Assembly: GCA_964549305.1 (NCBI GenBank) | Contig: CAZJVM010000012.1 | Coordinates: 1-44,039, forward strand | DNA from: an uncultured bacterium | Lineage (GTDB): Bacteria; Schekmanbacteria; GWA2-38-11; J061 | DNA: 44,039 nt | Direction: 5' to 3' | Part shown: positions 1 through 44,039 of the stretch, piece after piece | Position numbering within the stretch: the stretch's first letter is position 1 | Layout of the letters: each line of letters starts with the position of its first letter | Program-made: the position numbers and the translations under genes | Notes under the pieces: model-generated | Seen by the model: only the letters and a program-made list of their open reading frames with translations | Database searches by the model: none | What the model was told of the DNA's origin: nothing

Positions 1-70
1 GCGTGGCGCAGCCTGGTAGCGCACTTGCATGGGGTGCAAGGGGTCGCTGGTTCAAGTCCAGTCGCCCCGA
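1..70 (+). tRNA. tRNA-Pro(GGG), first ~4 nt cut off by the window edge; CCA not encoded
   Basis: D arm GCGCAGCCTGGTAGCGC, anticodon stem CTTGC/GCAAG with loop ATGGGGT (GGG), T arm GGTTCAAGTCC, 3' acceptor CGCCCCG-A, then a T-tract. Confidence 0.95.
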
Positions 71-98
71 TTTTTTTTTATAGCCACTGAAAACAGCG

Positions 99-830
99 AT
101 GAAACATATTTTGATATCAAATGATGACGGCATCGATTCGGCGGGATTAAATACGCTTTATTCAGTCCTTTCGCAGAATTTCAAGTTAACGGTAGCCGCG
201 CCTGACCGCGAAAGAAGCGCGAGTTCGCATTCGCTTACCATAGACAAAAAGCCTGAATCCGAGAAGATAAAGAAAAACTTTTACAGCATAAGCGGAACCC
301 CGGCAGATTGTATTTATATAGCTTTCAGGGAAATCCTCAGGAACAAACCCGATTTGGTTATATCGGGAATAAATCACGGAGCCAATGTGGCGGAAGATAT
401 TTTTTACTCCGGAACTGTTTCCGCGGCGCTCGAGGCGACTATGCACGGTGTCCCTGCAATAGCAGTATCCGTTGCGGAAAGGCACGCGCGGCATTTCGAG
501 GTTGCAGCCGAATTCACATCCCGTTTGGCGGATATGATTTTACAGAGAAACAACTTTCCGTCAAATACCATATTAAATGTCAATGTCCCCAATCTGCCAT
601 CTGAACTTATTGAAGGAGTAAGGGTTACAATTCAAGGGTCGAGAAACTCACAGATGTCACCACTTAGTTCAGATAATATAGGCGCTAATGCACCAACCCC
701 TGTTCAGGAAAGTGATTATTCTGCTCTTTCAAACAATATGATTTCTGTCACTCCTCTGCATACTGATCTGACAAATCACAGTGCGATTGATGATATCAGG
801 GGATGGAATATTAAATTGTCTGAAAAATAA
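99..830 (+). CDS. surE: 5'/3'-nucleotidase SurE
   Basis: ILISNDDG, SGTPADC and SGINHGANV...YSGTV motifs; classic surE-pcm synteny. Confidence 0.95.
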   Translation: MKHILISNDDGIDSAGLNTLYSVLSQNFKLTVAAPDRERSASSHSLTIDKKPESEKIKKNFYSISGTPADCIYIAFREILRNKPDLVISGINHGANVAEDIFYSGTVSAALEATMHGVPAIAVSVAERHARHFEVAAEFTSRLADMILQRNNFPSNTILNVNVPNLPSELIEGVRVTIQGSRNSQMSPLSSDNIGANAPTPVQESDYSALSNNMISVTPLHTDLTNHSAIDDIRGWNIKLSEK

Positions 831-953
831 GATTTGGTTTTAGTTTAGTGGATATATCATGCCTGTCAAAAACAGAGCTTTTAAAATGTGAATACAGCTT
901 TATAGGCGTTCATTCACATAGATTATAACGCGTCAAATGAGAAATTAGTAATA

Positions 954-1601
954 ATGAAGGAATTTGAATCTTTAAGAGAGCTCATGCTAAACGAGCAGAT
1001 TGTGGAGAAGGGAATAAATGATGTTAAAGTTCTTCTGGCAATGCGCAAAGTTCCCCGCCACGAATTTGTGCCCCAAAGCATCATACATAAGGCATATGCG
1101 GATTCTGCCCTTCCAATAGGCGACAGCCAGACAATATCTCAGCCATATATGGTGGCGCTTATGACTCAGTCGCTGGGATTGAACGGCGGCGAAAAGATTC
1201 TTGAAATCGGCACGGGTTCGGGATATCAGACTGCAATTCTTGCGGAAATTGCCGGGGAAGTATTTTCAATAGAGAGAATCGGAAAGCTGACATCGCGGGC
1301 AAGAGCAATTCTCGACAAGCTTGGTTATACAAATATAACAACAAGGACATTTGACGGCACATATGGCTGGAGAGATAAATCTCCTTTTGACGGAATCATC
1401 ATTACAGCCGCAGCACCGGATATTCCCTACAGATTAATCGAACAGCTAAAGGACGGAGGCAAACTGATTATTCCCGTAGGAGAGGAAAATTCCCAATCCC
1501 TGAAAAAGCTCACAAAGAAGGGAAACGAAATTATCGAGGAAGAGATTTGCAGTTGCCTTTTTGTCAAATTGGTAGGAAAATACGGCTGGTCTGATATTTG
1601 A
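954..1601 (+). CDS. pcm: Protein-L-isoaspartate O-methyltransferase
   Basis: VPRHEF, QTISQPYMVA, LEIGTGSGYQTA and PFDGIIITAAA motifs. Confidence 0.96.
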   Translation: MKEFESLRELMLNEQIVEKGINDVKVLLAMRKVPRHEFVPQSIIHKAYADSALPIGDSQTISQPYMVALMTQSLGLNGGEKILEIGTGSGYQTAILAEIAGEVFSIERIGKLTSRARAILDKLGYTNITTRTFDGTYGWRDKSPFDGIIITAAAPDIPYRLIEQLKDGGKLIIPVGEENSQSLKKLTKKGNEIIEEEICSCLFVKLVGKYGWSDI

Positions 1602-1610
1602 TTTTTAATT

Positions 1611-1684
1611 CGGGGCGTGGCTCAGCTTGGTAGAGTGCACGGTTCGGGACCGTGAGGTCGCTGGTTCAAATCCAGTCGCCCCGA
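1611..1684 (+). tRNA. tRNA-Pro(CGG); CCA not encoded
   Basis: Acceptor CGGGGCG/CGCCCCG, D arm GCTCAGCTTGGTAGAGT, anticodon stem CACGG/CCGTG with loop TTCGGGA, T arm GGTTCAAATCC. Confidence 0.96.
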
Positions 1685-1720
1685 TTTTATTTTAACGATA
1701 TAAACTCAAATAATTCCTTT

Positions 1721-2188
1721 ATGGCTACTGCTTTCAAATGTCAGATATCCGTGATAGGCGGTTCGAACTGCACTCCGGCGGAATACGACAAAGCCGTGAT
1801 ATTGGGAAAAGGCCTTGCCGGATTAGGCGCCATAGTTGTATGCGGGGGACTCGGAGGTATCATGGAAGCTGTCTGCAGGGGCTCTAAGGAAAACAACGGC
1901 ATCACCGTAGGAATACTTCCGGGAGAAGATTTCAAAGCGAATCCCTATGTTGACATACCGATAGTAACCGGTTTAAGTCACGCGAGAAATGTACTTGTCG
2001 CGCGAAGCGGAAAAGTCATCGTTGCCGTGGGAGGAGGGTACGGCACTTTGTCCGAAATGGCCATTGGTCTCAAACTCGGGAAAAAAATCATAGGCGTAGA
2101 TACATGGAATATTTCCGATGACGTGATTTCCGTGTCATCGCCCGATGAAGCGTTGGATATAATCAAAGACCTTATCGAGGGGGAATGA
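1721..2188 (+). CDS. LOG/SLOG-family Rossmann-fold protein (TIGR00725-like)
   Basis: CGGLGGIMEA, GILPG, ARNV and GGGYGTLSE motifs; start moved to ATG 1721 because the track start lies inside the tRNA. Confidence 0.88.
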   Translation: MATAFKCQISVIGGSNCTPAEYDKAVILGKGLAGLGAIVVCGGLGGIMEAVCRGSKENNGITVGILPGEDFKANPYVDIPIVTGLSHARNVLVARSGKVIVAVGGGYGTLSEMAIGLKLGKKIIGVDTWNISDDVISVSSPDEALDIIKDLIEGE

Positions 2189-3069
2189 AAAGGAATCTGC
2201 TTTTAACAGGAGCAAGCGGGCTTTTAGGGTGGAATATGCAAGAAAGGCTTGCGCGCGATTTCGAGGTTTTCGCCCATTATCAAAGAAATAAATTTATCAG
2301 AGATGAATGCATACCCTGCCAATTCGATTTAAAAAGCGGTAAGACACTCAAAAAAATATTGCAGGAGATAAAACCTGAGGTAGTTATTCATGCCGCGGCA
2401 TTGACAAGCATTGTCTTCTGCGAAGAAAATCCTGAGGATACATTCAGGATTAACAGGGATTCAACAGGCATCCTCGCGTCAATATGCGCCGATATGGGGT
2501 GCAAATTTGTTTTTTTTTCAACGGATATAGTTTTTGACGGAGAGCAGGGCAACTACATTGAAACAGACGAGTTAAATCCTCTGAATGTCTATGGTGAATC
2601 CAAAGCGCAAGCAGAAGGGGTAATTGCGAAAAGCACCGATGATTTTCTCATATTGAGAATATCTATGACATACGGGTTTAACAACAGCGCCCATAAATGC
2701 TTCGCCGGAAAATTAATTGACTCATTTAATAGGGGGGAGATTCAAAACCTTTACACGAATCAAATAAGGTGCCCTAATTACGCCGGCGATACTGCAGAGA
2801 TAACGGCACGACTTTTATCATCCGGTGAAAGAGGAATTTTTCACTGCGCCGGACCTGAAGCATTGTCGCGGTATGAAATAGGAAAATTGATTGCAGATAA
2901 GTTTTCTTTTGACATTAAAAAAATAAATCCTGTAAAAGTAGATGAATATTTACTCCCTTTTAAAAACGGCATAGATTGCTCGCTGAACAGCGACAAGGCA
3001 TATCGCGCAACAGGTGTTAAGGGCATTAGTCTTGGAGAGGGGATTGATATTATAAAAACTTCCTTTTAG
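2185..3069 (+). CDS. dTDP-4-dehydrorhamnose reductase-like SDR (RmlD family)
   Basis: TGASGLLG, HAAA, STDIVFDG and YGESK (YxxxK) motifs; ATGA overlap with the upstream gene. Confidence 0.85.
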   Translation: MKRNLLLTGASGLLGWNMQERLARDFEVFAHYQRNKFIRDECIPCQFDLKSGKTLKKILQEIKPEVVIHAAALTSIVFCEENPEDTFRINRDSTGILASICADMGCKFVFFSTDIVFDGEQGNYIETDELNPLNVYGESKAQAEGVIAKSTDDFLILRISMTYGFNNSAHKCFAGKLIDSFNRGEIQNLYTNQIRCPNYAGDTAEITARLLSSGERGIFHCAGPEALSRYEIGKLIADKFSFDIKKINPVKVDEYLLPFKNGIDCSLNSDKAYRATGVKGISLGEGIDIIKTSF

Positions 3070-3079
3070 GAGAAGAGCA

Positions 3080-4378
3080 ATAGAAGAAATAGTAACAAAA
3101 GTTGAAAAAGCTATTTACGGAGGATATGGATTAGGCCATTTCTTTGACAAAGCAATTCTCATAGAAGGCGCTATTCCCGGAGAAACTGTAAAAGCTTTGG
3201 TCATAGAAGAAAAAAAGGATTATCTTGTAGGGAAAATAAACGGTTTTATAAAATCGTCTCCTTCAAGAATAACTCCTCCCTGCGCCTATTATGACTCCTG
3301 CGGAGGATGCCAGTATCAGCATATAGCATATAAAACGCAGACATCGATAAAAACCGACATTGTAAAGGAAAGTTTGGAAAGAGTAGGGGGAATAGATAAT
3401 GCAAACGTCAGCAATACAATGCCATCTCCCGAAGATTTAGGATACAGAAGCAGAGTTGAGTTAAAGATTACGAGAAAGACCAGGAGAAACGAACCCTTTC
3501 TCGGATTCTATATGAAGAATTCCCATAAAATAGTCCCTATCTTCAAATGCGTCGCCTGCAATGGCAAGATAAACGAACTGATAGAAGCGATAAACTTTTA
3601 CAGTCCTGTGTTAATGAAAAAAAACAGCGACATAATAAGAATATCTTACAGTGCCACATCAGGAAATATCTTGTTGAACATAAAAGGGAAGGGACTTCAG
3701 AAACATTCTATGAAATCAATTTATGAAGAGATGAGAAAATACTCTCCCGGTTTGAAAGGTTTGCTTTATGGCAATGGGAAGATTACCAAAGCAATTGGGA
3801 AAGAATACCTGTTTGAATCAATAAATAATATTAAATATCGCGTAAATTCAGATAGTTTCTTCCAGATTAATAGTCTATTGCATGAAGCTTTTGTAAAAAC
3901 CGTCTTATCCATTTTTTCTCCCCGGAAAAAGGAGATAATACTTGACCTTTTCAGCGGTGTAGGAACATTTTCCCTTCAGTTAGCATCAAAAGTGGCATCA
4001 GTTACCGGAATCGAAAGCAATGAAACTGCTGTTAATGATGCTAAATTTAACGCTAAAAACAATAAAATAGGCAATGTATCATTTATCTGCGGAGATGTTT
4101 CCTTAGCAGTTGAAAAAATATTCAATACGGAAACTTCAAACATAACATCTGTGTTGATTAATCCGCCGAGAACCGGATGCAGTGTGGAGTTGAAAAGGGC
4201 ATTGGTTAAATCAAATGTCGACAAGATCGTATATATTTCCTGCGATCCGTCTACGCTTGCCAGAGATGTATCTTATTTTACATCCAAAGGATTTTTACTG
4301 CAGAAAGTCCAACCTATAGATATGTTTCCTCAAACGATTCATATAGAAACAGTAGTTTCTATGACAAGGGACAACTGA
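3080..4378 (+). CDS. rlmD: 23S rRNA m5U methyltransferase (RlmD/TrmA family) with TRAM domain; probable ATA start
   Basis: CAYYDSCGGC Fe-S motif, SFFQIN, DLFSGVG, NPPR, YISCDPSTLARD, DMFPQT. TRAM-like sequence (GGYGLG...GAIPGETV) extends in frame to ATA 3080, 7 nt after AGGAG. Confidence 0.88.
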   Translation: MEEIVTKVEKAIYGGYGLGHFFDKAILIEGAIPGETVKALVIEEKKDYLVGKINGFIKSSPSRITPPCAYYDSCGGCQYQHIAYKTQTSIKTDIVKESLERVGGIDNANVSNTMPSPEDLGYRSRVELKITRKTRRNEPFLGFYMKNSHKIVPIFKCVACNGKINELIEAINFYSPVLMKKNSDIIRISYSATSGNILLNIKGKGLQKHSMKSIYEEMRKYSPGLKGLLYGNGKITKAIGKEYLFESINNIKYRVNSDSFFQINSLLHEAFVKTVLSIFSPRKKEIILDLFSGVGTFSLQLASKVASVTGIESNETAVNDAKFNAKNNKIGNVSFICGDVSLAVEKIFNTETSNITSVLINPPRTGCSVELKRALVKSNVDKIVYISCDPSTLARDVSYFTSKGFLLQKVQPIDMFPQTIHIETVVSMTRDN

Positions 4379-4528
4379 CTGTCAATTCATACCTGTGCAA
4401 AAGAGAAACAGATTTTTCATAATTTATCTTTAGCAGATTTACCTGATAAAAATACCGCGTATTCCACAGATTAAAGACAAACTTATCAGTCGTCATCTGA
4501 CAGGGGATAATGATTTGAGATAAATACA

Positions 4529-4556
4529 ACGTCTGATAAGATATATTATGTTAACT
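4529..4556 (+). other. dif: dif site (XerC/XerD chromosome dimer resolution site)
   Basis: ACGTCTGATAA-GATATA-TTATGTTAACT has the 11-6-11 layout and a right arm matching the XerD consensus TTATGTTAAAT at 10/11; intergenic between convergent genes. Confidence 0.85.
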
Positions 4557-4630
4557 TTTGTTCTCTTCGTTTAAATTACCGGTATTTCTTTGAATAATTG
4601 AGCTTAACGGGAAACTATTCGCTTTATTAT

Positions 4631-6688
4631 CTAAAAGCTCTGGAGGACTTTTAATTCGGCAATATCTTTTGTTCCTGAATCATCGTACTTGCTTGCTTCT
4701 CCTTTTATAGTTGCTTCAGAATCCAGTTCGCTGTCGCCTTTTACATTCCACCCGCCAATTGTCCTTTCGATATCTCCGTCTGATAGTGTGAATTCTTCCA
4801 CAAGGTTTTTCATATCAGAGATGTTCTTTTTCAACATAATGAGCGCGCTCGCTGTTCTTTCAGATGATGATGCATATGCTGATGTGTCTTTGTTAATGTC
4901 ATACATTGAATCTTTTAGCTGTTTGATTCCAAGGTCCTGTTCACGACAGGAATCATTTATACCCTCGACCATATGCCGTATATTTCCGGTATTTTTATTT
5001 ATCTCTTCTAGGCGCCCTTTCACCGTTTCCTGTACGGAAAAACCATCTTCCACACTCTTTATGCTTTGATTTACAAGTGCGGTTGTTTCATTTGCCGCTT
5101 CGGCGGACTGTATTGCGAGATTTCTGACTTCGTCGGCGACAACAGCAAAACCCCTTCCCGCGTCTCCCGCACGCGCTGCCTCCACTGCCGCGTTTAAAGC
5201 AAGCAGATTTGTCTGGAAAGCTATTTCATTGATACTTTTAATAATCTTACCCGTGGATGTAGTAGAGTCTTTTATTTTCCCCATAGATTCGGTAAGTGTA
5301 TTCATATCTTCTTTGCCTCTTCGGGCAAATTCGCTCGCCTCATTGCACATTTTACTCGCATCGGTCGTGCGTTCGGTATTTTCCGATACCATAGCGGCAA
5401 TTTCTTCAAGACAGGTAGATATCTGCTCGATTGAGCGCGCCTGAGTAGTCGCGCTTTCTGCTACATTATGACTTTCCGACGATATTTCATCACAGGCAGA
5501 GCATAACTCATTTGCAAGGATATCAACCTTTTTAAGACTATTATCAAGATTGTCCAATGCGGAATTGAAACTCTTCTTTATCCTGTCGTGCTCGCCGTAA
5601 TACTCTCCCACCATTCTTACGGACAGGTCCTTGCCTTCAACTGCCGCAAGAGCAATAGACGCTTCGCTTAGGGGATAATACATTGATTTTAACATTCCGT
5701 TAATCTGATAAATAAGCTGTTTATAAATTCCTTCATACTTATCCTCATCCGCCATAAGGCTTATGTCACCTTTTGCCGCTTTTTCAAAAAGCCTGGATAA
5801 ATCATCAACAAGCTCATCCATAACCTGCATATATTTTATTAATTTTTGAAAATTAGACGAAAGTTCATCCTTTTCGGAAAGAGGTGTCAAATCAATTGCA
5901 AATTCTCCGTTACTCAATCTGTTAGCTGTTTCCGCAATCCTTTTGATATAATCTCTCATATCCCTGAAGGACTCTGAAACTTTCCCGATCTCACCCTTTG
6001 ATTTGCAGTCAAAAGTCTGATCCACATCTCCCCACGATATTTTTTCCGCTTTTTCTGCTATATTTCTGAGAGGTTTCGTTATTTTATTTGAAATAATCAG
6101 AGAAAGGATGAATCCCACAATACCGGTTATAAGAGTCACGAGAAAAATTAGCTGCAATGTCTGATGGTTCTCTTCTAAAACCATTACTCCCGCTTTTTTC
6201 GACTGATTTCCGGCATTTACGAGCACCTCTTCAATTCTTTTCTCTACACTGTCCGCGATTGTTCGGGCTTTTGCAGTAAGGGCAATACCTTTTACTCTGT
6301 TCCCGGCGATATAGGCATCAACAGCTTCATTCATTGTTTTTATATATTCATCTACGCTGTTGTGCAGTGAAACAGAAAAAGCCATATTACGCGTTTTACC
6401 CTGACTGAGTATTCTTTCAAATTCTTTCCGTGCCTTTTCCGCGTTTTCTTCCGATTCACTGCTGAAACTTACTGTCAAGTCGGTCATCCAGTAAGTTATA
6501 TTTGAAAATGTTTTAGAAAGGTGGTTTACGGATTCTTGAAACGTGAGTGTAAACTTTTGATTATTTATCGCATCAGTGCTTTTACTGATTTTTTGGCTCA
6601 TATAAAAGATAGAACAAGTAAACATGAGAATAATCATGCCGTTTATGGCAACAATTTTACTGCCAATGCCATATTTAAACTTATTCAT
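4631..6688 (-). CDS. Methyl-accepting chemotaxis protein (2 TM, helical sensor domain, multiple HAMP domains)
   Basis: [37 protein letters not shown] signalling hairpin; HAMP-like ITKPL...EIGKV segments. Confidence 0.95.
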
Positions 6689-6726
6689 AACTCATACTCC
6701 TTTATAAGTTATATTGGATACTTTTT

Positions 6727-7470
6727 TTATTTAAAGGGATAAACAACGCTTATCGCCCCTCTCAAGTCCCCTTCCCTGTATCCCTCTTTTTTTCGCCCTG
6801 TTATGTCATATTCACCTGCAGGTTCTCCGTGGCACATAAGGCAAGCATGCTCCACATATAGGGGTTTCATATAACGGACAACTTTCGTTCCGTTATTTGA
6901 AATAACCTCGTAATAATCCTTTCCCTTCGGATAACCGGCTTTTTCAAATTCCGTAAGTATCTTGTCTTCAAAACCGTCGGGTTTATTAGCCCTGTTTCTG
7001 TACCGGTGCGATGTTTGTTTCAAGGTTATTCCCGTTTTCTCCTTGAAATGCTCGCCCACATACAATCCGAAACTTGCGGGAATAAATCCCTTGAATCCCT
7101 CGCCTTTTTTGTTAATTACCGGTTGTGCCTCATTTAGTATTTCTTTTATCGATTGAATAAATTGTTTAAAAACTTTATTTTCTGAAATATTGCCACTGTG
7201 CAATAAATCTTTTCCCGTACGTGCCTTATACTCATTGGACATCTTCTTTATGAATATTTCGGAGGTAAGTCCCTTGTCGCCTATGTCGGGGTTATTGATA
7301 AGCGTCTGATTTTTCGCTACTACAGACCTTCCCGAAACAAGCGCCATTGCAAGGTCTTCGCTTATCTCACTGCCATCGGTAATCGCGTAGGCATTCGCCT
7401 GAATAGCAAACGATAAGGCAAACACATATAAGATGGCGAAAACTTTTTGCGGGAAAGATTTGATTATCAT
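6727..7470 (-). CDS. Exported c-type heme protein, DUF3365/Tll0287-like domain
   Basis: Signal peptide ending ANAYA; RNRANKPD.FE, RYMKPL...CLMCH (CxxCH), GDLRGAISV; start taken at ATG 7470. Confidence 0.82.
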   Translation of the reverse strand: MIIKSFPQKVFAILYVFALSFAIQANAYAITDGSEISEDLAMALVSGRSVVAKNQTLINNPDIGDKGLTSEIFIKKMSNEYKARTGKDLLHSGNISENKVFKQFIQSIKEILNEAQPVINKKGEGFKGFIPASFGLYVGEHFKEKTGITLKQTSHRYRNRANKPDGFEDKILTEFEKAGYPKGKDYYEVISNNGTKVVRYMKPLYVEHACLMCHGEPAGEYDITGRKKEGYREGDLRGAISVVYPFK

Positions 7471-7612
7471 AATATATTCTCTCTTCTGTCGGAGATTGAT
7501 TTCAATAAACAGCTTTTGAATTATTCGGGTTTTCAACGCAGTATGTTACTTATTTTTCAATGGAGCGATTTTTTTTAAAATTAATTGAATTTTTTTAAAG
7601 GGAGGGGGATTC

Positions 7613-8131
7613 CTACTTGCGGTTTGAAATCATCGCGAAGGTTGCAATCTTTCCGCCGTGTTTTTTGAGGTACTTCAAGGCATTTAAACGGTTTTCAAAA
7701 GACATTACCGTTGGAAGGCATCTGTCGAAGGATTTCTGAAAGGTTTCGCCCGACTGTGACCTTTTCGTGTCCGTCTTACAACAGGGGGAAAGGTCGCCCC
7801 CCATTATATAAAAGGCGTCTTTGGAATCAATCATATTGCCGGAATAGTAGTCAGAAACGGTCATATCCAAAACTTTGTCACTTATTTCCTCCTCATAGTG
7901 AATCGCGCATTCCGGACAGCATGCTTCTATTTTACCATTGCTTTCGGTATCAAGTATTACTCCCATATGTTCGTGAATTTCTCTTTCACAGACGAAACAG
8001 ATATTCTTATCCTCCTGAAAGAAAGAAACCTTTTCAATGATTTGGTTAAAATATGGAAGTTTCAGGACCGCGGAAAGAACAATCCACAGGACAAAAACCA
8101 CGAGTACTATTACGGCGTGTTTCTTAGTAAT
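7613..8131 (-). CDS. Membrane-anchored Cys-rich NosL-like metal chaperone; probable ATT start
   Basis: CFVC, ACCPEC, DYYSG.MIDSKDAFYI and F...A..YLKKHGG resemble the NosL fold; AGGAG lies 7 nt before an in-frame ATT at 8131. Confidence 0.65.
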   Translation of the reverse strand: MTKKHAVIVLVVFVLWIVLSAVLKLPYFNQIIEKVSFFQEDKNICFVCEREIHEHMGVILDTESNGKIEACCPECAIHYEEEISDKVLDMTVSDYYSGNMIDSKDAFYIMGGDLSPCCKTDTKRSQSGETFQKSFDRCLPTVMSFENRLNALKYLKKHGGKIATFAMISNRK

Positions 8132-8177
8132 GATATTTCTCCTGCCTAAGGGATACTAATCATTCATCTATGTTCTA

Positions 8178-8207
8178 ATACTAAATATTTTTTTCTTGTT
8201 TAGTCAA
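8178..8207 (-). promoter_or_regulatory. Putative sigma70 promoter for the NosL-like gene
   Basis: TTGACT-18 nt-TAGTAT on the minus strand. Confidence 0.4.
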
Positions 8208-8232
8208 TACCTGTGTTCTAATAATATACGGG

Positions 8233-8264
8233 GAAAGGCGCGGATGTTCACCCTCGCGCCTTTC
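8233..8264 (-). terminator. GC-rich hairpin after the DUF2231 gene (possible terminator)
   Basis: 10-bp inverted repeat GAAAGGCGCG / CGCGCCTTTC just downstream of the stop codon; weak U-tract. Confidence 0.5.
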
Positions 8265-8278
8265 ATACACTAATGCTA

Positions 8279-8743
8279 TTAATCGTCGGCGATTCTTTGC
8301 GATGAAACATCCTCTTTAACCCCTACTCCGTATTCATAAACGAGTTTTCCTCCGAATAAACCGCCTGTAAATATGATAACGACACCTATTATCCATACAA
8401 TCAATGCCAATACGGCATATTTCCTGAGTATGTCAACACGCATCAGCGTATAGATTATAAATAGGAGAATGAATATTCCAAGGGCGGATAATCCCAGCGC
8501 TTCGTGTGTTTCGACGATTTCGCGGACTTCCCCTGAATGAGGCACTGATTCCTCGTCAATCAATCCGGTAATTGCAGTTGCAATGACCGCCATAAACCCG
8601 AAAAGAAGATTCCACCACGCCACATTTTTAAGAGTGTCGGTTTTTATGATGCGTGACAGAATTTCACAAAGCAGTCCAATCGACAGAAGCGCTATTGTGT
8701 AATGAACGAATATCGGATGAAGCGGAGGCATATTTTCAAACAT
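8279..8743 (-). CDS. DUF2231 family integral membrane protein
   Basis: HPIFVHYTIAL, 4 TM segments, TG..., H...G and GGKLVYEYGVGV motifs. Confidence 0.8.
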   Translation of the reverse strand: MFENMPPLHPIFVHYTIALLSIGLLCEILSRIIKTDTLKNVAWWNLLFGFMAVIATAITGLIDEESVPHSGEVREIVETHEALGLSALGIFILLFIIYTLMRVDILRKYAVLALIVWIIGVVIIFTGGLFGGKLVYEYGVGVKEDVSSQRIADD

Positions 8744-8824
8744 TTGTTACCCTCCATTAGTCCCCCCCTTAAGTGAGAGATAATTTAATAAAACAGAATG
8801 CTCATTCAAATATGTAACAATATT

Positions 8825-9304
8825 TTATATAACCTCTTCCCAAAACTTCACAATATGTTTTTTCCCATCTGCCGTTTTGAACAACACAATGATACCATAT
8901 TTGCCTTTTTCTTTGATAATTAAATCTGCTCCATAGTCATTCATCATTTTGTTTGCCATAGCCATTTTTTCCTGTGAACTTTTGTCAGGACTGATAGCTT
9001 TTACCTTTACCACCGCGTTGCCTATGCTCTTGCCTGTCTTTGCGTCTGATATTTTTAGAGAGAGGTGATGTGATGCTTTGACATCCATTTTCATCTCGCT
9101 CATATCCATTTTCATATCCTGCATCATCTTGTGATGCTCCATCATTGTCATCAAACTGTGTTCAACTGTATAACCATCCACTTCAATTTTCTCCGTCGCA
9201 GGCATATTCATCTTCATTTCTTTTTTCATGGCATCTTCACCGAAAGACAATCCGGCAAGCACAGCAGACATCAACACCGCCAACAATATCTTTTTCATTT
9301 TCAT
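8825..9304 (-). CDS. Exported Met/His-rich putative Cu(I)/Ag(I)-binding protein
   Basis: Signal peptide; 21 Met in 159 aa (MTMMEHHKMMQDMKMDMSEMKM); 6 bp downstream of cusA. Confidence 0.7.
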   Translation of the reverse strand: MKMKKILLAVLMSAVLAGLSFGEDAMKKEMKMNMPATEKIEVDGYTVEHSLMTMMEHHKMMQDMKMDMSEMKMDVKASHHLSLKISDAKTGKSIGNAVVKVKAISPDKSSQEKMAMANKMMNDYGADLIIKEKGKYGIIVLFKTADGKKHIVKFWEEVI

Positions 9305-9310
9305 TCTCCT

Positions 9311-12300
9311 TTAATTTCGAGTTACAGATTTCCTTTCCGCTCTTTTAATTTCCAGTCCTTTGACAATTTCATATATAGCCGGAATCACTATTAGCGTGAG
9401 TATTGTTGATGAAATCATTCCGCCAACCATCGGCGCGGCAATTCTCTTCATAACCTGCGACCCCGCACCGTGCCCCCACAAAATCGGCAGAAGTCCTGCC
9501 ATAATGGCGGTAACGGTCATCATCTTCGGGCGCACTCTGTCAACAGCGCCAACTATAATCGCGTCATAAAGGTCTTTCATTCCCATTTTTCCTCGCTTTG
9601 CCAATATTTCTTCATAGGCGTGGTCAAGATAAATTATCATCACAACCCCTGTTTCCGCGGCAACTCCGGCAAGCGCAATGAAACCTACTCCAACGGCAAC
9701 AGACATATTGTAGTGAAGAAAATACATAAACCATATTCCGCCTGTTATCGCGAAAGGAAGTGAAAGCATAACAATGATTGCTTCTGTTACATTTCCGAAA
9801 TTCAGATAGAGTAGAAGAAAAATGATTGCAAGTGTCACCGGTATTACAATTTTTAACCTTTCCTTCGCCCTTTCCATATATTCATACTGCCCGCTCCATA
9901 CAATGTTGTAACCGGCAGGAAATTCGATATTTTCCGCTACTGCCTTTTGCGCCCTCTGCACATAAGTACCCACATCGATATCTTTAATATCTATGTATAT
10001 CCACGCGTTAAGGCGGGAATTTTCACTCTTTATGCCGGGAGGACCTTTCCTGATGCTTATGTTGGCAACCTGCGATATTGGGATATGCTCTCCTCTCGGA
10101 GTAGGAATGAGGACGCGCTTCAGCGAATCGAGGTCGTTTCGCAATTCCCTTCCGTATCGAAGGTTGACGGGATATCTTTCGCGTCCTTCAACGGTTGTTG
10201 TTACATTCATACCGCCTATTGCTGATAAGATGACATCCTGCACATCCCCCACTGTCAATCCATATCTTGCTGCCTCTTTTCGTTTTATGTCGAAGTCAAA
10301 ATAATTGCCTCCCACCACCCTTTCGGAATAAACGCTCAAAGTGCCCGGCACATCCCTTATTACCGCCTCGATATTCTCCCCTATTTTCTGAAGTGTGTTG
10401 AGGTCGTTTCCCGCAACTTTGATGCCCACGGGTGTTTTTATTCCCGTGCTCAGCATATCCACTCTTGTTTTGATTGGCATGGTCCACGCATTCGTTACAC
10501 CGGGAAATTTTATTGCCTTGTCCATTTCATCAATCAGTTTTTTCGGTGTCATTCCGGGACGCCATTCACTTTCCGGCTTTAACATTATTGTCGTTTCAAT
10601 CATACTAAGCGGCGCGGGGTCTGTGGCAGTTTCCGCCCTTCCGATTTTACCGAATACGTGGTGTACCTCAGGGAAAGTTTTAATTATCTTGTCAGTCTGC
10701 TGAAGTATCTCGCGCGCCTTTGTTGTTGAAATTCCCGGCAGTGTCGTCGGCATATAGAGAAGGTCGCCCTCATAAAGAGGAGGCATGAACTCTGAGCCGA
10801 TTTTCTGCAGGGGAAAATATGTTAGGGCAAGAACAATTATTGCCATAAATATTGTCGTTTTCTTAAAACGAAGGACTCCCTTTATAACGGGACGATAAAT
10901 CCAGATAAGAAACTTGTTAATAGGATTTTTCGTTTCAGGCATTATTTTTCCCCTTATGAGAAATCCCATCATTACGGGAACAAGCGTTATTGCAAGAAGC
11001 GCCGCCGCCGCCATTGAATATGTTTTTGTGAATGCCAGCGGTTTGAATAACCTTCCCTCCTGTGCCTGCAGGGTAAATACTGGAAGGAATGAAAGAGTGA
11101 TAATGAGGAGTGAATAAAAAAGTGGAGGACCTACCTCCTTCGACGAATCTGAGATAATCTGCCAGTGTTCTTTTTTCCCTCCGTCACGCTCGATATGCTT
11201 GTGGGCGTTTTCAATCATAACAATAGCGGCATCGACCATTGCGCCGATTGCTATCGCGACTCCTCCCAGTGACATTATATTCGCGTTGATTCCCTGATTA
11301 TACATTACGATAAAGGCAATCAATATGCCTACAGGCAGGGTAAATATGGCTACAAAGGCACTTCGCAAATGAAGTAGAAAAACGATGCAGACAAGGGCGA
11401 CAATCAAACTTTCCTCTATGAGTTTTTCCTTGAGAAAATCTATGGCGCGTTCTATGAGAGCAGACCTGTCATAAGCGGTCTTAATTTCGACTCCCGGAGG
11501 AAGTCCGACCTTTATCTCTTCAAGTTTCTTCTTCACCCTTTCGATTACGGCAAGAGCGTTCTCGCCGTATCTCATAATAACGATTCCGCCGACGACCTCC
11601 CCTTCCCCGTTTTTCTCGGCAATGCCCCGCCTAAGTTCGGGACCGAGATTCACCTCGGCAATATCTCTGATTAAAACCGGTGTCCCGTATTTATCAACAC
11701 CTACGGGAATATTTTTTACATCTTCAACATTCTTTATGTAGCCCAATCCGCGAACCATAAATTCCGTTTCAGCCATTTCGATAACTTTACCGCCCACATC
11801 ATTATTGCTTCGCTGAATTGCCATTTTTATCTTGTTGAGAGGGATGTTGTACGCAACAAGCTTATTAGGGTCAACGGTGATCTGATACTGCTTTACAAAC
11901 CCGCCGATGCTGGCGATTTCCGATACTCCCGACACACTGGTAAGCTCATATCTTATATACCAGTCCTGTATGCTTCTCAGTTCGCTGAGGTCATAACCGT
12001 CGCCTTCCACCGTGTATTCGAATGCCCACCCCACCCCTGTTGCGTCAGGACCTAAAGTTGGTGTGACAGACGGCGGAAGTTTTGACGACACGAAACTGAG
12101 ATATTCAAGCACCCTGCTTCTTGCCCAATACATATCAGTGCCGTCTTCAAATATGATATAGACGAATGAAAAACCGAAGAATGAATACCCCCTCACTGTC
12201 TTTGCAAAAGGCACCGAAAGCATTGTGGTCGTTAACGGATAGGTAACCTGATCTTCCACTACCTGAGGCGCCTGCCCCGGGTATTCGGTAAAGATTATAA

Positions 12301-12439
12301 CCTGCACATCGCTTAAATCGGGAATGGCATCGAGAGGTGTATTGACCATCGCAAAGATGCCCCACCCTATAAGAAAGAGTGTACCGAGGATAATGAGCAG
12401 TTTATTTTTAATAGACGCCTCTATAATTTTTTCTAACAT
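9311..12439 (-). CDS. cusA: CusA/SilA heavy-metal efflux RND transporter
   Basis: LDAIPDLSDVQVII, YWARSRVLEYL, GSEFMPPLYEGDLLYMP, DPAPLSMIET, IKTRVDMLSTG, RPKMMT. Confidence 0.97.
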   Translation of the reverse strand: MLEKIIEASIKNKLLIILGTLFLIGWGIFAMVNTPLDAIPDLSDVQVIIFTEYPGQAPQVVEDQVTYPLTTTMLSVPFAKTVRGYSFFGFSFVYIIFEDGTDMYWARSRVLEYLSFVSSKLPPSVTPTLGPDATGVGWAFEYTVEGDGYDLSELRSIQDWYIRYELTSVSGVSEIASIGGFVKQYQITVDPNKLVAYNIPLNKIKMAIQRSNNDVGGKVIEMAETEFMVRGLGYIKNVEDVKNIPVGVDKYGTPVLIRDIAEVNLGPELRRGIAEKNGEGEVVGGIVIMRYGENALAVIERVKKKLEEIKVGLPPGVEIKTAYDRSALIERAIDFLKEKLIEESLIVALVCIVFLLHLRSAFVAIFTLPVGILIAFIVMYNQGINANIMSLGGVAIAIGAMVDAAIVMIENAHKHIERDGGKKEHWQIISDSSKEVGPPLFYSLLIITLSFLPVFTLQAQEGRLFKPLAFTKTYSMAAAALLAITLVPVMMGFLIRGKIMPETKNPINKFLIWIYRPVIKGVLRFKKTTIFMAIIVLALTYFPLQKIGSEFMPPLYEGDLLYMPTTLPGISTTKAREILQQTDKIIKTFPEVHHVFGKIGRAETATDPAPLSMIETTIMLKPESEWRPGMTPKKLIDEMDKAIKFPGVTNAWTMPIKTRVDMLSTGIKTPVGIKVAGNDLNTLQKIGENIEAVIRDVPGTLSVYSERVVGGNYFDFDIKRKEAARYGLTVGDVQDVILSAIGGMNVTTTVEGRERYPVNLRYGRELRNDLDSLKRVLIPTPRGEHIPISQVANISIRKGPPGIKSENSRLNAWIYIDIKDIDVGTYVQRAQKAVAENIEFPAGYNIVWSGQYEYMERAKERLKIVIPVTLAIIFLLLYLNFGNVTEAIIVMLSLPFAITGGIWFMYFLHYNMSVAVGVGFIALAGVAAETGVVMIIYLDHAYEEILAKRGKMGMKDLYDAIIVGAVDRVRPKMMTVTAIMAGLLPILWGHGAGSQVMKRIAAPMVGGMISSTILTLIVIPAIYEIVKGLEIKRAERKSVTRN

Positions 12440-12466
12440 TGTTTGCCTCGCAAGTTAAATACCCGT

Positions 12467-13897
12467 TTATTCCATGCTCATTCCACTCATATCCATATCT
12501 TCATCATCCATCTGCATATCATTCATATTCATATCTTTCTCTTCCATTTTACCGGATTTGCCTTTTTTGATTTCAAGCATCTTCTGAATAGCTTCATTGA
12601 GATTGCTTTCCGAATCAATGAGGAAGTGCGAAGACGTGACAATCTCATCACCTTCTTTAACGCCGTCAATAATTTCAATGAAATTATCCGCCACTTCAAC
12701 ACCTACTGTTACTTCTCTCGGGTCAAACAATCCGTTGCCTTTGTTCAGCACCACGATATTTCTTTTTCCCGACCTTATAACCGCATATGACGGAACCGCC
12801 ACTGCCTCACGTCCGAGGTCGGATTCAATTACTACATCAGCATACATTCCGGGTTTTAATTCCCATCGCGGATTTGAAAATTCAAGGCGCACTTTTACTG
12901 TTCTGGTTTTCTCCTCGAGATAGGGATAGATGTAGGTAACTTTCCCTGTGAACTTCTTTCCGGGAATATAGCTTAGCGTCATCACGGCTTTTTGCCCAAG
13001 CTTAATCCACGGAAGTTCATATTCATAAATATCTGTATAAACCCAGATAGTTGAAATATCAGCAAGGCGGTATAGAGGCATTCCGTTTTTTACATACATT
13101 CCCTCAACTGCCATTTTATCTATTACTACCCCGCGGGAAAGCGAATTTATAACCATCCTTTTTTGCACCTGTCCCGTCTCCGCGAGTTTTTTTATCTGTG
13201 CTTCGCTGATATCCCACAACCGGAGGCGTCTTCTTGTTGACTCAAGCAGAGACTCAGAACCTTTAAGAATTTCAGGTGAAGAACTTTCCTGAAGTGTTCC
13301 TTTATATTTTAAAGCTAAAAGATATTCTTCCTGAGTTGAGACAAGTTCGGGACTGTATATTTCGATGAGCGATTGTCCTTCTCTAACCTCCTGACCCGTA
13401 AAATTGACATTTAGCTTTTCAATCCAACCTTCAATCTTAGTCGTAACATCAGTAATTTTTCTTTCATCATAATCAACCCTGCCAATTGTGCGGATTTCCT
13501 TTTTAAGATGAATTTTCTTTGCTAATTCAGTTTTAACACCTATGTTCTGGACCGTTACAGGATCAATCTTTATCCCTCCTTCTGTCGTCTCGTCACCTTC
13601 ATAAACAGGGATAAGGTCCATTCCCATTGGTGATTTTCCCGGTTTCTCTGATATGAAAGTAGGGTCCATAGGCGCCTGCCAGTAAAGTATTTTTTTCTCA
13701 CCATTTTCGCTTCCATCTCTTTCCTCAGCCATCGTGCTTTTATCATCGCTATTTTTTGTGATTACTTCTACAGCGCCTTTATTGACATTATCTCCAAACA
13801 GTTTCTCTCTGTAGATGAAACCAACAGCAAGTAAGCCCGCTATGATAAGCACCGTTATTACTATCAGGACACTGCTTCCTCTTTCATTTTTGTTCAT
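12467..13897 (-). CDS. cusB: CusB-type efflux periplasmic adaptor (MFP)
   Basis: Metal-binding YWQAPMDP...KPGKSPMGMDL, YSPEL..TQEEYL, LKPGMYA, FLIDSES; Met-rich C-terminal tail. Confidence 0.93.
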   Translation of the reverse strand: MNKNERGSSVLIVITVLIIAGLLAVGFIYREKLFGDNVNKGAVEVITKNSDDKSTMAEERDGSENGEKKILYWQAPMDPTFISEKPGKSPMGMDLIPVYEGDETTEGGIKIDPVTVQNIGVKTELAKKIHLKKEIRTIGRVDYDERKITDVTTKIEGWIEKLNVNFTGQEVREGQSLIEIYSPELVSTQEEYLLALKYKGTLQESSSPEILKGSESLLESTRRRLRLWDISEAQIKKLAETGQVQKRMVINSLSRGVVIDKMAVEGMYVKNGMPLYRLADISTIWVYTDIYEYELPWIKLGQKAVMTLSYIPGKKFTGKVTYIYPYLEEKTRTVKVRLEFSNPRWELKPGMYADVVIESDLGREAVAVPSYAVIRSGKRNIVVLNKGNGLFDPREVTVGVEVADNFIEIIDGVKEGDEIVTSSHFLIDSESNLNEAIQKMLEIKKGKSGKMEEKDMNMNDMQMDDEDMDMSGMSME

Positions 13898-13927
13898 TTC
13901 AATAACCTCTCGTTTTTATATTCATTT

Positions 13928-15226
13928 TTAAAACAATCTTTCACCGACAACATTTTCAAGCCTCGCCAGTGTTTTTTCATAATCGCTGAGTACCTTGTAA
14001 TATTCATTTTCATATTTAAATAATGTGACCCAGTTTTGAAGCATTGTAAGAAAATCCACCTTGTCAACCTGATAACCTGATATTGACGAATCAAGAGACT
14101 GTTTTGCCTGAGGCAGTATTCCTGTTTTATAAAGATTGATTAAACCCTTTCCTTTTTCTTCATCTGCCATAAGGTCTTTTAATTGATAATAAATTTCATT
14201 TTTCACCGAGTTAAATCTTTCCTCTGAAAGACTTTTTTCCGCAATAGTCTGCGCAACTCTTTTGTCCTGTTTCGTCCTGAAATAGAGAGGAATATTAACG
14301 GTAACAAATCCCGACACAAAATCAGGGCGGTCTATGTTGACGCCCTTTTTGTTTCTTCCCCCTTCCCTCTGCCCGTAGGATAGTCCCACATTAAAGTCAG
14401 GATAATATTCTTTTTTTGAAAGCTTGTATGATGCTTCAGCGCTCTCAATCAGTGCTTTTAAAGATTCCAGCAGGGGTCTTTTTTCAACTGCCCTTGACAT
14501 CAATTCCTCGAGAGTATGGTTGAACCCGGTTTTTTCCACATCAACAGTTTTACCGAGATGGGAGCGCGGGTCTCTGTAAAGAAGTGTGTTTAAGCGACTT
14601 TCTGCGGTTTGTCTCTTCTGCTTGAGTGTAATAAGATCTTCAATGATTTTTGAAAGTTCCACTTGCGCGAGCAAAACATCCTGCTGAAGTCCCCTGCCCA
14701 CAGAGTATTTTACTTCTGCAATTTCCACTAATTGTTCAAGAAGCGTTTTATTCTTCTCAGTTATCTCGATTGAGCGGTCAATGAAGAATATTTGGTAATA
14801 AGCATCTTTAACAGCGCTCAATATCTGAATTTTTTTGTCTTCATATTCAAAGCCAGTCGCATCCGCCTGATGCTCCGCAATTTCGGAGCGAAGTTTGAGT
14901 TTCCCCGGATAGGGAAATTTCTGTGAAAGTGATATCTGTTTCTGCGTCATATCCCAGTCACCGAAGCGGAAGGTATCAACGGGAAGCGCTGAGATACCGA
15001 GAGTCAGTTTCGGGTCGTCGAGACTTCCTGCCTGTGAGGGTATCTCCTTAAAGGCATTCCAGCGGTTTTCAAATGCCTTTATTTCAGGATTCTTGTCGAG
15101 TGCCTCTTTTATGAGCGAGTCAATGTTCAGGACTTCCGAATTAACCGTCTCCTCCGGTAAAGCACTAAAAGGTATTCCCGCAATCAAAAACGAAAAAATA
15201 AATATTAAAGGTAATAACCGTCTCAT
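13928..15226 (-). CDS. cusC: TolC-family outer membrane efflux protein (CusC-like)
   Basis: Signal peptide, SQKFPYPGKL, QQDVLLAQVE and YQVDKVDFL motifs; first gene of the CBA operon. Confidence 0.88.
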   Translation of the reverse strand: MRRLLPLIFIFSFLIAGIPFSALPEETVNSEVLNIDSLIKEALDKNPEIKAFENRWNAFKEIPSQAGSLDDPKLTLGISALPVDTFRFGDWDMTQKQISLSQKFPYPGKLKLRSEIAEHQADATGFEYEDKKIQILSAVKDAYYQIFFIDRSIEITEKNKTLLEQLVEIAEVKYSVGRGLQQDVLLAQVELSKIIEDLITLKQKRQTAESRLNTLLYRDPRSHLGKTVDVEKTGFNHTLEELMSRAVEKRPLLESLKALIESAEASYKLSKKEYYPDFNVGLSYGQREGGRNKKGVNIDRPDFVSGFVTVNIPLYFRTKQDKRVAQTIAEKSLSEERFNSVKNEIYYQLKDLMADEEKGKGLINLYKTGILPQAKQSLDSSISGYQVDKVDFLTMLQNWVTLFKYENEYYKVLSDYEKTLARLENVVGERLF

Positions 15227-15309
15227 AATTTCAAAACCTCATCTTTTTAGTTTTTCTCATATAGACATCCTGTTTTTCTTTAGGTTCCGTATTTTCTCAG
15301 TTATACTAT

Positions 15310-15325
15310 TGCAAAATACGTGCCA
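15310..15325 (-). promoter_or_regulatory. Sigma54 (-24/-12) promoter of the cusCBA operon
   Basis: TGGCAC-GTATT-TTGCA (GG-N10-GC), about 85 bp upstream of the cusC start. Confidence 0.85.
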
Positions 15326-15351
15326 CATATGAGAGTTTGTGCATAATGATA

Positions 15352-15364
15352 TAAGTAATTGATA
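15352..15364 (-). promoter_or_regulatory. IHF binding site
   Basis: TATCAATTACTTA matches WATCAANNNNTTR; lies between the sigma54 promoter and the putative enhancer. Confidence 0.7.
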
Positions 15365-15418
15365 TTATGGCTATTTATCTCCTGGATTTGACGCTTTGGT
15401 GTTGTGCATATCAGGAGA

Positions 15419-15456
15419 TGTAGGATATAATACAGACCTATGTATTATATGCTTTA
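15419..15456. promoter_or_regulatory. Putative upstream activator sequence for a sigma54 enhancer-binding protein
   Basis: TGT-N10-ACA at 15419-15434; perfect 10-bp inverted repeat ATATAATACA-gaccta-TGTATTATAT. Confidence 0.55.
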
Positions 15457-15547
15457 TATATTCAGCAAAAGGGTATATAAACGAGGTGAACAATCAACAA
15501 CTAAATCTTTTTAATATCACAATATCTTACTCATAAAGGACTTTCCC

Positions 15548-17302
15548 TTGGCATCTGACAAATCTTCATTCAGGAACTTCGATGAGCTTGACCTTATTAA
15601 GCCCCTTTACAAGGCATTAAACGATGTAGGTTACGAAACACCTACGCCGATTCAGTCAGCGACGATACCCCCCCTTCTCGAGGGCAGGGACATTATCGGG
15701 CAGGCACAGACAGGTACGGGAAAGACCGCGGCATTTGCCCTACCTCTGTTGTCCCGCATAGATATCAAAAAGAAAGCTCCCCAGATACTTGTGCTTACTC
15801 CCACCCGCGAACTTGCTATTCAGGTTTCGGAAGCATTCCAGCAATATGCTTCCCATATCAAGGGATTTCAGATAGTGCCGATTTACGGCGGTCAGGGATA
15901 CGGAGGACAACTTCGGCAACTTGGAAGAGGCGTGCATGTTGTAGTCGGCACACCGGGAAGAGTAACCGATCATATAAAACGCAAAACTCTCATACTTGAC
16001 AATATATCATCCCTTGTGCTCGATGAAGCAGATGAAATGCTCAATATGGGATTCATAGAGGATATTGAATGGATTATTGGGAAAACGCCACCTGAAAGAC
16101 AGACAGCACTCTTTTCGGCTACCGTGCCCGCAGTTATTCGAAAAATAGCAAAAAAATACCTGAAAAATCCGCAGGAAATAACCATCAAATCGGAAACCAA
16201 AACCGCTGACAATATCAATCAGCGATTCTGGATGGTTAGCGGTTCACACAAACTCGACTCGCTTACGAGAATACTTGAATCGGAAGACATTGACGGGATG
16301 CTCGTATTCGTCAGGACAAAACTTTCCACGGCGGAAGTGTCAAACCGCCTTGAAGCGAGAGGATACGCGTCTGCCGCGCTAAACGGCGATATACCACAGC
16401 ACCAGCGGGAAAAAACAATTGATATGTTAAAGTCGGGAAAGATAGATATTCTGGTTGCCACCGATGTCGCTGCACGCGGACTCGATGTTGACAGAATAAG
16501 CCATGTGATAAATTACGACATCCCCTATGACACGGAATCCTATATCCATCGCGTAGGTCGCACGGGCAGAATGGGTAAAAAAGGAGAGGCAATACTTTTT
16601 GTGGCACCGAGGGAGAGAAGACTGCTTTCTTCAATCGAAAAAGCGACAAGGAAGAAGATAAAGATGATGAATATGCCCTCTACCGCTGACATAAACGACA
16701 GGAGAATAGCGCGTTTCAAACAACGGATAACGGACACGCTTGCAATGGAAAATAACAAGCTGTTTTATGAAATAGTTGACCAATACAGACAGGAGTACAA
16801 TGTGCCCGCAATAGAAATTGCCGCGGCGCTTGCAAAAATGGCGCAGGGTGATGAGTCGCTTCTTTTGAAAGATATTCCCAAACCGGCAAAAAGCGTTCCT
16901 GTAAAGAGAGAGCGCAGAGGCAAAGCGCCTTCCGGTAAAAAAACACCGGTCAAAAGAGCAAAACCGGGAATGGAACAATTTCGTATTGAAGTGGGACAAA
17001 AAGACAATGTAAAACCGGGAAACATCGTCGGCGCCATTGCAAACGAAGCGCAGATGGATTCTGAATTCATAGGAAGGATAGAAATCCGTGATGATTACAG
17101 CATTGTCTCCCTTCCCGAAGGAATGCCCGACAATCTTCTCAAGCATTTAAAACGCGTGTGGGTTGCCGGGAAAAAGATGAATATTTCACGAATATCGGAA
17201 GAAGTAAGGGGAAAAAAGAAGTCACGGGGTCTCGTCTCTAAGAAGAAAGATAGCAGGAAGAAGACGCGTGGAAAAAAAGAATCGCCAACTAAAAGAAGTT
17301 AG
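15548..17302 (+). CDS. deaD: DEAD-box RNA helicase DeaD/CsdA
   Basis: AQTGTGKT, PTRELA, DEAD, SAT, ARGLD, HRVGRTGR; C-terminal DbpA-type RNA-binding domain (KPGNIVGAIANE) and basic tail. Confidence 0.95.
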   Translation: MASDKSSFRNFDELDLIKPLYKALNDVGYETPTPIQSATIPPLLEGRDIIGQAQTGTGKTAAFALPLLSRIDIKKKAPQILVLTPTRELAIQVSEAFQQYASHIKGFQIVPIYGGQGYGGQLRQLGRGVHVVVGTPGRVTDHIKRKTLILDNISSLVLDEADEMLNMGFIEDIEWIIGKTPPERQTALFSATVPAVIRKIAKKYLKNPQEITIKSETKTADNINQRFWMVSGSHKLDSLTRILESEDIDGMLVFVRTKLSTAEVSNRLEARGYASAALNGDIPQHQREKTIDMLKSGKIDILVATDVAARGLDVDRISHVINYDIPYDTESYIHRVGRTGRMGKKGEAILFVAPRERRLLSSIEKATRKKIKMMNMPSTADINDRRIARFKQRITDTLAMENNKLFYEIVDQYRQEYNVPAIEIAAALAKMAQGDESLLLKDIPKPAKSVPVKRERRGKAPSGKKTPVKRAKPGMEQFRIEVGQKDNVKPGNIVGAIANEAQMDSEFIGRIEIRDDYSIVSLPEGMPDNLLKHLKRVWVAGKKMNISRISEEVRGKKKSRGLVSKKKDSRKKTRGKKESPTKRS

Positions 17303-17332
17303 ATAGAACAACTCTCAATCATTACTCAAATA

Positions 17333-17962
17333 TTATTTTCCAACGGGACATTCGCTTATGCATTTAGAGCAGGCGCGACAAAGTCCCAAATTGACTTTAT
17401 TTGTTTCCTGCGGGTTTTGCGGACAAACATCAACACATTTATTGCACAATGTACAACCTTCTGTTTTTTCTTCTAAAGAAAGAGACAACTCACCTACTCC
17501 TTTCAATGCCGTTATAAAAACTCTTGGTCCGAATTCGGGATGGACAAGCAGACCGAAAGGACTTAGCGTACCCAGACCGGCTTTTTCGGCCAATTTAGGA
17601 AGGTTAACGCGCGGAGACAAAGGATAAAGCGCATTCCCTTTGATTCCATTTTTTTGAAGCATTTTATTGAGGCGGTAAATAAACATTTTTGTCTCTTCGA
17701 AAACAAGCGGATCAAAATCCATTGAATTCCATTTATGAAGAAAGACATATGTGTCATCGGTTTTCCCTATGTCGCTCACGTTTGACTTTATATATTCATC
17801 AATGCTTTCCCGCGGTGTGTAAAGTTTTCTGAATGGTCTCGAAAGAAGTATTCGCGGTTTTCTCTTCAGTAGAATAAGAGAAGGCATTAGATTGCCGAAC
17901 AACTCAATTCTCTTCTCGTCAGTTGATGCATCTATAAACTCATACTCTGAGTTTTCCGCCAT
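17333..17962 (-). CDS. Epoxyqueuosine reductase / reductive dehalogenase-like Fe-S protein (short)
   Basis: LAEKAGLG...LVHPEFGPRV motif and two CxxCxxCxxxCP clusters. Confidence 0.7.
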   Translation of the reverse strand: MAENSEYEFIDASTDEKRIELFGNLMPSLILLKRKPRILLSRPFRKLYTPRESIDEYIKSNVSDIGKTDDTYVFLHKWNSMDFDPLVFEETKMFIYRLNKMLQKNGIKGNALYPLSPRVNLPKLAEKAGLGTLSPFGLLVHPEFGPRVFITALKGVGELSLSLEEKTEGCTLCNKCVDVCPQNPQETNKVNLGLCRACSKCISECPVGK

Positions 17963-18193
17963 TATTCGCTCCTTATTTTTTGATTAATATCTTATCATTA
18001 TTGTGACTTTGTATAAAAAATTTTGACAATATGTAAAATATACACATCATTTCTTTTCACTGAATATTGCTAAAAGAGTCATTCTTTTTTTATTTAAAAA
18101 CATATTTTTATTATTCTTCTTGACGCGGAAAATATTATCAATAATATTCCAGAGGAAAAATACAATTAATTTTAAAGAGGCGTGTAAGGAAAA

Positions 18194-19219
18194 ATGATAA
18201 AGACGGCAATTTTAGGAGCATCGAGTCTCACATCGGAAGTCCTCATAAAGATACTTCTGAAGCATCCTCTGACGGAAATCGCGTTTCTCGAATCAGAGCA
18301 TTTAAGCGGTAAAAAAGCGTCAGATGTGCACCCTGCCCTTTCGGGATTGACCCGCTTAAAAATGAAAAAGCTCGATGTGAACGAAATCACAAAAAAATGC
18401 GATGTCGTCTTTATGGCAAAGGACAACGGTTACGCGCACACTGTGGCAGGAAAACTCGTAAAGAAGGGACTAAAGGTAATTGATTTGAGCGCGGACTTCA
18501 GGATTCAAAACACCAACACACATAAAAAATGGTACGGATTTGCCCACAAAGATAAGACGCTTCTCAAAAAGGCAGTTTACGGACTTCCGGAATTATACAG
18601 GGACAAAATCAGGAAAACATCCGTCGTCGCAAACCCCGGTTGCTATCCCACAAGTATAATCCTTGCCTGCGCGCCACTTTTGAAGGTCAATGTTGCTGAC
18701 AGTGTCGGGATATGCGTCGCGTCGTCTTCAGGCGTGTCAGGCGCGGGAAGGAACCCGAAACCGGGAATAAACCTTTTTATGGACAGTTACAGGAATCTTT
18801 TCCCCTACAAGGTTGCCGAACACAGGCATACTCCGGAAATCGAGCAGGTGCTTTCCGATGTAAAGGAGTCGAAGGTCAATGTTACCTTTATCCCCCATCT
18901 TGCGCCAATTGACAGAGGAATACTCACCACTGTTTTCCTCAATATAAAAAACAGGGTTTCACAAAAACAACTCACTGAAATCTACAGGGAGTTTTATGTG
19001 AACGACGCATTCGTGAAGGTCTGTGACGCGGGAAAGTTTCCTTCCACTAAAAATGTGGAAGGTACAAATTTTTGCGAAATCGGGACGGCAATTGACAGAC
19101 ATACAGATAAAATAATTGTAATCTCCGCAATCGACAATCTCTTCAAGGGCGCGTCAGGGCAGGCAGTGCAAAATATGAATATCCTCTGCGGACTTGATGA
19201 GGAAACAGGACTGATTTAG
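18194..19219 (+). CDS. argC: N-acetyl-gamma-glutamyl-phosphate reductase
   Basis: IDLSADFR, VYGLPE, NPGCYPT, SGVSGAGR, HRHTPEI, DNLFKGASGQAVQNMN. Confidence 0.92.
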   Translation: MIKTAILGASSLTSEVLIKILLKHPLTEIAFLESEHLSGKKASDVHPALSGLTRLKMKKLDVNEITKKCDVVFMAKDNGYAHTVAGKLVKKGLKVIDLSADFRIQNTNTHKKWYGFAHKDKTLLKKAVYGLPELYRDKIRKTSVVANPGCYPTSIILACAPLLKVNVADSVGICVASSSGVSGAGRNPKPGINLFMDSYRNLFPYKVAEHRHTPEIEQVLSDVKESKVNVTFIPHLAPIDRGILTTVFLNIKNRVSQKQLTEIYREFYVNDAFVKVCDAGKFPSTKNVEGTNFCEIGTAIDRHTDKIIVISAIDNLFKGASGQAVQNMNILCGLDEETGLI

Positions 19220-19391
19220 ATTTCTATTCCTCCTCTCTATTTCCAATTCGCTGTGGCATACTGACTCATCTCTGTTTATTCAATTATTAGCACTGCCCAC
19301 CACCTGTATTGGGGTTATTATTCTTTATTCTGGATATTTTCCCTGATATTGTTTATTAAAAAGAAATTATAAATACTGCGGGAGAATAATA

Positions 19392-20441
19392 ATGAAAAAA
19401 ATCACTCTTGGAAATACGGGACTCCAGGCCACAAAGCTCGGTTTCGGCGCGATGCACCTGCCTCGATTAAGCGTCGGGGAATCGGAAAAACTGGTAAATG
19501 CCGCAATTGATATGGGCATTAACTACATAGATACTGCCCGTGCATATCAGGACAGCGAAGAAAAGCTTTCGCGCGTAATCCCAAAACGAAGGGACGAAGT
19601 AATTCTTACAAGCAGGGCATTCTCGTGGAAGATGGGTCCTGACAAATTCATTGAAGACCTTGAAACAAGTTTAAAAACCCTGAAAGTCGATTATTTTGAT
19701 TTTTACGGATTTCACAGCGTAAATAAACCTGAAGAGCTCGAAATTATAATGGAAAAACATTTCGAACTGCTGAAAAAGGCGCAGGATGAAGGCAAGGTGA
19801 AACACCTGCTCATAACCGGGCACAACCATCTTGTAATGTGGGAAGCGGCAAAGAAAGGCGTTTTCGATATGATATTCTTCCCCTTTAATATCATCGAGCA
19901 GGAACCACTTGAAAAGCTCATTCCCGCGATTCAGGAAAAGAATATCGCCTCTACCGTTATGAAACCGCTTGCCGGTGGTATGATAGAGAAAGCCGATTTG
20001 TCTTTGCGCTTCTTCGCATCACAACCGGTAGACGTAATTGTCGTTGGAATGGCAAAGATGAGCGAACTTGTGGAGAATTTCAGGACAATCAGTGAAGGAA
20101 AGGAACTTTCAGCCGAAGAAACGGAAAAACTGGAAAAATCAGTTGAAGTGCTCGGCAAAGATTTTTGCAGAAGATGCGCCTACTGCCAGCCCTGCCCTCA
20201 GAATATAATGATTCCTTTCGTTCATATGGTCTATCAGAAATGTTATGGCAAAGAGATGGATGATGACATTTCCTACACCCTTCAACTGGGACAACGCCTG
20301 CTTCCTTCACTGAAGCAATGTTCGGAATGCGGGCAGTGTGAAGAAAAATGCCCTTATGAGCTTCCCACAAAAGAACGAATAAAGACAATCATCGATATGC
20401 TCGAAGGGGTCTCTTCGGCAACACCGTCCACTTCGGCTTAA
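19392..20441 (+). CDS. Aldo/keto reductase with C-terminal Fe-S domain
   Basis: LGFGAM, GINYIDTARAY, MKPLAGG; CRRCAYCQPCP and CSECGQCEEKCP. Confidence 0.88.
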   Translation: MKKITLGNTGLQATKLGFGAMHLPRLSVGESEKLVNAAIDMGINYIDTARAYQDSEEKLSRVIPKRRDEVILTSRAFSWKMGPDKFIEDLETSLKTLKVDYFDFYGFHSVNKPEELEIIMEKHFELLKKAQDEGKVKHLLITGHNHLVMWEAAKKGVFDMIFFPFNIIEQEPLEKLIPAIQEKNIASTVMKPLAGGMIEKADLSLRFFASQPVDVIVVGMAKMSELVENFRTISEGKELSAEETEKLEKSVEVLGKDFCRRCAYCQPCPQNIMIPFVHMVYQKCYGKEMDDDISYTLQLGQRLLPSLKQCSECGQCEEKCPYELPTKERIKTIIDMLEGVSSATPSTSA

Positions 20442-20457
20442 AAAAGATATATAAGAT

Positions 20458-21189
20458 ATGAACGACAACTATTACAGACAGGGACCTCCCACATACAGTT
20501 TCGGCCCTTCAATAACTCCGACGGTAAAAAAGCTGATTTACATAAATGCCGGAGTCTTTATTTTTCAGCAGATTACTTCAAGCCAGATAGTACTTCTCTT
20601 CGGGCTTGTTCCGAGACTTGTCATAAGCGAACTCTACGCGTGGCAGTTATTCACATATCAGTTTCTGCACGGAGGATTCTTTCACATTCTCTTCAATATG
20701 TTTGCCCTGTGGATGTTTGGATGCGAGCTTGAAAGAAGATGGGGACAGGAGTTCTTCCTGAGATATTATTTACTTTGCGCTGTGTGGGCAGGTATATCAT
20801 CTACGATTTTTACTCCGTCATCGCAGATTCCGATTATAGGCGCGTCAGGCGCTGTCTACGGAATACTTCTTGCATACGGGCTCTACTTCCCCGAAAGAAA
20901 AATCCTTATTTATTTTCTCTTTCCTATGAAAATGAAGCATTTTCTCATTTTTATCGGGGCACTTGAATTCTTCTCCGCAATGTCAGCCACAAACAGCGGT
21001 ATTGCTCATCTTGCCCATCTCGGCGGAATGGTTTTCGGATTCTTTTATCTCAAACGAGGCGGCAAAGGAGGAGGCAAAGGCATATTCAAGGACACCTATC
21101 TTCGCCTGAAATACTGGTGGATTAGAAGAAAACTCACGGTCCTCTCTGGCGATGATGACGACAATGAAAATGACAGATACTACCACTGA
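20458..21189 (+). CDS. Rhomboid family intramembrane serine protease
   Basis: WQLFTYQFLH...HILFNM, catalytic GASG and AHLGG. Confidence 0.92.
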   Translation: MNDNYYRQGPPTYSFGPSITPTVKKLIYINAGVFIFQQITSSQIVLLFGLVPRLVISELYAWQLFTYQFLHGGFFHILFNMFALWMFGCELERRWGQEFFLRYYLLCAVWAGISSTIFTPSSQIPIIGASGAVYGILLAYGLYFPERKILIYFLFPMKMKHFLIFIGALEFFSAMSATNSGIAHLAHLGGMVFGFFYLKRGGKGGGKGIFKDTYLRLKYWWIRRKLTVLSGDDDDNENDRYYH

Positions 21190-21206
21190 AAATCTACTGA
21201 CCACTT

Positions 21207-21707
21207 TTACTCACTATTCCAGATATATTTTTCCGGTTTTCCTCCCGTTGAGCGGAAAAAGGATATTCTCCGGGGAACGATTTTAATCATCGTGATTCTT
21301 GATTTTGCCTCTTCGGGGAAAGGTCTTCCGCTCGACACCATACTTATCTCATCGAGACGGATTATTTTATACCCCTTTTCAAACTCTTCGGGATTGTCCC
21401 GGAGGGTTATGATTTCCGCCCTACCCCACATCTGAAGACCTCTGGCGTTTTTCATATACTGCTTGCCTACGGGAATGAAAACGGCAAGGCATACATTGGG
21501 ATTTATCCTGATGTTTTCAACTTTGCCTCCGGGGTCAGCGACGAAATACATATTAAGTCCGTCGTTTCTTGCATCGACGGGAGTGTTGCGGGGTTTGTTG
21601 TCTTTACAAGTAGAAAGAGCACAGGTGAAATAATTCTCCCCGTGCTCTTTCAGAAAATCAAGAATCAGTTTTTCAACTTCTTCCTTTTTCTTTTCAGACA
21701 TAGACAT
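21207..21707 (-). CDS. Pyridoxamine 5'-phosphate oxidase-like FMN-binding protein
   Basis: LSTC...PRNTPV, KVENIRINPNVCL, RGLQMWGRA. Confidence 0.75.
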   Translation of the reverse strand: MSMSEKKKEEVEKLILDFLKEHGENYFTCALSTCKDNKPRNTPVDARNDGLNMYFVADPGGKVENIRINPNVCLAVFIPVGKQYMKNARGLQMWGRAEIITLRDNPEEFEKGYKIIRLDEISMVSSGRPFPEEAKSRITMIKIVPRRISFFRSTGGKPEKYIWNSE

Positions 21708-21764
21708 TGATAATGTTTTACATTACATACTAATCATTAATCAGCTGTTTTATAAGTATAATAC

Positions 21765-22523
21765 TTACTTTTTCTCTATATTTGCGTCTTCTAAGATAAC
21801 GTTGTATTCATATCCTGAGCCAAAATCCTTGTCACTTGCAACAGCACCTTCCGCAACGACCACATCTCCTGTCTGAGGAACGTTTTTTGTGGTTACAACG
21901 AGGTCGTGTGTCCCTTTCGCGGAATCGCCTGTGCCATCCTGAAGATGAACCCAGTTTTTGCCCATTATCTCGCGAAGCACTTTAACAGCTTTTCCCTTAA
22001 CCTTTACCGTCTTACTGTCAAGCTCTTTGCGCTTTTCATAAACTTCGGCAACGGTGTAGGCATTTTTTCCAGTCGCTTTTTCAACCTTAATCGGCCCGAC
22101 AGGCAAAGTTTCCGTCTCTTTTACTTCTCCCTGCGAGAGCATTTCGCCCTCTCCCACAGGACCGAGCGAAAATATTATCTTGTCAAATGTTCTTTTTAAT
22201 GTGTTGCTTTTGAAATTCTCCATAACCGTGCCGTTCAGAAGATTAACTGTGTCGCCAACTTTTACATTTATTTCAGGCACAGCAACCCAGACCGATTCGC
22301 CTTTGCTGTCCACATTGATATAAGTGTAACCGCCGCTGTTAAAAGTTTCCTTTACCTCGCCGGAAATTGCGTCTGCAGGAATTGCGGCGCTTTTTGTCGC
22401 ACCCGATTCGGGAGACTGCATCGATTCATTTCCCTCATTACCGGTACAGGCGTTTAAGGAAAAGATAAGCGGAAGGGAAAGAGCAACTGCCAGAACTAAA
22501 CGCACAAAATACTTCATCATCAA
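21765..22523 (-). CDS. Lipoprotein with tandem OB-fold-like domains (NrfJ-like)
   Basis: Lipobox LNAC; GGYTY...WVAVP...M.NF.S..LKRTF and IMGKNWVHLQDG...DKDFGSGYEY motifs. Confidence 0.65.
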   Translation of the reverse strand: MMMKYFVRLVLAVALSLPLIFSLNACTGNEGNESMQSPESGATKSAAIPADAISGEVKETFNSGGYTYINVDSKGESVWVAVPEINVKVGDTVNLLNGTVMENFKSNTLKRTFDKIIFSLGPVGEGEMLSQGEVKETETLPVGPIKVEKATGKNAYTVAEVYEKRKELDSKTVKVKGKAVKVLREIMGKNWVHLQDGTGDSAKGTHDLVVTTKNVPQTGDVVVAEGAVASDKDFGSGYEYNVILEDANIEKK

Positions 22524-22680
22524 TCCTCCTGTAAATTCATCGTTATCTTTGAATATATTTTCTGTGAGGATAATACTTTTTTAAAAAAGTGACAAGCATT
22601 TAAAACCTTTCCTGTAAATACAAAACATTGACAGGAGAACACCTTATAAAATAAAGTTATGTAAAACAGGAGTGTGAAAA

Positions 22681-24846
22681 ATGGCTGTAATACAGGGAGT
22701 CGTGGACAGAATTGTCTTCAATAACGAAGAAAACGGATATACGGTGCTTCGCCTGCTCATTGAAAATGACACGGGAATTACCGCTGTGGGGAATATGACG
22801 GGAGTAAATCCCGGTGAAGCGCTCAGGGTGGAAGGTGAATGGACATCCCATAAGAAATTCGGTGAGCAGTTTAAGGTGGCATCCTATAAATGGATTTTCC
22901 CGAAAACCCGAAGCGGAATCGAAAGATACCTCGCGTCGGGCATAATCAAAGGAATAGGCCCCGTGTTGGCAAAGCGTCTCATAGACGCCTTCGGGGAAAA
23001 TGTCATAACAGTGCTCGACAACTCCCCTGAAGAGTTGAAGCAGGTTGAAGGAATCGGGGAAAAGAAGTTTGCCGTGATAAACAAAGCGTGGCAAGAGCAA
23101 AAGCAGATAAGAGACGTGATGATATTCCTTCAGTCATACGGAATAAGCCCCGCTTACGCCTCGAAAATATACAAAAGATACGGAAACGACTGTATCAATA
23201 TTCTAAAAAACAATCCTTACCGAATGGCCTATGACATTACGGGGATAGGATTTAAAACCGCTGACAAAATAGCCGTAACAGGCGGATTTGACCCGGAATC
23301 CCCGGAAAGAATAAAAGCGGCGCTTATTTATCAACTGGGCAATGTGCTTGAAGACGGGCATACCTGCTATCCCGAAGACGGACTCATTCAGGACTGTATC
23401 GAACTTCTCGATATAGGAAAACCGGATATAGTAAAGGACTCCCTCAACGCTCTTGTAGGCGAAGGGACCTTCGTAAAAGAGGCATACGGAGGTGATAAAG
23501 AACCGCTAATATACCTCTACTCCCTTTATGAAGCGGAAGTGGAGATAGGCAGGATGCTGAAAAACACAATAAGTAAAACGGAGAGTTTCATATCAGAGGC
23601 ATCCATCGAAAATGAAATATCCGATATGGAACATTCCGAAAGCATACATCTGGCGCCTGAGCAGAAGGATGCAATCAAGTGCATCTTCTCCAACAGGGTT
23701 GCAATCATAACGGGAGGACCCGGCACCGGAAAAACAACCATACTGCGATTTGTCACGATGCTATGCAGAAAAAGCAGTCTAAAAATACAACTTGCCGCAC
23801 CCACGGGACGGGCATCGAAAAGACTTTCGGAGGTTACCGGAATAGAGGCAAAGACAATTCATCGCCTTCTCGAATACAATCCCAATATGGGAGGGTTTCA
23901 AAGAAATGCGGAATCCCCTCTCAAAGCGGATATTATCATACTTGACGAATCGTCTATGATAGACATTCCTCTGTTTTACAATTTTCTCGATGCCGTTCCT
24001 CAAAACTGCCGTCTGTTGATGGTGGGAGATATCAATCAGCTTCCTTCAGTGGGACCGGGAAATCTTCTGCGCGACCTTATCGAATCTAAAACCATCGCCT
24101 GCGTAAAACTTGAAAAGATATTCAGGCAGGAGGCAAACAGCAATATTGTCATAAATGCTCACAAGGTAAACAACGGCAATTTTCCATCGGTGCCGAAATT
24201 TGACAAATCTCACAAGGGTGACTTTTATTTTTTCGAAGAGGAAAATCAGGAAACAGTGCTTGAGATAATCAAGGAGCTTTATTGCAAAAAAATCCCCGAT
24301 AAATTCGGTTACAATCCTTTTACGGATATACAGGTGCTGACTCCTATGCACAAGGGCACCGTAGGCGCGCTGAATCTTAACACTGTCCTTCAGAATATTC
24401 TCAACCCCCGGAAAAAGGAAATCAATCGGGGAAACAAAATCTTCAGAAGAAAAGACAAAGTGATGCAGACGAGGAATAATTACGAGAAGGAAGTGTTTAA
24501 CGGGGACATAGGAATAATAGAAACGATAGATTTCGAAGAGCAGTCGCTGGTGGTCAATTTTGACGACCGATATATCAATTATGAATTCAGCGAGCTCGAT
24601 GAGCTTACGCTTTCATACGCCATATCCATCCACAAATCACAGGGCTCGGAATACAACGCCGTGATAATTCCCATTCTAACCCAGCACTATTTTCTCCTGC
24701 AGAAGAATCTCCTATATACGGGCATAACGAGAGGCAGAAATCTCGTAATTCTGACGGGAACAAAGAAAGCGATATGGATGGCGATAAAGAATAACAAGGT
24801 GCAGGAGAGATATACTCTGCTCAGGGAAAGACTGCTTAAAGAGTAA
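22681..24846 (+). CDS. recD2: ATP-dependent RecD-like DNA helicase
   Basis: N-terminal OB and HhH (IKGIG, VEGIG), GGPGTGKTT, APTGRA, DESSM, GDINQLPSVG, IHKSQGSE, YTGITR. Confidence 0.95.
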   Translation: MAVIQGVVDRIVFNNEENGYTVLRLLIENDTGITAVGNMTGVNPGEALRVEGEWTSHKKFGEQFKVASYKWIFPKTRSGIERYLASGIIKGIGPVLAKRLIDAFGENVITVLDNSPEELKQVEGIGEKKFAVINKAWQEQKQIRDVMIFLQSYGISPAYASKIYKRYGNDCINILKNNPYRMAYDITGIGFKTADKIAVTGGFDPESPERIKAALIYQLGNVLEDGHTCYPEDGLIQDCIELLDIGKPDIVKDSLNALVGEGTFVKEAYGGDKEPLIYLYSLYEAEVEIGRMLKNTISKTESFISEASIENEISDMEHSESIHLAPEQKDAIKCIFSNRVAIITGGPGTGKTTILRFVTMLCRKSSLKIQLAAPTGRASKRLSEVTGIEAKTIHRLLEYNPNMGGFQRNAESPLKADIIILDESSMIDIPLFYNFLDAVPQNCRLLMVGDINQLPSVGPGNLLRDLIESKTIACVKLEKIFRQEANSNIVINAHKVNNGNFPSVPKFDKSHKGDFYFFEEENQETVLEIIKELYCKKIPDKFGYNPFTDIQVLTPMHKGTVGALNLNTVLQNILNPRKKEINRGNKIFRRKDKVMQTRNNYEKEVFNGDIGIIETIDFEEQSLVVNFDDRYINYEFSELDELTLSYAISIHKSQGSEYNAVIIPILTQHYFLLQKNLLYTGITRGRNLVILTGTKKAIWMAIKNNKVQERYTLLRERLLKE

Positions 24847-24863
24847 TTGTGTTTTTCGATAAT

Positions 24864-25901
24864 TTACAGAGAATGGACAAGGTCAACAAGATATTTCACA
24901 GTTTCAAAGGGAGTGTTTCTGACAATCCATCCGCCTAAACTGAAAATGTGCGCCGGTGCAGACTTCCCTTTTTTCACAATCTCCTTTACCCTTTTTTCAA
25001 TATCCTCTCTGCTTTCGAAGAGGCAATAGGGTTCGAGATTTCCCTGTACCACCTGTTTGCAGTCGAATCTCTTTATTACATCAGCAATGTCGAGTGTCCA
25101 ACTGAAGGCGACAATATCGGGCGATAATTCTTCGACAGGAGATTTTAGAAAACTTGAACCGTCGCAGGCAAAAAGCAAAGGGACTCCATGGGACTTCACT
25201 CTTTCCGCGAGTCTCTTTACATAGGGAAAGCAGAATTCACGGTAATCTTCGGGGGAGAGTACCGCGGGAGCGCCGAGGTCGAGAATCATAATCACATCGG
25301 CTCCCGCGTTTACTTGCGCCGAAACAGATTCGAGACAAAATGCGGTAAGTTTTTCCATAAAGGAATGGAAAAGTTTTGATTCCCCGTGCATCATTGTTTT
25401 AAAATTGTGATAAGCCTTCGTGCCTGAAGGCGCCTGTCCTTCAATAAGAAATGCCCCCGTTGACATAGGACCGCCAACCCAACCGATGAGAGGCGCCCTG
25501 TTGCAAAGTTCTTTCTTTGAAATTCTCATCGCTTCGAGCCATACCTTCATCGCGTCGGAAGGGTCAGGCACAGACAGTTTTTCCACATCGGACTTACATC
25601 GCACGGGATTTGACACGGAAGGTCCGCCGTTTTCCGAAAGAGTAACATCGAATCCCATTTTTCTAAAGGGCACGAGAAGGTCGGAAACGTGAATCGCGGC
25701 ATCATAACCGACTTCGGTGACAGGATTGACGGTACATTGAGAACTTAATTCCGGACTCCCCATTATTTCAGAGAAACTGTATTTTTCGCGAAGTTTTTGG
25801 TTTGAAGGCGAGGTTACGCTTTGAATTTCTATGACGATAGGCATCCTGTCTGGCTTTTGCCCAAGTGTCGCCTGAAGATAAGGCATATTTTCAGATTTCA
25901 T
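24864..25901 (-). CDS. Uroporphyrinogen decarboxylase-family protein, non-canonical
   Basis: UroD-like DAAI..SDLL, LIGWVGGP, QVNAGAD and VQGNLEP segments, but the RQAGR and LGHG signatures are missing. Confidence 0.75.
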   Translation of the reverse strand: MKSENMPYLQATLGQKPDRMPIVIEIQSVTSPSNQKLREKYSFSEIMGSPELSSQCTVNPVTEVGYDAAIHVSDLLVPFRKMGFDVTLSENGGPSVSNPVRCKSDVEKLSVPDPSDAMKVWLEAMRISKKELCNRAPLIGWVGGPMSTGAFLIEGQAPSGTKAYHNFKTMMHGESKLFHSFMEKLTAFCLESVSAQVNAGADVIMILDLGAPAVLSPEDYREFCFPYVKRLAERVKSHGVPLLFACDGSSFLKSPVEELSPDIVAFSWTLDIADVIKRFDCKQVVQGNLEPYCLFESREDIEKRVKEIVKKGKSAPAHIFSLGGWIVRNTPFETVKYLVDLVHSL

Positions 25902-25939
25902 AGAAAATTCCCCATAGTTAAATGCGCATATATTGCGAA

Positions 25940-26836
25940 CTATTTAAAATTATCTTTGTACACCTTTACATTATATTTCTTCTTCAGTCTTTCTATATCC
26001 TTCTTTATGACGGTTATGGTTTTTTCCTGATTGAGCAGAACTCCTATTTTCCCTCTTACTTCATCAAGAGTCAGATATTTTCCCCTTTTGATATTCCATA
26101 CTTTAACAATGTGAAAACCGACATCGCTTTTGAAAGGTCCGGCAATTTGTTTCTCGTTCATTGAAAAAAGCTTATTTACCATTGCCTCACTGCCCGCGTA
26201 TCCGGGAATTGCCCTGTTTTTGTAAATCAGCCCTATTTTCCCACCTTTTGACGAAGTAATTTTATCGATGGAATATTCTTTTGCCGCCTTCGGAAAGGGT
26301 ATTTTATCTTCGGAGATAAGCTTCTTTATTCTCTCTGCCTCATCATTTGAGTTTAGAAGAATATGTGAAACAATCGCGTAATCATCGTTTTTAAATTCTT
26401 CTTTGTGCTCCTTGTAATATTCAGATATATCCTTTTCTGAAACCTGCATATCTTTCACAACATAATTTTTAATATAGATATCCCTCGCAAGCGCGCGCCT
26501 GATACTTTCCACGCGCAGAATGAATTCCGGGTCCTTTTCTATATTTTTCTTCACTCCTTCAGTATAAAGAACCTCCGTGTCGAGATAGTCGTTTATGAAA
26601 GCCTTTTTAAGTTTCATATTCGAATATCTTGGCTGTAAATCTTCGGGAAGAAGTTTGATGAGCTTGTTTATATCGTCAATGGTAATTTTCCTTCCGTCTA
26701 TTTCTGCAATCACATCAGAGGGAACATCTTGCGCCTCCTGCGAAAAAACATAAGACGGAGAATTTGCCGAAGCGAAGATGATTAACAGGAGTACGGTCGA
26801 AAGTCTGATAAAAGATTTGTTAAGGAAGAAATACAT
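25940..26836 (-). CDS. Periplasmic parvulin-type peptidyl-prolyl isomerase
   Basis: Signal peptide; SHIL, F..AAKEYS.D, GGKIG and GPFKSDVGFHIVK; start at ATG 26836 after GGGAGG. Confidence 0.85.
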   Translation of the reverse strand: MYFFLNKSFIRLSTVLLLIIFASANSPSYVFSQEAQDVPSDVIAEIDGRKITIDDINKLIKLLPEDLQPRYSNMKLKKAFINDYLDTEVLYTEGVKKNIEKDPEFILRVESIRRALARDIYIKNYVVKDMQVSEKDISEYYKEHKEEFKNDDYAIVSHILLNSNDEAERIKKLISEDKIPFPKAAKEYSIDKITSSKGGKIGLIYKNRAIPGYAGSEAMVNKLFSMNEKQIAGPFKSDVGFHIVKVWNIKRGKYLTLDEVRGKIGVLLNQEKTITVIKKDIERLKKKYNVKVYKDNFK

Positions 26837-26871
26837 ATTACCCTCCCTGCTTTTATGAAAAATATTCCAAC

Positions 26872-27489
26872 TCACTTAATAAAGATTCTTCTTCCCTGAA
26901 TTTCTATTCTGTCGTCGCAAAAAAGTGCTACTGCCTCAGCATACGCCTTGTGCTCTTCTTCGAGAATCTTCTCCGCAAGGGTATGCTCGTTGTCGGTATC
27001 GAGAACTCTTACAATCTTCTGCAAAATAATAGGACCCGTATCGGTGCCTTCGTCAACAAAATGCACAGTGCATCCGCTCACTTTAACTCCATAGTCTATG
27101 GCTTGCTTCTGCGCGTCCACTCCGGGGAAGGAGGGAAGAAGCGCCGGATGAATATTTATTATTCTGTTCGGGTATTTTGACACGAAAAAGGAAGTGAGCA
27201 CACGCATAAAACCGGCAAGGCATACAAGGTCAACTTCATTGTCATCTAAGCATTTAACTATCTCTTTTTCGAATTCCTCTCTGCCTGAATATTGTTTGTG
27301 GTCAATAACAGCGGTTTTAATACCGTGTTTCCCTGCTCTTTCAAGGGCAAATGCATCTTTTTTATTGCTGATTACGACAGATATACGTCCGTTGATTTTC
27401 TTGCTTTCCACTGCGTCAATCAATGCCTGAAGATTGCTTCCTCTGCCCGAAACGAGGACTCCGATATTCTTTTCTTTTGCCAATTTCAA
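26872..27489 (-). CDS. purN: Phosphoribosylglycinamide formyltransferase
   Basis: SGRGSNLQAL, LAGFMRVL, NIHPALLP, GCTVHFV..GTDTGPI. Confidence 0.97.
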   Translation of the reverse strand: MKLAKEKNIGVLVSGRGSNLQALIDAVESKKINGRISVVISNKKDAFALERAGKHGIKTAVIDHKQYSGREEFEKEIVKCLDDNEVDLVCLAGFMRVLTSFFVSKYPNRIINIHPALLPSFPGVDAQKQAIDYGVKVSGCTVHFVDEGTDTGPIILQKIVRVLDTDNEHTLAEKILEEEHKAYAEAVALFCDDRIEIQGRRIFIK

Positions 27490-27506
27490 TCTCCCGCCAT
27501 ATCAGG

Positions 27507-28544
27507 TTATTTGATAACCACCTTTCCTTCGCCTTTTATGATTTTCCCTATCTTCCATCCTTTTTGCCCCGAAGAAAGGCAATGTGTGAGAATATTATCG
27601 CAGTCCTTCTCCTCTGCAATAATTACAAGACCGATTCCCATATTGAAAGTCCTGAAAAGTTCATCTCTCTCGATGAGATTCTTTGACATTATGAAGCGAA
27701 AAACATCTGTCATCTCCCAGGAATCGGAATAAATCTCCGAGGAAACGGATTTCGGAAGAACTCTCGGAAGATTTTCCAACAACCCTCCGCCTGTAATGTG
27801 GGCAATGCCCTTAACCTGATATGAGTGAAGAAGACCTTTTACGCATTTAACATAGATGCGTGTAGGTCTTAAAAGCACATCGGCGACACTTTGGTTATCT
27901 ATGCCCGGAAAAGGGTCACCGGGTGAAAAAGCAAGTTCTTTGAAAAAGAGATTTCGCGCGAGGGAATATCCGTTGCTGTGAAGTCCCGTCGAGGCAAGTC
28001 CGATTATGGCATCACCGGCATTGATATTTTTGGACGGGAGCACTTTTGACTCTTCCACAACACCTACGGCAAAACCTGCCATATCGTATTCGCCTTCCCT
28101 GTAGAAACCAGGCATCTCGGCGGTTTCACCTCCTATGAGCGCCATTTCCGCCTGTCTGCATCCTTCGGCAACACCCTTTACCACTTCCACTCCCTGCTCA
28201 ACGGAAAGTTTCCCGGTGGCAAAGTAATCGAGAAAGAAGAGAGGTGTCGCGCCACATACTATTATGTCGTTGGCGCACATTGCCACCAGATCTATCCCTA
28301 TTGTTTCGTGCCTTCCCGCGTCGAATGCCACTTTAAGCTTCGTGCCCACTCCATCAGTCGATGATACGAGCAGGGGTTTCTTCAGCCCTTCGGGAAACTT
28401 GAAGAAACCGCCGAAACCTCCCAAATCCGACACCACCCCTTCCGTAAAAGTGGAACGGGCAAGAGGCTTTATCTTATCTACAAATATATTTCCGTCATCT
28501 ATGCTCACACCGGAAGACGCGTAATCAAGTTTTTTATCATTCAT
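27507..28544 (-). CDS. purM: Phosphoribosylformylglycinamidine cyclo-ligase (AIR synthase)
   Basis: TDGVGTKL, GIDLVAM, GGETAEMPG, GLHSNGYSL, HITGGG, TFNMGIG. Confidence 0.97.
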   Translation of the reverse strand: MNDKKLDYASSGVSIDDGNIFVDKIKPLARSTFTEGVVSDLGGFGGFFKFPEGLKKPLLVSSTDGVGTKLKVAFDAGRHETIGIDLVAMCANDIIVCGATPLFFLDYFATGKLSVEQGVEVVKGVAEGCRQAEMALIGGETAEMPGFYREGEYDMAGFAVGVVEESKVLPSKNINAGDAIIGLASTGLHSNGYSLARNLFFKELAFSPGDPFPGIDNQSVADVLLRPTRIYVKCVKGLLHSYQVKGIAHITGGGLLENLPRVLPKSVSSEIYSDSWEMTDVFRFIMSKNLIERDELFRTFNMGIGLVIIAEEKDCDNILTHCLSSGQKGWKIGKIIKGEGKVVIK

Positions 28545-28658
28545 TGCTTATTGCCTCTGATTAATCTTTGTTTGATGAAATATAATTTACGGTATGGATG
28601 TACATAACATATCATCGCAATCTGTCCAAAGAGGTTTTTTCAATAAAATATAATACCC

Positions 28659-28687
28659 GGGGGCAGACACAGAAGTCCGCACGCTAC
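28659..28687 (-). repeat. Degenerate GTAG-type REP-like palindrome
   Basis: Minus strand GTAG-CGT-GCGGAC-TTCTGT-GTCTGC-CCC: GTAG tetramer followed by an imperfect hairpin. Confidence 0.4.
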
Positions 28688-28741
28688 AAAATATTGTTGA
28701 TAAGTTTATCAGGTTTCTTTGTGGTTATTTTTTAATGCTTG

Positions 28742-28855
28742 CTGGATTATCCGGTCAAGCCGGATAATGACGCGTGAGAGGTACCGGGCAATGACTCACA
28801 AGAGGTGCAGGATAATGACGCGTGAGAGGTGCCGGATAATGACTCGCAAGGGTTA
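28742..28855 (+). repeat. REP/RPE-like palindrome plus four 24-bp tandem units
   Basis: ATTATCCGG-TCAAG-CCGGATAAT hairpin, then units starting at 28760, 28784, 28808 and 28832, each with a C(C/A)GG..AATGAC core. Confidence 0.75.
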
Positions 28856-28882
28856 GATGACACCTTTGTGCTTCCATATACA

Positions 28883-31078
28883 CTATGTGTAGATTGACTG
28901 GATTTTTTTCAGGATTGCCACATTTTCGGAATGACCGGAAAGGTTTGCCGTGATTTTCCCTCTGATAGGCCTTCCGAGAATGAAGAAGTCGCCCAGTATG
29001 TCAAGTATCTTGTGCCTTGCAAACTCGTCCTTGAATCTAAGCTCCGTATTGATGACTTTTTCATTGTCGAGAAGCACCACATTGTTGAGGCGTCCGCCGC
29101 TTATAAGCCCCTTCTTCTCAAGATATTCCACATCTTTCAGAAAACCGAACGTCCTTGCGGGAGCGATTTCCTTTTTGAAACTTTCCGGGCTGTTGCTTAC
29201 AAATTCCGCGACCTGCTTCCCGATTGGCGCCGGATAATCCATTATGTATTTTACCGAGAAGCCGTCAAAGGGCTCTATCTTGATATATTTAGTTCCTTTG
29301 TCCTCACTTCCGTGAATTATTTCTCTGTCTATGACTATCTCTTCAACAATGTTTTCCTGCTCTACGACGCCTCCGTCTTCAATCAGCTCGCAGAAATCCT
29401 GTGCCGAACCGTCCATAATTGGTACTTCATCGGTAATCTTAATGAGAAGATTGTTAATTCCGTAGATGTGAAGCACTGCCATTATATGCTCTATGGTCTT
29501 TACATTGGATTTTCCCTTCTTCAGGGATGTGGCGTGCTCGGTAGACTCCACATTTTCCAATTTGGCTTTCACTGTCTCTCCTGTTGAGACATTTGCAAAA
29601 ACTATTCCCGTGTCGGGCGGTTGCGGAACAAGTATGAGTCCTGTCTTGAGCCCCGAATGAAGTCCCTGTCCGCAAAGGACAACACTCGTTTTGAGTGTTT
29701 TCTGAAAGGACCGCGGTTCTCCGTGTTTTTTCTTCTTTTTTGAAAGGCCAAAAGATTTTATTTTCTTCTCGAGGGTCTTCTTGCCTATACCCATCTCTTT
29801 TGACGACGCATTCAGGTCCCATTTATTTTTCTTGAGAATGGTTTTGACATATTCTTTTTCCCATTTCTTTTTTGCATCCTTCAGAGAGTATCCGTCATAA
29901 TCGAAAGTCCTCGTGTCATCTCTGCCCCTGATTATCGTTTTAACATCAGCATCCGATATGCTTCCCGTAGGCACGGAAATAGCAAGGCGTTCAAGAATAT
30001 TTTTCAATTCCTTCACATTGTTGGGCCATTTATACATTAAAAGCTCTGTCATAGCCTCATCGTCTATCTCGCGCATTCCCCTGCCGTAATCCTCGCTAAT
30101 TTCCTTGATAAAGCAGTTGACAAGTTCGGGTATATCTTCCCTTCTGTCTCTCAACGGAGGAAGATAAATCGAAGAGGAAAAGAACTCCAGCAATCCGGGG
30201 ATAAGTGTATCTGCGAAATTATCTCCGTTTACATCTTTTTCCGTTGCCGCGAGAAGTCTGAATTTGACGAAAAACGCTTTCTTGCCCCTGATTCTGGAAA
30301 ATCTTTTCGTTTTCAAAAGATTCAGGATTTTTTCCTGAGTTTTATGAGAGAGTTTGTCAATACCGTCGAGAAATACAGTGCCGTCAGATGCAAGTTCAAG
30401 CTTGCCCCGTTTCGACGCACCATTGCCGTTTTCCCTGTTTATTCCAAATATTTCCTGTTCCACAATCTCATCGGACACTGAAGCACAATTGATTTTTACG
30501 AAGGGTTTTTCACGCCGCACGCTGTTTTCGTGGATTATTCTTGCCACAAACTCCTTCCCTGTTCCCCTTTCTCCATATACCAAAATACAGGAATCATTGA
30601 GCGATGCTGCCTTTATCTGCTTTCTCACGTCTTCGATTTCATCGCTTTTCCCAACAAGTTTGAATCTTTTGACCAGTTCCCTTTTCATTTCGAGCTTTTC
30701 GCTGTTGATTCTCTTTCTCTCAAAGGTGCGGTTTATCGCCGAAAGAAGGACATCGAGGGACAGCGGTTTTTCTATAAAATCAGACGCGCCGAGTTTGAGC
30801 GCGCGAACCGCGGTATCTATGGTGCCGTGTCCGGACATAATCACGACTTCAAGGTCCTTTTGAAATTCCTTTATGTTTTTGAGTACTTCTATGCCGTCCA
30901 TACCCGGCATCCAGATATCGAGAAGGACCATGTCCGGAGGAACTTCCTTAATCATTTCAATCGCCTGAGGACCGTCAACCGCCTTGGATACATTGTATCC
31001 TTCATCGGTGAGTATACCTTCAAGCGTTGAACCTATATTTTTTTCATCGTCGACTACAAGTATGTGTCCTTTATGCAA
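28883..31078 (-). CDS. lpxC: Fusion of an NtrX-like response regulator (REC, degenerate sigma54-type AAA+, Fis-HTH) and UDP-3-O-acyl-GlcNAc deacetylase LpxC
   Basis: aa 1-120 receiver (VVDDE, D54 in LLDIWMPGMDG, FIEKP); AAA+ with GERGTGKE; HTH; aa ~459-731 LpxC (QKTL, GQGLHSG, TIEH, EVPIMDGS, IAPARTFGF, RHKILDILGD, SGH). Confidence 0.93.
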   Translation of the reverse strand: MHKGHILVVDDEKNIGSTLEGILTDEGYNVSKAVDGPQAIEMIKEVPPDMVLLDIWMPGMDGIEVLKNIKEFQKDLEVVIMSGHGTIDTAVRALKLGASDFIEKPLSLDVLLSAINRTFERKRINSEKLEMKRELVKRFKLVGKSDEIEDVRKQIKAASLNDSCILVYGERGTGKEFVARIIHENSVRREKPFVKINCASVSDEIVEQEIFGINRENGNGASKRGKLELASDGTVFLDGIDKLSHKTQEKILNLLKTKRFSRIRGKKAFFVKFRLLAATEKDVNGDNFADTLIPGLLEFFSSSIYLPPLRDRREDIPELVNCFIKEISEDYGRGMREIDDEAMTELLMYKWPNNVKELKNILERLAISVPTGSISDADVKTIIRGRDDTRTFDYDGYSLKDAKKKWEKEYVKTILKKNKWDLNASSKEMGIGKKTLEKKIKSFGLSKKKKKHGEPRSFQKTLKTSVVLCGQGLHSGLKTGLILVPQPPDTGIVFANVSTGETVKAKLENVESTEHATSLKKGKSNVKTIEHIMAVLHIYGINNLLIKITDEVPIMDGSAQDFCELIEDGGVVEQENIVEEIVIDREIIHGSEDKGTKYIKIEPFDGFSVKYIMDYPAPIGKQVAEFVSNSPESFKKEIAPARTFGFLKDVEYLEKKGLISGGRLNNVVLLDNEKVINTELRFKDEFARHKILDILGDFFILGRPIRGKITANLSGHSENVAILKKIQSIYT

Positions 31079-31089
31079 TTTCTCTCCTT

Positions 31090-33324
31090 TTAAGCCGCTT
31101 TGACAGGCAACTCAATTACAAAGATTGTTCCCTGAGGTTTGTTGTCTTTGACCCGGATATAACCGCGATGTTCGGATATTATGGAATTCACTATTGCCAA
31201 ACCCAGTCCCGTTCCTCTTTTTTTTGTGGAAAAATACGGCATAAACAACCTCTCCTTTATATTGGGAGGAATTCCCGTGCCGTTGTCGGAAATTTCAATT
31301 TTAACTGTCTGAAGTTCCCTTAAATAATCTATCTGTACGTTTATTTCCCCTTTTCCTCCCATTGACTCAATGGCATTGTCTATGAGATTTATAAAAACTC
31401 TCTTGATTTGATCAGGGTCAAGTTTGAGTTGTGGAACCGATTCAGTATTTATAATGTTTATTTTAACATTTCTCATACTTGTCTTGTAAAGAGAAATAGT
31501 TTCATTTGCCAAATCTTTTATATTTACGTCCACAGGGTTGAAAGACGGCATTCTGGCAAAATTGGAGAATTCATTTACCATATTCTTCAGGTCATCGACT
31601 TCCTGAATGATAGTATCGACGCAACTTCTAAAAATTTCGCTGTCTTCACTGCCGTCCTGAAAATACTTCTTTTTAAGGCGCTGAGCCGATAATTTTATAG
31701 GAGTGAGGGGATTTTTGATTTCGTGCGCTATACGCCTCGCCACCTCTCTCCACGCGGCAACTCTTTGCGCCCTCACAAGTTCCGTCGTATTTTCCAAAAC
31801 CATTACTAAGCCGATCTGACTTTTTTGGTTATCAAATAATTGGCTCACATTAACCATAAATGTAAACACCTCTCCCTTTATGTTGAGATTAACCTCTTCC
31901 TCGACGCTTATTTCCTGCATCTCTTCAAGTTCGAGAAGGATTCTTCTTAAGGGGTCTAATTTTGCAGTGGCAAAAACATCTTTGTAAAGTTTGCCGGTAA
32001 AATCGGACACTTTCATATAAAGCATTTCCTCTGCCGCGGCGTTTATTGTAGTTATTCTGCCCCATCTGTCACAGGAAATAACTCCGGTGCCAATATTCTC
32101 GAGAACAGTTTCGATATAGTTTCTTCGAAGGTCAAGCTCGCGGTTTGTCTTTTGAAGACTTCTGTTTTTATCCTGAAGGGCGATTTCCTTAACCTTGATA
32201 TCGTTGGTCATTTTATTGAAAGAATCCACAAGAATTCCTATTTCATCTTCACTCTTGTCATTGACCTTGATATCCATGTGAAAATCAAGATTGCCGCTCG
32301 ACACTTCTTTTGTCCCCTCGGCAAGCTGTCTTATCGGTATGGTTATTTCCTTTGCAAGCTGAAAACCGAACCACATAGCGGCAAAAATGACAAGAATGGT
32401 AACGATTGCAAACATAGCTATATAGCTGTTAGCTATGGGCTTCTTCAGTACCTCCTTCTGACGGTAGTCATCAAACGCGAGCGCGGCAGACCTTATGTCC
32501 TGAGTCAGGCTTCTTGAAAGATAATAGCCCACTGCAACAACACCTATTTTATTTTTTTTTCTGTTTTTAAGGGAAACCAGCCCATAGATGAATTCTCCGT
32601 CTTTGGCCGGCAAAACAGTGGACAGCTTATCCGTTAAGAGGATTTTTTCTATAACATCGTCGTCGGGTTCCACTTCCTTGTCATCGTCGATATCATCAGA
32701 TACCGCTTTTATTAACCGCTTCCCCTTGGCATCATAAACATTGATCAGGTTGATTTCATATTCCTTCAGCTTCGAATTGATATAGTTTTTGAGATAACGG
32801 CTGTTTTTTGACGCTATCAGGTTTCTGCGCACAATGGATTTGCCAATCGTGCCGGAATAATGCTCCGCCCGTTTCTTGATATCATCATAATATCGCTCGG
32901 AAACTTTAATTGCCCCCTGCAGTGACTGCTCCACAGGAACGCTGAACCAATACTCCATTGTTTGCGATATGAGGAATCTCGCATAAAAAAAGAGGACCAC
33001 AGAAGGAATGATAGTGAGCAGAAAGAAGGAAACAATGAGCTTTGTCCTGAATTTAGCGCCCGGCACAAGGCGTTGGCGCTCAAAATAGAGCTTTACGATA
33101 TTCCTTACAATGAGATAGACAAGCACAATGAGGAACATAAAGATGATATTGTAGAAGGAATAAAAAACAATGTAGTTCCCGATGGGAGATGAAGCGCTTA
33201 TATTCTGAGTGGTTATTTCAACTATTAGAAGAACAATAAAGAGAAGCACACATCCCGCAACTGCAATAATTGTCCTTCGCCTTTTAAAATCAGGTTCTCT
33301 GTGTGTTTTATTATTCTCAGACAT
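31090..33324 (-). CDS. ntrY: NtrY-like membrane sensor histidine kinase (TM, periplasmic domain, HAMP, PAS, HisKA, HATPase)
   Basis: GAKFRTKL, WREVARRIAHEIKNPLTPI.LSAQRL, VNEFS.FARMP, NLIDNA, DNGTG, PYFSTK, GTGLGL. Confidence 0.92.
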   Translation of the reverse strand: MSENNKTHREPDFKRRRTIIAVAGCVLLFIVLLIVEITTQNISASSPIGNYIVFYSFYNIIFMFLIVLVYLIVRNIVKLYFERQRLVPGAKFRTKLIVSFFLLTIIPSVVLFFYARFLISQTMEYWFSVPVEQSLQGAIKVSERYYDDIKKRAEHYSGTIGKSIVRRNLIASKNSRYLKNYINSKLKEYEINLINVYDAKGKRLIKAVSDDIDDDKEVEPDDDVIEKILLTDKLSTVLPAKDGEFIYGLVSLKNRKKNKIGVVAVGYYLSRSLTQDIRSAALAFDDYRQKEVLKKPIANSYIAMFAIVTILVIFAAMWFGFQLAKEITIPIRQLAEGTKEVSSGNLDFHMDIKVNDKSEDEIGILVDSFNKMTNDIKVKEIALQDKNRSLQKTNRELDLRRNYIETVLENIGTGVISCDRWGRITTINAAAEEMLYMKVSDFTGKLYKDVFATAKLDPLRRILLELEEMQEISVEEEVNLNIKGEVFTFMVNVSQLFDNQKSQIGLVMVLENTTELVRAQRVAAWREVARRIAHEIKNPLTPIKLSAQRLKKKYFQDGSEDSEIFRSCVDTIIQEVDDLKNMVNEFSNFARMPSFNPVDVNIKDLANETISLYKTSMRNVKINIINTESVPQLKLDPDQIKRVFINLIDNAIESMGGKGEINVQIDYLRELQTVKIEISDNGTGIPPNIKERLFMPYFSTKKRGTGLGLAIVNSIISEHRGYIRVKDNKPQGTIFVIELPVKAA

Positions 33325-34423
33325 AATTTCTCATAAACATTTTGCCTGAAACCTGCTTTACAGCACCGGTTATTTCAAGCTTCATTAGAATTGACGAAAT
33401 TCTGCCCATTGGAATTTCACAATCCTTTGAAATAATGTCAATATGCCGCGGGGTATCGTCAAGACGAGAAAGAACGGAGATTTCATCCCTGTCCCCCTTT
33501 AAAGCAACGGCACGCGATTCGGGATGCTCTCTGTTTTGAGCGGAAGGGAAAAAATCATTCATTGCATTCTCAATATCGTCAAATGAATCAACCAGTGTGG
33601 CACCGCTTTTTATGAGACCGTTGGTTCCTTTGCTCGTGGACGATATAATGCTTCCCGGAATCGCAAAAACATCCCGTCCCTGTTCGAGAGCGAAACGGAC
33701 TGTTATCAGAGTCCCGCTTTTTTCTCCTGCTTCTATGACAAGAGTTGCCCTGCTGATACCGCTGACGATTCTGTTTCTTCGCGGGAAATTCATCTTATGG
33801 GGAGGTGTCCCTATGGGAAATTCGGAAATTACCGCGCCCCTTTCGCAAATCGATTCGTAAAGTTTACGGTTCTCAGGCGGATAAACCCGGTCAATACCGC
33901 AACCAAGGACTGCAATCGTATAACCATTTTTCCTGAGGGCGCTTTTGTGCGCGATTGTGTCAATTCCCCGCGCCATTCCGCTTATTACGGCAATCCTTCT
34001 ATCCGCAATTTGACAGGAGAATTTCTCCGCCATCATTTTTCCGTATTCACTGGGTTTTCTTGTGCCGATTACGGAAATGCCTTTTACTTCACTGTGAAGT
34101 TTTCCCCTGCAGTAAAGCACAGGAGGTGGTGTGGATATTCCTCTGAGAGATTCTGGGTAACCGGAATCTTCCACGGTAATTATCGATATACCTCTCCTGG
34201 AAATAGCTTCAAGTTCTTTATCAGCATACTCACCATATATCATTGATAATGCTAATTTTATTTCATTGTTATTTTTCAGAATAGTATCGGGAAAACCGTT
34301 TTTTCCGGCATTGATGAGAGCAGACGCGCTTTCATAATGCCTCATCAGTTTTAAAAAAACTTCCGGTTTTTTGTACGCGAGAAGGTTTAATCCAATCCAT
34401 TCTTTTTTTTCATCGATACTCAT
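33317..34423 (-). CDS. dprA: DNA-protecting protein DprA/Smf
   Basis: YPESL, PPPVLY, VIGTR, SGMARGID, FPRRNRIVSG, EAGEKSGTLIT; C-terminal winged helix. Confidence 0.96.
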   Translation of the reverse strand: MSIDEKKEWIGLNLLAYKKPEVFLKLMRHYESASALINAGKNGFPDTILKNNNEIKLALSMIYGEYADKELEAISRRGISIITVEDSGYPESLRGISTPPPVLYCRGKLHSEVKGISVIGTRKPSEYGKMMAEKFSCQIADRRIAVISGMARGIDTIAHKSALRKNGYTIAVLGCGIDRVYPPENRKLYESICERGAVISEFPIGTPPHKMNFPRRNRIVSGISRATLVIEAGEKSGTLITVRFALEQGRDVFAIPGSIISSTSKGTNGLIKSGATLVDSFDDIENAMNDFFPSAQNREHPESRAVALKGDRDEISVLSRLDDTPRHIDIISKDCEIPMGRISSILMKLEITGAVKQVSGKMFMRNYV

Positions 34424-35070
34424 TTTTTCCGCTTATCCTCAACGAGTAAACTAATATCACCTATTATATCATTTAATACCTTTTCGGGTATCTTATATTT
34501 CACGCCCATATTTTCGATTGCCGAGACAACCTTATCCTTTTGGGAATCATTTTTCCCCGGCGAAACGCAATTCTCACAATCACGCTGTATCGCCTTTTCT
34601 CCCGAGGTTACGGAAATATCCTCGTAATCCTGGGAATCAGAGCTGAATGCGATGCATTTGTCCTTCATCATTTTTCTCTTCAAGCGGAGGTATTCATCGT
34701 CTGAAAGCCCTCTTTTTTTTCTTTCGATAAACCACGATATGTTTATTGCCAAGGGCGCGGCAACAGTTAATAGACCCGTAACCGTAGGACATCCGGTTTT
34801 CCCCCTGAATATCTTTCTTATTTGAGAATTAAACCCCTTGCCTATGGTCATCCCTTTGATTTCCCCCAACAATTCCTTAAAAAGAGGGCAGGTTTTTTCA
34901 GGCGTTTCATTCATTTCGAGTTCTACGTCTATAATCTCAAATTGTGGAAAGGTAACAAAAAGGATAAGGGTAATATCATGCACTACATCCTTAATAGACG
35001 CCCTCACCCTCATAACACCTTCTCTTATCTCGTCGAGATCGATGAGGATATTTCTAACGAATATTGACAT
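34420..35070 (-). CDS. DUF2889-like Cys-containing protein
   Basis: D.VHDI, P..TCP, G.TGCP and KCIAF pattern recalled for DUF2889; extra C-terminal CENC. Confidence 0.6.
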   Translation of the reverse strand: MSIFVRNILIDLDEIREGVMRVRASIKDVVHDITLILFVTFPQFEIIDVELEMNETPEKTCPLFKELLGEIKGMTIGKGFNSQIRKIFRGKTGCPTVTGLLTVAAPLAINISWFIERKKRGLSDDEYLRLKRKMMKDKCIAFSSDSQDYEDISVTSGEKAIQRDCENCVSPGKNDSQKDKVVSAIENMGVKYKIPEKVLNDIIGDISLLVEDKRKK

Positions 35071-35128
35071 TGGATTATCAATTCATAATTTAAAAGTTTT
35101 TACCCTTTGCAATAATGCTCCTTTACAC

Positions 35129-35157
35129 AATTTATCAGAGCGCATATGCGGTGTCAA
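35129..35157 (-). promoter_or_regulatory. Sigma70 promoter for DUF2889-dprA-ntrY-ntrX/lpxC
   Basis: TTGACA-17 nt-TAAATT with an extended -10 TGn. Confidence 0.65.
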
Positions 35158-35213
35158 TCATACCTCTTATGGAGTTTTAAAAGGATATAAGAGACATTCC
35201 GGCTAAAATGCTA

Positions 35214-35906
35214 TTACCTGACTCTTGCGGAAGGCAGAGGTTTGTGTCCGGCATTATTATCCACCGCGTCGCACAATTCATCGAGTTTCATTTTAAGCTC
35301 ATCTCTTTTTGATTCAATTTCATCCTTGCCGGCATCCTTATTTATATACATCGGTTCACCGAATCTTAAAAAAACACTGCTTGCCGGTTTCGGCACTATG
35401 AACCTGTCCCAACTGTTAAAAATCCAGTATTTGCCGGCACTCGCCCCTACGGGTATGATGGGCCTGCCTGAGAATTTTGCAAGATATAAGACACCGTCCT
35501 GAACACACCTTGCAGGTCCTCTCGGACCGTCGGGAGTGATGCCTATCTGCGTTCCTTCGTCCAGAACGGCAAACAATTCACGAAACGACTCATAGCTTCT
35601 TCGTGACGTTGAACCGCGTACGGGATTGTAACCGAGTCGTTTAAGCGCAGTCGTAATATACTCCCCTTCCCTGCTCATACTCACAAGAGGAGAACCTCCC
35701 GTATCCCTGAAATAACCCGTCACAAGGAAAAGACGCTGATGCCAGAAAACGCAGATAAAGGACTCCTTTTTATCCATTAGTTCTGAAACCGTACCACTCC
35801 CCTCGGTATTTACTTTACAACTTTTGTAGAGAGCCCTTACTGCGGGAATGCCCAATGATTTAATCAGGAGAAGGATGCTTTTTTCTTTAAGAGTAAATTT
35901 ACGCAT
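35214..35906 (-). CDS. DUF374 acyltransferase (LpxJ-like lipid A secondary acyltransferase)
   Basis: FWHQR, S.SREGE, RGST, ITPDGPRGP, SWDRFIVPKP; directly downstream of lpxB. Confidence 0.8.
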   Translation of the reverse strand: MRKFTLKEKSILLLIKSLGIPAVRALYKSCKVNTEGSGTVSELMDKKESFICVFWHQRLFLVTGYFRDTGGSPLVSMSREGEYITTALKRLGYNPVRGSTSRRSYESFRELFAVLDEGTQIGITPDGPRGPARCVQDGVLYLAKFSGRPIIPVGASAGKYWIFNSWDRFIVPKPASSVFLRFGEPMYINKDAGKDEIESKRDELKMKLDELCDAVDNNAGHKPLPSARVR

Positions 35907-35926
35907 TATAAGACGTGATATTTATA

Positions 35927-37057
35927 TTAAATATATTGCAAAAGTATGTCTGAAACCCGCTTTGAAACATCCGCGTTACCGAGCATATTTTTTAACGCGT
36001 TTAAATCTTTTCTCGTTTCTTTCAGTTTTCCCGGAGATTTGATTGCTTCGAGTACGGCAGAGGCAATATTCTCGGGATTAACTTCCTCCTGTTGAAGTTC
36101 CGGTACTATTTCTTTACCGGCAATGATATTTGCCAATCCCCAGTTTTTTATCTTCAAAAAACGTTTACCGACAAATTCCGTTATTTTGGATAATCTGTAG
36201 ATAATAATGAAAGGAATTCCGGTAATAGCCGCTTCGAGAGTCGCAGTGCCCGAGCATATGACGGCAAAATCGGATTTTTTCATAACGCTTCTTGCACTTT
36301 CATCAGTTATTTCCACGACAACTTTTCTGCCTGAGATATGCTTTTCCACGAAATTTCTGTCAAGTCCCGGCGCAAGCGGAAGAACGAATGAGACATTATC
36401 GGTTTTTTCCGCAATCAATTCTGCCCCGCCCACCATATCATCGAGAAGATATTCAATCTCTTTGACTCTGCTTCCGGGTAAAAGAGCAACTCTAAAACCT
36501 CTCTCCTTCGCGTCGCCGGGCACAGAAAAGTTTTCTCCTTCCATTATTTCAAGAAGCGGATGCCCCACGAATTCCGTATCAACTCCGACTCTCCTGTAGA
36601 TAGCTTCCTCGAAGGGAAGTATAACGAGCATCTTGTCAACGCGCTCCTTGATTTTTTTTATCCTTCCGCTTCTCCATGCCCAGACCTGAGGGCTGATGAA
36701 GTAAATCACCGGTATCCCCATTTTTTTCAATATTTCGGCAAGATAGAGGTTGAATCCGGGATAATCCACAAGAAGTGCCGCGGAAACATTATTCTTTGAG
36801 GCATAGTCAATGAGAGATTTTCTTACTTTTCTGATGACATTGGCTTTTGAAAACGCTTCCGTAAAACCTATTACGGACATTTCGTTCAAATGCCATAAAA
36901 GCTCCATTCCGGCTTCTTCCATTGCATCGCCTCCCGTCCCTGCAATACGCAACGAAGGAGCTTTTGTCTTCAGTTTTTTTATAATGCCCGAAAGATACAT
37001 ATCCGCCGAATGGTCACCTGATACTACAAGAAGTGACTTTGAATTGTCCATATCCAT
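35927..37057 (-). CDS. lpxB: Lipid-A-disaccharide synthase
   Basis: VDYPGFN, SPQVWAWR, ILPFE, FVGHPL, LLPGSR, SGTATLE, PELQQ. Confidence 0.96.
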   Translation of the reverse strand: MDMDNSKSLLVVSGDHSADMYLSGIIKKLKTKAPSLRIAGTGGDAMEEAGMELLWHLNEMSVIGFTEAFSKANVIRKVRKSLIDYASKNNVSAALLVDYPGFNLYLAEILKKMGIPVIYFISPQVWAWRSGRIKKIKERVDKMLVILPFEEAIYRRVGVDTEFVGHPLLEIMEGENFSVPGDAKERGFRVALLPGSRVKEIEYLLDDMVGGAELIAEKTDNVSFVLPLAPGLDRNFVEKHISGRKVVVEITDESARSVMKKSDFAVICSGTATLEAAITGIPFIIIYRLSKITEFVGKRFLKIKNWGLANIIAGKEIVPELQQEEVNPENIASAVLEAIKSPGKLKETRKDLNALKNMLGNADVSKRVSDILLQYI

Positions 37058-37084
37058 TCTAAGGTTTAATAGGAAAAGAAATAC

Positions 37085-38044
37085 TCAGTTATCTTTCAAG
37101 CTTGATAAAATATTTAGCGCAAGCTTAAGGGAGCGCAATTCGTCTTCTTCGGTATACATCCTCTTGCCTGTGCCAAGAATGCAGTCAACAAGATGCTTTA
37201 TCTGAAGCTTCAGAGGGTTGTCCTTGTAAACAAATATTCTTTCAATGAATGATTCCTGCTTATAGCGGATTTCCTGCCTGCTGACGAGATATCCTGAATC
37301 CGCCCTTCTGTGGATATGGATATCCTGGTCGGTATAATCGAGGAAGATATAGGCGTCCTTTTGGGTTATTGCAAGAGTGCGCAACTTGTTTTCCGAAACC
37401 CTGCTTGCGACTACCGTAGCGATACATCCGTTATTGAATTTAAGCTGTACGCTCGCCACATCATATCTGCCGGAACATATTTTCTTGCCGAAAGCCGAAA
37501 ACTCTTCCGGCATATCGCCTATAATATTGAGGATGATATCGAGGTCGTGAATCATCAAATCCATTACAACATTATCGTCCTGCGCCCTTGTTATGAAGGG
37601 ACCTATCCTTCTGCTTTCCATCAAAAAGGGATCTTTTACTATTTTTTTAAGCTCCTGTACTGCGCCGTTGAATCTTTCAACATGTCCGACCTGGAGAATA
37701 AGATTTTTTTTGTTGGCAATTTCGAAAAGCTCCTCTGCCTGTTTGTATTCAGTAGTAAATGGTTTTTCGACCAAGACGTGGACTCCCGCTTCGAGACATT
37801 CCTTCGCCACTTCGTAATGATTTTTCGTGGGCACGGCAATGCTCACAAAATCGACATTTTTCAGAAGTTCGCGGTAGTCATTATAGCCCTCTATCTGATA
37901 TTTTTCCGACAACTCTGAAACCTTGCCGGAATCAATATCGGCTATGCCGAAAAAATCCACATTATTAAGCTGTTCGGCATAGACGTTCACGTGATAATGA
38001 CCCATATGACCTGTCCCTATAACTCCCGCCTTTATCTTATTCAA
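37085..38044 (-). CDS. Gfo/Idh/MocA oxidoreductase, probable UDP-GlcNAc 3-dehydrogenase (GnnA-like)
   Basis: GTGHMG..H, HVLVEKP, QVGHVERFN, DLMIHDLD, ASRVS; located between lpxA and lpxB. Confidence 0.8.
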   Translation of the reverse strand: MNKIKAGVIGTGHMGHYHVNVYAEQLNNVDFFGIADIDSGKVSELSEKYQIEGYNDYRELLKNVDFVSIAVPTKNHYEVAKECLEAGVHVLVEKPFTTEYKQAEELFEIANKKNLILQVGHVERFNGAVQELKKIVKDPFLMESRRIGPFITRAQDDNVVMDLMIHDLDIILNIIGDMPEEFSAFGKKICSGRYDVASVQLKFNNGCIATVVASRVSENKLRTLAITQKDAYIFLDYTDQDIHIHRRADSGYLVSRQEIRYKQESFIERIFVYKDNPLKLQIKHLVDCILGTGKRMYTEEDELRSLKLALNILSSLKDN

Positions 38045-38835
38045 AATATGTCTCCCTCTTCCCTTTCGCGCTTACAGACTCCGCGCTTTGATGATTTTAC
38101 AAATTCCACAAAATGAAGGACCTCTTCCGTCTGCTCCACATCTGTGTATATTTTTTCAATAGCTTCCTCATTTGACAACCCGGACTGGAAAAATATTTTA
38201 TAAACTTTTTTCAGCGCATCGATTCCGCTCCTTGAAATGCCGCTTCTTCTCAATCCCACTAAATTAAGCCCGTAAGGCACAGTGGTAATACCCCATACTA
38301 TTGTGAAGGGAGCGATGTCCTTTGAGATTCCTGAAAATCCCCTTACAAGTGCAAGTTTTCCGATTCTGCAGAATTGATGTATTCCCACAAAACCCGATAT
38401 AATCGCTTTATCTTCTACCGTAACGTGTCCCGAAAGCCCCGCATAGTTGGTGATTATTGCGCCGTTGCCTATTTTGCAGTCGTGTGCAATGTGAGAATAG
38501 GCCATAAGCATCGCGCCGTCTCCCACTGTGGTTATCCCCTCTTCTTTCGACGACCTGTGTATTGAGACATATTCTCTTATGCTCACATTATCGCCAATGG
38601 AAACATAGGATTTTTCGCCCTTGTATTTAAAATCCTGAGGAGGACCTCCGATTGCGGCACCTGCTTCTATTCTGCAATTTTTCCCTATCTTAGTCCATCC
38701 CTCAACACGGACATTCGAGGATAAAACAGTGCCGTCTCCGATTGTAACATCCTTATTGACAACGGAAAAAGGACCTATTTCAACATCTTTCCCTATTACC
38801 GCGCCTTCTTCGATTACTGCCGTTTTATGAATCAT
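38041..38835 (-). CDS. lpxA: Acyl-ACP--UDP-GlcNAc acyltransferase
   Basis: Hexapeptide repeats, PQDFKY, IREYV, MAYSHIAHDC, HQFCRIG, GLNLVGLRR. Confidence 0.96.
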   Translation of the reverse strand: MIHKTAVIEEGAVIGKDVEIGPFSVVNKDVTIGDGTVLSSNVRVEGWTKIGKNCRIEAGAAIGGPPQDFKYKGEKSYVSIGDNVSIREYVSIHRSSKEEGITTVGDGAMLMAYSHIAHDCKIGNGAIITNYAGLSGHVTVEDKAIISGFVGIHQFCRIGKLALVRGFSGISKDIAPFTIVWGITTVPYGLNLVGLRRSGISRSGIDALKKVYKIFFQSGLSNEEAIEKIYTDVEQTEEVLHFVEFVKSSKRGVCKREREEGDIF

Positions 38836-39304
38836 CTCTACCGGACTTTTTTAAATCGTCAAGGTATTCATCTGACACAAACGCCTGAAGTTCTCCTTCT
38901 GTAACAACTTCGCCGTCAACAAAGGCTTTCGCGTCAACTTTCCACAAGGGTCCCCTTCTGTGGGTGACAATGACTTCCATTTTCATAACATCACCGGGGC
39001 GCACTTTCTTTCTGAATTTTACTTTATCAACACTTCTGAAATAAACAATTTTCTGAAACTCGCCGGTGCTTTGGAGAAGGAGAATACATCCAACCTGGGC
39101 GAGTGCTTCTATAATCATTACTCCGGGCATTACGGGGTATTCTCCGAAATGTCCCAGAAAAAAAGGTTCGTTAAAGGTAACGTTTTTCACTGCCACTATC
39201 CTTTTTTCCTTTTCAAATTCAGTCACCTTGTCAACCATAAGAAAAGGATAACGGTGCGGCAAAAGTTTCAGGATTCTGTCAATATTAAAAATAACTTCTT
39301 CCAT
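38825..39304 (-). CDS. fabZ: 3-hydroxyacyl-ACP dehydratase
   Basis: LPHRYPFLMVD, KNVTFNEPFF.GHF, PVMPGVMIIEALAQ; start at ATG 39304. Confidence 0.96.
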   Translation of the reverse strand: MEEVIFNIDRILKLLPHRYPFLMVDKVTEFEKEKRIVAVKNVTFNEPFFLGHFGEYPVMPGVMIIEALAQVGCILLLQSTGEFQKIVYFRSVDKVKFRKKVRPGDVMKMEVIVTHRRGPLWKVDAKAFVDGEVVTEGELQAFVSDEYLDDLKKSGRDDS

Positions 39305-39308
39305 TTTT

Positions 39309-40337
39309 TTATTTTTGCCTCCTCTTTTCAAGGTCATTAATTTTCTTTTCAAGTTCACGGATTTTTTTGAAGATGTCGGGAATCTTGGGCAAACACGCCT
39401 GAGTCCTGCGCCATTTTCTGTGCTCGAAGGCGGGTGCTCCGCTAACCATTGAATTTGCCGGAAGGTTTTTTCCTATACCGGATTTCGCGCCAACCATTGT
39501 GTTATCACCGATACGCACGTGGTCAGCAATTCCAACCTGTCCCGCAAGCATAACATTGTCGCCGATTTTACAGCTTCCCGATATGCCAACTTGTGACACC
39601 AGTATGACATTCCTGCCGACTTCCACATTATGGGCAATCTGAACATGGTTATCTATTTTTGTTCCCTCTTTAATAATCGTCTCACCGAGAGTCGCTCTGT
39701 CAACGCTTACGTTTGAGCCGATTTCAACATCATCTTCTATTATCACCTTTCCGACCTGAGGAATTTTTACATGCGTCCCGTTTTCCTGCACATAACCGAA
39801 ACCATCTCCCGCAATGGAACTATTGGAATGAATCCTCACTCTTTTGCCGATAAGGGTTTCCTCTCTTACCGAAACATTCGAGTACAAGACCGTATCGTCC
39901 CCGATTTTGGAATCTTTGCCTATGTAAACCCCGGGATAAATACTCACTCTGTCGCCAATTTCCACATTGTCTTCTATGACTGCGTAAGGATAAATTGACA
40001 CATCCTTTCCCATCTTAACTTTGTTGCCTATTGACGCTTTTTCATCGATACCGAGGGGAGACTTATCTCTGACTTTGTAAAGCTCAACGACTCTTGCAAA
40101 ACTGAGGTAGGGATTTTTAACAATTATCAGTGATGCTCCGCATTCGGGTATGTCAACGGGTGCAATTACTGCGGAAGCAGACGTGCTCTTTACAGCGTTC
40201 AAAAACTTTTCCGCGGCAATGAAAGTAATATCTCCTTCCCCGGCGTTTTCTATGCCTGAAACATCCTTTATTACCACCGAAGGATTGCCTTTTAATTCTC
40301 CGCCAAGATATTCAGCAATTTCTTTTACGGTCTTCAA
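39309..40337 (-). CDS. lpxD: UDP-3-O-(3-hydroxyacyl)glucosamine N-acyltransferase
   Basis: NPYLSFA, DGFGY, KIPQVG.V, VDRA, KIDNHVQIAHN, GQVGIADH. Confidence 0.96.
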   Translation of the reverse strand: MKTVKEIAEYLGGELKGNPSVVIKDVSGIENAGEGDITFIAAEKFLNAVKSTSASAVIAPVDIPECGASLIIVKNPYLSFARVVELYKVRDKSPLGIDEKASIGNKVKMGKDVSIYPYAVIEDNVEIGDRVSIYPGVYIGKDSKIGDDTVLYSNVSVREETLIGKRVRIHSNSSIAGDGFGYVQENGTHVKIPQVGKVIIEDDVEIGSNVSVDRATLGETIIKEGTKIDNHVQIAHNVEVGRNVILVSQVGISGSCKIGDNVMLAGQVGIADHVRIGDNTMVGAKSGIGKNLPANSMVSGAPAFEHRKWRRTQACLPKIPDIFKKIRELEKKINDLEKRRQK

Positions 40338-40368
40338 TTTATCCCCTCCAAATAACCATTATTAACAG

Positions 40369-40896
40369 CTAATTACCCGTATTTGAATTTATGCTGTCGT
40401 AAAGTTGAATTACCCGTGGCGTTAAATCTATGGCATCTGCCACATATATGGCATTCTGCTTCTCTATGACAAGATCATATCCGTCATTTTTTCCAACCTC
40501 TCTCACCAGTTCGATTATATCCATAAGAATCTTGTCAGTAAAATTCTTGTTTTTTCTTTCGAACTCATCCTTCAGGTCAACCTGCATTCTGCGCCAGTCT
40601 TTCAGTTTTTTGTTAAACTCTTCCTCTTTTTCCGCCTTGATTTTATCAGACCAAAATCCCGCGCGCTTTGTGATTTCATCCTGAAGACCCTGAAGCGTTT
40701 TTTCTTTTGTATCCAACTCCTGCTTCTTATTCTCGAATTCCTTCTCGAGCACCTTTATCGCCTCTTTGCCCTTCCTGGAATTATTGAGGACGCTTTGCAG
40801 GTCAACTACCGCGACTCTGGTGCTTTCCGCGTAGGAAAGAGTCAATAGACCGAATACAAAAAAAACAGCTAAAACCGGAATAAATATCTTCTTCAT
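40369..40896 (-). CDS. skp: Periplasmic chaperone Skp/OmpH
   Basis: Signal peptide, VAVVD, coiled coil, GYDLVI...IDLT; bamA-skp-lpxD synteny. Confidence 0.92.
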   Translation of the reverse strand: MKKIFIPVLAVFFVFGLLTLSYAESTRVAVVDLQSVLNNSRKGKEAIKVLEKEFENKKQELDTKEKTLQGLQDEITKRAGFWSDKIKAEKEEEFNKKLKDWRRMQVDLKDEFERKNKNFTDKILMDIIELVREVGKNDGYDLVIEKQNAIYVADAIDLTPRVIQLYDSINSNTGN

Positions 40897-40919
40897 AAAT
40901 CAAAAACCCCCTTTTTTAA

Positions 40920-43331
40920 TTAAAAGAACTGACCTCCCACTCCAAAGTGGAACTGCGTCGCCGAATCGCCTTTATCCTTGTCAAGTTTATATCCCAAATC
41001 GAGGCGAACGGGACCTATTGGCAAATACAGTCTCGCTCCGATTCCGACACTTTTCTTCATATTGGAAAAAGACAATTGCTCGCCGTTTTTTACGGCGTTA
41101 CCCATATCATAAAATGCCACAAGTTGAAATTGATTAGGCAGCACAGGAACAATATATTCAAGGTTTAACACAAACTCCTTGTTGCCGCCAATATTATTGT
41201 TATAATCATCCTTCGGACCAATATCCTGGTCTTCATAACCCCTGATTGTCCTTGAACCTCCGATCTTGAACTTTTCGTACGTGGGAACCCGTTCACCGAA
41301 ATAGTCGTCCACATATCCGAAGAGTCCTCTGACGTGGAACGCGGTACCCCATTTCCACGGTTTATAGTAACTCGTATCAAGTTCGATGCGGTAATAATTA
41401 AGGTCGCCGCCAAAAATGCCTCCCACAGGTTCATAAGAGAGTTCCACGTTCGAACCTTTTGTGGGAAAAACGGGATGGTTATAGGTTTTCCTGTAAATGC
41501 TGAAGAAAACACTGTTCTGCGAATTACTCCCTCTCAAATTTTCAAGGTCTCTGAAAAATTCACTCTTATCTATTCTTTTCTCCCTCGCCCTCTCATCTTT
41601 CAGGTTTTCAAAATCGGAATCAGAATTGAATGGGTCATTACCCCTCCTCGATGCGCCTATAAAAGAGATGCTCGATATTTCATCAACCTGCGTTCTAGGC
41701 GCGACAAAAGCCCACACCCGTTCAAACACTCTCCATCCGAACTTCAACCTTGCTCCTGTCTGTTTTCTTACGAAATCATTGGAAAAGTCTCTCGTTCTTG
41801 AATTGAAGACATCAAATCCCGCTGATACGTAGCGGTCAAGAAAATAGGGGTCCACGAATGAAAGATTAAATTCAGTAGTCCTCGTGCTAAACTGGCTTGA
41901 AAGGGATGCCTGCCAACCCCTTCCGAAAAGGTTCTCCTCTGAAACGCTCACAATACCCACGATTTTTTCCGATGAGCTGAATCCTCCGCCGAATGTGAGA
42001 GTACCCGTAGGTTTTTCTTCAACATTTATCTCTACATCGATGAGGTTTTTCATTTCGCCTCTCGTTGTTTTTATCTTTATATCTCCGAAGTAACCCAGTT
42101 TGAACACATCATCCTTACTGTGCCTCAGTTTAAGGCTGTTTGCCTGATCACCTTCCCTAATACTCAACTCCCTTCTGATTACCTTATCCATTGTCTTCGT
42201 GTTACCGCTAATATCAATTTGTCCTATGTAAAACTTCTCACCCTTGTCTATTGATATTTTCAAATCAACGACAGGTTCCTTTTCGCGGTATTTTCGTATA
42301 GGCGCAATGTCGGAAAAGAGAAATCCTTTCTGCGCGTAAAAATCACTCAGATCCGCAAGTCCTTTCTCGAGTCGTCCGCGACTGAACACGGAACCTTTCC
42401 TCAGTCCGAATGTGTCCGCGACCTGTTTGTCGGAAAGAATTGTGTTGCCTTCGAATTCAAGATTGCCGACTCTGAACTGCCTGCCTTCTTCAACGGGAAC
42501 AGTTATGTAAATCAATGTGCGTTCTGCATTCATTTCTATATGAGGTTCACCTATTTCAACTTCGATGAACCCGTTATCCTGATAAAATGAATCAATGCGC
42601 TGAAGGTCGGTCTTAAATTCATCTTCCTTGAAATCTCCTGCCTCAGTCGCCCAACCAAAAAGCCAGTCCTCTTTGGTTTTCATTATTTTTCTCAACAGGT
42701 CATCTGAGAATGATTTGTTTCCCTGAAAGTATATCTTTTTCAGGACAACCTTTCCGCCTTCTTTAATCCGGAAAACCACGTCAACAGCGTTTCTCGGCAG
42801 AGGACGAAGTCTGTATGTGATGTCGGCAAGATAATATCCTTCCTCCTGATACTTCGCTTTTATCTTATTTATTGTATTGTTTATCTCACTGCTTCTGAGA
42901 ATCTGGTCTGAAAGAAGAGTGGATTCCGCGCGCAACTTTTCCACATCGAGCACCTTATTCCCCTCAAAATCAACTTGGCGGACAGTCGGTTTTTCCCCGA
43001 CTATATAAATCAGTTTTATGCCTTCCCCGACTTCCTCTTTTTCCACCTTAACGTCATTGAAGAAACCAAGGGCATAGATCGTCTTGATATCCCTGCTTAT
43101 CCCCGATACGGAAAGAAACTCACCCTTCATAGTCCTGATACTGGAAAGAATAGTCGATGCTTCAATCCTCTTGTTTCCCCTGACTTCAATGTCAACTATT
43201 CTCTCCCGGGCGAAAGAATAACCTTCTGAAATAATTAAAAAAGAAAATATCGTGACAACAGAAATAAGAAGCAGGCATTTAAGTTTCCCGCGACTGCTTC
43301 TTTTTCTTATGGAATATTCGTTTATATGCAT
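40920..43331 (-). CDS. bamA: Outer membrane protein assembly factor BamA
   Basis: Five POTRA repeats (GN..., KVIRRE), NLFGRG, IRGY loop-6 motif, C-terminal Phe; exact start uncertain. Confidence 0.96.
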   Translation of the reverse strand: MHINEYSIRKRSSRGKLKCLLLISVVTIFSFLIISEGYSFARERIVDIEVRGNKRIEASTILSSIRTMKGEFLSVSGISRDIKTIYALGFFNDVKVEKEEVGEGIKLIYIVGEKPTVRQVDFEGNKVLDVEKLRAESTLLSDQILRSSEINNTINKIKAKYQEEGYYLADITYRLRPLPRNAVDVVFRIKEGGKVVLKKIYFQGNKSFSDDLLRKIMKTKEDWLFGWATEAGDFKEDEFKTDLQRIDSFYQDNGFIEVEIGEPHIEMNAERTLIYITVPVEEGRQFRVGNLEFEGNTILSDKQVADTFGLRKGSVFSRGRLEKGLADLSDFYAQKGFLFSDIAPIRKYREKEPVVDLKISIDKGEKFYIGQIDISGNTKTMDKVIRRELSIREGDQANSLKLRHSKDDVFKLGYFGDIKIKTTRGEMKNLIDVEINVEEKPTGTLTFGGGFSSSEKIVGIVSVSEENLFGRGWQASLSSQFSTRTTEFNLSFVDPYFLDRYVSAGFDVFNSRTRDFSNDFVRKQTGARLKFGWRVFERVWAFVAPRTQVDEISSISFIGASRRGNDPFNSDSDFENLKDERAREKRIDKSEFFRDLENLRGSNSQNSVFFSIYRKTYNHPVFPTKGSNVELSYEPVGGIFGGDLNYYRIELDTSYYKPWKWGTAFHVRGLFGYVDDYFGERVPTYEKFKIGGSRTIRGYEDQDIGPKDDYNNNIGGNKEFVLNLEYIVPVLPNQFQLVAFYDMGNAVKNGEQLSFSNMKKSVGIGARLYLPIGPVRLDLGYKLDKDKGDSATQFHFGVGGQFF

Positions 43332-43425
43332 TTAAAAGACAGGAATTACAGATAAATTACAGGAGATATTTAAATGTGAAATATCCATCCTTATATAAAA
43401 GTGTTGATTATGAGCCAAATTGTAA

Positions 43426-44039
43426 TTATTTCAAAATCCGGACAGGACTTTCTCTCATATCTTCGGTACCGTCTCCAATCCTTCCTGATTTGTTAAACCC
43501 CCAACCCCAGAGGGAATCGTTTTTTAGAGCTATGTTATGGGCGTTGCCCGCGGAAATTGCAGACCACTTTTTGCTTTTGCCCACACGAAAGGGACGTTTC
43601 CTGTTTTTATCCCTGTTAGCGCCGTTTCCCAACTGACCTGCGAGGTCATCTCCCCACGCCCATATTGTGCCGTCGGATTTTAACGCAATGGTATGATATC
43701 CGCCGGCAGAAACTTCCTTCCAGTCATTATCTTTTCCTATGTGTACAGGTTTTTTCTTTCTTTTTCTTTTTCCGTTCCCAAGTTGTCCGTCGCGATTTCG
43801 TCCCCACGCCCAAAGAGTACCATTCGTCTTTATTGCGACAGTGTGCGCGCCTCCTGCCGAAACAGATTCCCAGTTGCTGTCATTTCCGATTTTTACCGGA
43901 ACCTTTTTGAACCTTCTTTTTCCGTTTCCAAGTTGCCCGTCACGATTTCGCCCCCACGCCCAAAGAGTACCATTCGTCTTTATTGCCACAGTGTGCGCGC
44001 CTCCTGCTGAAACAGACTTCCAGTTGCTGTCATCCCCGA
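43426..44039 (-). CDS. RCC1-repeat beta-propeller protein, 5'-truncated by the window edge
   Basis: Repeated SAGxxHTxAIKxxGTLWAWGxNxxGQLG; the frame stays open to the window end. Confidence 0.88.
   Translation of the reverse strand, partial: GDDSNWKSVSAGGAHTVAIKTNGTLWAWGRNRDGQLGNGKRRFKKVPVKIGNDSNWESVSAGGAHTVAIKTNGTLWAWGRNRDGQLGNGKRKRKKKPVHIGKDNDWKEVSAGGYHTIALKSDGTIWAWGDDLAGQLGNGANRDKNRKRPFRVGKSKKWSAISAGNAHNIALKNDSLWGWGFNKSGRIGDGTEDMRESPVRILK
43767..44039. repeat. Near-identical 150-bp tandem coding repeats
   Basis: CCCCACGCCCAAAGAGTACCATTCGTCTTTATTGC occurs at 43802 and 43952. Confidence 0.85.

Follow-up and report, generated by a model that had tools for sequence, protein, structure and literature searches.

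The only LpxC of this genome is joined, in a single polypeptide, to an NtrX-like response regulator, and its gene lies directly behind that of an NtrY-type sensor kinase. This arrangement suggests a direct and hitherto undescribed signalling switch on outer-membrane synthesis. LpxC commits the cell to lipid A synthesis, is the control point for LPS and serves as an antibiotic target; what is understood of its regulation comes mostly from enterobacteria, where control proceeds through FtsH/LapB proteolysis. We propose, with a probability of roughly 0.55, that the fusion is an enzymatic-output response regulator in which phosphorylation driven by NtrY would control LpxC after translation. No description of the fusion was found in the literature, and we know of no response regulator with LpxC as its output.

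The fusion occupies positions 28883..31078 of the window (the whole stretch of 44,039 nucleotides analysed here), on the minus strand like all of its parts. The frame encodes 731 residues, starts with TTG, ends with a stop codon at 28883-28885 and contains no internal stop. Pfam and NCBIfam searches bore out the uninterrupted series of modules read by the first-pass annotation, with the residues that it had listed in place. The receiver (REC; residues 6-116, 30731..31063; Pfam Response_reg 2.5e-32) has its key residues at D10, D11, D54, S82 and K104, the codon of the phospho-acceptor D54 being at 30917-30919. It is followed by a sigma54-type AAA+ core (residues 141-284, 30227..30658; Sigma54_activat 2.7e-39, profile positions 1-146 of 168), a lid (residues 310-388, 29915..30151; AAA_lid_14) and a Fis-type helix-turn-helix (HTH; residues 407-442, 29753..29860). 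The HTH has a borderline Pfam score (HTH_8, 20 bits for a cut-off of 22), aligns with the HTH of Brucella NtrX (5m7n) and was modelled as three helices by structure prediction. A basic, flexible linker of 12 residues, KKKKKHGEPRSF (residues 447-458, 29705..29740), leads to a complete LpxC domain (residues 459-726, 28901..29704; Pfam LpxC 2.6e-84, profile positions 1-266 of 268). As had been noted at first pass, the linker region (SKKKKKHGEPRS) offers no internal start: in-frame ATG, GTG and TTG codons are absent across residues 441-470.

The identity of the enzyme part is well defined, at 283 bits for Pfam PF03331 (cut-off 27), 247 bits for NCBIfam lpxC TIGR00325 (cut-off 187) and about 1e-56 against LpxC chains of the PDB. 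It shows the motifs TIEH (528-531), RHKILD (688-693) and SGH (714-716). E530, H531, H689, K690, D693, D697 and H716 are invariant in the 124 family members compared (124/124); among them, E530, H531, H689, D693 and H716 are the counterparts of E78, H79, H238, D242 and H265, the zinc ligands and catalytic Glu/His of E. coli LpxC. The genome, scored as 100% complete, contains this single LpxC locus together with lpxA, lpxD, lpxB, lpxK and waaA; the fused enzyme must therefore supply the deacetylase step of its lipid A pathway. A fused LpxC was the sole copy in 6/6 genomes with the long fusion that were checked, and in G021, which has a REC-LpxC form. The protein thus belongs to the same enzyme family as stand-alone E. 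coli LpxC, with all catalytic residues, but it ends at the LpxC domain boundary without a C-terminal tail, and a search for a LapB orthologue detected none. These two findings leave no sign of control by the enterobacterial route. The bifunctional LpxC-FabZ protein is also an LpxC gene fusion and the only copy in its genome, yet in the present case the partner is N-terminal and regulatory instead of a C-terminal FabZ. An LpxC-FabZ was ruled out, since the frame ends at the LpxC domain and fabZ is a separate gene (38825-39358). A 2025 review treats LpxC regulation outside enterobacteria as largely open (PMC12444477).

The best PDB match of the fusion is Brucella NtrX (5m7n; residues 5-444, 2e-75), and the best NCBIfam model is NtrX. 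We nevertheless call the regulator part NtrX-like, because it scored 356.5 bits and did not reach the cut-off of 600 of the NtrX equivalog NF051870. It shares with the NtrY/NtrX systems of Brucella, R. sphaeroides and Caulobacter the REC, the AAA+ module without a GAFTGA loop, the Fis-type HTH and the NtrY_N kinase, but differs in the whole LpxC attached to it and in its host taxa, which are not Alphaproteobacteria. That NtrX lacks GAFTGA is stated in a preprint (bioRxiv 10.1101/2023.06.06.543975). The AAA+ module listed at first pass needs correction, as it is degenerate. Walker A is kept (GERGTGKE), but Walker B is degenerate (FLDG, with DG instead of DE), where Brucella NtrX reads LDE in the 5m7n alignment, and the GAFTGA loop for contact with sigma54 is absent. 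The Walker B glutamate is found in 0/124 fused proteins versus 94/101 of their closest unfused relatives, and GAF[TS]GA in 0/124 versus 60/101. By this comparison, decay of the AAA+ is specific to the fused clade. The lack of both features in the fusion ruled out a sigma54-dependent enhancer-binding protein.

The kinase (31090..33324, minus strand, 744 aa) comprises an NtrY_N membrane/extracytoplasmic region, HAMP, PAS, HisKA and HATPase_c, and is the sole NtrY_N match in the genome. Its gene ends with TAA at 31090-31092, 11 nt from the fusion, in agreement with the first-pass reading; a ribosome-binding site read from the sequence (AAGGAG, 31084..31089, minus strand) follows this stop directly and precedes the TTG start by 5 nt. 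An ntrY orthologue is also found directly upstream of the fusion at loci L003-L006, L053, L056, L057 and L103. At L103 it precedes a bare REC-LpxC; the order NtrY-type kinase, then bare REC-LpxC, was seen in a Syntrophobacter MAG. NtrY is not adjacent in the phylum of G007, a genome that has an orphan NtrY orthologue elsewhere, and 7 of the 11 named loci whose flanks were long enough to judge also lack it as a neighbour. In G036, the unfused order ntrY-ntrX-purM was observed.

Upstream of ntrY lies a conserved block (33317..35070) of DUF2889 (34420-35070, minus strand), which overlaps dprA by 4 nt, and dprA (33317-34423, minus strand), which overlaps ntrY by 8 nt. From these overlaps, both genes are probably in the same transcription unit as ntrY and the fusion. 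A bamA-skp-lpxD-fabZ-lpxA-gfo-lpxB cluster is present farther upstream on the same strand. The significance that had been implied for its proximity is not supported by comparison: the adjacency is not conserved, and the cluster is unlinked to the fusion even within the same genus.

The architecture, which the first-pass annotation had implied to be unique, belongs to a large family with members in Schekmanbacteria, Nitrospinota and Thermodesulfobacteriota. A search of 40 other genomes gave full-length, stop-free orthologues in 5 (G001-G004 and G007), with 47-78% identity. In the phylum of G007, which differs from that of the present genome, 47 of 92 genomes gave a match colinear with residues about 1-727 of the fusion, and 75 of 88 LpxC loci sit in open frames of at least 670 aa, none being of stand-alone size. 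All of the best 120 matches among long LpxC-containing proteins have LpxC, and the full-length ones have REC, AAA+ and LpxC; more than 120 full-length homologues were counted among the matches listed. Judging solely from named MAG homologues, the fusion appears to be present in cultured species of Nitrospina.

Constraint within this family is uneven. The phospho-site of the receiver is nearly invariant in 124 full-length members (D10, D11 and D54 in 122 each, S/T82 in 124, K104 in 123), and mean pairwise identity is 0.61 for REC and 0.65 for LpxC, with 0.36 for AAA+, 0.42 for the lid and 0.39 for the HTH. Among 265 proteins dissected, we found REC-AAA-HTH-LpxC (104), REC-AAA-LpxC (20), REC-HTH-LpxC (3) and REC-LpxC (17); our domain query thus detected the HTH in 104 of the 124 long forms. 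The 18 complete short forms retain D54 in 16 cases, and S82, K104 and all LpxC residues in every case; their linkers are variable and of low complexity. In a tree with a small outgroup (23 genes from 41 genomes), from which 32 possibly stand-alone metagenomic LpxCs were omitted as unreliable, 106/106 LpxC domains fused to REC group in a single clade (support 100), within which the short forms are scattered among the long ones and which has a long stem branch (0.47) and 8 clade-specific fixed residues. Nine LpxC-FabZ genes fall outside it. As read from this tree, the fusion arose once, in an ancestor common to several phyla, and HTH and AAA+ were lost repeatedly inside the clade. By the same reading REC and LpxC, which alone are present throughout and which vary least, are the constant core, because the shorter REC-HTH-LpxC and REC-LpxC relatives nest inside the single fused clade.

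An intact phospho-acceptor pocket in a receiver covalently joined to a catalytic domain is the layout of enzymatic-output response regulators, which include the methylesterase CheB, the GGDEF proteins PleD and WspR, and the HD-GYP protein RpfG. In these, a flexible linker joins an intact receiver to a catalytic domain, and the cognate kinase is encoded alongside; the two-domain layout of the bare REC-LpxC relatives is precisely that of the CheB type. Unlike those regulators, the fusion has as its predicted output an essential lipid A biosynthetic enzyme and not a signalling enzyme, and here a relic AAA+ and an HTH lie between REC and enzyme. NtrY would sense an envelope or periplasmic cue and phosphorylate D54 of the fused receiver. 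The changed receiver would most likely dimerise or let go of a contact that inhibits the enzyme, the modes known from CheB and PleD, altering the activity, availability or stability of LpxC post-translationally and so setting lipid A flux. No rigid allosteric path is evident, since structure prediction gave the long form as a string of modules with flexible connections (overall pLDDT 87.5, yet pTM 0.48, and pLDDT below 50 at residues 449-453), and the short forms have linkers that vary and are of low complexity. In the long form the HTH is probably still DNA-binding, so that phosphorylation of D54 may adjust transcription as well. At first pass, two couplings had been envisaged, kinase-driven control of LpxC and feedback of LpxC occupancy on transcription through the HTH. 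Sequence comparison leads us to favour the former, because REC and LpxC are always kept and most constrained and, in a Syntrophobacter MAG, an NtrY-type kinase precedes a bare REC-LpxC. The repeated loss of HTH and AAA+ inside the clade rules out occupancy feedback as the general function, but it may operate in this long form.

We also considered that the main role of the long form is that of a sigma70 transcription factor of the NtrX type, serving envelope genes and perhaps its own operon among them. Regulator and enzyme would then be strictly equimolar, the LpxC level would feed back on itself directly, as with PutA or BirA, and phosphorylation would tune DNA binding and not catalysis. PutA and BirA are DNA-binding trigger enzymes, in which a single chain likewise combines an enzyme with a domain that binds DNA; they have no homology to the fusion, whose switch would be phosphorylation and some of whose relatives do without the HTH. 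We regard this account as unlikely, though it is not exclusive of receiver-controlled LpxC and both can hold. In its favour, the HTH is like that of Brucella NtrX and is predicted as three helices, and its frequent retention among long forms suggests that selection still acts on DNA binding, which could here be the chief output. Two sources link alphaproteobacterial NtrYX to LPS and to repression of lpxC transcription, with lpxC mRNA up 8.8-fold and LPS increased on loss of NtrYX in R. sphaeroides (PMC7240162) and the same effect stated for Caulobacter (review PMC12444477); a further source gives lpxC as the single mapped target of the D. vulgaris regulator DVU2934 (PMC3333781). Yet HTH and AAA+ disappeared several times while REC and LpxC stayed, and such a role is therefore not the common function of the family. 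Moreover, the HTH evolves fast and falls below the Pfam cut-off here, and no upstream element conserved across carriers was seen in the three genomes compared, a result that carries little information.

Less likely still is a passive fusion, in which independent NtrX-like and LpxC parts share a flexible tether for co-expression and the state of the receiver is uncoupled from the enzyme. The flexible linkers and the low pTM would fit, and the gene order in G036 shows how an lpxC inserted beside ntrX could become joined to it once a stop codon was lost. Against this, the fused form is fixed as the sole LpxC over whole lineages, the clade has its long stem and its own fixed residues, and REC-LpxC forms, in which LpxC is the sole output, keep a receiver with an intact phospho-site, a fact difficult to account for if the two were uncoupled. 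It is very improbable that free LpxC is the active form, released by linker cleavage, an internal start or ribosomal slippage. The linker is indeed basic and predicted to be disordered, and an in-frame heptamer, A AAA AAG (29735-29741), is reminiscent of the dnaX slip site; however, in-frame start codons are absent from residues 441-470, the nearest upstream methionine (M432) is not conserved across the family, the lysine run is confined to the closest relatives, and the -1 frame is open for about 90 codons, so that slippage would not yield a clean NtrX. An assembly or sequencing artefact joining two adjacent genes has a negligible chance. The junction has an A-rich run, and read-level support across 29700-29760, a check proposed at first pass, was obtained but is thin: one 426-nt contig spans it, at a depth of only 2.9 and possibly from the source sample. 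Both halves are nonetheless in the same frame, and the artefact is refuted by the identical architecture in independent genomes, in complete single-contig genomes and in more than 100 database proteins.

In the fusion, a regulator is covalently attached to the enzyme that commits cells to lipid A, and in some relatives it has been cut down to a bare receiver. How lipid A flux is set in non-proteobacterial diderms thereby comes within direct experimental reach, a single purified protein and a mutant in one aspartate being all that a test requires, and carriage by cultured Nitrospina, as judged from the named MAG homologues, may permit work in vivo. If the proposal is true, an essential biosynthetic enzyme joins the outputs of response regulators, and the poorly understood NtrYX gains a concrete, conserved target. 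More tentatively, NtrY might monitor the envelope, and LpxC catalysis or turnover might be gated by phosphorylation of the attached receiver without a transcriptional step, LpxC-based envelope homeostasis being the ancestral job of NtrYX. In that event, a single old circuit would have reached two end states, the transcriptional link from NtrYX to lpxC in alphaproteobacteria and the bare REC-LpxC proteins.

The minus-strand ORF at 28883-31078 starts with TTG and encodes 731 amino acids without interruption. Both the reading of the ORF and a Pfam domain search bear out the single continuous frame described in the first-pass annotation. Pfam placed a Response_reg (REC) domain at residues 6-116, Sigma54_activat at residues 141-284, AAA_lid_14 at residues 310-388 and a complete LpxC domain at residues 459-726 (2.6e-84, profile positions 1-266 of 268). 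The protein passed the cut-off of the NCBIfam lpxC equivalog (247 bits vs 187), and the top NCBIfam model for its N-terminal 445 residues was NtrX, under the cut-off (356 vs 600). The helix-turn-helix (HTH, residues 407-442) scored 20 bits, slightly under the Pfam threshold of 22; it aligns to its counterpart in Brucella NtrX and forms three helices in the predicted structure.

The fusion junction carries an A-rich run, and conservation across genomes was therefore tested. Of 40 other genomes searched, five had full-length, stop-free orthologues: one from the same genus (G001, 78% identity), one from the same family (G002, 67%), two from the same order (G003 and G004, 57-58%) and one from another lineage (G007, 47%). 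Long proteins of a 5.8-billion-protein collection were also searched. LpxC was found in all of the best 120 matches listed, and the full-length ones also contained REC, AAA+ and the lid. Among these matches the closest was from Candidatus Schekmanbacteria (84% over query region 420-731), the source names were Candidatus Schekmanbacteria, Nitrospinae/Nitrospinota/Nitrospinaceae and Thermodesulfobacteriota, and public entries were annotated as LpxC or NtrX only. The architecture thus recurs across genomes and database proteins, and the linkers of the five orthologues show no stop and restart. This cross-genome evidence led us to reject an assembly artefact. The call for reads over the junction was answered in part: one public contig (X1, 29429-29854) spans it with zero differences, though at low depth and possibly from the source sample. 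Among other short, low-depth public contigs, X2 breaks off within the junction, and X3 and X4 miss it.

We considered the possibility that LpxC is also made separately from the same gene. An internal start was rejected, there being no in-frame start codon at residues 441-470. The linker codons TCA AAA AAG contain in frame, at 29735-29741 (-), the heptamer A AAA AAG, whose letters match those of the classic -1 slip site of dnaX. The heptamer is probably incidental and a slippage reading was rejected, because the -1 frame runs without a stop over about 90 codons (ORF 29454..29822) and the lysine run is confined to the closest relatives.

The fusion is the only LpxC of its genome, a point that the first-pass annotation had asked to be checked: the window genome, scored 100% complete, has a single LpxC locus, and the same holds for G001-G004 and G007. 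In the phylum of G007, exactly one LpxC match was found in 88 of 92 genomes, each at least 80% complete. The open frames at these 88 loci were at least 670 aa long in 75 cases and 460-516 aa in 6; the other 7 are contig ends or fragments and indeterminate, and no frame of stand-alone size occurred among them. With the whole fusion as query, a colinear match to residues ~1-727 was obtained in 47 of the 92 genomes at a level of E 1e-115, the remaining 28 long frames falling short of this level and being known by frame length only. At this level of identity, the homologues from named MAGs belong to Nitrospinota.

Constraint was assessed on 124 full-length fusions, aligned with MAFFT at a setting faster than --auto, and all residues singled out in the first-pass annotation were found in their places. 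In REC, D10, D11 and D54 were each kept in 122 sequences, S/T82 in 124 and K104 in 123; in LpxC, E530, H531, H689, K690, D693, D697 and H716 were kept in all 124. The Walker A lysine (K175) was retained in 121 and the Walker B aspartate (D238) in 73, whereas none had the catalytic glutamate at position 239 and none the GAF[TS]GA motif. The glutamate was present in 94, and GAF[TS]GA in 60, of the 101 closest unfused relatives, and Brucella NtrX, aligned with the fusion, keeps the Walker B Asp-Glu. Mean pairwise identity within the fusions was 0.61 for REC and 0.65 for LpxC, vs 0.36 for AAA+, 0.42 for the lid and 0.39 for the HTH. Judged from these losses and the low identity, the AAA+ domain is a decayed, non-hydrolysing module, and the fusion cannot function as a sigma54 activator of the classical type. 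Eight LpxC positions (465, 475, 480, 539, 547, 563, 602 and 669) are fixed (at least 93%) in 106 fused domains and differ in 23 ordinary LpxCs, for example K547 (Glu in 18 of the 23), Y539 (for Leu) and C563 (for Val), and may form a receiver-contact surface.

Relatives were collected by exhaustively searching 50%-identity representatives, and the 265 proteins retrieved were dissected with domain-wise queries. They comprised 104 REC-AAA-HTH-LpxC, 20 REC-AAA-LpxC, 3 REC-HTH-LpxC and 17 REC-LpxC proteins (420-460 aa), the remainder being N-terminally cut fragments and unfused regulators. A 426-aa REC-LpxC is the only LpxC of G021, a genome 95% complete; its locus (L043, G021:C7, 7759-9039) reads infB-nrnA-truB-purA-REC::lpxC, with no kinase nearby. 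Purine genes lie beside the fusion both there (purA) and in the window (purM and purN). The 18 complete short forms all keep S82, K104 and the seven LpxC residues, 17 keep D10 and D11, and 16 keep D54; their linkers are variable and of low complexity.

A FastTree phylogeny of 129 LpxC domains comprised 55 of the 124 long forms, 48 REC-LpxC (some N-terminally incomplete), 3 REC-HTH-LpxC and an outgroup of 14 stand-alone and 9 LpxC-FabZ genes, all from whole genomes; 69 redundant long forms, 62 fragments and 32 metagenomic 'stand-alone' LpxCs were omitted. The last were judged unreliable, as most come from ~1-kb contigs and start within the conserved N-terminus, at an internal Met. All 106 REC-fused domains formed one clade (support 100, stem length 0.47), in which short forms were interleaved among long forms and well-supported branches forced at least 3 label changes. 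The simplest reading of this tree, with its small outgroup and omitted rows, is a single fusion, after which AAA+ and HTH were lost repeatedly; secondary fission may have occurred inside the clade, the 32 doubtful candidates lying outside the tree. One genome of the outgroup has a stand-alone LpxC ~640 nt from an LpxC-FabZ gene (L014, G040:C65:50560-54366); the two grouped together and look like a tandem duplication.

The gene upstream, ntrY (31090-33324, -), encodes NtrY_N, HAMP, PAS, HisKA and HATPase_c domains by Pfam and is the only ORF of the genome matching NtrY_N. After its TAA stop come AAGGAG, a five-base spacer and the TTG start of the fusion, and the domains and this junction confirm the NtrY-type kinase reported there. 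The gene is likewise directly upstream in G001-G004, at L053 (Thermodesulfobacteriota) and at L056 and L057 (unclassified MAGs), the last three sharing a downstream purM, and it precedes the bare REC-LpxC of a Syntrophobacter MAG (L103). It is not adjacent at the named loci L055, L058 (with a weak generic kinase match upstream), L059, L060, L061, L080 and L113; L054, with too short an upstream flank, was left out of this count. Nor is it adjacent in G007, where an orphan NtrY orthologue lies 220 kb away, or in G021, where an orthologue (32% identical) is on another contig. The unfused G036 locus, ntrY-ntrX-purM, has the window synteny minus lpxC. In a Deltaproteobacteria MAG (L068, 1788-7181), two NtrX-like genes stand in tandem after ntrY, both without LpxC.

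The block DUF2889-dprA-ntrY-fusion is conserved in the window genome, G001 and G002, and dprA-ntrY-fusion in G003. In the window (33317-35070, -), DUF2889 and dprA overlap by 4 nt and dprA and ntrY by 8 nt, an association of a DNA-uptake protein with the two-component pair that is conserved in G001 and G002. The genes lpxD, fabZ, lpxA and lpxB, also upstream, had been pointed out as a nearby cluster. In G001, G002 and G003, the 7-10 kb upstream of the block are free of lpx genes, and judged by this lack of linkage the adjacency is incidental; lpxK and a Kdo transferase gene are on a different contig of the same genome. A Gfo/Idh/MocA oxidoreductase is encoded between lpxA and lpxB (37085-38044, -). 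In some bacteria, members of this family produce UDP-GlcNAc3N for diamino lipid A, so the lipid A backbone of this organism may be modified. Scans gave promoter-like sites (20 vs 14.3 ± 3.8 expected) and terminator-like sites (8 vs 7.4) not above chance, the top minus-strand promoter-like site (35157-35129) being a lead only. The regions upstream of DUF2889 in the window genome, G001 and G002, compared for an operator, gave no convincing alignment.

The long form was predicted with a mean pLDDT of 87.5 and a pTM of 0.48. Confidence dipped at residues 131-135, 217-219, 387-392 and 449-453, and with the low pTM this suggests modules on flexible linkers. The REC-LpxC of G021 reached 91.2 and 0.75, which hints weakly at a defined REC-LpxC packing in the short form. 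Docking of REC (1-122) on LpxC (455-731) returned scores of 0.01 and 0.00, which weigh neither for nor against such a contact. No LapB orthologue was detected with the whole-protein model (best 41 bits vs 363, TPR-level matches only). A zinc-ribbon model was set aside as unspecific, since its only match was RadA and the control was positive in 10 of 14 genomes. As the LpxC part also lacks a C-terminal tail, the enterobacterial route of LpxC control is not evident.

The LpxC part and the phospho-acceptor receiver are intact, the ATPase is dead and an NtrY-type kinase is encoded next to the fusion, which together point to a response regulator with enzymatic output, to which we assign a probability of about 0.55. 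REC and LpxC are the only modules always kept in the family. A PutA-like autoregulating enzyme seems unlikely, a passive fusion of an NtrX-like regulator and LpxC is rather improbable, and processing of the polypeptide to free LpxC we hardly credit. Loss of NtrYX in R. sphaeroides raised lpxC mRNA 8.8-fold and increased LPS (PMC7240162), a 2025 review has NtrYX repressing lpxC in Rhodobacter and Caulobacter (PMC12444477), and lpxC is the single mapped target of the D. vulgaris regulator DVU2934 (PMC3333781). This independent biology fits NtrY-driven control of LpxC. The words 'fusion' and 'fused' are absent from the review. In line with the first-pass annotation, which knew of no characterized example, full-text literature, in a coverage excluding supplements and most subscription journals, yielded no description of an LpxC joined to a receiver or to NtrX.

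CheB and PleD are analogues for receiver-controlled enzyme output. In the enzymatic-output reading, NtrY would phosphorylate D54 and the state of the receiver would, by analogy with CheB or PleD, control LpxC after translation, to which the HTH of the long form may add transcriptional control.
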